Shown here: positions 1-64,000 of the stretch, one piece after another
Numbering within the stretch: position 1 is the first letter of the stretch
How the letters are laid out: the number at the start of each line of letters is the position of its first letter
Source: a virus
Direction: 5' to 3' (one strand)
Length of the DNA stretch: 64,000 nt
IMG/VR virus record: IMGVR_UViG_3300031885_000004
Coordinates: 1 to 64,000 of that record
Program-made: the position numbers and the translations under genes
The notes under the pieces: generated by a model
Database searches by the model: none
What the model was told of the DNA's origin: nothing
The model's input: the letters and a program-made list of their open reading frames with translations, nothing else

Positions 1-350
1 GTGGCGGCAGCTGCAGGCCATCATATGAAGATGCTGGTCGTAAGATCAAGCTAAACTTTATCGCGTTTGATGATCAAAAGCATCAATTCATAATATTGAC
101 GGTGCTTGATGAGAAACACGCTGCAAACCCAGAGCTGAAAGACGGTTTATTCTTTTTAATATATAATTATAAACAAGAAATCTATACAATGCAGTCATGG
201 TCAGTATATGGCGCCCAGCTTCATTACCCAGGCAAGAATGAAATAACTTCAATTGTAGCACACAACGGCGACACTAATATGGTGATTGAAAACGTATTGA
301 ATATCCCTGAGCCAAATCAACCATACATAATGGTGTGCATACCCTCGTAG
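1..350 (+). CDS. hypothetical protein, 5'-truncated by window edge
   Basis: Frame of ORF 96..350 stays open back to position 3; the stop abuts tRNA-Ile. Confidence 0.6.
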   Translation, partial: GGSCRPSYEDAGRKIKLNFIAFDDQKHQFIILTVLDEKHAANPELKDGLFFLIYNYKQEIYTMQSWSVYGAQLHYPGKNEITSIVAHNGDTNMVIENVLNIPEPNQPYIMVCIPS

Positions 351-351
351 C

Positions 352-427
352 GGCCCACTAGCTCATTTGGAAGAGCACTCGGCTGATAACCGAGAGGTGT
401 CCGGTCCGAATCCGGAGTGGGCCACCA
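352..427 (+). tRNA. tRNA-Ile(GAT)
   Basis: Cloverleaf; anticodon arm ctcgg-ctGATaa-ccgag; encoded CCA; T-loop has TCC instead of TTC. Confidence 0.92.
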
Positions 428-1181
428 ATTTAGTCCAATATCCTTGGCCAGGCTTATTGATGCCATATTTCTCACACCATTTCGATATTGTTTTATCTGA
501 TACTCCAAACATCTTAGATATATGAGTGGATGGCATTGACCATACCATCTTGCTTAATTCGTCTGATGTCGGTCTATTTGTTTTTCTGCGTAGCATTGCA
601 GCGCATTTAATTGAGCACGTTTGGGTGGAGTCAAATTTCTGCACACCACATATAGGGCATAAATCGATCAATGTATGCTCATGGGATTTGAAACCATTAT
701 CAGCATAGTAGCAAAGCGGCTTGTCTTCATATTTAGAGCGAATCTCAAACTGCTTTTGTACAATATCATTCGATAGAATCCACATTCTGTTATGTATTTC
801 ACAATGGCAATTGTGGCACAACACGATGGTTTTATTTAATTCTATCAGTAGTCTGTTCCAACTAACAGTACCACCAGATGCGATTATTCTTAAGTCTTTG
901 GTTTGCGGATCAATATGGTGAAATGCCAATGCAGCAATACATTGGCTGTAACCACAATACATGCAACTACCACCAGAATAGTCAACTGCTTTACGTTTTA
1001 AACGCCTTCGATGTTCTTTAATTCTTTCGGAATCACGGTACTTCCCTTTATCTCCTGTGTAATAACGCACACCACTTGTTGATAATCCTAACGAAATGGC
1101 AATCTCATTAATGGTCTTACCTTGCGATACTAAATTGAATATTAACTCTCTTCTTGAATTTACCATAGTAGCACCTTTCAT
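363..1181 (-). CDS. HNH homing endonuclease with N- and C-terminal HTH segments
   Basis: CMYCGY...LAFHHIDP...LCHNCHCEIH HNH core with HTH-like ends. Start probably MKGATM (1181) or MVN (1166) rather than 1457. Confidence 0.8.
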   Translation of the reverse strand: MKGATMVNSRRELIFNLVSQGKTINEIAISLGLSTSGVRYYTGDKGKYRDSERIKEHRRRLKRKAVDYSGGSCMYCGYSQCIAALAFHHIDPQTKDLRIIASGGTVSWNRLLIELNKTIVLCHNCHCEIHNRMWILSNDIVQKQFEIRSKYEDKPLCYYADNGFKSHEHTLIDLCPICGVQKFDSTQTCSIKCAAMLRRKTNRPTSDELSKMVWSMPSTHISKMFGVSDKTISKWCEKYGINKPGQGYWTKLVAHSGFGPDTSRLSAECSSK

Positions 1182-1212
1182 AATGCTACTATAGATTTGC
1201 CCGAGGGTACCA

Positions 1213-1758
1213 ATGAAGATCAACTCACAAAAAATCAATTCGACACCGCGTAAGATGCACGCGACATGGTCATTATGTCGGACTTCCTTTAACCAAGAAC
1301 TCATCGATTGGGCTAAAGAGCATAAGCGCGACCCACGAGATAAACTTATGAACCCAGTTGTTAAATCATCAACCATAGTCATAGAACACTGTGGTGAACA
1401 CATTCCAGTTGAAATAAACTCATTAACGCCGATATCACCTTGGGTGGGGTCGGTCATTTGGTTAAAAAAGATGAGGAACCATCATGGTGGTGGGTGGGTG
1501 TGGACACATTCTAGCCGATTATACACACCGGGCGAAGTCATGGTGGCAATTCGCTTAGAAACACACCCAAGTAATAACAAACAATTCGGGTTGGGGCAAG
1601 GCGGCGTTTGGTTCATTAGCGACAGTAAAGTGTTTTATCTCGGTGGTATCAGGCCAACGCTAGAATTTATTAAACAAGAAGATCTCGATAAGAACTTGAT
1701 CACAGACTTGACATTGATAGAGATACTTCGAAATAAATTAGAGGAAATAGAGATATAA
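1213..1758 (+). CDS. hypothetical protein
   Basis: 181-aa ORF ending just before tRNA-Gly. Confidence 0.6.
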   Translation: MKINSQKINSTPRKMHATWSLCRTSFNQELIDWAKEHKRDPRDKLMNPVVKSSTIVIEHCGEHIPVEINSLTPISPWVGSVIWLKKMRNHHGGGWVWTHSSRLYTPGEVMVAIRLETHPSNNKQFGLGQGGVWFISDSKVFYLGGIRPTLEFIKQEDLDKNLITDLTLIEILRNKLEEIEI

Positions 1759-1760
1759 TT

Positions 1761-1831
1761 GCGATCATAGTTCAACGGCAGAATGCCAGATTCCCATTCT
1801 GGCGATGCGAGTTCGATTCTCGCTGATCGCA
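1761..1831 (+). tRNA. tRNA-Gly(CCC)
   Basis: gcgatca/tgatcgc acceptor; ccaga-ttCCCat-tctgg; GTTCGA T-loop. Confidence 0.92.
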
Positions 1832-2034
1832 CTCAAAAATATCTCATGAGACTACCAGTGATATGTGCGTGGTGCAAAAAGCACATGTTAGATAAGGATG
1901 GAAATCCAAGATATATTGAATCAGACACAGAGGGTGTAGTTAAAGCAGATTTCTCATCATCGATATGCGCTAAATGCCGCAAAGATTATTTTGATATCCC
2001 CCTACGCATCTCAAACGATATAGAAGATTAGCAT

Positions 2035-2109
2035 GGTGCCCGTAGCACAAAGGTAGTGCGCTGGACTGTGGCTCCAGAGAAGGCGGGTCAGTACCGCTCG
2101 GGCACCCCA
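2035..2109 (+). tRNA. tRNA-His(GTG)
   Basis: G-1 present; ctgga-ctGTGgc-tccag; CCA; atypical T-loop GTCAGTA. Confidence 0.85.
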
Positions 2110-2128
2110 GAATAATCAAAGGTAGATT

Positions 2129-2515
2129 ATGAAGATTAAGTCAATCTATGAAGATCATACGAGGGCGATCAAGTACACCGAACCAAATCTTGACGCTGAA
2201 TGGGAAGAGGCAAACCGTTATCGCGAATTTAAAATATTGGGCAAGGATGCTTGGCTAAAGCAAGCAAGAATAGGGAAGGTTGAAAATTGGTCTTCGCTTG
2301 GATATGTTGGTAATGTCTGCACAGACCTATCAGCTTTAGAATCTGATAAGGTTGAACGTGTTCAAGCAGCTATTAAGCGTGATGAAGTTGAACTTCCGAT
2401 TGTGGGTCGATGGCCTGACGGCACCCTTGATTTAATAGCTGGAAACACGAGAATAGCGACACTCTTAAATATTGGTATTGACCCGAAAGTATGGGTAGTT
2501 GATGTCCCAAAATAA
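2129..2515 (+). CDS. ParB/Srx-like domain protein
   Basis: LPIV...LIAGNTR resembles the ParB-N DGxHR motif. Confidence 0.6.
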   Translation: MKIKSIYEDHTRAIKYTEPNLDAEWEEANRYREFKILGKDAWLKQARIGKVENWSSLGYVGNVCTDLSALESDKVERVQAAIKRDEVELPIVGRWPDGTLDLIAGNTRIATLLNIGIDPKVWVVDVPK

Positions 2516-2542
2516 TACTTCCAAGAAAAGATCGTATTTGAT

Positions 2543-2857
2543 ATGATATCAGCTGTGCACATAAACCCGGACCCAGAGGCAACGAAATTAATACAAGAAT
2601 ATTTAAAAGAAAACGGTATTGAGCTATATAATGAACTCTTCGATGATAATTACATTTATGCGCATTCTGGTGTTGTTGGTAAGTCAGAAGAAATAGCTAT
2701 TATCGGAGTAAATGGTAGCCAATTAAATATGAAATGTAGGAGCTTCGATCTGCATAACCCTAATAGTCTGCCAGAACTCCTTCAGACATTAAGGAAATGC
2801 CTGAAAAGAGAATGCAAGACGTGCCGTGGTGCGAGCAAGATCGGATTAAGTGGCTAG
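2543..2857 (+). CDS. hypothetical protein, DLHxPxS paralog family
   Basis: SFDLHNPNSLPEL motif shared with three other ORFs in the tRNA array. Confidence 0.65.
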   Translation: MISAVHINPDPEATKLIQEYLKENGIELYNELFDDNYIYAHSGVVGKSEEIAIIGVNGSQLNMKCRSFDLHNPNSLPELLQTLRKCLKRECKTCRGASKIGLSG

Positions 2858-2876
2858 TCATTTATTAGGAGGATAA

Positions 2877-3113
2877 ATGGGAGCCTGGTTCAGGAAGCAC
2901 GAGGCCGAGGTCTTGGCCACCATCTCCGGCGCTATTGCTGGAGGGACTATGGGGATGGCCATCGGCAGGAAGATCGGAATCGTTGCAGGACCTATCGGTG
3001 CAGCGGCTGGAACAGTCGTTTGCGGGATCGCCGGTACGATCATCGGAGGCTTGGCGGGAAACCGCGCAGGCCACGGGATCGACGACTACCGGATGGTCGG
3101 GGCCGAGAGGTAA
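2877..3113 (+). CDS. glycine-zipper membrane protein
   Basis: Strong AGGAGG RBS; repeated GxxxG motifs; locally GC-rich. Confidence 0.7.
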   Translation: MGAWFRKHEAEVLATISGAIAGGTMGMAIGRKIGIVAGPIGAAAGTVVCGIAGTIIGGLAGNRAGHGIDDYRMVGAER

Positions 3114-3224
3114 ATCTGCGATGAGTGGCTCGAGCCTAAGCTCGGGTAAGTAAACTTAAACTGGGAGCTGTCGGGGAAGCCCCAGAGATGACAACGGCTC
3201 GCGCAAGCGGGCAACCCGATATTT

Positions 3225-3301
3225 CGGGGCGTAGCTCAGTAGGCTAGAGCGCAAGCCTTGGGCGCTTGAGGTCGCTGGTTCGAGACCAGTCGCCCCGACC
3301 A
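3225..3301 (+). tRNA. tRNA-Pro(TGG)
   Basis: cggggcg acceptor; caagc-ctTGGgc-gcttg; CCA. Confidence 0.93.
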
Positions 3302-3371
3302 GATAAACGGAGGCACAATGAAAAAGATAAACACTTTCCTCTAGTGGCAATAATGCCGCTTAGAGGACAAC

Positions 3372-3554
3372 ATGGGTTGGCTAAGACAACCGAAGACTAC
3401 TCAAGAAAAACGGTTGTGGGATCGAGAGTATGGTAGGGCTAACAGATCTCCTTGTCGCCTCCCAACCAGTTATGATGACGTACCTACTCAAACTAACGTG
3501 AGATGCTGGAAGAAATATCGTAAAACTCAATATCGGGTTCGAGCGGTAGTCTAG
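3372..3554 (+). CDS. small basic phage protein
   Basis: GAGGA RBS; 60 aa, Arg/Lys/Trp-rich. Confidence 0.6.
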   Translation: MGWLRQPKTTQEKRLWDREYGRANRSPCRLPTSYDDVPTQTNVRCWKKYRKTQYRVRAVV

Positions 3555-3614
3555 CCTGGTTAAGACGCCACGTTCGGGACGTGGAGAGCGCGAGTTCAAC
3601 TCTCGCCCGCTCGA
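3540..3614 (+). tRNA. tRNA-Pro(CGG)
   Basis: ccacg-ttCGGga-cgtgg; GTTCAA T-loop. Confidence 0.9.
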
Positions 3615-3619
3615 TGAAT

Positions 3620-3701
3620 GCGCGAGTGGTGGAATTGGTAGACACGCGAGTTCGAGGAGCTCGTACCGAAAGGCGTGGGAGTTCGACTCTCCCCTCGCGC
3701 A
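3620..3701 (+). tRNA. tRNA-Leu(GAG)
   Basis: Long variable arm; cgagt-tcGAGga-gctcg (C33). Confidence 0.88.
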
Positions 3702-3705
3702 TTAA

Positions 3706-3999
3706 ATGGAATTCACAGAACATTGCATGAGTTGTCGCCGAAGATTTGGCGAGGACTTTGACTATGTTCATCTATGGCTAGACGAATTCCATGGGACCAA
3801 AGAATATAAAACCAAACACAGAAAGGTAAGACACCACAAAGCTGGTATCGAAGAGGTACGCAAGAAGTGGGGTGATAGGGCAGCTGAGGCTGCTAAACTA
3901 CATATCCTCGATGATATTAAATGGGGCGAGGATTTAAGAGCTGACGAATATTGGATCCCAGACAATGAAGCCGACTACGTCAAAAGAGGATATTGGTAA
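3706..3999 (+). CDS. hypothetical protein
   Basis: 97-aa His-rich ORF starting 5 nt after tRNA-Leu. Confidence 0.65.
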   Translation: MEFTEHCMSCRRRFGEDFDYVHLWLDEFHGTKEYKTKHRKVRHHKAGIEEVRKKWGDRAAEAAKLHILDDIKWGEDLRADEYWIPDNEADYVKRGYW

Positions 4000-4414
4000 A
4001 GAAGACAACCTTCTTTATCATATAATATTAAGACTATTGAAAGAAAGCAAAGATGGCCTGTATATAAGGAAGGTTGTTGGACATCCACCAGACACATTTG
4101 AAATATTTAGTGATCTATTGTTTTGTGCTCCAGAAACGTTTTATTTGTATGGGACAACTTTTGGTTGTACGTTTCACTCGGCTGACGTGCATGATCCAGA
4201 CAGTTTTGATATTTGTACTAAAGCAATAAAATATCATATGAAAAATTGTCAAATTAGATCATTGCCAGCCATAGACACAGAGCGCAGACGCAGACTTCCT
4301 GATATGGCAAAGCGGTCAAAAAGTTCAATCGGCACCGTATGCATCAATTGTCCCTTTGTGAGACATGAGCGGGACGCGTCACCTAACGGTAGGGTGCATG
4401 GGTCACATCCATGA
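3965..4414 (+). CDS. hypothetical protein, DLHxPxS paralog family
   Basis: ADVHDPDSF motif; 3' end runs into tRNA-Val. Confidence 0.55.
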   Translation: MKPTTSKEDIGKEDNLLYHIILRLLKESKDGLYIRKVVGHPPDTFEIFSDLLFCAPETFYLYGTTFGCTFHSADVHDPDSFDICTKAIKYHMKNCQIRSLPAIDTERRRRLPDMAKRSKSSIGTVCINCPFVRHERDASPNGRVHGSHP

Positions 4415-4442
4415 TGCGAGAGTTCGATTCTCTCCGCGTCCA
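4372..4442 (+). tRNA. tRNA-Val(CAC)
   Basis: ggacgcg/cgcgtcc; catgg-gtCACat-ccatg. Confidence 0.87.
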
Positions 4443-4444
4443 TT

Positions 4445-4515
4445 GGACGTATTGCATAAAGGTAGTGCGCTTGCTCGACGCGCAAGAAGCCGAGGTTCGA
4501 TTCCTCGTACGTCCA
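4445..4515 (+). tRNA. tRNA-Val(GAC)
   Basis: ggacgta/tacgtcc; cttgc-tcGACgc-gcaag (C33). Confidence 0.87.
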
Positions 4516-4759
4516 TAAGAGCTAATGCTCAAGAGCCTAGGAGGATCGATGTCGAAAAGACTGAAATGGAAGATATTCTTCTTCTATGTCCACTGGAAGA
4601 AAGCCTTCTGGTGTTCGATATTCCACATGCGACATCGATGTTATCCGGCGGTTTGGAAGACCAACAATAGTAGATGGCACTGCGAAAAGTGTTGTCCGTG
4701 CGGCATTGGTCTTGAGTGCGCCATAGATATTGACAAGGACCCAGCATAAAGTAGGATAA

Positions 4760-4959
4760 GAGAGCCGATGCGCGTAAGCGACCGGAAGTGTGAGGCAACA
4801 ATGGGGCGGCGTAGGAGGGTGGAAACATCCATCAGGACTATGTGCCGAGACTGGAAACGGTTTCGGGCCGCGTCTCACTCGGGCAGATCGAGAAACTCCT
4901 GTTGTTGTGTCAGATCCACGGCGGGACTGCACTCACTGCTGAAGTCCCGGTCGGCTCTT
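4760..4959 (+). ncRNA. candidate ~200-nt structured RNA of unknown class
   Basis: Ends pair (gagagccga/tcggctctt); GNRA-capped hairpins cgc-gtaa-gcg, gggtg-gaaa-catcc, ccgagactg-gaaa-cggtttcgg; directly precedes tRNA-Glu. Confidence 0.65.
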
Positions 4960-4961
4960 TC

Positions 4962-5032
4962 GCCCCTGTAGTCCAGTGGTAGGATGCTTGGTTCTCAGCC
5001 AAGCGATGCCGGTTCGATTCCGACCAGGGGTA
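4962..5032 (+). tRNA. tRNA-Glu(CTC)
   Basis: cttgg-ttCTCag-ccaag; GTTCGA. Confidence 0.88.
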
Positions 5033-5040
5033 TTAATATG

Positions 5041-5111
5041 GGGCATGTGTCGTAACGGAAGCGTGCGACTCTTACAAGGTCGCGGAAGTGGTTCAATTCC
5101 ACTCATGCCCA
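5041..5111 (+). tRNA. tRNA-Val(TAC)
   Basis: gggcatg/catgccc; cgact-ctTACaa-ggtcg. Confidence 0.85.
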
Positions 5112-5125
5112 TTACGCGAATTTAA

Positions 5126-5196
5126 GCCAGTGTAGTACAGTGGTAGTACATCGGTTCCGTAAACCGAGGACCGGAGTCCGATTCTCCGCACTGGCT
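5126..5196 (+). tRNA. tRNA-Thr(CGT)
   Basis: gccagtg/cactggc; tcggt-tcCGTaa-accga (C33, C55). Confidence 0.85.
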
Positions 5197-5199
5197 TCA

Positions 5200-5520
5200 A
5201 TGAAAAATTATGACATAACACAACAACGAGCCTTAAAAGCCACCTGGTCCATTCTGGAAGTTGAGGATATTAAGAACATGGGTCCGATGCTATCACAACG
5301 CAACTTTGATTTGATTCAGAAGATGCTACACGATCACGAGTTTGATCCTCTACCATTCATAGAAGATGCGTTGACATTTTTGCTCGATCATGTTGAGTAT
5401 AGCAATCATCCTTTAAGTGTAGCCGCCGATGAATACAGAAAAAGACACGATATGCCAGATCTGCCAAAGAAAGGCCCCAGATTCTTACCTGGAAAATCAT
5501 CACCTAATTCCGGGACTTAA
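5200..5520 (+). CDS. hypothetical protein with N-terminal gp23-like segment
   Basis: RALKATWSILEVEDIK resembles the RxLKAxY/WTxExxQDL stretch of T4-like major capsid proteins; ATG follows tRNA-Thr. Confidence 0.55.
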   Translation: MKNYDITQQRALKATWSILEVEDIKNMGPMLSQRNFDLIQKMLHDHEFDPLPFIEDALTFLLDHVEYSNHPLSVAADEYRKRHDMPDLPKKGPRFLPGKSSPNSGT

Positions 5521-5713
5521 GAAGGGGCCAACAATAAAGGTATGTTGTGGTTGCGGTGACCAACTCCACCACCTCTACACCAATAAAGAACTCGAGAAAA
5601 GGTTCAACACCCTCGAGGCAATACTTACCGACGAGAGGGTTCAAAAGTGGGTCAAATGGGTATCTAAGAAGAGTGATTTCAACATCTGTGTGAAAGCTAA
5701 GAAGAGAAGATAA
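5429..5713 (+). CDS. small HNH-like zinc-binding protein
   Basis: CQICQR...HHLIP...CCGCGDQLH. Confidence 0.65.
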   Translation: MNTEKDTICQICQRKAPDSYLENHHLIPGLKKGPTIKVCCGCGDQLHHLYTNKELEKRFNTLEAILTDERVQKWVKWVSKKSDFNICVKAKKRR

Positions 5714-5714
5714 T

Positions 5715-5975
5715 ATGATATCAGACAATGATAGATTTGTGATCGCGCTTGGTAGATCACCTCTTGGACGCGCCATTGATAACCTTAAGTTTACCATGAG
5801 ATTATTGGGTGAGTGTTCAACTCACCTAGAGGATAGACAAGAACCAGGGCGTGAGATAGTTGTGGACTCGGTTGCAGCATTAAAAGAAATATCAGATAAA
5901 CTATTAAAAATTAATGATGATCTTAGATGGTATCAGAATTGGAAACCAGAAGAAGTTAAAAGCGTGCCAGTGTAG
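5715..5975 (+). CDS. hypothetical protein
   Basis: 86-aa ORF coupled to the upstream gene. Confidence 0.55.
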   Translation: MISDNDRFVIALGRSPLGRAIDNLKFTMRLLGECSTHLEDRQEPGREIVVDSVAALKEISDKLLKINDDLRWYQNWKPEEVKSVPV

Positions 5976-6040
5976 CACAATGGCGGTGCAAGTGCTTTGT
6001 AAGCACGAGGTTGGGAGTTCAACTCTCCCCACTGGCTCCA
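5966..6040 (+). tRNA. tRNA-Thr(TGT)
   Basis: gtgc-ttTGTaa-gcac; CCA. Confidence 0.9.
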
Positions 6041-6043
6041 AAC

Positions 6044-6116
6044 GCCGGGGTGGTGTAGCGGCTCTGCACGTCGCTCTCATAAGGCGAAAGTGCCGGATCA
6101 TCACCGGCCCCCGGTA
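6044..6116 (+). tRNA. tRNA-Met/Ile2(CAT)
   Basis: tcgct-ctCATaa-ggcga; atypical T-loop ATCATCA. Confidence 0.78.
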
Positions 6117-6164
6117 CTAGCACACCTATCCACCAAATCTATTATGGATTTTTAGGAGATTTAT

Positions 6165-6698
6165 ATGAAATGGTTAGCCATTCTTCCACTGCTATTTACC
6201 GGGTGCATCACAACTGACGAATTCACGAAGATGTGGTTAAAACACGTCGAGAAGTCCTACAATTGGATCCAGGCCGACAATGAGGCCATGAAATATAAAG
6301 ATGGCGAGGAAGAGGCAAGGAAATACCTCCAAGATTTAAGGACAATGACTGACCCATACGCAATCAGCCAAAAGATTGTAAAGGATGGTTTCGACTGGCG
6401 TGCTGAGGTCATAGATTTCACCAATTACCCTTGGGTAACAATTGCTAAGAAAAGGGGTGATTGCGACGATTTCGCGGCCCTCTGGGATGCAACATTCAAG
6501 TACAGGGGCAAAACTGAAAGAGTATATGTCGCTAAGAGAGATCACAGTAGTGCACACGCAATGATTCTCTACAACGATGGCGTAAAGTTGTATATCCTAT
6601 CTAACCAATACGTGTTGAGCGTTGGTGGACCTGACGATGGAGATAAATTAATAAAATTATTCTATAAAGAAGAAACCGGACAATTTATAAGATATTAG
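6165..6698 (+). CDS. lipoprotein with transglutaminase-like cysteine peptidase domain
   Basis: Lipobox LFTGC; GDCDDFA catalytic Cys motif and downstream HA; AGGAG RBS. Confidence 0.75.
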   Translation: MKWLAILPLLFTGCITTDEFTKMWLKHVEKSYNWIQADNEAMKYKDGEEEARKYLQDLRTMTDPYAISQKIVKDGFDWRAEVIDFTNYPWVTIAKKRGDCDDFAALWDATFKYRGKTERVYVAKRDHSSAHAMILYNDGVKLYILSNQYVLSVGGPDDGDKLIKLFYKEETGQFIRY

Positions 6699-6699
6699 T

Positions 6700-6786
6700 G
6701 GAGAGTGAACCGGACAGGCGCGCCGGGCGTGTTTTGAAAGCACTGCGCACCGGAAACGGTGTGGGGATCGTGCCCTCCGCTCTCCG
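6700..6786 (+). tRNA. tRNA-Ser(TGA)
   Basis: ggagagt/gctctcc; gtgt-ttTGAaa-gcac; long variable arm; G73. Confidence 0.85.
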
Positions 6787-7013
6787 TTATTAAGGACTAT
6801 GGAATGCCACTCGATAGTAGACGAAGCCGCAAATACCGTGGTGATGACGAGCGATTCCGAAAGGCTGAGAAAATGCCTGACCAAAACCATTGTATGAGCT
6901 GCGGTAAGCACGCCACTAGACGAAGCCAACATTGGCCCGGTGGGTGGTTATGTGATGATTGCTTCCCAAATGATATGACCATTGCTGCCGAAATGGCACA
7001 TCATACTGAAACT

Positions 7014-7102
7014 GGAGGGTAGAACCGGTGGGGCATACCGGCGTCGTTTCGAAGACGAATGGTCCCTTAAGGGATGCTGTTCGAACCAGCCACCCTCCGC
7101 CA
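7014..7102 (+). tRNA. tRNA-Ser(CGA), non-canonical 8/4-type fold
   Basis: tcgt-ttCGAag-acga; 6-bp D-stem; 4-bp T-stem gctg/cagc; GCCA end. Confidence 0.8.
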
Positions 7103-7121
7103 GTCATGTGAGGATCCGAAG

Positions 7122-7391
7122 ATGAACAGAGGTGAGAGACGTAGAAGGTCAGCAGTCATTTACAAGAAAAGACTTGGTGAGCATAAGCAAACAGAAGTTC
7201 CGTGGGCTAAATTCATAAAGCCTCCGGAACCTCCAAAGACCTATCACTTAAAGGATACCCCCAAAATATGCTCGTGTAATTGCTGTCGCAGCGCACGCAA
7301 GAATGAGTGGACTAAAAAGAAGGACAGAATAACAAAACAAGAAAAATTCAATAACATGAAATTCAATGAGGAATTAAAAGACGCTGGATAG
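7122..7391 (+). CDS. small basic Cys-containing protein
   Basis: MNRGERRRR...CSCNCC; start after GAGG. Confidence 0.6.
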   Translation: MNRGERRRRSAVIYKKRLGEHKQTEVPWAKFIKPPEPPKTYHLKDTPKICSCNCCRSARKNEWTKKKDRITKQEKFNNMKFNEELKDAG

Positions 7392-7394
7392 TCT

Positions 7395-7479
7395 GGCGGG
7401 TAGAACTGGGATGAATCCCGGCGCTGTCTGGAATGCAGATGGTCCCGAAAGGGATGGAGTTTGATTCTCCCACCCGCCG
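7395..7479 (+). tRNA. tRNA-Ser(GGA), non-canonical 8/4-type fold
   Basis: ctgt-ctGGAat-gcag; D-stem ctggga/tcccgg; 4-bp T-stem ggag/ctcc. Confidence 0.78.
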
Positions 7480-7482
7480 CTT

Positions 7483-7567
7483 GGAGGTGAGAACCGGTAG
7501 GGCTACCGGCGCTGTTTGCTAAACAGATGGTCCCCTATGGGATGTGGTTCAAACCCGCCCACCTCCG
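7483..7567 (+). tRNA. tRNA-Ser(GCT), non-canonical 8/4-type fold
   Basis: ctgt-ttGCTaa-acag; D-stem ccggta/taccgg; 4-bp T-stem gtgg/ccgc. Confidence 0.8.
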
Positions 7568-7606
7568 TTAAGTTGTGTCCTTTTGATAAACAATAAGGAG
7601 ATTGGC

Positions 7607-7930
7607 ATGCGTCTAGGAGACAACAAAGATCTGGCGGCTAAATTGGACAAGGTTGGGCAAGCAGTCAGTGTTTCAGATCAGAAATCAAAGATTATCAAAC
7701 AGCTCGCAATCATCAGACAAGAAATCCCATATTTGATGTCAAGCCTACAGAGCGAAGAACTAAGCAAATCAATGGATACAATCTCAAAAGCAACCAGTAT
7801 GTTGTGCACAATCGACAACGAAAATTCTCAAGAAATAAGCAAGGAGTTTAGTAGATTAAAAGAAGCGGTTAGTAATTTAAATAAAATCTTAAATAGATTC
7901 GGCGAAATCACGCACACAGACAAAAGTTAG
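7607..7930 (+). CDS. hypothetical coiled-coil protein
   Basis: AAGGAG RBS before MRLGDNK. Confidence 0.6.
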   Translation: MRLGDNKDLAAKLDKVGQAVSVSDQKSKIIKQLAIIRQEIPYLMSSLQSEELSKSMDTISKATSMLCTIDNENSQEISKEFSRLKEAVSNLNKILNRFGEITHTDKS

Positions 7931-7935
7931 CTGTT

Positions 7936-8008
7936 GACTCCGATGCCGAAGCGACGAGGCACTTGATTGCAAATCAAGCCTTAGCGAGTTCGAGTCTCGC
8001 CGGAGTCT
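7936..8008 (+). tRNA. tRNA-Cys(GCA)
   Basis: gactccg/cggagtc; cttga-ttGCAaa-tcaag; U73. Confidence 0.88.
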
Positions 8009-8010
8009 TT

Positions 8011-8085
8011 GCCGCCTTGGTGCTAACGGTAACACGCGACTTCGGTAAAGTCGAGTCGGGAGTTCAACTCTCCCAGGCGGCTCCA
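8011..8085 (+). tRNA. tRNA-Thr(GGT)
   Basis: cgact-tcGGTaa-agtcg (C33); CCA. Confidence 0.88.
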
Positions 8086-8454
8086 ATGGATAAGTCAGAA
8101 GTATTGTCAATGATAAAGGAGTATGTTAAAGAACAGGGATATCTTACATCTCCATACGGATTCTACATAACATCGAACATGGCTATCGATGAGTTTGTTG
8201 TATATAAGAAAGATTATAAAATTCCAACTTATGCGGTTAGGCTTGGTGTGGTTACTGTTAATGGAAATTCAATTGAATTTCACCCATCAACATATGACGA
8301 ACATTTTGTAGAACAATTAACAAAAAGTGAAGAACCACATAACTATAACTTATTCGACCCAAACAGCCTTCCAGAGCTGATTAAGCAATTAGAAATACAC
8401 TTCGGTATAATGAAGACGGCTATTGAGCAATGCAAGAAGGCCCCTGTAGGCTAA
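8086..8454 (+). CDS. hypothetical protein, DLHxPxS paralog family
   Basis: ATG immediately after the tRNA CCA; YNLFDPNSLPEL motif. Confidence 0.65.
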   Translation: MDKSEVLSMIKEYVKEQGYLTSPYGFYITSNMAIDEFVVYKKDYKIPTYAVRLGVVTVNGNSIEFHPSTYDEHFVEQLTKSEEPHNYNLFDPNSLPELIKQLEIHFGIMKTAIEQCKKAPVG

Positions 8455-8515
8455 CTGGATAAACCAGCGCTCTTCTAAAGCGCATATCCCCGTTCAAGTC
8501 GGGGCAGGGGCACCA
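8440..8515 (+). tRNA. tRNA-Arg(TCT)
   Basis: gcgct-ctTCTaa-agcgc; CCA. Confidence 0.9.
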
Positions 8516-8534
8516 GAGGTATCTGAAAATATAC

Positions 8535-8606
8535 GACCCCGTCTTCCAATGGATAGGATGTAAGACTACGGATCTTACGATGCGCGTTCAAGTCGCGCCG
8601 GGGCCA
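8535..8606 (+). tRNA. tRNA-Arg(ACG)
   Basis: taaga-ctACGga-tctta; GTTCAA. Confidence 0.87.
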
Positions 8607-8609
8607 TCA

Positions 8610-9044
8610 ATGAAGAGTTTCACGAAGTTTGCGCTTCCGGTTATAAAGGCAGTCATGCCGAGCCTTATATCAACCAATTTAGTAAATGTTCAACCAATGT
8701 CGCAGCCAAATTCTCTTCTCTTCTTTCTAAATTATACTATTGGAATAATAACTGGCCAGACATATTTTGTTAAAAAGGTAAAGGGCAAATGGCAAATATG
8801 CGTCAAAAAAGACTTGTATGATCCAAAATATAAACCATATTTTGCTATTACGATTGGGCACGGATTCGCAATCTATAATGCTAATGGTAAGTTATTAAAA
8901 TGCACTGACAAAACAATACCAAAGAAGTATAAGTTAGATATTGAAAGTGCCGCAGTTACTGATGGTGAAGTAATTCTCAGCGAAGATGCAAAGGCATTAA
9001 AGAAACTAAAGCAAAGCAAGACAAAAAAGACATATTGTTTCTAA
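8610..9044 (+). CDS. protein with N-terminal major-capsid (gp23 Gol-region-like) peptide
   Basis: LPVIKAVMPSLISTNLVNVQPMSQP resembles gp23 VRRAIPNLIAFDICGVQPMxxP. Confidence 0.65.
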   Translation: MKSFTKFALPVIKAVMPSLISTNLVNVQPMSQPNSLLFFLNYTIGIITGQTYFVKKVKGKWQICVKKDLYDPKYKPYFAITIGHGFAIYNANGKLLKCTDKTIPKKYKLDIESAAVTDGEVILSEDAKALKKLKQSKTKKTYCF

Positions 9045-9045
9045 T

Positions 9046-9129
9046 GCCAGAGTGATGGAATTGGTATACAACAGTGACTTAAAATCACTGGGCCGTAAGG
9101 CCGTGCGGGTTCGACCCCCGCCTCTGGCA
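9046..9129 (+). tRNA. tRNA-Leu(TAA)
   Basis: agtga-ctTAAaa-tcact; long variable arm. Confidence 0.92.
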
Positions 9130-9134
9130 CTAAT

Positions 9135-9211
9135 GCCCTGGTGGAGTAACTGGATAACTCATCGCCCCTTCAAGGCGAAGATTGTGGGTCCGAATCCCAT
9201 CCAGGGCACCA
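9135..9211 (+). tRNA. tRNA-Glu(TTC)
   Basis: tcgcc-ccTTCaa-ggcga (C33, C55); CCA. Confidence 0.82.
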
Positions 9212-9565
9212 ATGATTGATATTAACAATCTGAGCGAGCAAGAGCTGGTTCACGCGATAGTCGATGAGATAAACCAGCGATGCATTGAGTTCAACCAGGA
9301 GAAGAGAGCCATCGCGAGTGGCCCCAATATACTAGGCAATATTAAAATGAACTTTGAAAGTCATGGATTGGCGGCAACCCCAACTAAAATTAAGGTGCTG
9401 AAGCTTATCTTTAGTATAGCTGGAATCAAGCTAAGATGCCAACGATTAGGTGAGATCGATCTACACGATCCATCGTCAATAGATATGACAATTCGCAGCT
9501 TCCTACACTGCTCTGACAACCAAGGATGCGAACATTGGGGCGTCAGGTGCCCACTCATGAGGTAA
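9212..9565 (+). CDS. hypothetical protein, DLHxPxS paralog family
   Basis: ATG immediately after CCA; IDLHDPSSID motif. Confidence 0.65.
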   Translation: MIDINNLSEQELVHAIVDEINQRCIEFNQEKRAIASGPNILGNIKMNFESHGLAATPTKIKVLKLIFSIAGIKLRCQRLGEIDLHDPSSIDMTIRSFLHCSDNQGCEHWGVRCPLMR

Positions 9566-9805
9566 ATGTGCTCCCAACCAATAATGAACTAAAACAGCGA
9601 GACCCAAGCAAGCAAATCCTTAGAATGTGCCAGATGTGCGGGGCTACCGAGCAATTCGGTAATGGTTGGGGCACCGATGGTGTTCATAGAATAGACACCA
9701 ACGAACAGGGCTATTTATGTCACGACTGCAACGAAATGATGATACGATTTCCAGACGTGTTCAGATGGGTTGAGAAAGTCTTAATCAATCACATAAAGTT
9801 GATGC

Positions 9806-10147
9806 ATGAATTGCCTTAAAGAACTTTATGACCCAAATTTTGTGCCAGACGGGTGGCTAGAGCCAGGTGACCCAGTTCCATCACCGTTTGGAAGAAATAC
9901 CACGGTTACAGATTATTTTGTTGTGAAGTATGTTGGCGAAATAATGACACTATATGGCTATGGTGATGTTGTGGCAATAGATTATGGAGAAATACACAAC
10001 ATACGCGTTATTGGCGGCGGCAATGTGATTGCAAAAGGATGTCATATAATATTACAAGACATATGGTTAAGGGGTGGCGGATCAATCATACTCAATGGCT
10101 CATTCATAACATCAAGTAGAATTACTAATTTAGGAGGTGGAAAATGA
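9806..10147 (+). CDS. hypothetical protein
   Basis: 113-aa ORF with Gly-rich beta-repeat-like C-terminus. Confidence 0.55.
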   Translation: MNCLKELYDPNFVPDGWLEPGDPVPSPFGRNTTVTDYFVVKYVGEIMTLYGYGDVVAIDYGEIHNIRVIGGGNVIAKGCHIILQDIWLRGGGSIILNGSFITSSRITNLGGGK

Positions 10148-10184
10148 AACCCAAGCGAAAACGGAAAGAGCCCGGTAAACCTTT

Positions 10185-10257
10185 GGGGCGGTCACGAAGC
10201 GGCATCGTACTCGGCTTTTAACCGAGATAAGGTAGGGTTCGACTCCCACCCGCCCCA
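10185..10257 (+). tRNA. tRNA-Lys(TTT)
   Basis: ctcgg-ctTTTaa-ccgag; GTTCGA. Confidence 0.88.
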
Positions 10258-10268
10258 TTAAAGCACTT

Positions 10269-10354
10269 GCCCGAGTAGCCCAATTGGCTGGAGGCGCATG
10301 ATTCAAGATCATGAGGACGTAAGTCCCTTGCGGGTTCGACTCCCGCCTCGGGTA
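10269..10354 (+). tRNA. tRNA-Leu(CAA)
   Basis: catga-ttCAAga-tcatg; long variable arm. Confidence 0.9.
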
Positions 10355-10393
10355 TTAACCCTAATAGTCTGCCAGAACTCCAGGAAGAGCAAG

Positions 10394-10819
10394 ATGGATG
10401 AGGTTGAATTCAATAAATGGCTTGATGACCATGGAGTAAGGATGGTCGAAGAATTCGTCCATTTTGGCGAAAAACAAATATCGTTCATTTTCTGCGGTGT
10501 CCATAAATCTCGTGCGTCATTCAACCAAACCGCTATCGATGATCTGGAAAAATTCCATAATATTGATGCACGAGGAGAAACACGCCGCTTATGTAAGGAA
10601 TCATTGGAAGAAGAATTAGAAAAGGCTGCTATGCAATTTGTCACTACCGGCGATGCAGATAATTTCTTTAAGTATTTCAATTTTAAATATCTCGAGGATT
10701 TAGTTGGGAAATACCCCAAACTCATATATGATGTGGCAAACTATGAGAAATTTAAGCCTAAGGAAAAGCAAAAGGAAAAGCAAAATGGAGAAGATCAAAC
10801 ATTGCCCGCTCTGCCATAA
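10394..10819 (+). CDS. hypothetical protein with internal gp23-like segment
   Basis: SRASFNQTAIDDLEKFHNIDARGE resembles gp23 LKAxWTxELAQDLxxxHxxDAExE. Confidence 0.55.
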   Translation: MDEVEFNKWLDDHGVRMVEEFVHFGEKQISFIFCGVHKSRASFNQTAIDDLEKFHNIDARGETRRLCKESLEEELEKAAMQFVTTGDADNFFKYFNFKYLEDLVGKYPKLIYDVANYEKFKPKEKQKEKQNGEDQTLPALP

Positions 10820-11180
10820 GACATTAAAACACAAAGATGATTTCTATTCATGTAAGACAAAGGATTGTATGTTTGATGCAGAGGAAAATCCAGTATTCGG
10901 TCATTGGGGGGACGTATTTACTAACCCCGGCGATACTGAAGCGGATATGATTGACTCGGCGGGGCAATGCTTGAGATTTAGGGTTGGACCAGTCTTCGGC
11001 AAAGAAATTTTAAAATCACCAGGAATCTGGATTTCATATCAAGAAAAATACCAGAAAACTGAATTAAAAGGCGACTTTTTGATGTCAGCTGAAACATGGA
11101 AGGCGATCAAAAACCAAATAGATAAGAGGATTAAGACGTTTAACGCGAAAGCCTACTCATTTAAAATCAAAAAGAAGTAG
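10785..11180 (+). CDS. hypothetical protein with N-terminal zinc ribbon
   Basis: CPLC...CKTKDC. Confidence 0.55.
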   Translation: MEKIKHCPLCHKTLKHKDDFYSCKTKDCMFDAEENPVFGHWGDVFTNPGDTEADMIDSAGQCLRFRVGPVFGKEILKSPGIWISYQEKYQKTELKGDFLMSAETWKAIKNQIDKRIKTFNAKAYSFKIKKK

Positions 11181-11263
11181 CCCAGATGCTGGAATTGGCA
11201 GACAGCGTAGGCTCAGAACCTACGGCGAAATTTCGCACGGGAGTTCGACCCTCCCTCTGGGCA
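11180..11263 (+). tRNA. tRNA-Leu(CAG)
   Basis: gtagg-ctCAGaa-cctac; long variable arm. Confidence 0.9.
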
Positions 11264-11266
11264 TTA

Positions 11267-11491
11267 GCCTGGGTAGCTCAATGGCAGGATCCAAGGTCTA
11301 GCGGTAGAAACCGGCAGTTGGTGCAGTGGCCTTATATGCCACTAAACGCATGCTGGAATCGAGCAGAGACAAGGGTTCTGACGCACTCAGCGTATTGCTA
11401 GATCGCTTATACGATCTTACGCGGCTGAGTGAGGCTAGAGCGCTGGGTGTGAAACCCAGATATGGGGGTTCGAATCCCTCCCTTGGCTCCA
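11267..11491 (+). ncRNA. tRNA-like RNA 1 with ~150-nt structured D-loop insertion
   Basis: 5' gcctggg-tagctcaatggc; 3' agagc-anticodon-like arm-ggttcgaatcc-ccttggc-TCCA; insert has nested helices and a pseudoknot. Confidence 0.75.
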
Positions 11492-11495
11492 GAAT

Positions 11496-11726
11496 GCCGG
11501 GGTAGTTTAATTGGCGGAATTCAAAGCTTGAGTTGAAGATCTAGCGATTGAACTGAGCTTGGACAGGAATGTCGCCTGATTAGAGACTTGGGCAAGGATT
11601 CCGGCGCTCTCATAATGGCAAAACCAAAGATTGCGTCCAAGAGCAGTCAAGATTCTGCCGGTTGGGGGTGACTAAAACGCCAAGCTTGCTTGGAAATTGG
11701 TGGTTCAACTCCATCCCTCGGCGCCA
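11496..11726 (+). ncRNA. tRNA-like RNA 2 with ~150-nt structured D-loop insertion and no anticodon
   Basis: gccgggg/cctcggc acceptor with GCCA; D-stem gttt/aaac; T-arm ggttcaactcc; anticodon arm ccaag-cttg-cttgg has only a 4-nt loop. Confidence 0.75.
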
Positions 11727-11727
11727 A

Positions 11728-11946
11728 ATGAGTACCAGCGATAAAAACAAAGGATTCCTGACGATAGAAGAATATCTTGAATCCATCCGCATTGGGGTGC
11801 TCAATGATAATGATGGGTTCGGATATTTCGTGAAAATGAAGCATGGAAAGAAACAAAAAACAAGAGTTCAAGCGATTCCATCATTCGCCAATAGACAAGG
11901 AAATATCCCACGATGGGCCACACACGTAGTTTGGTACGAGAAATAA
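11728..11946 (+). CDS. hypothetical protein
   Basis: ATG 1 nt after the CCA; DNDGFGYF...WATHVVWYEK. Confidence 0.6.
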   Translation: MSTSDKNKGFLTIEEYLESIRIGVLNDNDGFGYFVKMKHGKKQKTRVQAIPSFANRQGNIPRWATHVVWYEK

Positions 11947-11947
11947 C

Positions 11948-12196
11948 ATGCTAGTAATTAAAGTCTTGGTTAACGATAAGGAAATTGATGAGATTGGAAT
12001 CATCAATACTGGTCACAGAAACTTAAATGGCGATAGTCTTTATAGGATTAGAAAGCCAGAGCATCTAAATCAACACGAGATTTACCATGATCGGCAAAAG
12101 CCATGGCACTTCCTAGTCGTAAAAGTATTAGAAGTAATTAATAAAGATTATATAGACAAAAATCTAGTAACGCACGAAATGGGCGAGGATAGATAA
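11948..12196 (+). CDS. hypothetical protein
   Basis: 82-aa ORF coupled to the upstream gene. Confidence 0.6.
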   Translation: MLVIKVLVNDKEIDEIGIINTGHRNLNGDSLYRIRKPEHLNQHEIYHDRQKPWHFLVVKVLEVINKDYIDKNLVTHEMGEDR

Positions 12197-12204
12197 AGCA
12201 GGTT

Positions 12205-12289
12205 GCGCGAGTGGTGTAATTGGCAGCCACGCCAGACTTAGGATCTGGTGCCGTAAGGCATGGGAGTTCGACTCTCCCCTCGCGCACCA
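12205..12289 (+). tRNA. tRNA-Leu(TAG)
   Basis: ccaga-ctTAGga-tctgg; long variable arm; CCA. Confidence 0.93.
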
Positions 12290-12290
12290 G

Positions 12291-12366
12291 GGGGGTCTCG
12301 CACAACGGTAGTGCACCTGCCTTATAAGCAGGCAAGGTCTGGGTTCGATTCCCAGGACCCCCACCA
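12291..12366 (+). tRNA. tRNA-Ile(TAT)
   Basis: cctgc-ctTATaa-gcagg; A73; CCA. Confidence 0.88.
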
Positions 12367-12561
12367 GTTTATTATGGAGACATTCATGATAAAGGCTCAG
12401 CGCCATTCTGATACAGAAGTGTCGATAGAGAAGAACGGCGTGAAAGTTGTCCTCGATTACGACGAAGCAATCAGCACAATAGCTATCTGGTGGGACACGC
12501 TTCGTGAGGACATGAACGTAGCAAATAAGGTTCAAGAATACAGGAAGAAATACACAACCAG

Positions 12562-12633
12562 GCCCCTGTAGCTCAACGGATAGAGCTTCGGCTTCCGAAG
12601 CCGAAGGTGGTGGTTCGATTCCACTCAGGGGTA
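12562..12633 (+). tRNA. tRNA-Arg(CCG)
   Basis: tcggc-ttCCGaa-gccga. Confidence 0.9.
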
Positions 12634-12635
12634 CT

Positions 12636-12711
12636 GCCACCGTCACCTAATGGAATAGGGTGCCGCTTTCCTAAAACGGCTGTGCGGGTTCGATTCCTGC
12701 CGGTGGCACCA
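12636..12711 (+). tRNA. tRNA-Arg(CCT)
   Basis: ccgct-ttCCTaa-aacgg (one mismatch); CCA. Confidence 0.85.
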
Positions 12712-12822
12712 AATGGCTAAGAAGATAATAATTGTCATAACGTTCATCGCAATGGTGGTCATTTCCGTTTTGATGGCGGTCTTAATCGCTGATGCTTGAC
12801 CGTGAGCAATAGGAAGGTTCAG

Positions 12823-13374
12823 ATGTCGTCTCTCGATCACAAAACTCTGATTCTTAACAAATCGTGGCAGCCAGTGCACATCACTACGGTAAGGAATGCC
12901 TTGGTGCTGCTATTTAAGGGAGCGGCTAAGGCTGTTTGCCACGAGACGTTTCAGGTATACGATTTCGAAGATTGGCTACGTATACCGCCAAACGGAAACG
13001 GTTTTGTGTCAACATCGAAATTCGTAGTATCGGCTCCTCACGCCGTGATTCTCAATAACTACGACAAAATGCCAACGATCCATTCATTTTCTAAGAGGAA
13101 TGTATTCAAGCGCGATCGTTACACTTGCCAGTATTGTGGCAAGCAGGAGCACGATTTGACCTTAGACCACGTAACTCCACGTTCTAAGGGCGGGGCCAGT
13201 GAATGGACCAACATCGTCACTGCTTGCGTAAAGTGCAACAGGACCAAAGCAGACAGGACACCTAAAGAAGCCAAGATGAAGCTGATCACTAAGCCATATA
13301 AGCCAGACTTGAATTTAACTGCTATACTACATAAGCAGGCTGAACATAACCCGGTATGGGGTAGATTTATCTAA
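12823..13374 (+). CDS. HNH endonuclease (McrA-like family often seen near tRNA arrays)
   Basis: LILNKSWQP...RDRYTCQYCG...TLDHVTPRSKGG...WTNIVTACVKCN. Confidence 0.88.
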   Translation: MSSLDHKTLILNKSWQPVHITTVRNALVLLFKGAAKAVCHETFQVYDFEDWLRIPPNGNGFVSTSKFVVSAPHAVILNNYDKMPTIHSFSKRNVFKRDRYTCQYCGKQEHDLTLDHVTPRSKGGASEWTNIVTACVKCNRTKADRTPKEAKMKLITKPYKPDLNLTAILHKQAEHNPVWGRFI

Positions 13375-13971
13375 ACTGTCCAACAGGTGGGACATTCCAA
13401 GCTGTCTCTACCTGTTGGGAATGGGCTTTCCGCATGAATCGCACACAATGCGACCATCCGGAACGATGCAGGTGCATTCATTGTTGCTCTCGAGAAACCG
13501 TTCCACAGGAATAGGGCAGGGCTCATGGGAACTTTGGCAGCGGCGTTCTTGCTCTCGGCGCTCGGAACCGCGGCCGTGTAGAGGTAGGAAAGATGCAGAA
13601 CCTCAACTTCCGCTGCCAGAAGGGCACGTCCTCATCTTGCAGCGGCTTCTTCTTCGGGACGGCAGCCTCGCTTCCTTCCCGACCAGCGGCTCCGGCAAAG
13701 TTCAAGCCCATGCTGAAGGTGGCAGACGACCCGAAGGAACCTGGATGGCCGGTGCTCCTGGTCCGTCTTCCAACCGGACAGGTGTCGTGGCACTATTCGG
13801 ATGAGGACGCGAAGAAGTATCTATCCCATGTGCCGAGGGTGACGAACGATTGGGACGGGCACAACACCGAGGAGAAGTATAATCGCGTCGAGGCTATGCA
13901 GAAATACTACCTGTGGGTGAAGCCCGAGGGAACGTAGTAGTTCCGAAGAACGGCTACTTTGTGAGGGGAAC

Positions 13972-14223
13972 ATGACGCCAGAGAAGTACGCACAACGGCT
14001 GATTGCAAAATATCCAGATCCGCTCACCATCCCGGCAAAGGATTGGTGGCACGAGAAAATCTCGAACATCATTCGTAGTGCGACCCGCTTCGCCAAGATC
14101 GAGGCGCTGGAGTGGGCGGTCGAAGAGTTCGAGACTGCGCTGGATGGCCGCAAGTGGACACATGATGACGTGATGCGTCGCGTTGCACGAATCCGCGCAG
14201 AGATAGAGCGGAGGAAGGGTTGA
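13972..14223 (+). CDS. hypothetical protein (GC-rich island)
   Basis: GAGGGG RBS; 83 aa. Confidence 0.6.
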   Translation: MTPEKYAQRLIAKYPDPLTIPAKDWWHEKISNIIRSATRFAKIEALEWAVEEFETALDGRKWTHDDVMRRVARIRAEIERRKG

Positions 14224-14255
14224 GACTGATCCGAAGATTTGTGAAGGAGTAAACC

Positions 14256-14474
14256 ATGATTACATTCGACAAGCTGTCCGAAAGCATCAATCGGGAATTC
14301 GGTCCGCCATTCCTGAAGAAAGGAATAGTTGTTGCCGCTGCTGGCACTGACAGCAAGGGTTCTCCTCTGCTGTCTTTGCGTATTGGCCGACGTTATATCG
14401 AAATAAATTCTACTGGCATTGTCGTCGGATCTGGAACAACAATGCAGCGTAGCGGCACAGTGGACGAAGGCTAA
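14256..14474 (+). CDS. hypothetical protein (GC-rich island)
   Basis: AAGGAG RBS; 72 aa. Confidence 0.6.
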   Translation: MITFDKLSESINREFGPPFLKKGIVVAAAGTDSKGSPLLSLRIGRRYIEINSTGIVVGSGTTMQRSGTVDEG

Positions 14475-14528
14475 AGATAACGGCTAATTCGATCTAACAG
14501 AATCCGAAGAATGAACAAGGAGGGCAAG

Positions 14529-14882
14529 ATGAAGGTCGAATTGGAAATCAAGGACGACAAGGAACTAAGGGCCGTCATCAAAGACATGATTCGTGGGCAG
14601 GTGACGAACATCGTCCGCGAGGAAATCAAGAATCTCGTGGCTAAGGAAGTGGAAAAGAAGACCGACCCCAGGGTTCTCTCCACGGAGATCCAGAGATTTT
14701 TCCGCGACAGTAGGATGACCGTAGGCCTGGAAGGCAAGGTCAACGATGCGGTTCATGCCCTCGTAACGGAAGAGATCAAGGAAAGCATCGAACGTCGCGT
14801 ACGAGAATCGAACAGCATGACTGCGGACTTCGTGGATGCACGGGTTCGCAGGGTGCTCCGCGAGTTGAAGGTTACACTCTGA
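14529..14882 (+). CDS. hypothetical helical protein (GC-rich island)
   Basis: AAGGAGG RBS before MKVELEIK. Confidence 0.65.
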   Translation: MKVELEIKDDKELRAVIKDMIRGQVTNIVREEIKNLVAKEVEKKTDPRVLSTEIQRFFRDSRMTVGLEGKVNDAVHALVTEEIKESIERRVRESNSMTADFVDARVRRVLRELKVTL

Positions 14883-15507
14883 GAAGAATGTTGAGGTGAA
14901 ACGTGGCTGATACGAATTGGGAAGAGGTTGCCAGGGAGTGCCTTGCTGCGTTGAAACTGATCAATATGCACTACGATGATCTTGGCAAGAGTAATCCAGG
15001 ATTCATGGGGAAGCTGTGCCTACAAAATTACGGGCTAGGCCGCTGTTGAATGGATGACTGCATACAACAAAGCCAAAGCAGAGGTAGAGAGGTTGACGAA
15101 GGTAAAGCCCTAACTCTACAGGGGTACTGCAATGGATGAGAAGAAAGAAGAAAAGGGACGCTGGATGGAGGAGTACAAAACGTGCGGATGCTCCTTCGTG
15201 GCGAAGTTGCGGAGAGAACTTCCGGGATACTGTTCCAGACACGGAACAGACAGGAGGCGTGTCACCAAGTTGCCGAAGGCGATAGAAGCGGGTTACGCGG
15301 GATGACTTTTGAGACGAGGTGAATGATGATCCCGTTTGGCAAGGACCAATCGAAAGAGCTAAGTTTCCGGCTGACTCCGCTTGGAGCGGCCATCGTTGAG
15401 GCCCTGCCTGACCGAGCAAAGGTTGCCAAGATCAAAAGGGAATTCAAGAAGACTGGGAAGTGTCCACCGAGCGTTATCTTTCCGAATCCAACAAATATCA
15501 GACAATC

Positions 15508-15654
15508 GGAGTGACTTGCAATGTACTCGATTACCACGAGGATTTGGCGGTGTTTCTGGTGTGGGTACTCTGAGGAAGTCTGTGGCAATAGTGGACGGTG
15601 CCCGAGCGATATCTGCCCGAGCTGCGGACGGAAGAAGGCATGACAAACGGATAG
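15508..15654 (+). repeat. 147-bp direct repeat, copy 1, containing a 40-aa zinc-ribbon ORF (15521-15643)
   Basis: Identical by inspection to 16192-16338; encodes MYSITTRIWRCFWCG...CPSCGRKKA after GGAG. Confidence 0.9.
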
Positions 15655-16191
15655 GAGTGTGAAAGGAGACGACATGCACGAAGTCATCATAACTGGCTGT
15701 TTCACCACGGGAACGACGTGCGAAGATCCTGAAAAGGCGAAGGCGATGTGCCTACGGCTTCTGGAGGAACAGTTGGCTAAGGCCCAATGCACCGGCATAG
15801 ATGGTTTGTTTATGTTCAAGGTGCTCACCACTACCGTCGAGAGACTAAAGTGAGGGCCATCATGACAACGAGAAACGATATAGCCCAGAAGGATGATCGA
15901 CCCAAGTACGGTAGATGGGCTCCGGGTGACTATCATAGTCAGTGCATAAAATGCGGACAGCACTTTATCGGAGATAAGCGAGCGATGGTATGCGCTGATT
16001 GCGCTTACGGCCAGACGAAGTAACTTCGCACTTGAAGAGGAGTGAACATATATGATCTTTTTTGTATTCCCAGAAGCCGTGTTTCTTAGAAACAGTCGTG
16101 GGTGCTTTTTGATTGAGATGCGGTATTGGCAACCGATAAGATATATTTCAGCTACAACCGGACCTGGAGAATACTACACGATCTAACTCTT

Positions 16192-16338
16192 GGAGTGACT
16201 TGCAATGTACTCGATTACCACGAGGATTTGGCGGTGTTTCTGGTGTGGGTACTCTGAGGAAGTCTGTGGCAATAGTGGACGGTGCCCGAGCGATATCTGC
16301 CCGAGCTGCGGACGGAAGAAGGCATGACAAACGGATAG
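16192..16338 (+). repeat. 147-bp direct repeat, copy 2 (ORF 16205-16327)
   Basis: Identical to 15508-15654, offset 684 bp. Confidence 0.9.
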
Positions 16339-16766
16339 TTCTGGAGGAATCATGGACACCGTGAAAATGAGAACGTGCAGCCATCTGCTGCCCGACCCCG
16401 GCGGGGAAGTCGTACGGGAGTTGCTCGACGAAGTTGAACGCCGCCTCAAAGACGCGGACCTGCACGGAACCGCGGACCTTCGTTGCGAGCTCGGCGCCCG
16501 GCCAGCCCAAGTACAAGGAAGCCGACAAGCACGTCGGCCTTCCCTTCGAGTGTCTGGCTCGCAGGGGTAGAAAACTCCTTTTCCGAGTTGCGGGCGGCCA
16601 GTGCCCAAGCTTCTCTGAGACCGAGCGAGGTTGGTCGTGCCAGCCGAGACGCCTACCATCAAGCCGGCGGGCTTTGACGCCCGTCAGACGCCAGCCGTTC
16701 TACACGGTGTACGGCAAGGGAGGCCACGTCGCTCCGGTCGATGACGACGCAGGGGCCGGCACTGGC

Positions 16767-17261
16767 CTAAACCTCAGCATGGGCGCGAGCACAACCGGAA
16801 TCGGCATCAATGTTCTCACCGAGGTTATTTCCTTTTATTGCGCCAAATATAGCCCGTGCCACTACCCTGTCTTTTTCCTTTTCCTCTTCTGGCAATTGCG
16901 CATATGTTTTTTGTGCTAAACCAAATCTCTTTTCTTTTTTAGCTTGTGGTGTTGGCACATCAAGAGATAGTTCGCCTTTATAGTCGGCCATCGCCGTCTT
17001 ATTCCATCCATCATGAATTGCACTAGCTATACTTTCAATATCGTCTTCACCAGCGCTAATCACTTTTGAAGCTTCTCTTGCTGATTCAACATTGGCCAAC
17101 CAACCAAAATTATTACCAGGTGTACTACGCCCATAATGGTACGCATCATCTAGTGCTTTGTCGCTTATTTCTGCTAATTTATCAATTGAAAAGGTTTCAG
17201 ATTCATTTATTACATCAGGATCTTCGGTTATTAACCTAGCAATTTTATTAACAAGATCCAC
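16767..17261 (-). CDS. ITEDPD-leader protein with RyR-like domain
   Basis: NKIARLITEDPD; AIHDGW...YAQLPEEEKEKDR is a RyR-domain-like pattern; probable GTG start at 17261. Confidence 0.65.
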   Translation of the reverse strand: MDLVNKIARLITEDPDVINESETFSIDKLAEISDKALDDAYHYGRSTPGNNFGWLANVESAREASKVISAGEDDIESIASAIHDGWNKTAMADYKGELSLDVPTPQAKKEKRFGLAQKTYAQLPEEEKEKDRVVARAIFGAIKGNNLGENIDADSGCARAHAEV

Positions 17262-17423
17262 GATGCGCCTCAGTTCATTAGAAAATCCTAAATCCAAGCT
17301 GTTTAGCTAGTTTGATGGATTTTGAACTGGCGTGCATCCCTGACAGCATAACCTCACCAGTCCCACGTACAATATACCTGTTCCAGCCACCAGCGCCATA
17401 AATCGTCAAAGCAATTGTGTCAT

Positions 17424-17933
17424 CTAGATCTGGTGGTTTATATTTGGATATTCTGGATCTGGCTGCCATTCTTTAAATTCTCGTTGTTTCCTTTGCACCT
17501 CTTTTAGAGCACCTGGGACAGAATATTCATCTGGTCGTTCAAACTGACGATCAAGCCAACCTTCTCCCTCTATCTCAGCCATTGCTAGTAATGTATCGTC
17601 ATAGTGCGTCAACAAATTCCGTGGCCCAGTTACATCTGCTTGAATGTCTGGGTCTTCGGTTATTAACCTGGCAATTTTATTTAAATCGCTTCTTTTAGCA
17701 TAAGGTTGTGCGATCCGCTTATCTATGGCGTCTCCAATCTTAACCATCCCACTACCACCGCACATACCGCACACTTCACCAATACCTAAGATTGAGCTCT
17801 GACCACTCTTAAGTATTGATTCATCGGTGCCATGGATTTGAATAATTGTTTGGAATTCCGCATCCTTGGCTGGGATGGCAACTTCAATAATCACAAAAGT
17901 CAAATCATCAATGGCTTCGGTAAGCAATCTCAT
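17424..17933 (-). CDS. protein with DnaJ-type Zn-knuckle segment and internal ITEDPD motif
   Basis: CGMCGGSG; NKIARLITEDPD at ~17643-17684. Confidence 0.6.
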   Translation of the reverse strand: MRLLTEAIDDLTFVIIEVAIPAKDAEFQTIIQIHGTDESILKSGQSSILGIGEVCGMCGGSGMVKIGDAIDKRIAQPYAKRSDLNKIARLITEDPDIQADVTGPRNLLTHYDDTLLAMAEIEGEGWLDRQFERPDEYSVPGALKEVQRKQREFKEWQPDPEYPNINHQI

Positions 17934-19088
17934 TTAACGGCTCCCATAGAGTCTAATGAACTCTTTATTAAATTCTTCACCCTCATTTTTAAAAGCATCA
18001 TCAAGCAACTCGCATGCAGCCCCAACACTATAACCTTTTTCAAGCAAATCTTGCCTATACTTGTCTTTCCTATCCTGCATATCTTTACCCCAACCATCAA
18101 GTTTATCCACACATTCCGGCTCTGCACCCCTGGCCGCATGATATTGTTCTGATCGTTCTATATTCGTTTGATCTTCATCTTCGTCTTCGTGTGGATTATC
18201 AACAAAAATGTTCTCATCCCTTGATTGATTAAATTTTATGGTTTCTTGGCCATGTGATCTTAATAATTGATTAATTCTAATTCGAATGTTTTCTCCAACT
18301 AAATCCCAAAAATCTGATGGGGTTTCAGCATTAAATTTTGCATTTAGCGCCTGCAATACTTCCTCAGCAGCTGGTTCTGATGGCAAACCAGTTTCACCTG
18401 GTTTTACCATATAAGCCAAAACTGATCCATCGTGGTGTGTTGTGCCAAATAATTTGTCTATTGCGATTATTTTCTGTTGAACGGTTCCCCTAAGCAAGTG
18501 TGGTAGAATTTTCTTATAATTATTCCACATTGTATACCACACACCAGAAGCACTAGTAACAGTGCCCCCGTATCGCACTTTCTCGGTTGCTCTATATACC
18601 TTCCAAATACTATCTATGTCCTCAACCGATAATTCATCTGCTATACTCTCCTGAGTACCAGCCCATTCATTGACGTCGCCATTCGGGTATCTAAAAATAT
18701 AACCAGGAAGTTTGGTCCGGTCGGATTTCCCACCAGGTATGACACCTTCTCTCTTATAAGCTTTAAACAATTTGTCCCACGATGATGCAAGACCACCACT
18801 AGCAATCCAAAAATCTTTGTCTGGAAACACATCAATGTCTTCAACTTGCAGCATTACTCTAGCGCCAATTTGCCTATGAAATTGGAAGGCCAAGTCTTGT
18901 GCTAACTGATTTATTTCTGGTTCAAAATATTCAGAAATACCCTTGTCATATGCTTCTGCTCCAGCAATTGCATAAAAATCATAGATATTGTGAGCACTAA
19001 TCCATTCGACCAGCAATGCTGGAACATCTGGGTCTTCAGTTATCAATCTGGCTATATATTTAGGATCAACCAATTCAATTCTATTCAA
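17934..19088 (-). CDS. ITEDPD-leader protein, unknown function
   Basis: 384 aa; DPKYIARLITEDPD near the N-terminus. Confidence 0.75.
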   Translation of the reverse strand: MNRIELVDPKYIARLITEDPDVPALLVEWISAHNIYDFYAIAGAEAYDKGISEYFEPEINQLAQDLAFQFHRQIGARVMLQVEDIDVFPDKDFWIASGGLASSWDKLFKAYKREGVIPGGKSDRTKLPGYIFRYPNGDVNEWAGTQESIADELSVEDIDSIWKVYRATEKVRYGGTVTSASGVWYTMWNNYKKILPHLLRGTVQQKIIAIDKLFGTTHHDGSVLAYMVKPGETGLPSEPAAEEVLQALNAKFNAETPSDFWDLVGENIRIRINQLLRSHGQETIKFNQSRDENIFVDNPHEDEDEDQTNIERSEQYHAARGAEPECVDKLDGWGKDMQDRKDKYRQDLLEKGYSVGAACELLDDAFKNEGEEFNKEFIRLYGSR

Positions 19089-19265
19089 TACACCTAAAAT
19101 ATGTTTGAAAAACCAAAAATAACACGGAGGAAATTTTTATTGTGCTTAGTTTTTTAATAATATATTGTTCATATAACCATTCCTTGGAAACCATAATTTA
19201 CCACCTCAAATAGCATCCATTATGTCTCATAGTTTTACATCTTACATTTGATGTTGGTATATAGA

Positions 19266-19291
19266 AAGAGGGAGCCAAATGGCTCCCTCTT
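19266..19291 (-). terminator. intrinsic terminator-like hairpin
   Basis: aagagggagcca-aa-tggctccctctt downstream of the 19392..19784 gene. Confidence 0.65.
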
Positions 19292-19348
19292 GTTGTGTAG
19301 GCCCAGATTGCCCATACCCATAACCATCGCAACCAAGACCGCCAGCCA

Positions 19349-19378
19349 GAGATGGGGGAGGTCTCCCTCCCCCATCTC
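19349..19378. other. perfect 13-bp hairpin
   Basis: gagatgggggagg-tctc-cctcccccatctc just after the stop of 19392..19784. Confidence 0.6.
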
Positions 19379-19391
19379 AGCCGTTGGGTGG

Positions 19392-19784
19392 TTAGCGATA
19401 GTTGGTGTTCGTGAGCAGATCCTGGGTGTTCTTGAAGAGGTCGTCGTGCACGTTGGCCGTAGACTTCTCGAGCATCTTGTCCTGCCCGATGACCACTGGG
19501 AAGTTGAGCCCAGCGATATTTTCCACAGCCGTCGAGAAAGGCACCACCGGCCTGAGGTAGCGGACCACAGGCAGCCCACGCCGATTAGAAGTAAGGTTCG
19601 TCTGCACGATGTTCGCGTCCCCATCGAAGGTACTGATGATCTGAGTCTCACGTCCAGGAATGGCCATCACGAGAGGCCGCATGCGGTTGCACATGGCCTT
19701 GACGTTCTCGTGGCGAATCATCTGCCTGAACGACCGCACCCTTTGAAAAACCTTGATGTCCACGTTTGCTGGCTGACTGGCCAT
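19392..19784 (-). CDS. hypothetical protein, probably abundant or structural
   Basis: AAGGAG RBS; GC-rich codon usage distinct from flanks; followed by two hairpins. Confidence 0.7.
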   Translation of the reverse strand: MASQPANVDIKVFQRVRSFRQMIRHENVKAMCNRMRPLVMAIPGRETQIISTFDGDANIVQTNLTSNRRGLPVVRYLRPVVPFSTAVENIAGLNFPVVIGQDKMLEKSTANVHDDLFKNTQDLLTNTNYR

Positions 19785-19848
19785 CTCTCGATCTCCTTAC
19801 TTTCAGTATTTCAAATGCGTCCAACCTTCACTTTATATTTGCGTGAAA

Positions 19849-20385
19849 ATGCGCGTTTGTAATATATGCGGTACGACAGATGACAAGGTGCCGTTCTATA
19901 GGCACCTCAATAGATGTAGACCATGTGCACTTGAAATCATATCTGCGTATAACAAAAAGAGGAACCAAGATCAATCATATAAGAAAGCGAGAAGAGTAAG
20001 GTGGAGCCAATGGCGGTCAAGAAATAATGTCGAGCGCAAAACAAAGCCTAAATCAGCAGAAAAGAGATTTGTGGCAGAACTAGTATCATCAACAAAGAGA
20101 GTCTATATGAAAAAAGATGCCGAATTTGATGTGAGTTCGGAATTCTTTAACCAACTATTAAATGCGCAGAATGGGTTATGCGCATTAAGTGGTGTGCGGC
20201 TTGAAAAAGATCACTCATTATTAGGAGTAAGAATTGATAAGATAGACAACACAAAAGATTTCACAAAGGATAATACTCGCCTAATATGTGAAGGAATTAA
20301 GCGGCTAAAGAAAGATATGTCAGACGATGAAGTTAAGATATTTATTGGCGAACTGAAGCAAGTTATTATGATTAATTTACGATAA
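19849..20385 (+). CDS. degenerate HNH/endonuclease-like protein
   Basis: CNIC...CRPC; QNGLCALSG...IDKIDNTKDFTKDN. Confidence 0.6.
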   Translation: MRVCNICGTTDDKVPFYRHLNRCRPCALEIISAYNKKRNQDQSYKKARRVRWSQWRSRNNVERKTKPKSAEKRFVAELVSSTKRVYMKKDAEFDVSSEFFNQLLNAQNGLCALSGVRLEKDHSLLGVRIDKIDNTKDFTKDNTRLICEGIKRLKKDMSDDEVKIFIGELKQVIMINLR

Positions 20386-21355
20386 ACTGCGCGTTTCTGT
20401 ACTTATCGCTATATGGATCTTTAATTATACCGCTTTTTATGATGTGAATAATTTCTTTAATTCCATCATCGACATCAACGATGGTGTCAAACCCCGCACA
20501 TTTAATCTTAGCAAACGATACTGTTATGTCTCTCATGTCTCCGCCAAACGATAAGTCCTTGTATTCAACTTCAACATTAATTATAGACTTGATCTTGGTT
20601 ATAACTTGCTCTTTAGATAGATTATTTGAGTCTGATCCGACGTTATATATCTGACCATCGAATTTGTTAGATGGCCACTCGAGAACCATAGCTATGGCTC
20701 TAATAATATCAAATATGTGGCAAAATGATCTCCTATAGTCACGTTGATATATTGTTATCTTGCCTTTGGTTATTGCGTCCAATACAAATTGATTGATTAT
20801 GAGATCAAATCTGGTCCTTGGCGATGTGCCAAACAATGTGGCAAACCTAAATATTAGTGGTTTGCATATGTCATCCTTATGGTCTAGTAAGAATCTCTCC
20901 GCTTCAATTTTGGTTTCCGCGTAGAGTGATTGCGGGTTTAATGGCGACTCCTCAGTCACTGGCGAGTTATCTAATGATAACCCATAATTGCTATATGTGG
21001 ATGCGAATATGATCCTTGGCACCATTGACTCGCAAGCAGCCCCATAAACTCTCTTTGTACCATCAACATTATATGCTCTTGCAACTTGGCTACCAACCTG
21101 TTGGCAAATCGGGAAGCCAACTAGAGCCGCTAGATGGATAACTACATCGGCATCTGAGAAGGCTGAGGCTAAATCTGCTTCGAGAATATCTTCAGCTATC
21201 ATGTTGAATCTACTGCCGAAGCACACGTAAGGCAGCATGTGCTCGCCGCCAAACATCATTTTGTCTATAATCGTAACATCATGACCAGCACATAACAGAA
21301 ACCCAGTAAGTTTAGATCCAATGTATCCAGCTCCACCAGTTATAACTATATTCAT
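20372..21355 (-). CDS. NAD-dependent nucleotide-sugar epimerase/dehydratase
   Basis: TGGAGYIG; HLAA; YAETK (YxxxK). Confidence 0.92.
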   Translation of the reverse strand: MNIVITGGAGYIGSKLTGFLLCAGHDVTIIDKMMFGGEHMLPYVCFGSRFNMIAEDILEADLASAFSDADVVIHLAALVGFPICQQVGSQVARAYNVDGTKRVYGAACESMVPRIIFASTYSNYGLSLDNSPVTEESPLNPQSLYAETKIEAERFLLDHKDDICKPLIFRFATLFGTSPRTRFDLIINQFVLDAITKGKITIYQRDYRRSFCHIFDIIRAIAMVLEWPSNKFDGQIYNVGSDSNNLSKEQVITKIKSIINVEVEYKDLSFGGDMRDITVSFAKIKCAGFDTIVDVDDGIKEIIHIIKSGIIKDPYSDKYRNAQFIVN

Positions 21356-21364
21356 GATATAATC

Positions 21365-22615
21365 CTATCCGCAAACAATCATTTCATCTAATTGTGCGCC
21401 GGTCCCAACATATATTAGCTCGGCTTTAGTTTCACGCAAGACTGGGATTATATTTTCATCGGCCCACATCGCGAATTTGTTAGTTACAATGTTGTTTTGG
21501 TGTGGGCGCATTAAAGATCCAGTTAGCCTGCCATGTTTACCAGTCATTTCATAGTCAACATAATTTGCAAAATTAACCGATATAAATGTCTTCCCAAGCG
21601 TCGAGTTATACCTAATAGCTTGTATTAGATTCTCTTTACTAAATGTAAAGACTCTCCTTGGTAACTTGGTCACTGATGTCATTTCGATTATTGGTATTGG
21701 CGATCCGCTAGATTTCGTAACATCATCCCACGATATTTCCCTTTGGTCGCCATAACCAGGTCCAGAGTCACCGTGATATATCGTGACTTTCCTACCAGTT
21801 TGATTATATCTCTGCGTTTCTTCCCAGGTTAAATGCTTCCCAGATTCGTCAAGATACTTATTGCTATTAATTCTGATTGGGAATGTCCTGCAATTAAGAA
21901 CCACATTACCGGCATATCTGACAGGAAGCATCATATCATCAAACCCAGCAGCCACAGTAACATTCCTAGATGTACAATGCGGGTACATCGGTCCCATTAG
22001 ACTTAACTGAAACCCCTGTGCTATCTCAAGAAGGCCAGACTGACCACGGTCGAGCCTGGCCATTATCTCTTCCGATGTGTCGCAAATAAATTCTTTGAGT
22101 GATTCAATATTCTTGGCAATCAGCACGTCGTCGCGTCTTAATACTCTCCTCGCCCTACATGCTCCAACTCCGTGACAGGTCGATCCAGCCTTCATTGTTC
22201 CTTCGTGCTTGGTCGGCTTGCCATCAAAGTCGACTTCGCCTCTCTCGAATGCAGAGTCTTTATCTTGAATTATGGTGGCAAGGGGGTGCATCCCTAAGCG
22301 TTTGGGTTTAATGTTGTTCTCTTCGATCTCCCTGAAGAATGCCTTAAGTTCTATTGACGATCCTGGTCCAATATACATCTTTTCATATTGGTCTAAATAC
22401 GCGCAACTGTTAAGTGTTTGGTAGAAATAAGCCTTCCCAGGAAATCTAACCCAGTGACCTGCTTGAGCCGAAAAAGCGTTACAGCAGAATTGCCAGTTGT
22501 CGGCGTATTCGCACATGAACGAAGCAACCTTGCCTTTGCCAGAGCTCCCGGCGCTTGCGTCCATACAGATCGTCAACTTGCCTGGCTCAAAAACTTTATT
22601 TGTGTCGAAGCGCAT
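21365..22615 (-). CDS. purZ: adenylosuccinate synthase homologue with PurZ-type residues
   Basis: GSSGKGK (Ser at the PurA Asp13 position), EIAQGFQL, YPHCTSR, TSVTKLPRRV, NFAN; start MRFDTN after AAAGGAG. Confidence 0.72.
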   Translation of the reverse strand: MRFDTNKVFEPGKLTICMDASAGSSGKGKVASFMCEYADNWQFCCNAFSAQAGHWVRFPGKAYFYQTLNSCAYLDQYEKMYIGPGSSIELKAFFREIEENNIKPKRLGMHPLATIIQDKDSAFERGEVDFDGKPTKHEGTMKAGSTCHGVGACRARRVLRRDDVLIAKNIESLKEFICDTSEEIMARLDRGQSGLLEIAQGFQLSLMGPMYPHCTSRNVTVAAGFDDMMLPVRYAGNVVLNCRTFPIRINSNKYLDESGKHLTWEETQRYNQTGRKVTIYHGDSGPGYGDQREISWDDVTKSSGSPIPIIEMTSVTKLPRRVFTFSKENLIQAIRYNSTLGKTFISVNFANYVDYEMTGKHGRLTGSLMRPHQNNIVTNKFAMWADENIIPVLRETKAELIYVGTGAQLDEMIVCG

Positions 22616-22628
22616 GATATCTCCTTTA

Positions 22629-23309
22629 TCACTTAGCGGCATTAACCGCTTTGGCTGCCAATTCACCGGTTATGTGGAGGGCTTGTTGTAGTGTTACATC
22701 AAACACTAGTCTATTGTCGATTTTTAGTAGCTCATCAATCATGGTCGCGTCTATATTACCAGACACCTTTAGTGGTCTAGCTGTCATGCTTCGAATTCTC
22801 TCGATAGCTATTGCATGTTCTTTGGCCCCAACATTAGGGATAACAAGGTGCTGATCAATTCTAATCATGTGTGGTGGATATTTGTCGCATGATTTGGTGA
22901 AATTGTCGATTTCTTCTTTGGTTCTTGTATAATACCCGAACACATACCTAAGTTCAATAAGAGGATTAACCCTTCTCATTAATTCACCAATAGCTTTGAC
23001 CTCATTAGATGTTTCGATTTGAGTTTTTTTACTGGTCAGTAATATATCAATGCCCTCAACCCGAAGGGTCATTGGGTTGATCGTCTTAAGCTTATCTGTT
23101 GCGAAATTCTTCCCGTCTGGAAAGTCAATGGCTGCTATTAATTTAAACTGCCCTCCTTTGGTCGATCTGTCGGTTAACATCATTGGGGTAAATTCTGGAG
23201 CAATAACAACAGCTGGGCATCTATATTTCACGGCAAAATTGGTGACTGCATTGTGATCGACGTCTGGTTTTAACATGTTGATTTCTAGGTGTGATGTAAT
23301 ATTAAACAT
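22629..23309 (-). CDS. divergent DeoC-like (deoxyribose-phosphate aldolase) TIM barrel
   Basis: LKPD, AIDFPDG, IDI, LKVSG pattern; the Schiff-base Lys position appears to be Arg. Confidence 0.6.
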   Translation of the reverse strand: MFNITSHLEINMLKPDVDHNAVTNFAVKYRCPAVVIAPEFTPMMLTDRSTKGGQFKLIAAIDFPDGKNFATDKLKTINPMTLRVEGIDILLTSKKTQIETSNEVKAIGELMRRVNPLIELRYVFGYYTRTKEEIDNFTKSCDKYPPHMIRIDQHLVIPNVGAKEHAIAIERIRSMTARPLKVSGNIDATMIDELLKIDNRLVFDVTLQQALHITGELAAKAVNAAK

Positions 23310-23925
23310 TGTTTCCTCCGTTCATTCGCTCTAGATCTTCTCGACGCCACGTTAGGAAAATCCATTTGACTGGGTCTAGTTTAATTAACCCTTTATCTAT
23401 CTTTAAAACATGCTTTAATAGACTATCCCAGTCTTTGAAGAAAACGTTGCTATAATCATCGGCTGTTGATGCCGCGCCCAATATCCATGTTGAAGGAATT
23501 CCGTCTGGGCAACAAAACAACACTGGTTTGCCTTCATATATGGCGTCGTATACCTCCTCACAAGTCCCAAAAGTTGGTTTGATTGGCAAATAGCATATAA
23601 CCCAATCCACAGCACTAACAATTCTCAAGCATACTTTACGCATATAAGCATTAGCCGTGAATACATCGCGCACATTGATGGTGGTGAAGTTGTCCTCACC
23701 ACATATTGTCTTAGCAATTGCGGGGCCGTCCCGCAGAACCTCCCTATACACAGCAGGATTAATGCGACATGATGATGGGAACCATTTTGGCTTGATTAAT
23801 GGATCATATACTTTTATCCCAATCGCCGATAATTTAATGGCCAGCTCGTTTCTCCAAGAGCTGGCCATTAAATCGTGTTCAACTGGCCCTGCAAGATAGC
23901 AGGTGGTGTTGTGTAGTATGCTCAT
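23302..23925 (-). CDS. nucleoside 2-deoxyribosyltransferase / nucleotide N-hydrolase-like protein
   Basis: YLAGP...WR...YDP...GTCEEV...KPV. Confidence 0.72.
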   Translation of the reverse strand: MSILHNTTCYLAGPVEHDLMASSWRNELAIKLSAIGIKVYDPLIKPKWFPSSCRINPAVYREVLRDGPAIAKTICGEDNFTTINVRDVFTANAYMRKVCLRIVSAVDWVICYLPIKPTFGTCEEVYDAIYEGKPVLFCCPDGIPSTWILGAASTADDYSNVFFKDWDSLLKHVLKIDKGLIKLDPVKWIFLTWRREDLERMNGGNNV

Positions 23926-23956
23926 GTGCAGTCAAATACGACCGCGCATGCATAAA

Positions 23957-24451
23957 CTACTTACTTTTCTTTCCCTTCTTACCACCACCAAGGTTGTAGA
24001 TCGCAAGCGCCTTCTGCTTTACCTTTGGCGTGGTCTTGGAACTATCAATCGTCTTCTTAAGTTCTGTCCTAGAAATTTTTTGACCCTTCTTCTTGCCCAA
24101 TGCTTTCCTAAGTGACCCCTTGGTCCCGCCCTTAGATGGCGGCTTATCTGCCTTCTTCAGCGCCGTCTGGCCCCATTTCTTGGCTTCCATAAGAAATGGG
24201 TTCATCCCAAAACCACGGCCAAAAACAACACTTGGCCTTGCTATGGCTCCCTCGGAAATGCTTTTTACAAACCCGCTTTTCGGCTGTGGTAGTTTAGAAA
24301 CTGACTTTCCACGATTAATGCCAGCGGGCTTCGGCTTAGTAAATCCTGGGCCAAGCGTTACCATCCCATATTTTACGCCACCACCATGGCCTCCTTTGGC
24401 GGATGTTTTGGTCTGCTGACCCATTCTTGGTGAATTGGTTTTCTTTGCCAT
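23957..24451 (-). CDS. very basic Lys/Gly-rich protein
   Basis: AGGAGG RBS; 164 aa. Confidence 0.7.
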   Translation of the reverse strand: MAKKTNSPRMGQQTKTSAKGGHGGGVKYGMVTLGPGFTKPKPAGINRGKSVSKLPQPKSGFVKSISEGAIARPSVVFGRGFGMNPFLMEAKKWGQTALKKADKPPSKGGTKGSLRKALGKKKGQKISRTELKKTIDSSKTTPKVKQKALAIYNLGGGKKGKKSK

Positions 24452-24472
24452 GACTACCTCCTGTTTTACTAA

Positions 24473-25489
24473 TTATTTTTGCGCCTCAGTTTCCTTTTTG
24501 GTCAACAGTTCATTGGCTCGATTCAAAATAACATCTACCGCTCCAATTTGATCTAAATTTTCAAAGCTCGAGACAAATTTAAACTTATTGTGTGATGAGC
24601 AGAATGTAAATCTCGCTAACTCCTCTGGCTTAAGGGTGCTAATAGCATAATCGTAATGCTCAGCTTCTTTTTCAAATCGTTTAATTCTATTCTCATTTGA
24701 TACGTCTGGATTCTGTCCATACCTGTGCAATTTGCCATCAACTGCACTCATGTCACATCCGAATATATATGATTTTTCATACCCCATCCACAATGCGACT
24801 TGCATCGAGGCGTACGTCGTTGATCGCCCAATATGGAATCCTCTAGTTAGGTCGCGTGAGAACCCCTTACCAGCCATCGTCTTAACCATAATTTGATTTG
24901 GATGTGTGGCCCTAACCGAAGATGCGTTAATAATTGTTCCTTGGTAGCTAGACCAAAATTCTTGATTTCTATTGTATTGTGATTGATCACAGAATATCCA
25001 ATATTTGCTTGGCCAGACTCTTAACTCTGGTTTATTGATGCACATAATGTCTATTTTAACGTGCCCAAGCAACTTATCAAGAGGAGCTTGATTGATAGAT
25101 GGCCCACATGCTAAGATAACCAAAATTCTGCTATGCCCAATCCCTCGTAGGTTTCTTATCTTATCTAAGTGCTTCCCGAGAAGCGCGTCCTGTGCTTTAC
25201 GAAGATGACTTGGGCGCACCTGAGTTAGGGTTCTCTCTTTTGTCTTAGGTCTTATTATTGAAACTTGATTTGGTATCACAGACGATCTTGGTTTGGTGAT
25301 GGTTGGCGCCAATGATGACTTTGGCGGCGTTCTTATAATGACGTGCTGCTGCGGTTTTACTGCTGGCACCCTATTATAAACTGTAGGTATTTTGACAGCT
25401 CCCTTTGGATGTAGTGAAATTGATTGTGATATGGACGATACTTTTATAATTCTGACTGGTTTGAATATTGGATTAACTTTTAAATTCAT
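24473..25489 (-). CDS. DUF115/MAF-like glycosyltransferase-fold protein
   Basis: ILACGPSIN...WMGYEKSYIFGCDM. Confidence 0.65.
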   Translation of the reverse strand: MNLKVNPIFKPVRIIKVSSISQSISLHPKGAVKIPTVYNRVPAVKPQQHVIIRTPPKSSLAPTITKPRSSVIPNQVSIIRPKTKERTLTQVRPSHLRKAQDALLGKHLDKIRNLRGIGHSRILVILACGPSINQAPLDKLLGHVKIDIMCINKPELRVWPSKYWIFCDQSQYNRNQEFWSSYQGTIINASSVRATHPNQIMVKTMAGKGFSRDLTRGFHIGRSTTYASMQVALWMGYEKSYIFGCDMSAVDGKLHRYGQNPDVSNENRIKRFEKEAEHYDYAISTLKPEELARFTFCSSHNKFKFVSSFENLDQIGAVDVILNRANELLTKKETEAQK

Positions 25490-25511
25490 ATCATATATAT
25501 TTTTGAATATG

Positions 25512-25949
25512 TTATGTGATGACAGTCTTGTCAATAGTTGACAGAGAGCCCCAGATATGATTTAATTGCGTCGATGACAGCTGATCTTTGATGTCCACGT
25601 TGGATAAAGCTCTTTTTGCGTATTTAATTATGGCTGTCTTTCTGCGGGCGTCTCTGTTCTTTAAGCTGTATAAATGTCTGAAGATAGTCGTGGTTAGTAA
25701 ATTGAATACTGGTGCTCTATCATCAAACGTGAGTCTACCGTCTTTAATCTTATCCATGGTCAAAATAAATGCTTCGTGTGCTAGATCGGCGTGCTCTTCT
25801 TCATCTTTTGGTCTGAATTTAGTTGATATTCCGATACAGATCTTATAAACCTGTTGCTGGAGCCCTTCCCACGCGCTATCACATTTTTCTATTTTCCATT
25901 TAGACCAATTTCGTTCGATTTCTTCTGAAGATACATAATTCATAATCAT
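25512..25949 (-). CDS. sigma-70 region 2-like protein
   Basis: EHADLAHEAFI...FNLLTTTIFR. Confidence 0.55.
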   Translation of the reverse strand: MIMNYVSSEEIERNWSKWKIEKCDSAWEGLQQQVYKICIGISTKFRPKDEEEHADLAHEAFILTMDKIKDGRLTFDDRAPVFNLLTTTIFRHLYSLKNRDARRKTAIIKYAKRALSNVDIKDQLSSTQLNHIWGSLSTIDKTVIT

Positions 25950-26020
25950 CTCCTAAATATTGTTAAAATACATGGCAATATTAAAAATGCATTATATCAT
26001 CTAAGAGGGAGGGAAACAAG

Positions 26021-27613
26021 ATGCAAGTTGCACGGTTATGTCTCAGAGGTAGTTTGGTCAATTATACGTCAAAGAACCTTAACCGCGATCAGAGCCTTGA
26101 TGTAGACCAAATCACCGTTAAAATGATTAACGACCCTGAGATTGCATCAAGTAAAGGTAAATTCAAAAGACAACTGGCCAGAACCATTAAGGGTGAGTAT
26201 CTAGATTCGCAGGATGTTGCTGAAACTGAATTCTGGATATCAACGTGGCGTGCCGTATTGTCTCTCACATATCATGTACCACTGGAATGCAGAATGTTCG
26301 GCAAGGCCACGATCAACGGCCATATTGCAAGAAAAAAGACAATGCTATATAATGGAGATGTAATTGAGATAGGTGATAATATCGCTATATCTGCCGAAGA
26401 AATACTGCCCATCCCACCGCAACATATCTTACACATCTGCACGCCCGAAGAAACTATCGATATCACAACCAACGTACGAGCATTGCTTACTAATCCTGAT
26501 GAATCAACAAGATTCGTCATCATTAAAGATAATAACGTTATCTTTGGACCAGCATCACCTAAGGCCAAAAGCCATAGAACCAAAATCAATGGCGACTTTA
26601 GCCAAACAAATGCCAAAATTGGCGACATCTGCCGCATCGTCGAAGGCCGGGACAAAGGGCTAGAAGTTGTAATCGGTAAAGTGACGCCTGAGTCAATTCA
26701 CATGGGTGACCCGCAACCATTGGTGATAGGGTCGGACCCAGAAGTGATGAGGATGGCATATAATGAGTTGAAAGACGAGTATTCGCCTTCTCAACTCGAT
26801 CCGCAGATGGTTGTGCTGCCTGCGGTTAAGCCGATTCATCTAATAATCAGGTCCCGGAGAACCAACCCGGAAGTAATCTTCGACGATTCACAGATGAGAA
26901 AACTCGTCAAGAATTATGGATGGGAACTCTTCGGACAGATCATCAAGGAGAATAAAAGACCCATGTCCAAAACTCCCAAAATAATTAAGGGTAGCGCTGA
27001 CGCCGTCGCGCTACAAATCATAACATCGTTGTTTTCGTCTGGTAAGGAATCAATCAAGTACGAGGTTGTAAACAACGCTTCGATGATCAAGACTTCAACC
27101 GGTTTATTGCCGATGTGGATCGTGACCAAAATTGGAGAGTTGAAACGCGAATTCATTGCACTCAATGTTGATATCAAAGTGGTGGAGGGAGAGGGAATCT
27201 ACATCAAACCAATCGGTATGACCCCAACCATATCGAGACGTATTGTAGACGCTCAATACATACAGACTAAGTCATTTGACGACCAATATAATCAAGACAG
27301 CGATCAAACCGTCAGAGATGTCCTTGAATCTCAAATCGCTGACAAAACCAAGACGGCTACCAACTTAAACTCACTATTCAGTAGTGATGCAATGAGGGAG
27401 CTTATTAGTAGATTACCACCAAAGATCGTAGAATATGTGCAATTAAGGGCGTGTCCACCACTGGATTTCGACGAAAAGTTTGGCAATCATCCGAAGAGAT
27501 CAGATGTGGCAAGCTACCTTGGCATACACCCAAACGAAATAAAGAAATTCGATTCTATCATCAGGATGCAAATGCTGGCACTTGGAATGGGACCGGACTC
27601 TCCTCAAACATAA
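26021..27613 (+). CDS. large protein, possibly sigma-like with inserted domains
   Basis: C-terminal HTH (SDVASYLGI); FHA-like and KOW-like internal segments. Confidence 0.55.
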   Translation: MQVARLCLRGSLVNYTSKNLNRDQSLDVDQITVKMINDPEIASSKGKFKRQLARTIKGEYLDSQDVAETEFWISTWRAVLSLTYHVPLECRMFGKATINGHIARKKTMLYNGDVIEIGDNIAISAEEILPIPPQHILHICTPEETIDITTNVRALLTNPDESTRFVIIKDNNVIFGPASPKAKSHRTKINGDFSQTNAKIGDICRIVEGRDKGLEVVIGKVTPESIHMGDPQPLVIGSDPEVMRMAYNELKDEYSPSQLDPQMVVLPAVKPIHLIIRSRRTNPEVIFDDSQMRKLVKNYGWELFGQIIKENKRPMSKTPKIIKGSADAVALQIITSLFSSGKESIKYEVVNNASMIKTSTGLLPMWIVTKIGELKREFIALNVDIKVVEGEGIYIKPIGMTPTISRRIVDAQYIQTKSFDDQYNQDSDQTVRDVLESQIADKTKTATNLNSLFSSDAMRELISRLPPKIVEYVQLRACPPLDFDEKFGNHPKRSDVASYLGIHPNEIKKFDSIIRMQMLALGMGPDSPQT

Positions 27614-27632
27614 ATTAGCGTTTGAGGTGAAC

Positions 27633-27974
27633 ATGGCAATAGTAATAGAAGTACCACCATCGTATGAAGATGGTGTCGAATCTGGAAGTAAAACTATTAC
27701 ATATCAATTGCAAGATGAATTGAAGGTAGGCGATACCACTACTATAATTGCTGGTTCTGCCAAAAGACGCATACGCATAACCAAGAAGGCATGGATACCA
27801 GAAATACAAATGGGTAATAGACTAAGGTCAGAAATTATTCAAAATATCCCAAAGGGTAAGGCATTTAGTGGTGCTTTTCAGATTTCATATGAATATATTG
27901 ATAAACACACAGTTAAGCCACGAAAATATGGCGAGGATGTTGATAAAATAGCTGGCTTAATTGATATTGACTAA
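27633..27974 (+). CDS. hypothetical protein
   Basis: GAGGTG RBS before MAIVIE. Confidence 0.6.
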   Translation: MAIVIEVPPSYEDGVESGSKTITYQLQDELKVGDTTTIIAGSAKRRIRITKKAWIPEIQMGNRLRSEIIQNIPKGKAFSGAFQISYEYIDKHTVKPRKYGEDVDKIAGLIDID

Positions 27975-28516
27975 TATACTGGCCTATTCTTCTCATACCA
28001 ACTACCAGACATCGTTGGGCCGATCATTGGTTTATTAAGCCCCAACGGCGGCAAGAAGTGAGCCATAGCTGGAATACGCACGCCCGGAGGCATTTCTAAT
28101 ATCGACCCTTTATTCCTGCTTACTATTGACATAATAAAGTCTATTATATCTCTTGGTGTCTTCTTCATCTCGCTTGGAAGATTTGGGTTGTGGAATCCCA
28201 TTAAACTTCTTCTGAATTCCATTAAATTAGGGTGTGTTGATGTGCCAAGGTCCATTCTGTTGGTGCCAAGAACAAATAAATTCCACCCTATAGTTACAAC
28301 ATTGGTTATTGGATCCATTCTATCGACATATGGCACAATCTCAACGCTGGTTATTAATTCTGGGATCCTAAATGGTACATCGAACATTATTGGTGGGTAT
28401 ACTGGATTATCGAATGGCTCAGAAAATCCTTTATCTTTAAAGAATCTTATCAACAGACGCTTGACTAGTTCTTCAAGCATCGCTGCACGGATTATATTAT
28501 GAGTCCTTTGATCCAT
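27971..28516 (-). CDS. hypothetical protein
   Basis: 181-aa ORF coupled to the SbcC-like gene. Confidence 0.65.
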   Translation of the reverse strand: MDQRTHNIIRAAMLEELVKRLLIRFFKDKGFSEPFDNPVYPPIMFDVPFRIPELITSVEIVPYVDRMDPITNVVTIGWNLFVLGTNRMDLGTSTHPNLMEFRRSLMGFHNPNLPSEMKKTPRDIIDFIMSIVSRNKGSILEMPPGVRIPAMAHFLPPLGLNKPMIGPTMSGSWYEKNRPVY

Positions 28517-28517
28517 A

Positions 28518-30674
28518 TTATATATTTGATTCTATGTAAGAAAAGGTTCCTCTCTTCCTAACTGATATCTTAGATGGGAACGCGTCAAGAAGATCGGTCT
28601 TATGGCTTATTATCATAATCGTACTTGGTTTAGGACGCGAGTCTAAATTACCACAGAAATCGTTCATAATAACTTCTGTGAATGATTCGACACCTCTACT
28701 ATCCAACGCCCCATCAACTTCATCTAAGACCATTATATTGCATTGCTGCCCATACATATTTATAAATAAATCGTGCAACGCAAACATCATTGCCATATCA
28801 ATCCGTTTTCTCTCACCACCAGAGCATAGATCATAATCCCACTTTGACGGTAACACCGATAATGTTGGTGTAAACTCTATCCCAAAATCGCAACTAAATG
28901 CTTCCAAATAATACTGAATCCTTCTATTTAGAATTGGCATCATGTTCATTAGCACAAACTGCTTTATCTTGTTCCTATCTCCATATGCCGACTTGATATA
29001 AGATAGATGCTCAAACAACATATTAAATTTCAGTCTAGTAGCATCAGACTCACCAATTTTCTTGGAAATACCAGCAATCTGTGATTTTATTAGATCAATC
29101 GTTCCACAATGTGGGTTAGCCTCAATAGATAACGAATCAACTTGTGTCTTAAGATTTAATATTGATTGATCCAACAAATCAGCCAGAGACTTTAATCTCA
29201 TTGCGCTATCTATCGTAATTGTCGGCGTTGATTGCCTAGCCTGCTCGGCAACTTTGCGTAGCATATCATCTATAGCAATGAGGTCAGCCTCATATTTGAT
29301 GATGTCAGATGATAGCCTATTATTTTCGCTAGTCGTATGCTCAATATCATCTAGCATCATTTGAATTGACGAATTAATTTTAATTGCATCTTCAATCGAC
29401 GCTATTTTGGGTATTGGAGGGAGCTTTAATATTAAATCTTCATGGAATTTAATATCTGATGCGATAGATTCTATTTCAATTTTAAGCTTACTTACATTAT
29501 CAATCATCGGCCCGCACATGTCTATTGCGTGTTCTTTACCTATCTTCTGCTTGCACTTTGGGCAAATTGTACCAGATGCGGCGTCCCAATCTCGAATTGA
29601 CGATTCAATATTTTGTGATGCAACTTCCTTCTCCATCATCTTTCTGCGAAGAACGTTTATTGCGCTGGTGGTGTCAATAATCTTCTTTGACAACTCTGCG
29701 CTAATCACATGTTCCTTTTTCAATTGATCAATATCGTATTTCTTTCCACCATTAACTTTAGAGACGCATTTGGCTATTCTGTCGTTATTTGAATTTATCT
29801 TCTCTCTATTTTGTATTATTGAGGTCTTTATAGCTGATTCTTTACGCTGATATTCCTTAACCTTATCGTCTATCTTACATATTGCGTCCCACCTTATCTT
29901 TAGACGCTCTATATCCGGCACGTCTATCGAATTACGCTCTTTTTTCTTGTTAACTATCTGTTTTTCAAACTCTTCTATTTTAATAGATCTAGTCTTATCA
30001 TATTCATCCTTCAAAGCCACTGTTCTCAACAATTGATCATTTAATCTAGTTAGTTCTGCCTCATAAGCAGATAGACTAATTGAACATTTGGTAGCGGCCT
30101 GCTCAGTTTTTTCAGTTTTAGACTTGGCAACAGAAGCCCACAGATTAAGTCTATCAAGATTAAGCAATCTCTCCAAAGCAGCTCTACGTTTGGCATCTGC
30201 CATTTCTAGAAATGGCTTAGAAAACTGACCAAAAAATGTACTAGACACGAATATGTCAAAATCAAGACCAAATAAGTCATCAATAAATTGCTGAGTATTG
30301 GTTGTTGTCGATAGCGTTCTATCTTCACCGTTTAGCGATATCGACAGCTCATTCCTTCCTTCCGTTTTCCTGGTCCTGCTAATTTCCCATCCGTCAGTAG
30401 TCTTGATTGTGACGACACAATTTTCACCAGTATCCCAATTTACAATCTTATCGCCAGGCTTATCTTTAGAAAATGTTCTGCCAAATAGGCACCATATTAT
30501 AGCTGTGGTAAGTGCTGATTTTCCACTACCATTACTATCTTGAAATCCATCGCTATCATCTTTATTACCAACGATAAGAATTGGTCCTAAGCCATCGATA
30601 TGCAAATTAGTATCGTAATCACCATACGATAAAAAATTCCTAATTTCCAGATCGCTTATAGTTAGCTTGCCCAT
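28518..30674 (-). CDS. SbcC/Rad50/gp46-like recombination ATPase
   Basis: NFLSY, NGSGKS Walker A, CPKC zinc hook, SGGE signature, LDEVD, ISH. Confidence 0.93.
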   Translation of the reverse strand: MGKLTISDLEIRNFLSYGDYDTNLHIDGLGPILIVGNKDDSDGFQDSNGSGKSALTTAIIWCLFGRTFSKDKPGDKIVNWDTGENCVVTIKTTDGWEISRTRKTEGRNELSISLNGEDRTLSTTTNTQQFIDDLFGLDFDIFVSSTFFGQFSKPFLEMADAKRRAALERLLNLDRLNLWASVAKSKTEKTEQAATKCSISLSAYEAELTRLNDQLLRTVALKDEYDKTRSIKIEEFEKQIVNKKKERNSIDVPDIERLKIRWDAICKIDDKVKEYQRKESAIKTSIIQNREKINSNNDRIAKCVSKVNGGKKYDIDQLKKEHVISAELSKKIIDTTSAINVLRRKMMEKEVASQNIESSIRDWDAASGTICPKCKQKIGKEHAIDMCGPMIDNVSKLKIEIESIASDIKFHEDLILKLPPIPKIASIEDAIKINSSIQMMLDDIEHTTSENNRLSSDIIKYEADLIAIDDMLRKVAEQARQSTPTITIDSAMRLKSLADLLDQSILNLKTQVDSLSIEANPHCGTIDLIKSQIAGISKKIGESDATRLKFNMLFEHLSYIKSAYGDRNKIKQFVLMNMMPILNRRIQYYLEAFSCDFGIEFTPTLSVLPSKWDYDLCSGGERKRIDMAMMFALHDLFINMYGQQCNIMVLDEVDGALDSRGVESFTEVIMNDFCGNLDSRPKPSTIMIISHKTDLLDAFPSKISVRKRGTFSYIESNI

Positions 30675-31738
30675 TATTGATGGTCTTCCTCTAATTCTGG
30701 TTTTAAACTAAATGATTCGTCTAATATCTGCTTATTTAGACCAATCAATAATTGTTCATTGAGTCCTTTGGGCTTGTCATATATTAGATATTTTTCAAAT
30801 AGCGACGTCGGCTCTACCGGCGCTTCAGCATTGCTTGACAATTCTTTCTCTTTGGCTTTTATCCAGGATATTTTAATGGCGCCTTTAGATTCCAATTTGG
30901 CTCTTATATCGTTTAGTTCGTCACGGGACTTAGTTGTATCTAGCATAATTCTAACGTTACAATTAGATAGGTCAAGTCCTGCAGCATCTGGCTCGAGTAT
31001 AGTTATAAAATCTGGTGGAGGAGTGCCACCAATTAAGCGATTGCCGATCTTAATATCGATAAATTTAGCTTCTCCCGATTCTATATCATACTCGTAAAAT
31101 CCATGGCTAACCATTCCCTCATCAAACCTAAACGGTAATGGGCTGCCAGGAATCAATACTTTGCCTATCTGTTGGTTACAATGAAAATGGCCAGCAAACA
31201 CCTTCTCAAATTTGGTTTGGTCAAATCTAACGGCCCCCCAATGCTGCATCAGGAAACAAACATTAGATGTTGCACCAGATACTCCAACGTGCGTTAAAAG
31301 CACCTCACCATCTTCAGCCTTATCATCATAATAATCAAGCACCGACATGTATACATCTTCATTCTGGATGAACGGTATAATCCTAAATCTACGTCCGCCA
31401 ATTTTAATCAATGCAACATCGTTAATTAATGTCATCAGCCTCTTCATTGGACGTAACGAATTAATGTCCCACGTGTGTCGAAGAAACATATCGTGATTAC
31501 CTGGGAACATTACCCATTCTTGCCCATAAGTATACTTTGTCTCATCTAGAAAGTCAGCAACATCAGAAATGACTTTAATATTTAGATTGACTCTATCGTG
31601 GAAAAGATCACCAGCCACCATAACTACATCTATCCCATTTTCTCTCGCATATTGTCTTATGGTCCGCATTGACCATAAGCAGTCATCAAGCTTATTGTGA
31701 ACGCCGCAGTGAATGTCCGCACATACGATGATCTTCAT
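30674..31738 (-). CDS. SbcD/Mre11/gp47-like nuclease
   Basis: ADIH, GDLFH, GNHD, GHFH, GSP. Confidence 0.93.
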   Translation of the reverse strand: MKIIVCADIHCGVHNKLDDCLWSMRTIRQYARENGIDVVMVAGDLFHDRVNLNIKVISDVADFLDETKYTYGQEWVMFPGNHDMFLRHTWDINSLRPMKRLMTLINDVALIKIGGRRFRIIPFIQNEDVYMSVLDYYDDKAEDGEVLLTHVGVSGATSNVCFLMQHWGAVRFDQTKFEKVFAGHFHCNQQIGKVLIPGSPLPFRFDEGMVSHGFYEYDIESGEAKFIDIKIGNRLIGGTPPPDFITILEPDAAGLDLSNCNVRIMLDTTKSRDELNDIRAKLESKGAIKISWIKAKEKELSSNAEAPVEPTSLFEKYLIYDKPKGLNEQLLIGLNKQILDESFSLKPELEEDHQ

Positions 31739-31757
31739 AATGCGGATTAAATACTGG

Positions 31758-33917
31758 TTATCTACCCCAGCCGATATCTACCACCTGGACATTCGCTTGT
31801 TGCGTTAAAGTCTCTATGGTTCCTTTATATTGAGAAGTAACTCTTATAGAATAACCTCGGCAACATTGCGATCTTGTATCATTAATCATCACATTTATAA
31901 CTATATCAACATCTACACCAGACAATGGCTTAACCATAAACGTAACATTACCTGGTATAGACGATAGCTCAGATGCACCGCCGCCGCTTATTTCGGCGTT
32001 TTTGTTATTGTCCTCAAATATTATAGTGCTATGGACAGAACAATTATCTTGATACTGACAATTATCACGCTCTTTTGAACCACCGCACAATTCTGGCTTC
32101 CAATCGAGCTGCACTGTAATATCAACTGGGCCGTTAGATTTTATGTTGGCTTTGTATGTGTCTGTTCTTCCATCTACAACACTATATTGCGTAGATGATT
32201 GGAGTCGATTTGATTCGTCAACCACCATCTGATCTAATTGCATCCCACCATTTTGTAGCTCAAATGTGATTGGGCTATCGCAATCACAATCACATTCTGG
32301 TGGGTGTGGTTTTGGGGCCTTCAGAATTGGCTCTTTAGCTTCACCATCGCATGCGAGTCCTTGCGCATTGGCGGCGCCAGATGGCAGTTTTTCAAGCTCG
32401 CCACATCTCCAATGGTTGACCCCGCATGGATTGTCCCCAACATTTGGACACCAGAAGAACGGCTCCTGGCAACATTGCTCATTTGGCCGTGGTGGAGTCA
32501 CTATTCTAAATGGATATTTAGGATCCGTTAAGTCCCACCATTCAAATTTATACGCATTGTAGCGTGCGGCTGATAGACAATCTGGCGTCGGCTCCCACGA
32601 TGGCAGTTCTAATTCCGGCGGTGTATATTCAGGTGGTGCATATTGATAATATCCAATGTCTTTGCATCTCCTGGTTGTGACTTTAGCAGCCGCGAATTTC
32701 GCTTGCATAATATCACCAACCGGTAGTGAACTGGCGCTTAAGGCTAAATTGCTAACACATACATCTGTTGGTAACGAATAAGATAAAGAGAACATACTAT
32801 TTGTAAGGTCAGATTTTCGCAAACTAGATATGACTGACCCAGATTGTATCGATGTATCTGCAAGTATTTGGTTTGATACAAACAAAAATGGCGAGCCATC
32901 CCTTCCAGCTTGACCTTTTGGCCCTCTCTGCCTTACTTTATATCTCCAACTTGAAATATCACTAGCACCTTTAGTAAACGATAGTGTACCCCATATCTTA
33001 TTAGTGCTATGATCAAAATTGATTTCAGTATTTGTGATACTAATATCTATTCTATTATCATATATTATAATAGTGAGAGGCTTCGATTCTTCTGGCCACA
33101 CACTAGCAGTTAATAGACTATCAATTATTCCTTGGATTCTAACGACATCAATCCCAAGTGAGACTATACTTTCTAGTTTAATAATGGCCGCATCTATATT
33201 GTTATTTTGTACATCTCCATGCGCCTCATATTCTAATTCAGACGCTTGTTTTTGTTGATCAGTCAGGTTCTGACTTTCGCTTCCACCAACTACGATTGGC
33301 GACGTCCCCCCAGATATCCTAATTAAATATTCAACTAGGATCGTATTGGCGCGATATAATCTAAGTGATATGTCCGCATCTATTGGTGTGTCGACTGTAG
33401 TTTCAAATTCAAACTGGTTGTCAGAAGCATGCGTTGGTAGGAAATATCGCTCGCGCTCTGCTGGTATACCATCTCTACCAGTTATGCCTTTTAACCCAAC
33501 TTGTCCTTTCGGACCGGCACAACAACTACGTAGGAGCTTCTGGTATAACCTATTCCTATCAAGTTCAATTTGCAACTTACCATTTGGCCTTGGATAAAAT
33601 CTTATTAGATCATCAGACGAATAGAAGAAATAATAATAAGGAATGTCACCTGGAGTATCGAGTTTGAATAAACCAAAATCCATTCCTTTGTCTATTAATT
33701 CTTGAATTAATAACATTCTCTTATAAAGCGACGGGTATACCAAACCATCGTTATATCTAGTAACAAGATCTGGAGATTCAATCCTGCCCTTGTATACCCA
33801 CGTATCATGCTCAGTATTATACTCGAATATATTACCATTACCATCGATGATTTGGTCGCCATCTTTCATCCCCCTGGATGGCAGTTTGGGCGGAGACGGT
33901 GTTAATTCTTCTGTCAT
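31758..33917 (-). CDS. Cys-rich protein with short collagen-like repeats, probably virion structural
   Basis: GPKGQVGLKGITGRDG and GPKGQAGRDG; 719 aa. Confidence 0.65.
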   Translation of the reverse strand: MTEELTPSPPKLPSRGMKDGDQIIDGNGNIFEYNTEHDTWVYKGRIESPDLVTRYNDGLVYPSLYKRMLLIQELIDKGMDFGLFKLDTPGDIPYYYFFYSSDDLIRFYPRPNGKLQIELDRNRLYQKLLRSCCAGPKGQVGLKGITGRDGIPAERERYFLPTHASDNQFEFETTVDTPIDADISLRLYRANTILVEYLIRISGGTSPIVVGGSESQNLTDQQKQASELEYEAHGDVQNNNIDAAIIKLESIVSLGIDVVRIQGIIDSLLTASVWPEESKPLTIIIYDNRIDISITNTEINFDHSTNKIWGTLSFTKGASDISSWRYKVRQRGPKGQAGRDGSPFLFVSNQILADTSIQSGSVISSLRKSDLTNSMFSLSYSLPTDVCVSNLALSASSLPVGDIMQAKFAAAKVTTRRCKDIGYYQYAPPEYTPPELELPSWEPTPDCLSAARYNAYKFEWWDLTDPKYPFRIVTPPRPNEQCCQEPFFWCPNVGDNPCGVNHWRCGELEKLPSGAANAQGLACDGEAKEPILKAPKPHPPECDCDCDSPITFELQNGGMQLDQMVVDESNRLQSSTQYSVVDGRTDTYKANIKSNGPVDITVQLDWKPELCGGSKERDNCQYQDNCSVHSTIIFEDNNKNAEISGGGASELSSIPGNVTFMVKPLSGVDVDIVINVMINDTRSQCCRGYSIRVTSQYKGTIETLTQQANVQVVDIGWGR

Positions 33918-34504
33918 GGTTTTGGCCTAAATAGGTTTTGCCTACCACGTTCCAAGTTATGTTTGATTATTTTCTTCTTTTGCTTAACAGATATAGGCAT
34001 ATTGTCTGGAATGTGCTCTATAACCGTAATTATTGGTTTAGCATTAATTATGGTGTTATCGACTGAGATTAAGTCAATCGATTGGATCCACGATACAGTT
34101 ATAACTTTGGAAAATCCTTCGAGCAATTTCGGCATATCTATATCATGACTTTCTTCTATTTCTTCTTTTGTATAATCATCACTGGAACATTGATCAATTG
34201 GGCGAGTTACAACATAGGCGCATATTGCCGCCCCAAGTTTTCTTGCTATGTCGATTATCGATTTCCTATGTGAAAGTTTATTATATATCGTTGTATCTAT
34301 TATGATATCTCCTCTAACTATAAAAAATGCAATGAGCTGCTGGAGGATCTCATAGTCGTTGTCTCCGAATCCTATGCTAAAAGCAAGTTCTTCAATAGAT
34401 ATTCTATAAATATTCTTCTTCCCAATTTGCATATATCTAGCAAACGTCGTCTTCCCAGAATTGTGTCCACCACACAATAGGTGAATTATCCTTGGGTTAA
34501 CCAT
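33914..34504 (-). CDS. P-loop kinase (AAA_33-like)
   Basis: GGHNSGKTT; IIDTT; EGF. Confidence 0.7.
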   Translation of the reverse strand: MVNPRIIHLLCGGHNSGKTTFARYMQIGKKNIYRISIEELAFSIGFGDNDYEILQQLIAFFIVRGDIIIDTTIYNKLSHRKSIIDIARKLGAAICAYVVTRPIDQCSSDDYTKEEIEESHDIDMPKLLEGFSKVITVSWIQSIDLISVDNTIINAKPIITVIEHIPDNMPISVKQKKKIIKHNLERGRQNLFRPKP

Positions 34505-34932
34505 AAAATTATATATCGTCGACTTGATCTATAAATATTGAATTCTTCACCCATTCATCGCACGTTATTTTAATTAATTTAATAATCTTCTCAGAATCAA
34601 CATACTCTATTTCCCATAAGTCTCCGCATATCCTACTTGATGTTACCACAACATTTCTCCCTCTGTATACCCATAGCGAGAATGGTAGAATAGGTGTTAT
34701 TGCATCCATAATTAGACACTATATGATTTCTTTTTAATTAAACCACGCATTGAACCAAACATTGTTCGTCTATTATAACATCGTTCGTTATCGTTGATTT
34801 TGGTGCATCCTGAACATAACCTCCTACCAGCCCAGGTCAAGAATGGTTTTTGGCATTTTAGGCATAACATAGTCTTAATGATGCTTCCGTCTGGACCTGA
34901 TGTTTGTGATGTAAGTTTCATTTATCTCAAGC

Positions 34933-35538
34933 CTAAAAATATAAATTATCTATCATATATCTTACGCCAAAATTATGATCAATATCAGTAATATACCCTA
35001 GGTTTTTGGCTTTATGGAGCCAATCACCCATCATTATTCTATCACGTGGCGACCCAATTTGTTTTTCGACGTGGTTACATAATTTTGTGAAATTGAATGT
35101 ATCAGAAACAAATTGGCGAACAGCCAGATCGCTAAAGTGCCAAAGTGGTGCTGAGATCTTAGAAGTAGTTGCAAGCGCTTGTTTTATTATGATTTGCTCT
35201 TTATCTTTTAGTATATTAAACCACTCTTTCCCTTCTATTGAAATATCTGACTCACGCACTGGTTGCTTTTCATCAATTGGTTCTAATGTACCATCAGGTT
35301 GTTGGACAAATTTCTTCTCTCGCAGAGCGCGAATATATTCTATGGCTTCTGCTCCGGAAAATCCAGCGCGTTCTAGTAACCTGCGCGCATCGTTCAAGCC
35401 CATTTCATTTCCTTCGATCACGAAGCGATATCTTACGATGTCCCCAGTGCTCGTAATGATCACCGATATATAATCTGAATCGTGCACATCAGGATCTTCA
35501 GTGATTAATCTCGCCATATCTTCTGGAATAGTGTTCAT
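34933..35538 (-). CDS. ITEDPD-leader protein
   Basis: PEDMARLITEDPD. Confidence 0.7.
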   Translation of the reverse strand: MNTIPEDMARLITEDPDVHDSDYISVIITSTGDIVRYRFVIEGNEMGLNDARRLLERAGFSGAEAIEYIRALREKKFVQQPDGTLEPIDEKQPVRESDISIEGKEWFNILKDKEQIIIKQALATTSKISAPLWHFSDLAVRQFVSDTFNFTKLCNHVEKQIGSPRDRIMMGDWLHKAKNLGYITDIDHNFGVRYMIDNLYF

Positions 35539-35576
35539 CTTCTAATACACTCCAGATGGCCCATCAAAACAAACAT

Positions 35577-35915
35577 TCATCTTCCAAACCAATGTTCATA
35601 CATTTTATCTAGAAATTCTTGATTTATTGGGTATCCTGACGCATCTCCTATCACAGTATCTTTGTTACAATATGGGCATGGGGCAGTCGGTTCGCGTGGC
35701 TTACCGGTTTTAGGATGTGGATTTTCATTCATCCAATCGGTGACCTCAGATGGTGGGAATATCATACCACAGTAGAAGCACCCACACTGTTTGCTTCTTA
35801 ATATTTCACTTTGATTCGAAATCGAATGGTCATGAGCTTCGATAACATCATATATCCCAGGATCTTGTATGCCCATCTCATCCCAGCCTTCGCCAATTAA
35901 TTGTATTAGTTTCAT
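35577..35915 (-). CDS. small Cys-rich conserved-type protein
   Basis: CGCFYC...CPYC...VIGDASG. Confidence 0.7.
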   Translation of the reverse strand: MKLIQLIGEGWDEMGIQDPGIYDVIEAHDHSISNQSEILRSKQCGCFYCGMIFPPSEVTDWMNENPHPKTGKPREPTAPCPYCNKDTVIGDASGYPINQEFLDKMYEHWFGR

Positions 35916-35960
35916 ATTTAGTCCTATGACTTACGAGTGAGCCTGTCGTCAGTAAGATAT

Positions 35961-36485
35961 TTATGATGCCTGCATGGTGTAATCAAATTCTTCTTCCTCT
36001 GGTGGTATCAGAGCATTAAATTGCCCACGCACGGCATCCTCCGGCACTCTCTTGTCTCCACGCGTTAGTTGTCTAGCTACCAGAGTTTCGACGTCCGCGC
36101 CTGGGAATGTTATTGCAATAGCTACGTATCCAAATTTCTTAGCGTTCTCAATATAAAAAGACCTACGCCTAGGTGTCAGATTGGTATTATCAACATATAT
36201 GTCTTTCCCAGTTTGAATCAATCTTATAAATTCATCATTAGCTTTATTTGAAAATTGCAAGTCTTCAGACGATTTCTTCCAAGCTACAGCATAATCTTTT
36301 GGGTCGTACCAGCGGTGGCGAAGAATATCAAGCGAAAAGACTTCAATATCTGGATTGTGTCTTTTAAGCTTGTTTAGAAATGTACTTTTACCAATACCAG
36401 AAGGTCCAATTGGCATATATAGCATTGGCCTATTTGGTATATCTGGGTCTTCTGTAATAAACCTAGCTATATCTGCTGGTTCCAT
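35961..36485 (-). CDS. ITEDPD-leader P-loop kinase (polynucleotide kinase/AAA_33-like)
   Basis: GPSGIGKST; VDNTN; VPEDAV. Confidence 0.8.
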   Translation of the reverse strand: MEPADIARFITEDPDIPNRPMLYMPIGPSGIGKSTFLNKLKRHNPDIEVFSLDILRHRWYDPKDYAVAWKKSSEDLQFSNKANDEFIRLIQTGKDIYVDNTNLTPRRRSFYIENAKKFGYVAIAITFPGADVETLVARQLTRGDKRVPEDAVRGQFNALIPPEEEEFDYTMQAS

Positions 36486-37003
36486 TAGCTTTTGGTATCC
36501 ATTTTATAAGCATCAGCCATCATTTCGGTCATTCTCTTACAAACATGATCAATAGCTACCATATTTTTACTAGCAGCATATATCTCAGCTCGTTCTATAT
36601 CTGGTATACCAACCATTATTCCTGGTTTATTCATAGCAACAGGATCATCGATGTAGTCGTATAACGTAAGTTTAACGTCGTCGTTTTCATCAACAGACAT
36701 TGCTAAAGTATATTTAGTTAGATATTTATTAAGGGCATCTACCCATGGTTCAACATACCATCCACTCTTATTTTGGTGAAGTGCATTTATTACTTGATCG
36801 CGTATTGATAATGCTATTTCTTTGGTGTCATCAACCAAAGCGGCGATTGGTGTACCAGCACCACCTTTAGGACAACCATATTTATGTCCAGTACCACCCT
36901 GTTTCTTGTCCCACCCACCACACGAATTACAATATTCCTCAGACAGAATGTCTGGGTCTTCAGTTATTAACTTAGCTATGTCTTTAGGATCCTTTGGATT
37001 CAT
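36485..37003 (-). CDS. ITEDPD-leader protein with zinc-finger segment
   Basis: DPKDIAKLITEDPD; CNSC...HKYGC. Confidence 0.7.
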   Translation of the reverse strand: MNPKDPKDIAKLITEDPDILSEEYCNSCGGWDKKQGGTGHKYGCPKGGAGTPIAALVDDTKEIALSIRDQVINALHQNKSGWYVEPWVDALNKYLTKYTLAMSVDENDDVKLTLYDYIDDPVAMNKPGIMVGIPDIERAEIYAASKNMVAIDHVCKRMTEMMADAYKMDTKS

Positions 37004-37023
37004 TAGTTTAGTCCGCCACCAAC

Positions 37024-37869
37024 TTATGCTGGTCCCGCTAATTTATGATTAGCTATTATATTTTTTCGCACATTGGCATTCATGATTAAATATGCGATTC
37101 TCGAGATGATTCGGTCTTCAACAGATGATGTTTTAGATTTAACACTTAGTACGTCCCAAGCATCTCTATTAGTTTGGACATTGATTCCGAATCCGCTTAA
37201 TATGTTAGACATCTGCCCTGCGATAGAGGACGGCATTTTGTCTCTCTCGGTTGGTTCTGGGTCAGTCATTATACTTCTAATTTTGCGATGCTTTGAGCTA
37301 CTATGATTTTTAGACCTCCAATATGGGTCATCGTCATCAGATTCAGGTCTGTCAATTAGGCAGGTAGAGTCTACCTGGCAAGATGATGGGAAAAACTCAA
37401 TTGAGTTCATACTCTTGTTTGAATATATCTCTATGGTGTCTCGAGCGCGAAATTCAGACGTCGCAGCCGCATAACATCTAAGAGCCAATAATATCTGCGA
37501 GTCTGAGGTCATTGCTTGTTTAAGCATATTGGAATATTGGTCGATCCCAACTGAATTTATTGAGTCTTGCACGAATTTAAATAACTTATCATCGGCTATC
37601 AATTCGGCTTGACTTAACGACACACAAATTCTCTCCCTAATTTCGTCAGCTTCCTTTTGCGATAATTTCCTATAAGCGAGTTTATCTAAGTCATCATGCA
37701 TCTGCCATAATTCTGATGGATATAACTTATCGTTCCATATAGCTCCTGGGCATGAGTGTTTTACTTGTTTTTGGGATTCTGGAAGCTGCTGGTGTGAAAC
37801 AACTACTTCAGTGTTTTTGGAAGGTTGGATTACTGGCTGGGCTACATTTCTTTTTGGAAAGTTAATCAT
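37024..37869 (-). CDS. hypothetical protein
   Basis: 281-aa ORF. Confidence 0.65.
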   Translation of the reverse strand: MINFPKRNVAQPVIQPSKNTEVVVSHQQLPESQKQVKHSCPGAIWNDKLYPSELWQMHDDLDKLAYRKLSQKEADEIRERICVSLSQAELIADDKLFKFVQDSINSVGIDQYSNMLKQAMTSDSQILLALRCYAAATSEFRARDTIEIYSNKSMNSIEFFPSSCQVDSTCLIDRPESDDDDPYWRSKNHSSSKHRKIRSIMTDPEPTERDKMPSSIAGQMSNILSGFGINVQTNRDAWDVLSVKSKTSSVEDRIISRIAYLIMNANVRKNIIANHKLAGPA

Positions 37870-38116
37870 ACGCTATTTATTTATAAATATGTCGATCATC
37901 TTTTTGACATCTTCTATTCTGCTGCGGTGCGCGACAATAGTATATTTCCCAAATCTGATGATTATCAAATTTGATATACCAACCATACCTATAGTTTCAT
38001 CTAAATCTTGACAGTACACCATATTGTCGTTGCAATCCGCAGTATGCAGATTATTGCATCTCACTGGGTTACATGGGTCTATAAAGTTAGCATCTTGTGG
38101 ATTCATCATGCACCAT

Positions 38117-38830
38117 TTATACCAAACTATGCCACTTTCCATCCTCGCAATATATATCAATAAGGTGTGGCCAGATTGTGTCTGTGGCATAATAGTCGTT
38201 TGTTGTGTGTTCTATTTCAAAATTATGGTCTAGCCGTGCTCTTAAGAGCACTGCCTGACCTTCATCTGGCGCGAACTGCCATATGTGTTCAGCACTGTTC
38301 ATCCAATAACTTCTTCTTCCTGATGTGCCGTCTGGCCACGTTTCCTGGTCAGTTCCATATGATGGACTATGTGTTAATAAGCCTTGCTTTGCAATCTGCA
38401 GGGCATTTTCTAGATTAGTTATGTGATATACGTGGCGGTTGTCTGATGGAACAGGGCCATCAACTTTCATTGGTTTTGGCACATCTTGATTATCTAATCG
38501 ATCACAAACGGTCTTTATTAAATCTTCAGTATTTCCTTGCTTATATGGATCCCATGGGACCGCAAAACTATCAATTATTTTGTCATCTTTTGATATGTTA
38601 ATTATTATTTCTTTGACGTTTGAGAAATACAGTACGTGCGTTCCAATGTTTGCTATAATGTGTGGGTTGTCTTTCTTACTAACCCATAACACCCTAAAAT
38701 CATGATCGGCAGTCAATCCTATTTCATGTTTAGCGTCGACTTTATATCCAAGATCTTCAAATTCGGACATTAAGAGATCTACGAAGTTAGGTGTGTATCG
38801 TTCATCTTCAAGTAATACAGCTAATTTCAT
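38117..38830 (-). CDS. protein with C-terminal ADP-ribosyltransferase-like domain
   Basis: VYHITNLENALQIAKQGL matches the YHxTxxxNxxxIxxxGL strand-1 motif of ART/Tpt1/DarT-like folds; MKLAVLLE N-terminus. Confidence 0.6.
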   Translation of the reverse strand: MKLAVLLEDERYTPNFVDLLMSEFEDLGYKVDAKHEIGLTADHDFRVLWVSKKDNPHIIANIGTHVLYFSNVKEIIINISKDDKIIDSFAVPWDPYKQGNTEDLIKTVCDRLDNQDVPKPMKVDGPVPSDNRHVYHITNLENALQIAKQGLLTHSPSYGTDQETWPDGTSGRRSYWMNSAEHIWQFAPDEGQAVLLRARLDHNFEIEHTTNDYYATDTIWPHLIDIYCEDGKWHSLV

Positions 38831-38864
38831 CGGTCTGCCCAAGAACTAACACTTCGATCAATTG

Positions 38865-39470
38865 CTAACTATTGTTTTGTGCCGCTTGTAACGCGTTTTT
38901 ATACCACTCGTTCAACTTTGGTAGGTAGGCTTTTTGTTGTTCTCCAGTCATCTGCCCACTTTCCCTCTGCTTTTTAAGTTTTTCTATAGCAGCATGAAAT
39001 TGTTCTTCTACCCAAGCGACATATTGTTTCTTGGCTTGAGATTGAGCTGGTTGTTGAGCTGGTTGTTGAGCTGGTTGTTGAGCTGGTTGTTGAGCTGGTT
39101 GTTGAGCTGGTTGTTGAGCTGGTTGTTGAGCTGGTTGTGTTTTTGCGGCATTCATCGCATCTGCACGGCTTGCATATTTTAATGGACGTTTACAACTATT
39201 ACACGCTAAAGACAATGGTTTATATAATGATCCAATTGGTTTGTGGCAATTACCACAGAATTTTTCTCCAGTGCTTTTGTCTGTGTCGATATATCCCAAG
39301 GATTTTGCTGCCTTTTCTATCCTGTCTTCTTCTCTCATGCCACTCGGATCTTTGGGATCGTGGCCCTTCCCGAAGGTGCGGTCGTCGAGCGTTGCAGTCT
39401 GCTCGTCCTGCTCTTGTGGCACGTCCGGGTCTTCGGTAATCAATTTAGCTATGTCTTTGGGATCGATCAT
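38865..39470 (-). CDS. ITEDPD-leader protein with zinc ribbon and QPAQ repeat
   Basis: MIDPKDIAKLITEDPD; CGNC...CNSC. Confidence 0.7.
   Translation of the reverse strand: MIDPKDIAKLITEDPDVPQEQDEQTATLDDRTFGKGHDPKDPSGMREEDRIEKAAKSLGYIDTDKSTGEKFCGNCHKPIGSLYKPLSLACNSCKRPLKYASRADAMNAAKTQPAQQPAQQPAQQPAQQPAQQPAQQPAQQPAQSQAKKQYVAWVEEQFHAAIEKLKKQRESGQMTGEQQKAYLPKLNEWYKNALQAAQNNS
39042..39137. repeat. 12-bp tandem repeat x8 (QPAQ coding)
   Basis: (ttgagctggttg)8. Confidence 0.95.
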
Positions 39471-39501
39471 TGTATACTCCAAGAGTAAAACGCACCGAGT
39501 T

Positions 39502-39996
39502 TTATTCACCAGAAGGATATGCAACCCAAGCGGCTTGTTCATATCCTTCTGGCCACGCCAACAAAGACTGTATTGTTCTATGCCATCCTTCAATCAGTTC
39601 ATAGCCATCGTTGCGCTTTATCATTATTATCGGTTCTTTTGATGGTCCTGCTTTTATTATTTCTTTTTGCTTTTGATGCCTTTCTGCGTCTCGTGGAACC
39701 AAATCTGGGTTTTCACCTTCAATTCTTCTTTTGAGTTTTTGACGTATTCTAGGAATAAAAATGTCTAAAGTAACGGTTATTGTTTCTAATTTCCATGTCG
39801 AATCAGATAACCATGTTGATTTCCATTCTTTAGCCCATTTTGGATCATCTTTTATTATAGGATATATAAAATCTTTGATGACATAATCCGGAACCTTTGG
39901 GAAGGTGTCTTTTAAATATCCAACCATCGGTTGTCTTAATTCACAAAAGACATCTGGATCTTCAGTGATCAGTTTAGCTATGTCTTTGGGATCCAC
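39502..39996 (-). CDS. ITEDPD-leader ParB/Srx-like protein
   Basis: EPII...YELIEGWHR. Confidence 0.72.
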   Translation of the reverse strand: MDPKDIAKLITEDPDVFCELRQPMVGYLKDTFPKVPDYVIKDFIYPIIKDDPKWAKEWKSTWLSDSTWKLETITVTLDIFIPRIRQKLKRRIEGENPDLVPRDAERHQKQKEIIKAGPSKEPIIMIKRNDGYELIEGWHRTIQSLLAWPEGYEQAAWVAYPSGE

Positions 39997-40373
39997 GTTG
40001 ACGCTTCCTTTATTTGATCGATAGTCGCGATAGTTGCTTTGATTGTCTTTGCACCAATAGTTAATGCCTTTCTTATCCTATGCGTCCCATCTATTAAATC
40101 TCCAGTTTCATCTAATATTATCGGGTAATTAAGATCTGCTCTCGCTTCCCATTCGCTATCTTCTCCAAATTGCCATCCTCTCTTTATAAGATTTTTATAT
40201 AATGATTTGGTGCTGACGAACTTTATAGGATTGTTTTTGGTTATTATCCAAAGTTTTCTGATGTTTATTTCATATAAGCCAGTTTCATCTTCATATGTCT
40301 GCGACCCCTCATCTGATGCCGTTGGCACATCTGGGTCTTCAGTTATTAATTTGGCTATGTCTTTAGGATCCAT
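39978..40373 (-). CDS. ITEDPD-leader ParB/Srx-like protein
   Basis: ADLNYPII...LIDGTHR. Confidence 0.72.
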   Translation of the reverse strand: MDPKDIAKLITEDPDVPTASDEGSQTYEDETGLYEINIRKLWIITKNNPIKFVSTKSLYKNLIKRGWQFGEDSEWEARADLNYPIILDETGDLIDGTHRIRKALTIGAKTIKATIATIDQIKEASTWIPKT

Positions 40374-40406
40374 GCAATATCTTTGCGTTATGATCAAAAT
40401 TAATGT

Positions 40407-41081
40407 GTGAAACTTAGTGTTTTATTTGAAGAAGATAAGGTCACTGTCGGATCGCGTTTTATATTAAATATTATAAAGCGTGCTCTAGAGCAGAAACCAA
40501 GCACTCCGACAGAATTGCGCAAGATATTATATACGATTGCTGGTCAGAATGGCATATTACATGGAAATAAAATTCAATTGCCTAAAGATATTGATCCAGA
40601 CGGAAAATTTTATCTAGTAGTATACCCAGAATCTGCTGATGGTAAGACTAATGCTGAAGCGCATGGGAGCGCAATAAGATTATACGCCGATGTGATATTA
40701 AAAGACCCAAAGCGTGCAATTCCTAATATCAATGGAATCATCACCCACGAATTGGCTCATATTTTCGAGAAAGAGGGAACTTCTCCCGATGAAGATGTGA
40801 TCGACGCTGGGGAAAGAACCGTTAAGTACCTATCTGATAGTGGAGAGATAAATTCAAACGCTAGACAAATAGCGACTCTATATAATCATGTGTTCCCTGG
40901 CCAACCGCTTGATGATGCCAAATTAAATGAACTCGCGCAGCAATACAAAGATAACGAGACGATGCAGTGTTATCTGATTAAATTTAGATCTAAAGATATA
41001 CAAAGCAAATATGCACATATTGCGGATTTGGAGCAGGTATATCAAGATATTATTGACAAAATACAAAAGCATCTAACTTAG
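40407..41081 (+). CDS. zincin-like metallopeptidase
   Basis: HELAH motif, downstream Y...E; MKLSVLFEE N-terminus. Confidence 0.65.
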   Translation: MKLSVLFEEDKVTVGSRFILNIIKRALEQKPSTPTELRKILYTIAGQNGILHGNKIQLPKDIDPDGKFYLVVYPESADGKTNAEAHGSAIRLYADVILKDPKRAIPNINGIITHELAHIFEKEGTSPDEDVIDAGERTVKYLSDSGEINSNARQIATLYNHVFPGQPLDDAKLNELAQQYKDNETMQCYLIKFRSKDIQSKYAHIADLEQVYQDIIDKIQKHLT

Positions 41082-41229
41082 CTGTTTCATATAATGCCTT
41101 TGCACGTCTCTGATGTATATAAAGCCAAAGTGAAAACGATACCGAAATTCATGGCAAAAATTGAACCAGTAGTTAAAAGAATTACTAAGCGAAGCGAAAA
41201 CAAAAGTAAAAATGCGCCGTTCAAAACGT

Positions 41230-41650
41230 TCTCCTTTAGCCCGCGCCCGTTGATAAGGGCTAAAGGCGCCGGAGGTCTTCGGCGGGTTAGGCGTAAAACA
41301 ACCAGTTCATGAGCGGGCCTTCGCCAAAGGCGTCGTAAAATCCTGGCAGGAGCGAGTGCTCCCCGGCGAATTCGAACTGCTTATAGCCGGGACCATGTGC
41401 ATCCTGAGGTGGCTCTCGAAAGGGAGTTTCGAGCGTGAGAGGCGCTCGGCGGTTGAGCCTCTGCCGGGTCGGGGAAGCGAATTAAGAATCGCCGAACCGT
41501 TTAGAACCACCGTGAAGAAGATATCTAAAGATCATTTCGATTTCGATCCTCTTTAACGATTTCGAAACCTTTTTGATATCTCTTCTAACCGGCTCTGCCA
41601 CATACGCTGGGCAAGGCTGGGATGCGGTTGGAAGGAAGCAGAGTATCAAA
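41230..41650. ncRNA. candidate large structured non-coding element
   Basis: GC-rich gap between convergent genes with at least six inverted repeats and no convincing ORF. Confidence 0.45.
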
Positions 41651-41661
41651 GCAGACAAGAG

Positions 41662-41853
41662 TTATTTTACGAACATAGACAGGATCTTGAGAACTGTGAA
41701 ACCAGCTGCTGTTAATGTCTGGATGGTTTCTTTGGTTGCTTTAGAATTGCGAAGCTTAGCGGCAGCCTCCTCGAAGACCTTAGCTGCGTCATCGGCAGAA
41801 AAGGAATTGAGGTCGACCTTCTTATCTAGTCCAAGCTGATCATAAATACCCAT
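41662..41853 (-). CDS. small hypothetical protein
   Basis: GAGG RBS; coupled to the upstream lipoprotein. Confidence 0.6.
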   Translation of the reverse strand: MGIYDQLGLDKKVDLNSFSADDAAKVFEEAAAKLRNSKATKETIQTLTAAGFTVLKILSMFVK

Positions 41854-41854
41854 A

Positions 41855-42241
41855 TTACTTACCTCTCTTCGATTCGATTAGATCGTAAATCTGCTTGCCT
41901 TGGGCTACCCACGCCGGTAGCTCCTGAATTACGCTACTGAAGAACGCAGGGTCTAATGTATCAGACTCTGCAGCTCCCTTAATGACCAGAAGCCAACAAT
42001 AGTTGATAGTCAATTGCTCGATAATAGCCTTCTTCTGGGCATCAAAGATCACTTGATCCTCAGGCTTCCACTCCGGATTAGCTTTAGCTAGTTTTTCAAA
42101 GTTGTTCAGCTGGCGGACAACATTTTTCTCGAGATTGACCTGGTTTTCTGTGGCCATAATATTACCGGGGCCAAAGTCATCAAAACTAGTGCATCCGACG
42201 AACAGCATGCAGACAGCGATAATAGCGAGAATAGAACGCAT
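41855..42241 (-). CDS. lipoprotein
   Basis: Signal peptide with LFVGC lipobox; AGGAGG RBS. Confidence 0.72.
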   Translation of the reverse strand: MRSILAIIAVCMLFVGCTSFDDFGPGNIMATENQVNLEKNVVRQLNNFEKLAKANPEWKPEDQVIFDAQKKAIIEQLTINYCWLLVIKGAAESDTLDPAFFSSVIQELPAWVAQGKQIYDLIESKRGK

Positions 42242-42662
42242 GGTGCCTCCTATAACTTCAACCTACCAGTATTTTTGTCGCGAGCAAGCAGCGTAAATAT
42301 TTAGGAGCACAAAAATAAAGCAAAGAAGATTTAGACTACGCAACGTATTTTATTATTAGCAATTTAATGGTGGTGAATCATGAGGGGAGCAACAGAAAAA
42401 CTAATGGTATTAACGCCAAACCAAGCACGAGCCGCGCAATGTTGGTATCAGTTCATCGGTGATATAGTTGCGGCAGATAGGGCAATGGAAAGGAAAATTA
42501 CCCAGGTTAGCAAACCAATCGTGCTAAATGACCGAGAATGTTCAATACTCGCAAGATGGTGGAACTATCTTCCGAGCAACTTAGTTGATCCTGGCGATAG
42601 AGATTTATACGATACAATCAGAAATTTTTTATTTAATTAAGCAGCGTCCCGTCTGAGGCCAG

Positions 42663-42696
42663 TTTTGGGCCGCCTCGTAACAGGGGCGGCCCAAAA
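42663..42696. terminator. bidirectional terminator-like hairpin
   Basis: ttttgggccgcctc-gtaaca-ggggcggcccaaaa. Confidence 0.65.
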
Positions 42697-42722
42697 CATA
42701 TACAGAGAGTATTTGAGCCACT

Positions 42723-44135
42723 ATGGAAGATGTCAGAACACCAGACGCAATAGATGATATAGAGATTAAATATCCAGGACCAAAAGATTTGGTGCATCTG
42801 CACTCACATACTATATTTTCAGCTCTTGATGGTATTGCATCACCAGAAGATTATATGAAAAGGTGCGGAGAACTTGGTATGTCAGCTATTGCCATAACCG
42901 ATCATGGGTGTCTTGCATCTTTCCCAGACGCTTATTTTGCGGCCAAAACATATAAGATAAAATTCATACCAGGATGTGAGATATATTATAATGATCACCA
43001 CAATGAACTACAGGAATTCCAAAAAAGTGGTAATAAATGGTCATCTTTGAAATTGTTGGACCTAGAAAAATATGAATTATTACGCAGGCATAGACACGTA
43101 ACTGTTTTGTCTAAAAACCAAGTTGGGTATAAAAATTTAATCCATATGACTACCAATGCATGGGAAATTGGCCATTATTATAAACCAAGAATCTGGATGG
43201 ATATACTTGATAGCCATAAAGACGGGCTAATTATTCTTAGTGGGTGTATGAATGGTCCGGTATGTCACGAGATAAGGGCAGCACACGAATTAACCATTAA
43301 AGGCCAAAATTCGGAAGCAAGTAGGCATTTAGAGATGGCCAGACAGTGGTTAAATGATATGCGCGAAATATTTGGGAAGGACCTATATATTGAAATGCAA
43401 ATGCCGGGTAAAGACCTTGACGGGTCAATCCAAGCTTTCGCGACATGCGCGAGATGGTCTGATGAATTTGGCATAAAAGCCGTCATAACTAATGATTGCC
43501 ATTATATTCACAGACAAGACTTTGATGTTCAAAAATGCATGATGGCGGTTGACCAAAAAAAGACATTAGATGATCCTGAGCTATTCACCACCAATTCAAG
43601 CGAGCAATATTTTAAGAGCAGATCGCATCTTAGGGCTATATTCCACGAGCATGGCTATAATGCAGATGTTAGTCAGGCTAAATTTGAAGAAATTTGCGAT
43701 AACACTGTTGAAGCTGCAGAAAAATGCGATGGGTTTAAACCAGACCTATCACCAAAATTACCAGCCATTAAAAACGCTAGTGATAAACTAACAGTTTTAG
43801 TATTAAATGCTCTCAAGGATAAGGAGTTATATAATAGCCAGAAGAAATATGAAGTTGATGGAAAGATGGTCACCCATAAAGAGCAAGCCCTGATAGAATT
43901 AAGTCGGATCATCTCGAAAGGCTTCGCGCCATACTTTTTAGTGATTCGAGATTTAATACAATATTCTATTAATAGTGGATGGGATGTTGGTCCTGCCAGA
44001 GGTAGCGCTGGCGGATCATTGGTTTGTTTTCTAATCGGGATCCACGAGCTTGATCCATTAAAGTGGCACCTATCATTTAATAGGTTCATGTCGCCGTCTC
44101 GAGGCGGCAACATGCTGAAAGTATCAATGGAATAA
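42723..44135 (+). CDS. dnaE: DNA polymerase III alpha, N-terminal part (PHP domain)
   Basis: HLHSHT, AITDHG, YYKPRI, TNDCHY, GPARGSAGGSLV, LSFNRF. Confidence 0.92.
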   Translation: MEDVRTPDAIDDIEIKYPGPKDLVHLHSHTIFSALDGIASPEDYMKRCGELGMSAIAITDHGCLASFPDAYFAAKTYKIKFIPGCEIYYNDHHNELQEFQKSGNKWSSLKLLDLEKYELLRRHRHVTVLSKNQVGYKNLIHMTTNAWEIGHYYKPRIWMDILDSHKDGLIILSGCMNGPVCHEIRAAHELTIKGQNSEASRHLEMARQWLNDMREIFGKDLYIEMQMPGKDLDGSIQAFATCARWSDEFGIKAVITNDCHYIHRQDFDVQKCMMAVDQKKTLDDPELFTTNSSEQYFKSRSHLRAIFHEHGYNADVSQAKFEEICDNTVEAAEKCDGFKPDLSPKLPAIKNASDKLTVLVLNALKDKELYNSQKKYEVDGKMVTHKEQALIELSRIISKGFAPYFLVIRDLIQYSINSGWDVGPARGSAGGSLVCFLIGIHELDPLKWHLSFNRFMSPSRGGNMLKVSME

Positions 44136-44560
44136 TGTATAAAGAAATTGACCAGCTGCTTAGAAGAGGATTTTGCGCCATTAGTATAATGGCTGATCCA
44201 GATGGATCATATAAAGATTCAAATGAAGTATGGGGCGAATCATATGTTTATATCAGCATTACACATAAGCAATATACGTCAGAACTAAGGTTTTTGTTTA
44301 GGTCGATTGGTTTCACACAAACCTGTGATACATTACGAAAATTAGTCAAAATGTATGATGATCGAAAAGGTGATGTGTGGGAGTTATCAAACCAGAAGAG
44401 AATACCATTGAATTTGTTGCCAACCGATAAAATATTAATACAAGGAACCATTAATGGGCTTAAAATAGCTAGAGAAATTTTAGGATTAACTATCCATGAC
44501 CAAAGAGAAGTTAAGCCTACTCCGAGACCTGGTGGCCAAAGCCCTACATGCACAAGCTAA
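44135..44560 (+). CDS. hypothetical protein
   Basis: Coupled to the dnaE N-part. Confidence 0.6.
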   Translation: MYKEIDQLLRRGFCAISIMADPDGSYKDSNEVWGESYVYISITHKQYTSELRFLFRSIGFTQTCDTLRKLVKMYDDRKGDVWELSNQKRIPLNLLPTDKILIQGTINGLKIAREILGLTIHDQREVKPTPRPGGQSPTCTS

Positions 44561-44897
44561 CTACATACGCATAGTTGGAGACGACTTGCCAATTCGCGCT
44601 TATATTACACTATTTAAGTGGCCAGATGTAACAAGTAGCTTGGTGCTGGCATTGAACGACAATGAATCAGCAATTGATGTCGCGATTGACGATTTATCGG
44701 CCATAATTATTTGCACGCTAAGGCCATTAGCATTAACGTATGTTGATATTGCCAAAAATGCAATGGATAAAGATGCCGTCAGGGAGGAGATAAACTTATT
44801 ATCAAAATCGGGAAACATACATAGCTCAAGAGACCAATTAATTAAGATAATTAATGGCATCAGTGATGCCAACCATGGATTCCCACGAATAATTTAG
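44496..44897 (+). CDS. hypothetical protein
   Basis: 133-aa ORF. Confidence 0.6.
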   Translation: MTKEKLSLLRDLVAKALHAQANYIRIVGDDLPIRAYITLFKWPDVTSSLVLALNDNESAIDVAIDDLSAIIICTLRPLALTYVDIAKNAMDKDAVREEINLLSKSGNIHSSRDQLIKIINGISDANHGFPRII

Positions 44898-44907
44898 GAA
44901 TGTAAAC

Positions 44908-45267
44908 ATGAAAATTGAGACTGGTGGGATAGTCAGTAAAAAGACTGGGTCGAAGTTCGCTGTTATAATTAAGATAGGTAGTGAAATTAGATCGTATGTG
45001 CATGAAGTCAAATCAGATTCGACACTTAATTATGTTGAATTATTGGCGGTTAAATTTGCTTTACTTGGTTCGAATGTTACACCAATAATAATTTCAACAC
45101 CAAACGTCTATGTATGTGATATCTTAAGGCATGAGGGCGATAATTGGCTAAAACTGCCAAAATCAAATAAAGAACTAGTAGATGAAATCAGAAAGCTTAT
45201 AATAGAAAAGAATGCATCAATAACGTTCGAAAGAAACGAAGAAATTAGGAAACTGTGTAGCTCATGA
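44908..45267 (+). CDS. degenerate RNase H-like protein
   Basis: TLNYVELLAV and NKEL resemble RNase HI TNNxxELxA and NxDL. Confidence 0.55.
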   Translation: MKIETGGIVSKKTGSKFAVIIKIGSEIRSYVHEVKSDSTLNYVELLAVKFALLGSNVTPIIISTPNVYVCDILRHEGDNWLKLPKSNKELVDEIRKLIIEKNASITFERNEEIRKLCSS

Positions 45268-48200
45268 CGTGGAAGGAACTGAAAAGATTGGCGGCCAACA
45301 CCCTCGCCACGAGGTTTAAGGGTAGAACTACAGAATATACCGGAAGGTTAAGATATGAATTAGACCAAATAGAGTTACAGGGTGCTGAGGATTATTGGAT
45401 TGACCTATATGATAGTAAAAGAACGTTCGACACCAACCATAATGGGTTGGTATTTCCACTGCTTCTTGGGATAACCAGCATCAACCCAATAGAACGCAGC
45501 ATACCACATAATATTGTATATCAACCAGATTATCCAGACATTGATACTGACTTCCTACCGATAGCACGCGATCATATTAAAAAATATGCATCAAAACAAT
45601 ATGGTGAGGATCGCGTATGTAGTGTTGGGTTGTGGCAGACATATAAACCAAAGTTGGCGATAACAGACGTGTGTAGGGTAATGAAGATTGACCCAACAGA
45701 AGCGCAGAGGCTTACTAAAGAACTACCAGATGAATTCGACGATATGGATTTTGAAGCGGCATGTAATGCCTACCCGAATTTTAAGACATTTGCGGACAAT
45801 AACGACAGCGTAATCAAAATGTCGTATAGGCTAGTGAAATTAATTAGGTCCCAAGGAAGACATGCAGGTGGGTTAATAATATCAAGCGTACCAGTACGTG
45901 ATTATATTCCTCTTACTAAAAGCCCATCTGGACCAAAAGGGCAATGGACATCGGCGTGGACGGAAGGCAAAAGCACTCAACTGTCAAAATTTGGATTTAT
46001 AAAATTTGACATACTTGGCTTAACCAACCTTTTGCATATATGGATATGCAAACAGTTTATAAAGAAAAATCGCGGAGTTATAATCGATTGGGGCGATATG
46101 GACCCCGAGGTTGATAGGGCCGGGTGGGAAATATTGCCGGATGGCACCAAGAGCGCCATAAGTTTTAAGGACGACCTAGCGTTAGATATGGCCGATAAGA
46201 GAAGAGTAGAGACCATATTCCAATTTGAAACAGATCTCGCTAAAAGCATAATCCAAAAGGGGCATGGTGTAAAAAGTTTCTATGACATGGTTATTTATAC
46301 GTCTCTTGGTAGACCAGGACCTTTACCGCTGGTCAACGATTATGTTGCAAGAAGAGACGCCAAAAATGATGATTGGAAAACCAAAGAGGACCCTAAAATA
46401 GTAGAAATTTTATCAGACACTTACGGGATTATAGTTTTTCAGGAGCAACTAAGCAAGTTCTTCATCAAAATATGTGGATTCACAGTACCAGAAGCCGAAG
46501 CCGCGAGAAAGGCTGTAGCTAAGAAGTGGGCCGATCAACTAAAAAAGATCAAAGACAAGATGATTGCTGGGGCTACCAAAACAATCGGGCACGATAAGGC
46601 GGTTGAGTGGTGGGGTAAAATAGAGTCATTTGCTAGATATTGCTTCAATGCCTGCCTAGACGGCGACACGACCATTGTCAATCCAATAACATTAGAAAGG
46701 ACGACGATAGAACAATTATATCTAAATCCAAAGCCGTTCAAGCTGTTGTCATTTAATAATGGTGAACTAGTAGCCGACGATGTGGTCAATATACACTACA
46801 ATGGCATGCTGCCAATATATCAAGTTATGTTTAGTAATGGGCTTACGCAGAACGTGACTATTGGCCATAAATTTATGAATGTTTATGGCAACATGGAAAC
46901 TGTTAAGTCTCTCTTGAAGACCGGTCATGCAATCAAATATATAAGTGATAGCATGACTGGAGGAGAATATGTTTCACAAGCTAAATCTGCAAATAGAGAA
47001 AGAAGTGGTAAGGATGTACCAGGAGGGTGCATCATACAAAGAAATAAAAAACGACATAAGAGCATTTTCATCGGACGGAACGATAAGGAGAATAATAAAA
47101 AAGCATGGCGTACAGAGATCATTTATAACTCAAGCATCCAACAGTGTGAACCATTATTACTTTTCGAAGATAGATTCGCCAGAAAAGGCATATTGGATCG
47201 GGATGTTGATAGCAGATGGGTACGTTCACAACGGGAGGGGATATGTAAGTTTGCAGCTCAATTCGAAAGATCAATTGCTGGTGGAGCAATTTGGCCAAGA
47301 TATAAAAACACCAAGGAAGATGGTAATCTGCAAGAAACAGCGTGCTGGTCCGCAATCGAGGATATCAGCCAGCAGCAGGATGTTATTAGCGGACCTAAGC
47401 AAATATGGTGTGATTCAGGGAAAAGAAGGACGGGAGATAATGCCACGCATGCGGTTTATTTCCCATCTTCTGAGAGGGCTTATGGATGGAGACGGAACGA
47501 TTATCGTAAATGGCAAGGGATATCCTATGGTAAAATTTTGCGGATCTCCGAAAGTAGTAAAAGGATTCAGGGACGCGATAATCAAGCACTGCAGGGTAAG
47601 AGTGAGCAAGATAACAGAATATTCAGAGAGGATGAACGCTGTGGCGTGGTCTGGCCTAAAACAGTGCAAACCGATCCTGAGATATCTCTACAGGGGGGCA
47701 ACGAGATTCTTGGTAAGGAAGCAAATCGTAGCGGATGCTATATTAAGAGCATCAGATATATCGGAGTTAAGAGGACATATTCGCCAGAGATGAGATCTAT
47801 TCAGCACAATTACATAACCTCACCACAGGATGGTCAACCAATACAAGCAAATTCACATGCAATGGCTTATATAGTTATTACATTTAGGTGTTTGTGGTTG
47901 AAAGCCCACTATCCAACAGAATGGTGGGCATCGGTCATGACGAATTGCAAACGCGAAAAGTTGGTTAAGTATATGGGAATCGCTAGATCTGAGGGAGTGA
48001 AATTCGGCTCCCTTGACTACAACCAGCTTAGCCAGACTTTCTCGGTCAGCGGGGATACAATTACTTTGGGGTTAGAAAGCATTAAAGGCATTGGCGATAA
48101 AGCTGCATTAAAAGCGCAAGGCGACCGCGATTGCACCAGTTTTGATGAATTTGTGTCACAAGCATCGAAGAACAAAATAATATTTGAGCGGTTAATTAAA

Positions 48201-48851
48201 CTCGGCGCATTTGATAAATTACACCCAAATAGGAAAGCATTATGGAACTGGTATCTTTATAAATATGGATCTGGGAATGACACCAAGATCGTTAAAGAAG
48301 AAGTGGCGGCCAAATTAGCGTGGAGCGATGAGAATATTGCTAAAGAGAGGCTGAGACAGACTAAAGAATTTCTAGCCAATTATCCTAGGAAAAAGAAGAT
48401 ACCAGCTCATATAGAAAAATGGAAACCGAAAAACAATCCGACAATCCAACAATTCGAAGAAATGTTCGGAGATTTTTCATATGAGGAAAGGCTAAAATTT
48501 GAAAAGGAATATCTTGGATATTATTGGAGCTCGCCTCTTGGTATATATAATTGCGCCAACCAAACTATAGATGATGCTAGATCTACTGGGATTCTTGAGG
48601 CGGTGATTGATAGCATTGATACTAGGAGAGGCAAAAACGGAGCATTTAAACAATTAAATGTCACAGATGGTATTGAAATTGCCAAAGTAATGGTGTGGCC
48701 CGATGAACTTGCTATCAATGACGAGAATATATTCAAGGAAGGCATGGGAGTTAGAATGAGAGTATCTTGGAAAGAAGAATATTTGAGCTTTAACGTTAGA
48801 TCAGGCTCAATTGTATTGCCACTGGAGAAGAAGAATGCTGCTCCAATCTAA
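45264..48851 (+). CDS. dnaE: DNA polymerase III alpha, catalytic part, intein-containing
   Basis: PDIDTDF, HAGG, KFDILGL, RPGP, TYGIIVFQEQ, YCFNA|intein|SHAMAY, WLKAHYP. Confidence 0.93.
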   Translation: MTWKELKRLAANTLATRFKGRTTEYTGRLRYELDQIELQGAEDYWIDLYDSKRTFDTNHNGLVFPLLLGITSINPIERSIPHNIVYQPDYPDIDTDFLPIARDHIKKYASKQYGEDRVCSVGLWQTYKPKLAITDVCRVMKIDPTEAQRLTKELPDEFDDMDFEAACNAYPNFKTFADNNDSVIKMSYRLVKLIRSQGRHAGGLIISSVPVRDYIPLTKSPSGPKGQWTSAWTEGKSTQLSKFGFIKFDILGLTNLLHIWICKQFIKKNRGVIIDWGDMDPEVDRAGWEILPDGTKSAISFKDDLALDMADKRRVETIFQFETDLAKSIIQKGHGVKSFYDMVIYTSLGRPGPLPLVNDYVARRDAKNDDWKTKEDPKIVEILSDTYGIIVFQEQLSKFFIKICGFTVPEAEAARKAVAKKWADQLKKIKDKMIAGATKTIGHDKAVEWWGKIESFARYCFNACLDGDTTIVNPITLERTTIEQLYLNPKPFKLLSFNNGELVADDVVNIHYNGMLPIYQVMFSNGLTQNVTIGHKFMNVYGNMETVKSLLKTGHAIKYISDSMTGGEYVSQAKSANRERSGKDVPGGCIIQRNKKRHKSIFIGRNDKENNKKAWRTEIIYNSSIQQCEPLLLFEDRFARKGILDRDVDSRWVRSQREGICKFAAQFERSIAGGAIWPRYKNTKEDGNLQETACWSAIEDISQQQDVISGPKQIWCDSGKRRTGDNATHAVYFPSSERAYGWRRNDYRKWQGISYGKILRISESSKRIQGRDNQALQGKSEQDNRIFREDERCGVVWPKTVQTDPEISLQGGNEILGKEANRSGCYIKSIRYIGVKRTYSPEMRSIQHNYITSPQDGQPIQANSHAMAYIVITFRCLWLKAHYPTEWWASVMTNCKREKLVKYMGIARSEGVKFGSLDYNQLSQTFSVSGDTITLGLESIKGIGDKAALKAQGDRDCTSFDEFVSQASKNKIIFERLIKLGAFDKLHPNRKALWNWYLYKYGSGNDTKIVKEEVAAKLAWSDENIAKERLRQTKEFLANYPRKKKIPAHIEKWKPKNNPTIQQFEEMFGDFSYEERLKFEKEYLGYYWSSPLGIYNCANQTIDDARSTGILEAVIDSIDTRRGKNGAFKQLNVTDGIEIAKVMVWPDELAINDENIFKEGMGVRMRVSWKEEYLSFNVRSGSIVLPLEKKNAAPI
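46653..47852 (+). mobile_element. intein (400 aa) in DnaE
   Basis: Starts CLDGDT, block B VTIGHKF, ends HNY...IQAN followed by Ser; removal restores YCFNASHAMAY. Confidence 0.88.
46969..47793 (+). CDS. LAGLIDADG homing endonuclease nested in the +1 frame of the intein
   Basis: AYWIGMLIADG and LRGLMDGDG motifs; GGAGGAG RBS before the ATG. Confidence 0.85.
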   Translation: MFHKLNLQIEKEVVRMYQEGASYKEIKNDIRAFSSDGTIRRIIKKHGVQRSFITQASNSVNHYYFSKIDSPEKAYWIGMLIADGYVHNGRGYVSLQLNSKDQLLVEQFGQDIKTPRKMVICKKQRAGPQSRISASSRMLLADLSKYGVIQGKEGREIMPRMRFISHLLRGLMDGDGTIIVNGKGYPMVKFCGSPKVVKGFRDAIIKHCRVRVSKITEYSERMNAVAWSGLKQCKPILRYLYRGATRFLVRKQIVADAILRASDISELRGHIRQR

Positions 48852-49263
48852 AGACGGCATCAGATGCGATATTTGCGGTATGGTTCTGAAAAATGAGTTT
48901 ATATATTATTCAGAAGAGTGGAGAGCAATCGAAGTAAATAATGTTGGACAATCAGTAAGGCCAGGAGGCTTGATTGGATCATTCGACATTTGTCCATCGT
49001 GCTATAGCAGCAGATTGGAAAGTTGTAAAAAGAACATCAATAAATTCAAAGCTGGTAGTATTAAATGTGATTTATGCCCGCTATATATAAGCGGCAGCAA
49101 GTTTGTATATTTTAGGGTTATGGTTGATAAAGCCGATGTTAGTTCGGATGGACATGCGGGTGTTGAAAGAAAATTCATGGATTTTAATGTGTGTTTATCT
49201 TGCAAAAACCAGGTTTTTGCTAAGATGGAGCAAACTAAGAGTAAAGGAGGAGATTGGTCATGA
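48835..49263 (+). CDS. Cys-rich zinc-binding protein
   Basis: Four CxxC pairs. Confidence 0.65.
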   Translation: MLLQSKDGIRCDICGMVLKNEFIYYSEEWRAIEVNNVGQSVRPGGLIGSFDICPSCYSSRLESCKKNINKFKAGSIKCDLCPLYISGSKFVYFRVMVDKADVSSDGHAGVERKFMDFNVCLSCKNQVFAKMEQTKSKGGDWS

Positions 49264-49793
49264 GCGAGAAGAAGAAAGTTAATATGTCTGATAAAACTGT
49301 TCTAGCGTATAGTTTACGCCACGTATTTGTTAATGGCGCTGAAGTTGAATCTAGACCAGTACAGTGGGATGGGAAAGATTACGATGGCCAAGGACATGAC
49401 GAGTCAGGTAGAGGCGTATTGCCAATTGCATATATAACAACATGCCCAGAATGTGGTAATTTGATCCAATTTGGCGCGTCAGACATTGTGATTAAAGATG
49501 GTAAAGATATAGTAGTATGTCAGCGGTGCCTATCGCCTGGTAATAGTGGCAGACCAAAGCTTGGACCGCCGAATACCAAACTTCAGAATACGATGCCAAA
49601 ATCGTCTGAAGCCAAGTCAATTGAAACATCGAAGATCATTGAGGCACCAAAGGCAGTTGAGGCACCAAAGGCAGTTGAGGCGCCAAAGGCAGTTGAGGCA
49701 CCAAAGGCAGTTGAGGCACCAAAGGCAGAACCAAAGCCTGACTTATCTGAATTTAGTGACCCGATCAAATCTGGGGCGATGAAACTTGACTGA
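49260..49793 (+). CDS. zinc-ribbon protein with EAPKAV repeats
   Basis: CPEC...CQRC; AGGAGG RBS. Confidence 0.65.
   Translation: MSEKKKVNMSDKTVLAYSLRHVFVNGAEVESRPVQWDGKDYDGQGHDESGRGVLPIAYITTCPECGNLIQFGASDIVIKDGKDIVVCQRCLSPGNSGRPKLGPPNTKLQNTMPKSSEAKSIETSKIIEAPKAVEAPKAVEAPKAVEAPKAVEAPKAEPKPDLSEFSDPIKSGAMKLD
49641..49728 (+). repeat. 18-bp tandem repeat x~5 (EAPKAV)
   Basis: (gaggcaccaaaggcagtt)n. Confidence 0.92.
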
Positions 49794-50682
49794 TATTATC
49801 TTAGGGAGTGGGTTGAATGGACTTCTCGCTCACTTAATATTGGGCGAGCAGAGTAAATTTATTGCATATAAAAAATCTCGTTTTTTCTCACATCAGATCC
49901 CGATATCTGACAACCACATCGAAGCAAGCGAAGACGGCCCAAGATTGGCCACACTTATTGGCCTCCCATTACGCAAGAAATATTTCCCAGTAGCAGTGTC
50001 ATATCGCGGCGAGCTAATATTCAATAAAAGAACGTGGGCGTCGACCATTGTCGATAAAGTTTTTCAAAGCCATCCAGCTGCCTATAATATGCTATGTAGA
50101 GACTTTAACGTCTATGAATTGACTGCTAAATCATTGTACGATTTATTGATCTCAAAATATCAAGATGAAATATTAAAGTCTCCACCACAAATCATCAGAA
50201 TATTAGATAAACGCGTTATTACATCGGATGGCACAGAAATATCATACGATAGAATAATTAGTACAATTCCATTAAACGCGTTACTCGAATTGGTTGGTGA
50301 CGACTCAGTTCTAAAATCACTTGACTATCATGTCTTTTTGATGGCGACTGACGTTTTCAACTTAGAGGGCGCACAAAGATGTTATATAGGTGACGTAGCC
50401 ATTCCTTTTTGGAAGGTTAATGTTTTAAATAATAATTTATATCAATTTTTTGCCAATAGCGAAGTATCTAATGCCGAAAAGGTCTTTTCTTTATTAGCTA
50501 AAGATAGGTTTAGAATAATATCGAACACAATTATAAAAGAGGCATTTCCAGACGGCGCACCCCCAATTGAAATAATTAAGAAATTAGAATCAAAATCAAT
50601 ATTCTGTATTGGCAGCAATGCTAGGTGGGACTACTTTTTTGATATAGCATCTAGTATAAGTAAACTATTTTCACTAAAATGA
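49786..50682 (+). CDS. FAD/NAD(P)-binding oxidoreductase-like protein
   Basis: IILGSGLNGL; IISTIPL; IGSNARW. Confidence 0.65.
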   Translation: MTDIILGSGLNGLLAHLILGEQSKFIAYKKSRFFSHQIPISDNHIEASEDGPRLATLIGLPLRKKYFPVAVSYRGELIFNKRTWASTIVDKVFQSHPAAYNMLCRDFNVYELTAKSLYDLLISKYQDEILKSPPQIIRILDKRVITSDGTEISYDRIISTIPLNALLELVGDDSVLKSLDYHVFLMATDVFNLEGAQRCYIGDVAIPFWKVNVLNNNLYQFFANSEVSNAEKVFSLLAKDRFRIISNTIIKEAFPDGAPPIEIIKKLESKSIFCIGSNARWDYFFDIASSISKLFSLK

Positions 50683-51362
50683 TGTATGATTATGAAGAAG
50701 ATAGGATGGAAAGGGAAAGAGCTCATTTTGATTGGATTCCCATGAATGATGCTAGAATGACGATGCTCAGGTCGCTACGTGACACATGCAAGGATTGCGT
50801 CTTATGTCAACTTGGGCGCGGGCATCAGGTGGCGCATAAAGAAAGTATAGATCCGCACGTTTTTAGCACCATGGTGCCAAGTAAGTTCATGGTGATCGGG
50901 CAGAACCCCGGCTTTGAAGAATGCAAGCAGGATCAACCGTTCGTTGGCGATGCTGGTAAAAAGTTTAACCAAGAAATTGAAAAATATGGCCTAACGAGAA
51001 ATGATTTTTATATCACCAATATAGTAAAATGTTATACGCCAGACAATCGTAAGCCAGAACCGGGCGAAGTAGATAAATGTAAGTTATTCTTGCTCATGGA
51101 GCTAGAAATTATAAGCCCTCAATTTGTGATTACGCTTGGTGCAGTTCCTTTTGAAATATTGTGCCCAGACGCTTTATACGCTAAGGCACTTGGTAAATTC
51201 ACATACTCAGAATTGATCAAAAAGAAGGTATATGCAATATATCATCCGTCGCCTAGAAATATGATAGTAGAAGAAAGAAAAGAAAGATTTGATAGATGCG
51301 TCGAATTGCTGTGTTTAATGATGAAAAATCTTAAGCAAACGGGGCAAGTGAGTAACACGTAA
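50679..51362 (+). CDS. uracil-DNA glycosylase, family 4
   Basis: CxxCxL, GQNPG, PFVG, TNIVKC, YHPS. Confidence 0.9.
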   Translation: MMYDYEEDRMERERAHFDWIPMNDARMTMLRSLRDTCKDCVLCQLGRGHQVAHKESIDPHVFSTMVPSKFMVIGQNPGFEECKQDQPFVGDAGKKFNQEIEKYGLTRNDFYITNIVKCYTPDNRKPEPGEVDKCKLFLLMELEIISPQFVITLGAVPFEILCPDALYAKALGKFTYSELIKKKVYAIYHPSPRNMIVEERKERFDRCVELLCLMMKNLKQTGQVSNT

Positions 51363-51744
51363 CGTTCTTAATGTGGCGTTTAGTTAACGTCCATTTGTCT
51401 TCTTTAGTTGTTCTAAGATATTGTTTGAATTTTTGCATCAACGGCGATAATTCTTTATCGTCACAAGATATGGCAGACGTCAGATCATTTTTGGGTACGT
51501 ACCTCGGTGGAGTCTCGCCACGTGCGCTATCGAGTATCTTGAAAATGATGTCGAGCTTGCCCTCCCATTTGCGCTGTGCAGTTTCTTTCTTGTTAATCGG
51601 CTGCGGTCTTAGACCATCCAATTGGCCTTTTAGTTTAATTTGGATATCATTTGATAACATTGATTGCCTTTCTATTTCTAATTTTAGGGTTTCATCTAAA
51701 CCTATTTCAATTATTTCAACCTTTGATGGTCGATTGTCATCCAT
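51331..51744 (-). CDS. hypothetical protein
   Basis: ORF convergent with UDG; start uncertain. Confidence 0.5.
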   Translation of the reverse strand: MDDNRPSKVEIIEIGLDETLKLEIERQSMLSNDIQIKLKGQLDGLRPQPINKKETAQRKWEGKLDIIFKILDSARGETPPRYVPKNDLTSAISCDDKELSPLMQKFKQYLRTTKEDKWTLTKRHIKNVTCYSLAPFA

Positions 51745-51755
51745 TGGAGAACTCC

Positions 51756-52502
51756 ATGAACCTATTAAATAGATGCGCCATCTGTGATTCGGCAACTAAT
51801 TTAAATACCAAGATGACTGTTACCATCGATAGTATTGAATATAATGTAGCAATATGCTCAGACCATGAGGATTCATCTCCCAAGAAAATAAAAGCAGCTA
51901 TTTCAAAGCAGATCGATGAGATCAGCAAAGCCAGAGAAGTGGCCCAAAAGTATGGTCTAATACTAATCGAGCCAACCAAAGTAGCCGCAATAACTCCAGC
52001 TGCTCCGGCTCCAGCTGCTCCGGCTCCAGCTGCTCAAATACAACCACATAAATTGCCATCTGGACTTAGAGCTCAAAAAGTGGGTTCTAGAAATCAAATT
52101 ACCGCAAAAACTGCGGTTGCCGAACCAGAGCCAATCATTCTTCCGTCATCTGACGCTCCCAGTGACGCTGAAAAACACGACAATTATAACTTACCAAAAG
52201 CCACATTAAGAGAGACAGTAAAAGACCAACAGAAATTGACTACTCCGTCGCGTGGGTCTATTATCTTACCCAAAAAAATTATAGATAATGAAGGTGGGCA
52301 GACAGATATCAAGATAGTTAACTCGGGCGGTGATCTTGCACTACAGACAAGGTTTAAACAACTAGCAGAAACTAGCAAAAGCAAACCACCAGACTTAATA
52401 AGAGGTGGTTATCTGGTGCACAATTGTAACTCTTGTGGTGGCACTGGCAAATTAAAGGGCAGTGCGTGTATAGCGTGCGGTGGCGAGGGTATTGTTCCTT
52501 AG
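51756..52502 (+). CDS. hypothetical protein with terminal zinc-binding motifs
   Basis: CAIC...CSDH; C-terminal CNSCGGTG...CIACGGEG. Confidence 0.65.
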   Translation: MNLLNRCAICDSATNLNTKMTVTIDSIEYNVAICSDHEDSSPKKIKAAISKQIDEISKAREVAQKYGLILIEPTKVAAITPAAPAPAAPAPAAQIQPHKLPSGLRAQKVGSRNQITAKTAVAEPEPIILPSSDAPSDAEKHDNYNLPKATLRETVKDQQKLTTPSRGSIILPKKIIDNEGGQTDIKIVNSGGDLALQTRFKQLAETSKSKPPDLIRGGYLVHNCNSCGGTGKLKGSACIACGGEGIVP

Positions 52503-52780
52503 TGGTGTGAATATAAATTATATGGTCTGACTATTGCCCCGCTTGGTGTGAATGACTTAATATTACTCCACGATTGGTCGGGATACCCTATCTTTCCAGC
52601 AGTGCCAGGAGATGGCGCATTAAAGAATTTTCTGTGTTCTGGCTTTAGCGGCGTGTCTTGATTGCCGCTCCTTGACGACAATGGTTGCCCAGTTAGTTCT
52701 GGTCTATTCGGGTCTTGTTGTTTTAGAAATTGCCCCTTATAGGCGATTAACCCCATATTATACAAATAATCAAGCTTCAT
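52499..52780 (-). CDS. hypothetical protein
   Basis: 93 aa, in a coupled three-gene block. Confidence 0.55.
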   Translation of the reverse strand: MKLDYLYNMGLIAYKGQFLKQQDPNRPELTGQPLSSRSGNQDTPLKPEHRKFFNAPSPGTAGKIGYPDQSWSNIKSFTPSGAIVRPYNLYSHH

Positions 52781-53093
52781 TTAGTGATACCGCAGCCAAA
52801 AACCCGGTATTCCATTTGTGAAATGATAAGTCCGACACATTTAATTTATTTTGCTTAATAATATCACCAATTAATGTTTTCAGTTCTTCTGATTTTTGCG
52901 CATCGTCAGCGATATCTGGCTTGTCGGGGCCGAGTGGACGCATTAATATTACTAATGTATTTCCGTTGCCCATTCCGTAAGCATTTGAAAATATTGGATC
53001 CCATTCAGAAATACCACCAATGTTGATGCGTTCGAGCTGATATCGTAGGCGGTTTGATAATGAACCCAACAATTTCTCATTGAGGATAGGCAT
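52770..53093 (-). CDS. hypothetical protein
   Basis: 107 aa. Confidence 0.6.
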   Translation of the reverse strand: MPILNEKLLGSLSNRLRYQLERINIGGISEWDPIFSNAYGMGNGNTLVILMRPLGPDKPDIADDAQKSEELKTLIGDIIKQNKLNVSDLSFHKWNTGFLAAVSLNEA

Positions 53094-53798
53094 TTATTCG
53101 CGGATTTCCTTATCTATTGCCGACCATAAATCATCGTCGTTTATCCCAAGTTTCTCATATACATTATTTATCGATTCACTAGTCTCTTCGTTAATAGCAC
53201 GCACCGCCGATATCTTTTGATCTTGATCTGCCGTCACTTTATATGTAACCTTCCAGATTCCACTTGTGGTGTTTACGTTAACTGAATCTTCAAATGCTTC
53301 CATATAGATCCCACCCTTACCGCCCCTATCGCCTTCGGGTGCTGGCCCACCACCAGTGAATGGCTTAGAAGTTTGCGGCTTTCTATTATCCGCATGGCTT
53401 GTCATGTCGGCAATCTCATCCATATTTGGATTCCATCCAGCGTCTTGCTCTGACGGCTTTGATGGAGATAGTTCATTGACCATTGCGTCGAGGTATTTCA
53501 AAGCCTGAAGTCGTTCCTCCATTGGAACGGCTCTAGCTGACATCTCTTTCTCGAAAGATAATTTGAAAGTTGGGTTGTCAATGTACTTATGACTGTGTAC
53601 TGCAAAGAACGCGGACGTTAGGGAGTCGGCAAACGGCGATTCAGCTGCTTTTAGCGCGAATGCGTCGTCTATACCCTCCCACCTAAATTGCGACGTATGT
53701 GAGGTTTCATTATGAATAGGAACTCCGAGGCGAGCATCTTGCTGCAGCATGGACGATATCGCCTCGAGCAGCATTTTTTCATTGGGATTAAGAGCCAT
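53094..53798 (-). CDS. hypothetical protein
   Basis: GAGGAG RBS before MALNPNEKMLLE. Confidence 0.7.
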   Translation of the reverse strand: MALNPNEKMLLEAISSMLQQDARLGVPIHNETSHTSQFRWEGIDDAFALKAAESPFADSLTSAFFAVHSHKYIDNPTFKLSFEKEMSARAVPMEERLQALKYLDAMVNELSPSKPSEQDAGWNPNMDEIADMTSHADNRKPQTSKPFTGGGPAPEGDRGGKGGIYMEAFEDSVNVNTTSGIWKVTYKVTADQDQKISAVRAINEETSESINNVYEKLGINDDDLWSAIDKEIRE

Positions 53799-53846
53799 AA
53801 TAGTCTCCTCATTCTTTCTATATTTACATTTGATTAGGATCGAACA

Positions 53847-54107
53847 TTGCTTAAACAATTTGATATAGTACAAATTAAGTCAGCTAAGAATATTAAATTC
53901 TTATCTGGCCCACCAGGCAGACCAGCATCACCACAAGGCAACTGGTCTGTAATTGGTTTTATCGGCTCCGACGTATTAATATCCAAAGATGAGACAGTAG
54001 TTAGAACGCCACTTTCGGAGATAAGACTAATAGCGTCATACAACCCGAATGACTATATAAACCGTAAATTAACAAAGGAGGCTAAAAATGGCGAAGAAAA
54101 GAAATAA
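53847..54107 (+). CDS. hypothetical protein
   Basis: 86 aa upstream of recA. Confidence 0.55.
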   Translation: MLKQFDIVQIKSAKNIKFLSGPPGRPASPQGNWSVIGFIGSDVLISKDETVVRTPLSEIRLIASYNPNDYINRKLTKEAKNGEEKK

Positions 54108-55191
54108 AAATAAGGGCGAAGGAGATTCTGAGTTTCCAGAGAACGAAGAGAATGAAGTAAACGAAGATTTGCAAGGTGCAGAAAATGCCATGGCTGCAAT
54201 CAAAAAGAGATTTGGTGACGGCGCGATTATTCGAGGTGATGGTACAATTATCAAAGACATAGAGTCTATATCTAGCGGGTCGTTGGCAGTAGACATAGCT
54301 CTTGGGATAGGTGGATTCCCAAAGGGTAGAATATGTGAAATATTCGGTGCGGAAGGTAGCGGGAAGACAACGCTTGCACTTTCGACGGTAGCTTGTGCAC
54401 AAAGAGCCGGTGGAACAGCTGCATATATTGATGCCGAGCATGCCCTTGATCTTGGGTATTCTAAAGATATAGGCGTCAATATGAGCAAATTGTTAGTGTC
54501 TCAGCCAGACTCTGGTGAAGAAGTATTGACGATCGCTGAAATCTTATGCAAATCGAAATCAGTCGATGTTATTATCATTGACTCAGTCGCCGCAATAGTA
54601 CCAAAGGCAGAGTTAGATGGTGAAATTGGTGATTCGCATATCGCAGCGCAAGCAAGATTGATGTCACAATCTCTCAGAAAGATTAAGGGCGTTGTAAATC
54701 AGAGTAAAACTGCTCTGATTTTTATCAACCAAATAAGAGAAAAAGCAGGAATGTCATTTGGAAACCCAGAGACTACGCCTGGTGGTCGAGCCCTAAAGTT
54801 TTATGCTTCAGTTAGAGTTGATCTAAGAAAGGTTGAGGGTATTAGGTTGTCATCAAAGGGCGAAGAGGCCCCGATTGGCCACATAGTTAGAGCGCACATA
54901 ATCAAGAACAAGGTTGCGTCACCATTCAAAAAAGCTGAATTTGAAATTTATTATGGCAAGGGTATCAGCGAAGAAGCTGACATCTTGAATCTTGGTGAGC
55001 AGTGCAAGATCATCCAAAGGACAGGTAGCTGGCTTAGCTATGCATCGCAGAAGCTTGGACAGGGGAAGCAGCCCGCCATTAAGTATCTTAAGGACAATCC
55101 AAATATAGCTAAGGAGCTCAAAGAGATGATCTTGGATTTGATGATACCCAACAGGAAAAGGAGAGAAGAAGATGGCAGCGTCAAAGCCTAA
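54088..55191 (+). CDS. recA: RecA recombinase
   Basis: GAEGSGKTT, IDAEHALD, DSVAA, QARLMSQ, GGRALKFYASVR. Confidence 0.97.
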   Translation: MAKKRNKNKGEGDSEFPENEENEVNEDLQGAENAMAAIKKRFGDGAIIRGDGTIIKDIESISSGSLAVDIALGIGGFPKGRICEIFGAEGSGKTTLALSTVACAQRAGGTAAYIDAEHALDLGYSKDIGVNMSKLLVSQPDSGEEVLTIAEILCKSKSVDVIIIDSVAAIVPKAELDGEIGDSHIAAQARLMSQSLRKIKGVVNQSKTALIFINQIREKAGMSFGNPETTPGGRALKFYASVRVDLRKVEGIRLSSKGEEAPIGHIVRAHIIKNKVASPFKKAEFEIYYGKGISEEADILNLGEQCKIIQRTGSWLSYASQKLGQGKQPAIKYLKDNPNIAKELKEMILDLMIPNRKRREEDGSVKA

Positions 55192-55504
55192 CTGGGATAT
55201 CGGAGATCTAGTTTATGTTGAAGCGTCTGCAAAAGTGGGGTTCTTGGAAGCCTATAAGGTTTCCAATATAGTCCGTGCAAGAGGCAGGTGGCTTTATACA
55301 ATCGACGTCAATCAAAAACCACCATCGGAACCAACCGTGATGTCAATGGTAGACATCAAGAACACTGATCAGATATTCTTTGATGAAAGTGAACTCATTA
55401 ATTACAAAGACGCGCTTCTGCTCATGAAACGCTCGCTTGATATCAAAACCAAGCGCGTAAATCAACTAATTAAGAAGTATTTCCCAGAAGGAACTGAGAC
55501 ATGA
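55172..55504 (+). CDS. hypothetical protein
   Basis: 110 aa, coupled. Confidence 0.65.
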   Translation: MAASKPNWDIGDLVYVEASAKVGFLEAYKVSNIVRARGRWLYTIDVNQKPPSEPTVMSMVDIKNTDQIFFDESELINYKDALLLMKRSLDIKTKRVNQLIKKYFPEGTET

Positions 55505-56850
55505 ACGAGGTATTGGGGAAAAGTGAAGAGAGGCCATTTGGGCCAAATGAAGAGAAGGCCATTATATCTTTGGCCTTTACTGCGCCGGAGTTCTTTAGTT
55601 CTGTTGGACAGCATATAGATACAAAATATTTCCATCTACCAGAAGTTAAGTTCGTGCACGCAATTATCAGCTCGTTATACGAAAAACATGAAGTGATGCC
55701 AACACGAGAGATGGTGCGCGACATTGCAATGAAGCAATTGTCGGTGGATGATGACTATCAAAGAATATTAGACGTAGTAGATCGACCATCGGATCCAAGA
55801 GAAATACCAACGATTAAAGATACTGTCATTGATTGGGCAAGAAGTAAGGCATATGGATTGCTATATGATGAAGAGGCTATAGACGCGTATGAGAGTGGCG
55901 ATTATGATAAAATTTCAGAAATATTCGAAAACGCACAGAGAATTGTTGATGTATCACAAGCTGGAGATGAATTCTTCAAAACCTACAAGGATATTTTCAA
56001 TCTAGATTTTGAGGAAAAATTAACGACTGGCTTCAGAGATCTAGATAGGCTTATTAACGAAGGTGGTCCAACTCGTGGGGAAGTATTTGTTTGGATGGCA
56101 CCAACAGGGGTTGGCAAATCACTGACATTGGTCAATTCTGGTGCGATGTGTTTCAGATCTAATCTTAAAGTTCTGCATGTTACACTTGAACTTTCGAAAA
56201 CCAAGACCAAGATAAGGTATGCAGGAGTTTTTAGTAGAATACCGACAACTCTAAGAATTCAGAATAAAGAAAAGGTTGAAGCGGCGATTGAAAAGGAAAG
56301 ATCAAGCCATACTGGCGACATAATAATATATGAATTTCCACCAGATGAAATTAGTGTCGATACTATATACCAGATAATAAAGTGGCTCAAAAAAAGTAAA
56401 AATTGGGTAGCTGATGTTGTAATTATTGACTATCTAGAACTAATGATGTCCAAAAGGTCTTATTACAACAAAGATGACTACGTTAGACAAAAAAGGGTTG
56501 CAACCGAGATTAGAGGTCTTGCACAGAGCGAGCACGTTCTGGTTTTTACTGCCACGCAAACCAATAGAGAATTAGGCGCTAGGAAGGAAAAGAGTGAGGG
56601 AGGTGGCCAGGGTGGCGGAGGGGGCGGAGGCGGCGTGATCGATATAAATAGAGCAGCTGAATCGTATGGTAAGATGATGCCATCTGATTATGTGGTTAGC
56701 ATTAATCAGAATTCAGAAGAGTATGCTGCTGGTAGATTTAGGTTTTATGTGGCCAAAAACAGAAATGGATTTAAATTTAAGACGATCAGTGCCAAAGTTG
56801 ACTATAGCACAATGATTGTCGAAGTAGATAAGATGCAGTCAATAACATAG
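55501..56850 (+). CDS. DnaB/gp41-like replicative helicase
   Basis: APTGVGKS, TLEL, IIDYL, TATQTNR, KNRNG. Confidence 0.92.
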   Translation: MNEVLGKSEERPFGPNEEKAIISLAFTAPEFFSSVGQHIDTKYFHLPEVKFVHAIISSLYEKHEVMPTREMVRDIAMKQLSVDDDYQRILDVVDRPSDPREIPTIKDTVIDWARSKAYGLLYDEEAIDAYESGDYDKISEIFENAQRIVDVSQAGDEFFKTYKDIFNLDFEEKLTTGFRDLDRLINEGGPTRGEVFVWMAPTGVGKSLTLVNSGAMCFRSNLKVLHVTLELSKTKTKIRYAGVFSRIPTTLRIQNKEKVEAAIEKERSSHTGDIIIYEFPPDEISVDTIYQIIKWLKKSKNWVADVVIIDYLELMMSKRSYYNKDDYVRQKRVATEIRGLAQSEHVLVFTATQTNRELGARKEKSEGGGQGGGGGGGGVIDINRAAESYGKMMPSDYVVSINQNSEEYAAGRFRFYVAKNRNGFKFKTISAKVDYSTMIVEVDKMQSIT

Positions 56851-56859
56851 GACATAAAT

Positions 56860-57237
56860 ATGCCAAGATATAATTACGCATGCCAGAGTGGTTGCAAATT
56901 GTCAGATGTCAAGAGTGAGCTAAAAGACGTTGTGATAATTGTGGCCAAATCTGGTAGGCTGATCTGGGAAGAAGCACACAGTATTAAAATCACACCTTCT
57001 ATTAAATGCCCTCTATGCAGAGGCGCGGCATCAATAACACTTGAGGGGGTGCTTGCGCCTGTATCTTATATAAGAGGTTACGGCTATCTCGACAAAGCTG
57101 GGTGCAGACGGAACATGAACTTGCACAAGTTGACAACAGATGATCCGTATGCACACATGCGAGAACGAGGAGAGGCAGACGACCTCAAGTGTCGGCTTAA
57201 AAAGGGTAAAACACCAGTCAAGAAGTATTTCGCATAA
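56860..57237 (+). CDS. FmdB-like zinc ribbon protein
   Basis: MPRYNYAC...CPLC. Confidence 0.65.
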   Translation: MPRYNYACQSGCKLSDVKSELKDVVIIVAKSGRLIWEEAHSIKITPSIKCPLCRGAASITLEGVLAPVSYIRGYGYLDKAGCRRNMNLHKLTTDDPYAHMRERGEADDLKCRLKKGKTPVKKYFA

Positions 57238-58346
57238 TGTTATTATTAACAGCCTTCGACTACACAAAATATCCATATAAACCGTTATTGTCGTTACTTA
57301 AAATTGGCGACAGGACGGAAATTTTTTATTTATATGCCAAAGGGTCCAACCGGAAGATATACGATGTAACCTCTGACATATTTGCTATTGGGAATATCGT
57401 GGACTCATCGCAGGAACCAGTGTACCTTAATGACGCTAAATCGCATATAATTGCATTTAATTTACGAAATAATCATAATCTATACCAACTAACAGCCGCC
57501 ATACCCACACTAAGCAACAATAGATATATAGAGCTATTTAATTCAATTGCTTTAGTTGACCTTAAACCAGATAGATGGAGGAACCTACTCGGCGCCAGTT
57601 CCTCCACATACATATCAATGGAAAGGAAGCCGATATTTCTCGATGAAATAAAAGTACAACCGATCTACGCACTTGATACTTATACTGGTAGATCTAGGTG
57701 TCATAACTATAACATCCAAGGTGCTCCGGAAGACACTCCAATCAGAACGGAAGATGCAGATAACTTATTCATATGCTGCGATTGGATGGCTGCAGAAATT
57801 AGGGCTGCAGCCTTACTGTCTCATGATGAATTGTTAAATGAAAGTTTTATAAAATCAGATCCACATACGATGTTATCGGAGGAGCTTGGTATTCCAAGAG
57901 ATGAATGCAAACGCCTATATATGCGCACGATTTATTCTATTGATCTTGATTCCCCAATCTTGGAAATATATCCAAAGTTAAAAGAGTGGATGCAGAATCA
58001 GCTAAACGCGCTGGAAAGGGATGGCTCTTTATGCTCGCCTCTTGGTCGAAAATTTAAATTGGGTAGTCGTGACACCAAAAGCGTATTTAATGCGGTATTG
58101 CAAGGGACGGTTGCCCACGCGATGCAATCATCATTAATAAAATTGTCTGATAAATTAAAAGCATATATGCTCACTGAAACACATGACTCAATCATATTCT
58201 CTTGTAGATCAGGGCTTGTGCCGCACGTAATAAAAGAAGCAACACAGGTGATGTTAAGACCATTGACTGAAATGGATACGTTCCCTCTTAGAGTTTATGT
58301 TGGGCGTCAATGGAAGAAGTGGAAACTATATAGGGAATATAGATGA
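57237..58346 (+). CDS. compact family A DNA polymerase domain
   Basis: TGR, motif A DWMAAEIR, motif B RDECK...IY, NAVLQG, motif C THDSII. Confidence 0.78.
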   Translation: MLLLTAFDYTKYPYKPLLSLLKIGDRTEIFYLYAKGSNRKIYDVTSDIFAIGNIVDSSQEPVYLNDAKSHIIAFNLRNNHNLYQLTAAIPTLSNNRYIELFNSIALVDLKPDRWRNLLGASSSTYISMERKPIFLDEIKVQPIYALDTYTGRSRCHNYNIQGAPEDTPIRTEDADNLFICCDWMAAEIRAAALLSHDELLNESFIKSDPHTMLSEELGIPRDECKRLYMRTIYSIDLDSPILEIYPKLKEWMQNQLNALERDGSLCSPLGRKFKLGSRDTKSVFNAVLQGTVAHAMQSSLIKLSDKLKAYMLTETHDSIIFSCRSGLVPHVIKEATQVMLRPLTEMDTFPLRVYVGRQWKKWKLYREYR

Positions 58347-58822
58347 AGGATTGGTTTTCAGAAAACGTGCCAGAGGATATCGCCAAACGTATAGTGCGTA
58401 TCAGGGCTGAGATTGGTGAGGATCAGGTAGTAGATAGAGATTTTAGGCCAGACTTAGCGATCGACTATGAAACGCTTGAAGAATCATTGATGACGGCTCC
58501 GCAAACTTTTGCGTTCTGGGCGATGGTCTATAGCGAACAAAAAGCATATGTGGCAAAACTTGATAGAATATCAAAGCGTAGAAGAGCACAAATATACGAT
58601 CTAATAATTGAAGAATCGCAGAAAAAGTCTGTTAAAGTACCAGAGAAAATACTTCGAGAGCTAGTCGAAAAAGACGATAAGCTATTGGAAATTGAGAGCA
58701 AATTAATATTGGCTAATCGTACTCTTGGCAAACTTTTCAACATTGTCGATGCGATGAAACTCAAAGTTGAGGCATTGCGATCGTTGGCTGGATTCAAAAG
58801 GCAAGAGCAATCAGCACCGTAA
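58343..58822 (+). CDS. UvsY-like recombination mediator
   Basis: Helical 159 aa with K..ALRSL..F.R.E C-terminus, upstream of the SSB. Confidence 0.5.
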   Translation: MKDWFSENVPEDIAKRIVRIRAEIGEDQVVDRDFRPDLAIDYETLEESLMTAPQTFAFWAMVYSEQKAYVAKLDRISKRRRAQIYDLIIEESQKKSVKVPEKILRELVEKDDKLLEIESKLILANRTLGKLFNIVDAMKLKVEALRSLAGFKRQEQSAP

Positions 58823-58833
58823 GGAGATTTCAA

Positions 58834-60030
58834 ATGCAAGAGTCTGAAAAGAAGAAAATGCTCGAGAAGATGCGCCAGCGCATGAAGGACGAAAAGGGCA
58901 GCTCTAGGGACCCAGCGATGTTTAGGGTTCCGAACACTAAACCGAACGAAACATTTAAGTATCGATTTGTAGTGCTTCCCGGTATTGCCAAAGGCCAGAA
59001 ATGCATCACTGGTGAAGCGTCTGCAACTATGGATGAGCGCCAATGGCCCGGTGAAGATGGAACAATTAAGAAGATGCCATGGTTCTGCGTTAGCGGCGGT
59101 CTTCACTGGATTGATCGCAGGCCATATGGTTGTCCAAGGTTATTCGATAAAGCTAAATGCCCTTGGTGCGAACTCGGATTTGAACTTCGCAGAGAGTGCG
59201 ATGTTGAAGACAAAAAGCGAGCACTCGCCAAGCTATATCTCCCCAGGACAATGTCTGCAGTGAATATTTATTTCCCTCCATCGAACGTCAATCCCGCTGA
59301 TCTTCATGGGAAGGTCATGTGGTATCAAATGCCAAAGACCGTTTTCGATAAGATGGAAGAGTGTTGGATGCGTGACGGTCCTGGCGATGATCCAGAAAAT
59401 GACCCAAAACCCTACGGCATGTTCTGGGATCCAGAGGATTGTTTAATATTCCAGGTTGAAGTCACACACAAGAGTGGTTATAACAACTATGAAAGCTCAA
59501 AATTCCTGGTCAAGCGCCACAGGCTTGCCGAAACACCAGAGGAAATTCAGGCAATCCTCGATCAGCGCCACGATATCGTAGCCAAGTTCCCGCCTAGAAA
59601 TGCCAAGGAACTCGCAGACTTACTCGAGAAGGTTGGTCAAGGCGAAATCCCGAAGACTAGTGGCGCTGATGGCGACGAAGACGAAGAACTTCCAGAGCAG
59701 AAGAGCGCACCAAAGGCAGCACCATCCAAATCTGCTCAGCAGAAAGCGGCCCCTGCTCCTGCGGCACCGGCACCGGCGGCACCAGCACCGGCACCTGCTC
59801 CTGCGGCACCGGCACCTGCTCCTGCGGCACCGGCACCTGCCCCAGCACCAAAGGCATCAAAGCCAAAACCCACCATCGATGAAGACGATGGTATGCCGTC
59901 AAGCAGCAAAAAGCCTGCTCCTCCGACCACAGCACCGGCAGCCGCTAAGGCTAAGGCCACGAGCTCAGTAGATGAAGTGGATGATCCTGAGCTAAAGAAG
60001 CTGCTAAACGAGGTCAGGGAAGAGATATAG
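58834..60030 (+). CDS. gp32-like single-stranded DNA-binding protein
   Basis: RFVVLP, CP...CPWC, YNNYESSKF, Pro/Ala linker, acidic tail. Confidence 0.72.
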   Translation: MQESEKKKMLEKMRQRMKDEKGSSRDPAMFRVPNTKPNETFKYRFVVLPGIAKGQKCITGEASATMDERQWPGEDGTIKKMPWFCVSGGLHWIDRRPYGCPRLFDKAKCPWCELGFELRRECDVEDKKRALAKLYLPRTMSAVNIYFPPSNVNPADLHGKVMWYQMPKTVFDKMEECWMRDGPGDDPENDPKPYGMFWDPEDCLIFQVEVTHKSGYNNYESSKFLVKRHRLAETPEEIQAILDQRHDIVAKFPPRNAKELADLLEKVGQGEIPKTSGADGDEDEELPEQKSAPKAAPSKSAQQKAAPAPAAPAPAAPAPAPAPAAPAPAPAAPAPAPAPKASKPKPTIDEDDGMPSSSKKPAPPTTAPAAAKAKATSSVDEVDDPELKKLLNEVREEI

Positions 60031-60036
60031 GCTTTC

Positions 60037-60960
60037 ATGCGAAGCTGTGAGCACCTATTAATTGATGGCAAGAATGCCATATATCGTGCTATATTTGCTG
60101 GATATGGGGATCCAGCATTTAAAGCGACCGGATATGACTATTTCGTAATAATGGTTAGATTTATTGGTAGTTATATTTCATTATTTAATCCTCATAATGT
60201 ACATATATTTTGGGATGGACCTAGAGATAAAATATGGAGGAAAGCGATAATTCAAGAGTATAAGGAGCACAGAGCAGAAAAATACAAAGATCTTGAAATC
60301 GATATTCATAGCGAGTTAAAAAGACAAGTTGGTTTATCAATCGTAGCCTTCAAATATTTGAATTGTAGACAATATTATAGAGAAGGTATGGAGGCTGACG
60401 ATCTTATATATTCATTCTGCACGCTAAATCGCGAATCAACTGTGATAATATCAAGCGACCAAGATTTCAGGCAGATAAGTTACAAAATGGATCATGTTCA
60501 TATATATAATCCATTATCAAAAGAACCGCAGGTAGAGCCAAAGCCGGATGTCGATGTGGTAATTGTTAAGTCGCTTATGGGAGATAAGTCAGATAATATT
60601 ATCGGGTATTACAATATTGGGCCAGTCAAGTCAACAGAAATGGCTAAAGATAAGCCTAAGATGCAGGAGTTCCTTAGGTCAAATAAAGCAATTGTTATGG
60701 TTGATGGCGAGCCTAAGGTAGTAGGTGATTCGCTGTTTATGAGAAATAGACGAATTATTGATTTATCGTGGTGCCCGCACATTGCGGATAATTGTGAGTA
60801 TGTGGAATATAAACAGCAAACTATGATAATCTTAGATCAAAAAAAGGTTGAAAATATGGCAAATCAGAATAGAGTGCGCGGCTTACCTTCCGATTTACCA
60901 AGATATATACCACAATTTATGGCTTTAGCGTCACCACGACATACTGGTCAATGTGATTAG
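60037..60960 (+). CDS. 5'-3' exonuclease (FEN/T4 RNase H-like)
   Basis: LIDG, YK..R, EADD, SSDQD, GDKSDNI. Confidence 0.92.
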   Translation: MRSCEHLLIDGKNAIYRAIFAGYGDPAFKATGYDYFVIMVRFIGSYISLFNPHNVHIFWDGPRDKIWRKAIIQEYKEHRAEKYKDLEIDIHSELKRQVGLSIVAFKYLNCRQYYREGMEADDLIYSFCTLNRESTVIISSDQDFRQISYKMDHVHIYNPLSKEPQVEPKPDVDVVIVKSLMGDKSDNIIGYYNIGPVKSTEMAKDKPKMQEFLRSNKAIVMVDGEPKVVGDSLFMRNRRIIDLSWCPHIADNCEYVEYKQQTMIILDQKKVENMANQNRVRGLPSDLPRYIPQFMALASPRHTGQCD

Positions 60961-61162
60961 GTATGAATCCGTCAGCCACTTCTAGTTCAAGATAATCTTT
61001 AAGTGTTGGATTATTGGCTGTATTTGGGATTGTGTTATCTTCTATGACTCTATGCTGAGTCTCGAACGATAGATTCTCCTGAATTGTGGACTGCTTTTTA
61101 ATCACACCGCCGCCAGGCTTCACTCTTACCATTCCAACGTAGGCAACGTGTACTTGCGCCAT
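60917..61162 (-). CDS. hypothetical protein
   Basis: AAGGAGG RBS; 81 aa. Confidence 0.65.
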   Translation of the reverse strand: MAQVHVAYVGMVRVKPGGGVIKKQSTIQENLSFETQHRVIEDNTIPNTANNPTLKDYLELEVADGFIPNHIDQYVVVTLKP

Positions 61163-61163
61163 G

Positions 61164-61607
61164 TTAGCCTCCTTCGTCCATACTTACTTTTGATTGTTTA
61201 GTTTCTATGAGCGCATATTCTTTCGACATAATTTCGAAAGTTTCCTTAAATGTGATCTGGTTCTTCCTACTTGGTTCTTGTGCCAATAACCATTCCCATC
61301 TATTTGGTAAATTATTACAAAGCCATTTATAAAACGCCACCGGTGCCTTATGCGGCGATAGCTCAAACGAATATTTATGATGCGATGCGCAAATCGCCAA
61401 GCCATTCATTACCGCGTGGCGATGCGAATACATTTCTCTTGGGATCATATGGTGTGCTTGGACATATATTTCTGAGCCGCACACCGCGCATTTTCCATTG
61501 CCGACAATAAATACAAGCTTCCTCCAAATATTGTCAGCCTTATTTCTCCACAACCTTGAGTTGTGGTCATCCCTCTTCTTTTGTAATTTACTCTTCTTAA
61601 GCTTCAT
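61164..61607 (-). CDS. HNH/NinG-like endonuclease
   Basis: CAVCG...QAHH...NGLAICASHH. Confidence 0.75.
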   Translation of the reverse strand: MKLKKSKLQKKRDDHNSRLWRNKADNIWRKLVFIVGNGKCAVCGSEIYVQAHHMIPREMYSHRHAVMNGLAICASHHKYSFELSPHKAPVAFYKWLCNNLPNRWEWLLAQEPSRKNQITFKETFEIMSKEYALIETKQSKVSMDEGG

Positions 61608-61692
61608 ATAATATATACTTATGCACTTGTATGCGTATATATTAGTGCGCTCCCATGTGCCAAAAATAACTTAGTCATTTGGGAGAGTCGCC

Positions 61693-61881
61693 ATGGCATG
61701 CTGTGGAAGAGCTCGCGGAATTAAGATTCAACTCAACAATGGAATTAGGAGTGGTAGAGATAAATGCCCAGTATGTGGAACGCAACTAAGAACAATATAT
61801 GCCTTTGATCCTATAACCAAAAAACAAAACGTCCAAAAGAAATGCTCAAATCCAAAATGTAACTACCGGAGAAAGATTTAA
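61693..61881 (+). CDS. small zinc-ribbon protein
   Basis: MACCG; CPVC...CSNPKC. Confidence 0.6.
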   Translation: MACCGRARGIKIQLNNGIRSGRDKCPVCGTQLRTIYAFDPITKKQNVQKKCSNPKCNYRRKI

Positions 61882-62447
61882 TGGCCAAATATATGGCAAT
61901 ATGGGTAGCTGCCATAATATTTATAGAGGCGGTAGTCGAAATAGAAGTAGAATCGGAGCTATTCAAAGCAATCCGCGCCAGGCTTATGCCATCAGAGCAC
62001 TCACGATTCATCACTATTAGATGGTACATAAACGGGTTATTCAGCTGTGGATATTGTTTGTCTGTTTGGGTTAGCGCAATAGTTGCGTTATTTGTGCCAA
62101 CTAAGTTTATCAACGATGGGATGGGGTCATTGCTATCTGAAATTGTTGATTGCCCGATCATTTTTATGGTATCTAGTTATATAATAAGTGTATTTGTGCT
62201 CCATAGGTTTTCGAATTGTTTGCACGAATTAATTCATAGATGGATCAATCGAATGCCATACATCATGGCATTTAGACCAGTATCTGATTTCAGTATAACG
62301 AATGACATCGTTGGAGGCATCAATGGAAAACCCACCACAGATAACGGACGTGGTGCTGAAGAACGAATCGGAATTGAACCAACTATTAGTAAACTTCCAA
62401 CCATCGAGCAAGAGCCACGTCCGGAAGACTCTAATGGACGGGTTTGA
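61881..62447 (+). CDS. DUF1360-like membrane protein
   Basis: LFSCGYCLSVWVS with several TM segments. Confidence 0.65.
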   Translation: MAKYMAIWVAAIIFIEAVVEIEVESELFKAIRARLMPSEHSRFITIRWYINGLFSCGYCLSVWVSAIVALFVPTKFINDGMGSLLSEIVDCPIIFMVSSYIISVFVLHRFSNCLHELIHRWINRMPYIMAFRPVSDFSITNDIVGGINGKPTTDNGRGAEERIGIEPTISKLPTIEQEPRPEDSNGRV

Positions 62448-62679
62448 ATCGTTGCGTAAGAGAGTAGAAATTAGTGGTAAGTTGGATGACATTGACTATA
62501 CAAGATTTGGGGAATTCCAGCCAGCTCCAATGCACCTAAACCTATCAATTAGATCTCTAGATAACTTCATTAAAAGAAGGATGGGTGGCGAGAGGGTTGA
62601 TCTTAAGATTCAATGGACAATTGGCCAGACTAAATTCACATTTGATCCCTGGAGTGGTTGCCTTGAAAGAAGTTCTTGA
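62323..62679 (+). CDS. hypothetical protein
   Basis: GGAGG RBS before MENPPQ. Confidence 0.55.
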   Translation: MENPPQITDVVLKNESELNQLLVNFQPSSKSHVRKTLMDGFESLRKRVEISGKLDDIDYTRFGEFQPAPMHLNLSIRSLDNFIKRRMGGERVDLKIQWTIGQTKFTFDPWSGCLERSS

Positions 62680-62835
62680 AGTTGCGATTGTTGGTGTCGG
62701 TATAGCATCGGTGTGGTTCTATATCAGAAGTCTCGTGACGGGTGATCTTACGCCCAGATCATTTATGAGATGGGGCGCAATCATAATACCAATTAGTATT
62801 TTAATGTCTGGTGGATTAAAGGCACTACATATTAT

Positions 62836-63141
62836 ATGATAAAATCATTTCAAGTCGGGTTGGCGCAGTACATGCCGATTCAAGAGTGGGAGCCAGAGGT
62901 TGGCGATATTATAATATACCACGGGTGGATTGTGCATTGGTTTGGTTTGATAAACCAAATCGAACCTAATGGTATCGTTAGCGTTGTCAGAGCAGGGATA
63001 CCGATTCTGTTACTAACGATGGGCCAATCTAAGATGAGCAAATCAATCTCTAAAATTGACTCAGATGAAATAAAATTGTCAACTGGTGGTAAATATGCAG
63101 TTGTAAAGAATGTTAGAAATGCAACAGTCTGGTACGTCTAA
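62836..63141 (+). CDS. hypothetical protein
   Basis: 101 aa. Confidence 0.6.
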   Translation: MIKSFQVGLAQYMPIQEWEPEVGDIIIYHGWIVHWFGLINQIEPNGIVSVVRAGIPILLLTMGQSKMSKSISKIDSDEIKLSTGGKYAVVKNVRNATVWYV

Positions 63142-63652
63142 AATCCCTTCCATAATAGCATATCCAGAAATATTACATATCGATAGAGTTCCAGAGCTGA
63201 AAGATAGGCTAGTTTATATCATAAGATCATATAAGCTAGATGGAACTTCTATATTAATCTTTAGGAATAGTGGTAAAATCGGAATAAGGTTTGGTGATTT
63301 TGCTGGAAATATAATTGAACCAGAAAAGTTAGATAAGAAATTCGCCGCTAATTATGTTGGTCCACTAGTCGATTTAATGAATCGAGCAAGAATACCGCAA
63401 GCGCAATTTTATTTTTCTGGTGATATATTGGTTGACATTAGAACACATTTAGATAAGATGTCTGGACCCGGCATGGTTAAAGAACTATGCTCTAAAATAA
63501 TCCCAACACAGGAGATAATTGCTATTAAAAAATTAGACGATGGCTTGCTGAAAGAACTTCCATCAATGGGCCAAGTTATATTAAAACATAGTTCATTCAA
63601 AATTATTGTAAGAGGAGATAAATTCTTACCACTTTATGCGAGGTCGGGATGA
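63110..63652 (+). CDS. hypothetical protein
   Basis: 180 aa. Confidence 0.6.
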   Translation: MLEMQQSGTSKIPSIIAYPEILHIDRVPELKDRLVYIIRSYKLDGTSILIFRNSGKIGIRFGDFAGNIIEPEKLDKKFAANYVGPLVDLMNRARIPQAQFYFSGDILVDIRTHLDKMSGPGMVKELCSKIIPTQEIIAIKKLDDGLLKELPSMGQVILKHSSFKIIVRGDKFLPLYARSG

Positions 63653-64000
63653 GAAGGCTATCATCTGCGCAGCGAAGGATTATTTCCGAGCAAGAGACGC
63701 TTGGGGTAGATAAGTTAAAACCCACAATAAAACCCACAATAAAACCCACAATAAAACCCACACCAAAGCCAGAGCCAGCTGGTGATGAACTTGCAACACT
63801 CGAGCTGCCTGAGCTAACAGAACCACCAGCTGATCAGCCTGAAATTGGTGATGTAGAACTATTACAAAAATGCAGAGAATATTTAGAAGAATCAATCTCC
63901 AATCTCAATAAAATCGGAATCATACTTGGCGCGAGGTTAAAAGATTTCTCAACAAGAGAAAGTTTACTAGCCGTTAATAGTCAACTAGATAAAGTGATCG
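63649..64000 (+). CDS. hypothetical protein, 3'-truncated, with KPTI repeats
   Basis: Own translation MRRLSSAQRRIISEQ...KPTIKPTIKPTIKPT..., open to the window end; 12-bp repeat at 63716-63762. Confidence 0.65.
   Translation, partial: MRRLSSAQRRIISEQETLGVDKLKPTIKPTIKPTIKPTPKPEPAGDELATLELPELTEPPADQPEIGDVELLQKCREYLEESISNLNKIGIILGARLKDFSTRESLLAVNSQLDKVI

Follow-up and report, generated by a model that had tools for sequence, protein, structure and literature searches.

A putative DnaE mini-intein of an uncultured jumbo phage that shares its bases with an out-of-frame LAGLIDADG endonuclease gene

The window analysed here, a stretch of 64,000 nucleotides from virus record IMGVR_UViG_3300031885_000004, encodes a DnaE core gene that contains an intein, and a LAGLIDADG gene lies within this intein in the +1 frame. 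The locus comprises the following features.

42723-44135, + strand: separate upstream gene with a PHP domain and the first part of DnaE (Pfam PHP 1.6e-39, DNA_pol3_alpha 8.6e-24); context, outside the intein
45264-48851, + strand: DnaE core gene, polymerase frame, 1195 codons including the intein, stop-free throughout (DNA_pol3_alpha, finger and HHH_6 matches)
46653-47852, + strand: intein, 400 codons in the polymerase frame, Cys1 to Asn400 followed by Ser+1 (motifs; intein-less homologues)
46653-46946, + strand: N-terminal splicing subdomain, intein residues 1-98, blocks A and B (AF2 pLDDT 77-93; best Foldseek matches are mini-inteins)
46921-46960, + strand: predicted RNA hairpin, 5' arm in the intein S/T-G-H-A codons, 3' arm ending in the first two Shine-Dalgarno bases
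46947-47729, + strand: polymerase-frame spacer, intein residues 99-359, stop-free, poorly conserved (23-51% identity), predicted unstructured (pLDDT 25-40)
46959-46965, + strand: Shine-Dalgarno-like GGAGGAG, 3 nt before the endonuclease ATG
46969-47793, + strand: LAGLIDADG homing endonuclease gene, 274 codons, +1 relative to DnaE (Pfam, PHROG, homologue alignment)
47730-47852, + strand: C-terminal splicing subdomain, intein residues 360-400, blocks F and G (pLDDT 79-87; invariant residues)

The intein interrupts the DnaE motif FNA/SHAMAY, at a site where intein-less homologues are uninterrupted (FNK/SH in L002, FNV/SH in L007). It starts with CLDGDT, carries TIGH in block B, then HNY, and ends in IQAN/S, which bears out the original prediction that both splicing halves lie in the polymerase frame. 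An N-terminal nucleophile, a T-x-x-H block B and a C-terminal Asn followed by Ser+1 are all present, as in class 1 inteins; C1, T69 and H72 do not vary among 8 homologues, N400 is likewise invariant, and a family comparison of the C-terminal splicing subdomain identified the invariant residues G-x-K-x-x-Y-S-P-E-M...H-x-Y...N. The penultimate His of block G is absent, and the Ala originally noted in its place was confirmed. This Ala fits a family trait, the inteins of relatives ending in H-(A, R or K)-N/S, and in the Q-A-N of the window the Q occupies the position, two residues before the terminal Asn, at which most relatives carry His. Inteins without a penultimate His are known to splice. Based on these motifs, we infer that the DnaE intein is a class 1 mini-intein with two splicing halves, and splicing is predicted from the 1195-codon open frame, which has been kept in several lineages.

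AF2 modelling gave a pLDDT of 77-93 for the splicing halves (residues 1-98 and 360-400) and of 25-40 for the insert between them, where confidence is low because the alignment is shallow; the endonuclease itself, modelled from a two-sequence alignment, also gave a poor fold. The best Foldseek matches of the halves were the RecA, Npu DnaE and Ssp DnaB mini-inteins (E 1e-6, target TM ~0.6, rmsd ~2 Å), and the models thus indicate that the flanks of the insert adopt the HINT fold. No Pfam match was obtained for the intein in the polymerase frame, spacer included, consistent with the earlier observation that the central region lacks a recognisable motif in that frame; the idea that the insert holds a working domain in frame was considered and rejected. 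The +1 frame is stop-free at 46957-47790 and nowhere else, stops falling about every 30 nt beyond this interval; the third frame is riddled with them. The GC content is 42%, so that the 'AT-rich' of the original prediction applies only to a moderate degree.

The complete two-motif LAGLIDADG protein that had been read from the +1 frame, with GGAGGAG as its ribosome-binding site, was recovered by profile searches. This ORF scored 31.7 bits against Pfam LAGLIDADG_3 (cut-off 22.5) and 1e-44 against PHROG 4645 'endonuclease', and its profile matched solved LAGLIDADG enzymes including 2dch (1e-9), I-AniI (1.6e-8) and I-HjeMI. The acidic residues of the two motifs, GMLIADG (D83) and GLMDGDG (D173, D175), are invariant across 17 homologues, and all family-invariant residues, among them D83, K152, D173, D175 and G176, are retained in the window. 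Residues 8-260, including an HTH-like N-terminal extension, are homologous to free-standing and intron-encoded phage LAGLIDADG genes; a megablast search of the gene against phage records gave no match. An ATG, a Shine-Dalgarno and an upstream in-frame stop belonging to the endonuclease are found at all three loci with DNA (the window, L082 and L087). The stop precedes the ATG by about 1-5 codons over the three loci (about 4 in the window, TGA at 46954-46956, and 1-2 in the relatives), and the Shine-Dalgarno of the relatives is GGAG 6 nt before the ATG in L082 and GAGG at 11 nt, a poor spacing, in L087. At its other end, the last ~20 codons of the endonuclease extend into the C-terminal splicing region of the intein, the first ~63 nt of which double as code for the endonuclease tail, and the endonuclease TGA stop is formed within the invariant S-P-E-M codons of the intein. 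These features suggest a two-motif LAGLIDADG gene of the free-standing type that would be translated separately, translation being predicted from the start signals.

The overprinted layout recurs with the same frame relation in the divergent relatives L082 and L087, which come from other samples and differ by ~50% at the protein level. For two relatives available as proteins only, P0003 and P0005, back-translation is compatible with this +1 gene, their scores of 383 and 350 standing above a null of 30 ± 5. Searches for related loci with P0002 alone, and with P0003, found nothing. One relative carries the name 'WhiA' from its source. Elsewhere, the same DnaE site is empty, holds a mini-intein, or holds a split intein around a different endonuclease gene. 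The last of these states is seen in L084-L086, where the gene is fractured, with a stop after intein-N and a separate ORF from intein-C; in the window, the polymerase frame is continuous. The site is empty in 79 of 80 related phage DnaE loci, and the extein tree intersperses overprinted alleles with mini and empty ones, the intein being patchily distributed across phages.

The joint openness of the two frames is far beyond chance, as had been suspected. Synonymous resampling of the endonuclease introduced a mean of 21 polymerase-frame stops, with 0 of 20000 resamples stop-free, and shuffling only the endonuclease's own codons introduced a mean of 11. Where an endonuclease-frame codon precedes a codon beginning with AA, AG or GA, it never ends in T in the window (0/82, against 48/191 elsewhere), and the same avoidance is seen in L082 (0/83 vs 69/189) and L087 (0/78 vs 58/198). 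Free-standing homologues lack it, with T at 504 of 1406 equivalent junctions, and their other frames are open for 4-51 codons only. Because T-ending codons are missing exactly where polymerase-frame stops would arise, the host frame in the insert appears to have been selectively cleared of stop codons. A frame-specific comparison favours the endonuclease frame: divergence by codon position was 0.39/0.25/0.59 in that frame (53.5% identity) and inverted, at 0.60/0.37/0.28, in the polymerase frame (26.5% identity). Identity to relatives was 53-78% in the endonuclease frame versus 23-51% in the polymerase frame, and the endonuclease was at least as conserved as the exteins in all three locus pairs. 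These patterns indicate that purifying selection acts on the endonuclease frame and not on the polymerase frame of the insert.

We propose that this uncultured jumbo phage, known from sediment metagenomes, very probably carries a DnaE mini-intein with a merely stop-free insert, overprinted by a complete +1 LAGLIDADG gene. The ~260 polymerase-frame codons of the insert would have no role beyond lacking stops. Ribosomes would read DnaE straight through, and the HINT halves would fold with a floppy loop between them and excise the intein, leaving an intact polymerase, while internal initiation would make the endonuclease as a separate protein. The endonuclease could then cut intein-less DnaE at FNK/SH in co-infecting phages, upon which the whole cassette of intein and gene would be copied in; the FNK/SH junction, as in L002, is the candidate target, and cleavage and homing there are predicted.

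Could the endonuclease ORF instead be an inactive relic, open as a by-product of polymerase-frame constraint, and the intein a de facto mini-intein? Mini-intein derivatives exist, which means that the endonuclease can be lost, and an initial AF2 model of the ORF came out poorly (pLDDT 49 from a two-sequence alignment, a value without weight either way). However, it is the polymerase frame that is unconstrained, whereas the +1 frame has normal coding periodicity and is conserved as the exteins are; moreover, all invariant catalytic and structural residues are kept in three lineages, in which 274 codons would implausibly have stayed open by chance, and we consider a relic very unlikely. Less probable still is the production of the endonuclease within the polymerase precursor by programmed ribosomal frameshifting without separate initiation. 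The ORFs share a strand and presumably one mRNA, and a stable hairpin lies just upstream, but a slippery heptamer was looked for there and none was found. There is almost no room for a ribosomal shift because the +1-frame stop (TGA 46954-46956, with equivalents in relatives) lies so near the ATG, the ATG and Shine-Dalgarno are conserved, and the downstream polymerase frame is kept open, which would be needless if ribosomes left that frame. On these grounds, ribosomal frameshifting was rejected. Since the source is a metagenome-assembled contig, two compensating assembly or sequencing indels might also mask a normal in-frame endonuclease domain. We give this artefact practically no credence: L082 and L087, from other samples, share the frame relation, and independent Logan assemblies of four runs, two of them not flagged as possible sources, showed 0 differences and 0 indels when checked on assembled contigs. 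An artefact would also leave unexplained a polymerase frame that is stop-free over 825 nt and devoid of T at all 82 at-risk positions. Conservation in other phages and the independent assemblies led us to reject it, and the paired indels named in the original prediction as a possible confounder are excluded.

An ancient frameshift deserves somewhat more weight, although we still judge it unlikely. The ancestor would have been a canonical in-frame LAGLIDADG intein in which two compensating indels shifted the domain, with the endonuclease's own start gained later. The endonuclease sits at the canonical insertion point between the splicing halves, the event is undated by present evidence, and indels that move endonucleases between frames have been discussed by Gosselin et al. 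(preprint, bioRxiv 10.1101/2025.01.02.630785). Against this origin stand the full-length match to free-standing and intron-encoded genes, an HTH-like N-terminal extension for which a domain internal to an intein would have no use, and the in-frame stop just before the ATG in all three loci. No in-frame version of the endonuclease at this site was found among the relatives recovered. Furthermore, invasion does occur at this site, because a different free-standing endonuclease fractured the gene there in L084-L086. The out-of-frame invasion of a mini-intein followed by stop purging, as put forward in the original prediction, draws support from the free-standing homology, the endonuclease's own start signals, the mini-intein versions and the avoidance of T. 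The comparisons support a free-standing endonuclease gene out of frame in a mini-intein whose host frame was purged, an arrangement that probably arose by invasion rather than by an ancient frameshift.

The hairpin at the endonuclease start may add a layer of control. In the window it has an MFE of -22.5 kcal/mol (z -4.0), and its L082 counterpart is weak (z 0.24). Across the three loci, 90% of cells pair, whereas slid controls give 17-47%, and both sides have changed in 2 pairs; the covariation score, from three sequences only, was reached by 117 of 500 shuffles. The hairpin is possibly conserved, and pairing between intein codons and the pre-start region may limit or time endonuclease initiation. 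The invariant hairpin loop AAATATATAAG was also considered as a phage promoter element and discarded: with at most 1 mismatch allowed, it matched 7 times where 3 ± 1.9 were expected, and never in a promoter-like position. TATAAATA is mildly enriched (11 vs 5.4), yet absent from the endonuclease start, and a scan for sigma-70 promoters and terminators found fewer sites than in shuffles. As a speculative extension, to which we attach only a modest chance, the site may hold every outcome of invasion (empty, mini, overprinted but contiguous, and fractured), the overprinted form being stable rather than transient. In it, the hairpin, by pairing the S/T-G-H-A codons with the ribosome-binding region, would gate the endonuclease and tie its output to how ribosomes move along the polymerase mRNA or to the form of that transcript.

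The locus is a statistically strong natural case of two proteins encoded over the same ~800 bases, in which selection acts on the sequence of one frame and, in the other, only against stops. A single site with empty, mini, overprinted and split forms makes the model of gene breaking and domain acquisition (Dassa et al. 2009, PMC2677866) directly testable. The mini-intein halves appear to tolerate a floppy loop of ~260 residues, which may interest protein engineers. Such endonuclease genes are systematically missed because gene callers swallow them inside the long polymerase ORF.

Out-of-frame intein endonucleases are a known, rare kind, and because they have already been published, the novelty implied by the original prediction was overstated. 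An endonuclease of this type was first proposed by Gorbalenya in 1998, as cited by Phillips, DeSimone & Gogarten (bioRxiv 10.64898/2026.09.14.751524), who describe a cyanobacterial dnaX intein with an out-of-frame LAGLIDADG and favour secondary invasion of a mini-intein. Similar to the window, the dnaX intein has a same-strand overlapping LAGLIDADG ORF between its splicing halves with a Shine-Dalgarno upstream, an in-frame region predicted to be disordered, frame-specific selection, and coexisting mini and empty alleles. However, the dnaX case is a '+2 ORF' in a cyanobacterial gene, whereas ours is a +1 ORF in a jumbo-phage DnaE alpha-like core, and that preprint reports for the dnaX intein neither explicit evidence that stops were purged, nor an endonuclease tail over the structured C-terminal splicing region, nor a start hairpin. 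Gosselin, Arsenault & Gogarten (bioRxiv 10.1101/2025.01.02.630785) described non-canonical actinobacteriophage inteins, which they explain by the invasion of free-standing endonuclease genes, and noted that annotation pipelines miss such cases. These are likewise phage inteins with an endonuclease encoded outside the intein frame, but their host genes are those for terminase, capsid, polymerase and ThyX, and the endonuclease genes are LAGLIDADG and Vsr-like in antisense or endonuclease VII-like in frame 3. The LAGLIDADG gene of the window lies instead within DnaE, on the same strand and in the +1 frame.

Fractured genes (Dassa et al. 2009, PMC2677866) resemble the window in having a free-standing endonuclease at the intein's endonuclease site, in phage hosts and in genes that include DnaE, with an endonuclease 3' end that overlaps the intein-C code and a hairpin just before the endonuclease start. 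In the window, by contrast, the host frame is unbroken, with no stop after intein-N and no new intein-C start, and splicing would therefore be in cis; the 2009 model draws only fracture or in-frame insertion, not the overprinted state. With canonical LAGLIDADG inteins (VMA, 7qss and 7qsu; PI-PfuI, 1dq3), the window shares the predicted HINT fold, the endonuclease insertion point and, presumably, the logic of homing. However, the endonuclease of those inteins is an intein domain, whereas here it would be a separate polypeptide, in another frame and with an HTH-like N-terminal extension, which extends the out-of-frame intein endonucleases to jumbo-phage DnaE.

The window is part of a viral contig of 81.5 kb from IMG/VR, and the stretch recurs in many sediment metagenome runs. 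Because CheckV rates this contig as only ~22% complete, its source is probably a jumbo phage. The locus comprises the following features (a slash marks the insertion point):

45264-48851: DnaE-type polymerase core ORF, 1195 codons (Pfam DNA_pol3_alpha, finger, HHH_6)
46653-47852: intein, 400 codons, breaking the conserved DnaE motif FNx/SHxxAY
46921-46960: hairpin pairing the intein S/T-G-H-A codons with bases just before the endonuclease start
46954-46956: +1-frame TGA upstream of the endonuclease start
46959-46965: Shine-Dalgarno-like GGAGGAG upstream of the endonuclease ATG
46969-47793: endonuclease ORF in the +1 frame, 274 residues (Pfam LAGLIDADG_3, PHROG 4645)

The intein begins with CLDGDT, contains T-I-G-H and H-N-Y, and ends with I-Q-A-N followed by Ser. 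The endonuclease product exceeds the Pfam gathering score for LAGLIDADG_3, and its residues 8-260 match PHROG 4645 ('endonuclease', 1e-44). Of the three frames, the polymerase frame is stop-free, the +1 frame is open at 46957-47790 and nowhere else, and the third has many stops throughout. The original prediction thus described the locus accurately, since the intein, the +1 LAGLIDADG ORF, the GGAGGAG and the two open frames are all present. The DnaE of this phage is split over two genes (42723-45267): a PHP-domain gene (42723-44135), in which the DNA_pol3_alpha domain also begins, and the core gene starting at 45264. They are separated by three small ORFs, one with a weak RNase H-like match (E 0.003), and this two-gene layout with intervening small ORFs is shared with the related viral loci L082, L002 and L007.

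The polymerase frame was read in the original prediction as the frame of a mini-intein purged of stops after a free-standing endonuclease gene had entered it, an interpretation supported by T-free junctions, frame-specific divergence and the same layout in two relatives, L082 and L087. Where an endonuclease codon precedes one beginning with AA, AG or GA, a terminal T creates a polymerase-frame stop; T is found at 0/82 of these at-risk junctions in the window, versus 48/191 codons elsewhere in the gene. The corresponding values are 0/83 versus 69/189 in L082 and 0/78 versus 58/198 in L087. Synonymous resampling of the window endonuclease introduced a mean of 21 polymerase-frame stops using the codon usage of the window, or 11 using the gene's own codons, and none of 20000 resamples was stop-free. 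A natural control is provided by 24 more distant endonuclease homologues on viral contigs, which are ordinary genes whose other same-strand frames stay open for just 4-51 codons; pooled over 14 of them, T occurs at 504/1406 at-risk junctions. Two compensating indel errors, which could mimic an out-of-frame gene, are ruled out, as the T-free pattern is beyond their reach and, in Logan assemblies, four sediment runs yielded 46400-48100 free of substitutions and indels. Two of these runs carry no flag as a possible source, and both ends of the +1 ORF lie within their contigs.

Purging of the polymerase frame is accompanied by selection on the endonuclease frame. When the window is compared with L082, the three endonuclease codon positions of the overlap diverge by 0.39/0.25/0.59 (amino-acid identity 53.5%), the same pattern as in the exteins (0.37/0.29/0.66), while in the polymerase frame the pattern is inverted (0.60/0.37/0.28; identity 26.5%). 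In none of the three pairwise comparisons are the exteins more conserved than the endonuclease; L082 and L087, for example, share 78% identity in the endonuclease, 72% and 56% in the exteins and 51% in the polymerase-frame insert. Aligned with 14 free-standing homologues, the three overprinted endonucleases retain every invariant residue, including the motif aspartates D83 and D175 and K152, as well as an HTH-like N-terminal extension, and the endonuclease profile matches the solved LAGLIDADG enzymes 2dch, I-AniI and I-HjeMI.

In the polymerase-frame product, AlphaFold2 (8-sequence alignment) modelled intein residues 1-98 and 360-400 confidently (pLDDT 77-93) and residues 99-359 at pLDDT 25-40, values to be read with the shallowness of the alignment in mind, as the endonuclease itself also folded poorly from two sequences. 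Foldseek placed the confident part among the mini-intein splicing domains of Mtu RecA, Npu DnaE and Ssp DnaB (target TM ~0.6, rmsd ~2 Å). Relative to the exteins, the insert has fewer hydrophobic and more Arg and polar residues. Over its final ~63 nt, the endonuclease gene extends into the structured C-terminal splicing region, and this short stretch is dual-coding, with constraint on both frames. We infer that the intein splices and that the endonuclease is separately translated and cleaves.

Searching a large protein database with the polymerase-frame intein recovered three DnaE proteins with an equally long insert (P0003-P0005) and three in which a mini-intein occupies the site (P0006-P0008). 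Invariant in all of these relatives are C1, T-x-x-H, G-x-K-x-x-Y-S-P-E-M, H-x-Y and the terminal N/SH. The DNA of P0004 is L082, from a 371 kb contig, which like L087 has the layout of the window, their +1 ORFs of 273-277 codons sharing a TGA end within the S-P-E-M codons. For P0003 and P0005, known as protein only, a back-translation test found the polymerase-frame sequence compatible with a +1 endonuclease homologue (scores 383 and 350, on a par with the positive control P0004 at 374; null, 30 ± 5). The mini-intein DnaE P0008 carries two extra insertions absent from other homologues (~70 and ~30 residues; alignment A1 columns 81-155 and 533-566). A JGI contig of 1.15 kb encodes P0009, a 272-residue endonuclease relative (51% identity) that its source labels 'DNA-binding transcriptional regulator WhiA'; this is probably a misnamed LAGLIDADG homing endonuclease, and it may represent a further DnaE-intein copy, the contig not extending far enough to reveal it. 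Distant endonuclease homologues also lie within 713-738-codon ORFs of four loci (L104, L105 and L114, 2596-4809; L109, 2809-4947). These ORFs also match HTH_23/HTH_28 and, below threshold in L104, the beginning of the N6_N4 DNA methylase profile; they may represent in-frame fusions or a different host gene with an intein.

The same DnaE site is empty in 79 of the 80 related phage loci checked, the closest intein-less alleles being uninterrupted (L002, FNK/SH; L007, FNV/SH). Overprinted, mini and empty forms interleave in the N-extein tree, whose sister groupings join mini P0007 to overprinted L087 (support 100/99), empty L002 to P0005 (99/97) and empty L007 to the window plus P0003 (84/89). 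Such a patchy distribution would be expected from a mobile element subject to gain, to loss of its endonuclease and to loss of the whole intein. Scanning for the invariant C-terminal intein block identified three viral contigs (L084-L086) with a fractured DnaE, in which the N-extein and intein-N ORF closes with a stop, a 520-codon ORF follows (PHROG 559 and 3339, HNH / homing endonuclease, 1e-76), and a third ORF, overlapping its end, opens with the intein-C block, the same arrangement as in Dassa et al. 2009 (PMC2677866). The PHP-domain gene of L086 contains a second split intein (reverse strand, oriented coordinates 2-1635; ...GPRG/CSIPTEKV..., then ...SSN/SAGGS, with a 339-codon cysteine-rich ORF between the halves), so this phage DnaE is broken at two sites by endonuclease genes.

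In each of the three overprinted loci, a Shine-Dalgarno-like motif precedes the endonuclease ATG (window GGAGGAG, 3 nt; L082 GGAG, 6 nt; L087 GAGG, 11 nt), and an in-frame TGA lies one to four codons before it. The hairpin touches or covers the Shine-Dalgarno site; its stability far exceeds that of shuffles in the window (z -4.0) and L087 (z -3.4), whereas L082 shows no such excess (z 0.24). Pairing holds in 90% of cells versus 17-47% in slid controls, with two pairs changing on both sides, a covariation drawn from three sequences, too few for firm support. The loop ATCAAATATATAAG (46932-46945), encoding intein I-K-Y-I, is identical in the three loci despite only ~50% protein identity, even at four synonymous third positions, a constraint on the nucleotides themselves; a promoter role for it was tested and is unsupported. 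Of 16 fracturing endonuclease genes, 15 are preceded by hairpins according to Dassa et al. 2009 (PMC2677866), who also cite ribosome-binding-site sequestration in phage Aeh1, and we hypothesise that the start hairpin regulates the endonuclease.

As a general idea, out-of-frame intein endonucleases are already known, a rare kind first proposed by Gorbalenya in 1998, as credited by Phillips/DeSimone/Gogarten (bioRxiv 10.64898/2026.09.14.751524). These authors describe a cyanobacterial dnaX intein holding a same-strand out-of-frame LAGLIDADG gene, and report a Shine-Dalgarno site together with frame-specific dN/dS and disorder of the in-frame region. In actinophages, inteins that carry LAGLIDADG or Vsr-like genes in antisense, or endonuclease VII-like genes in frame 3, have been ascribed to invasion by free-standing endonuclease genes (Gosselin/Arsenault/Gogarten, bioRxiv 10.1101/2025.01.02.630785). 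To these the present case adds a host gene (DnaE) and phage group, the +1 frame relation, stop purging directly demonstrated against a free-standing control, an endonuclease tail closing within invariant S-P-E-M codons, four states of one site found side by side and a possible hairpin at the endonuclease start.
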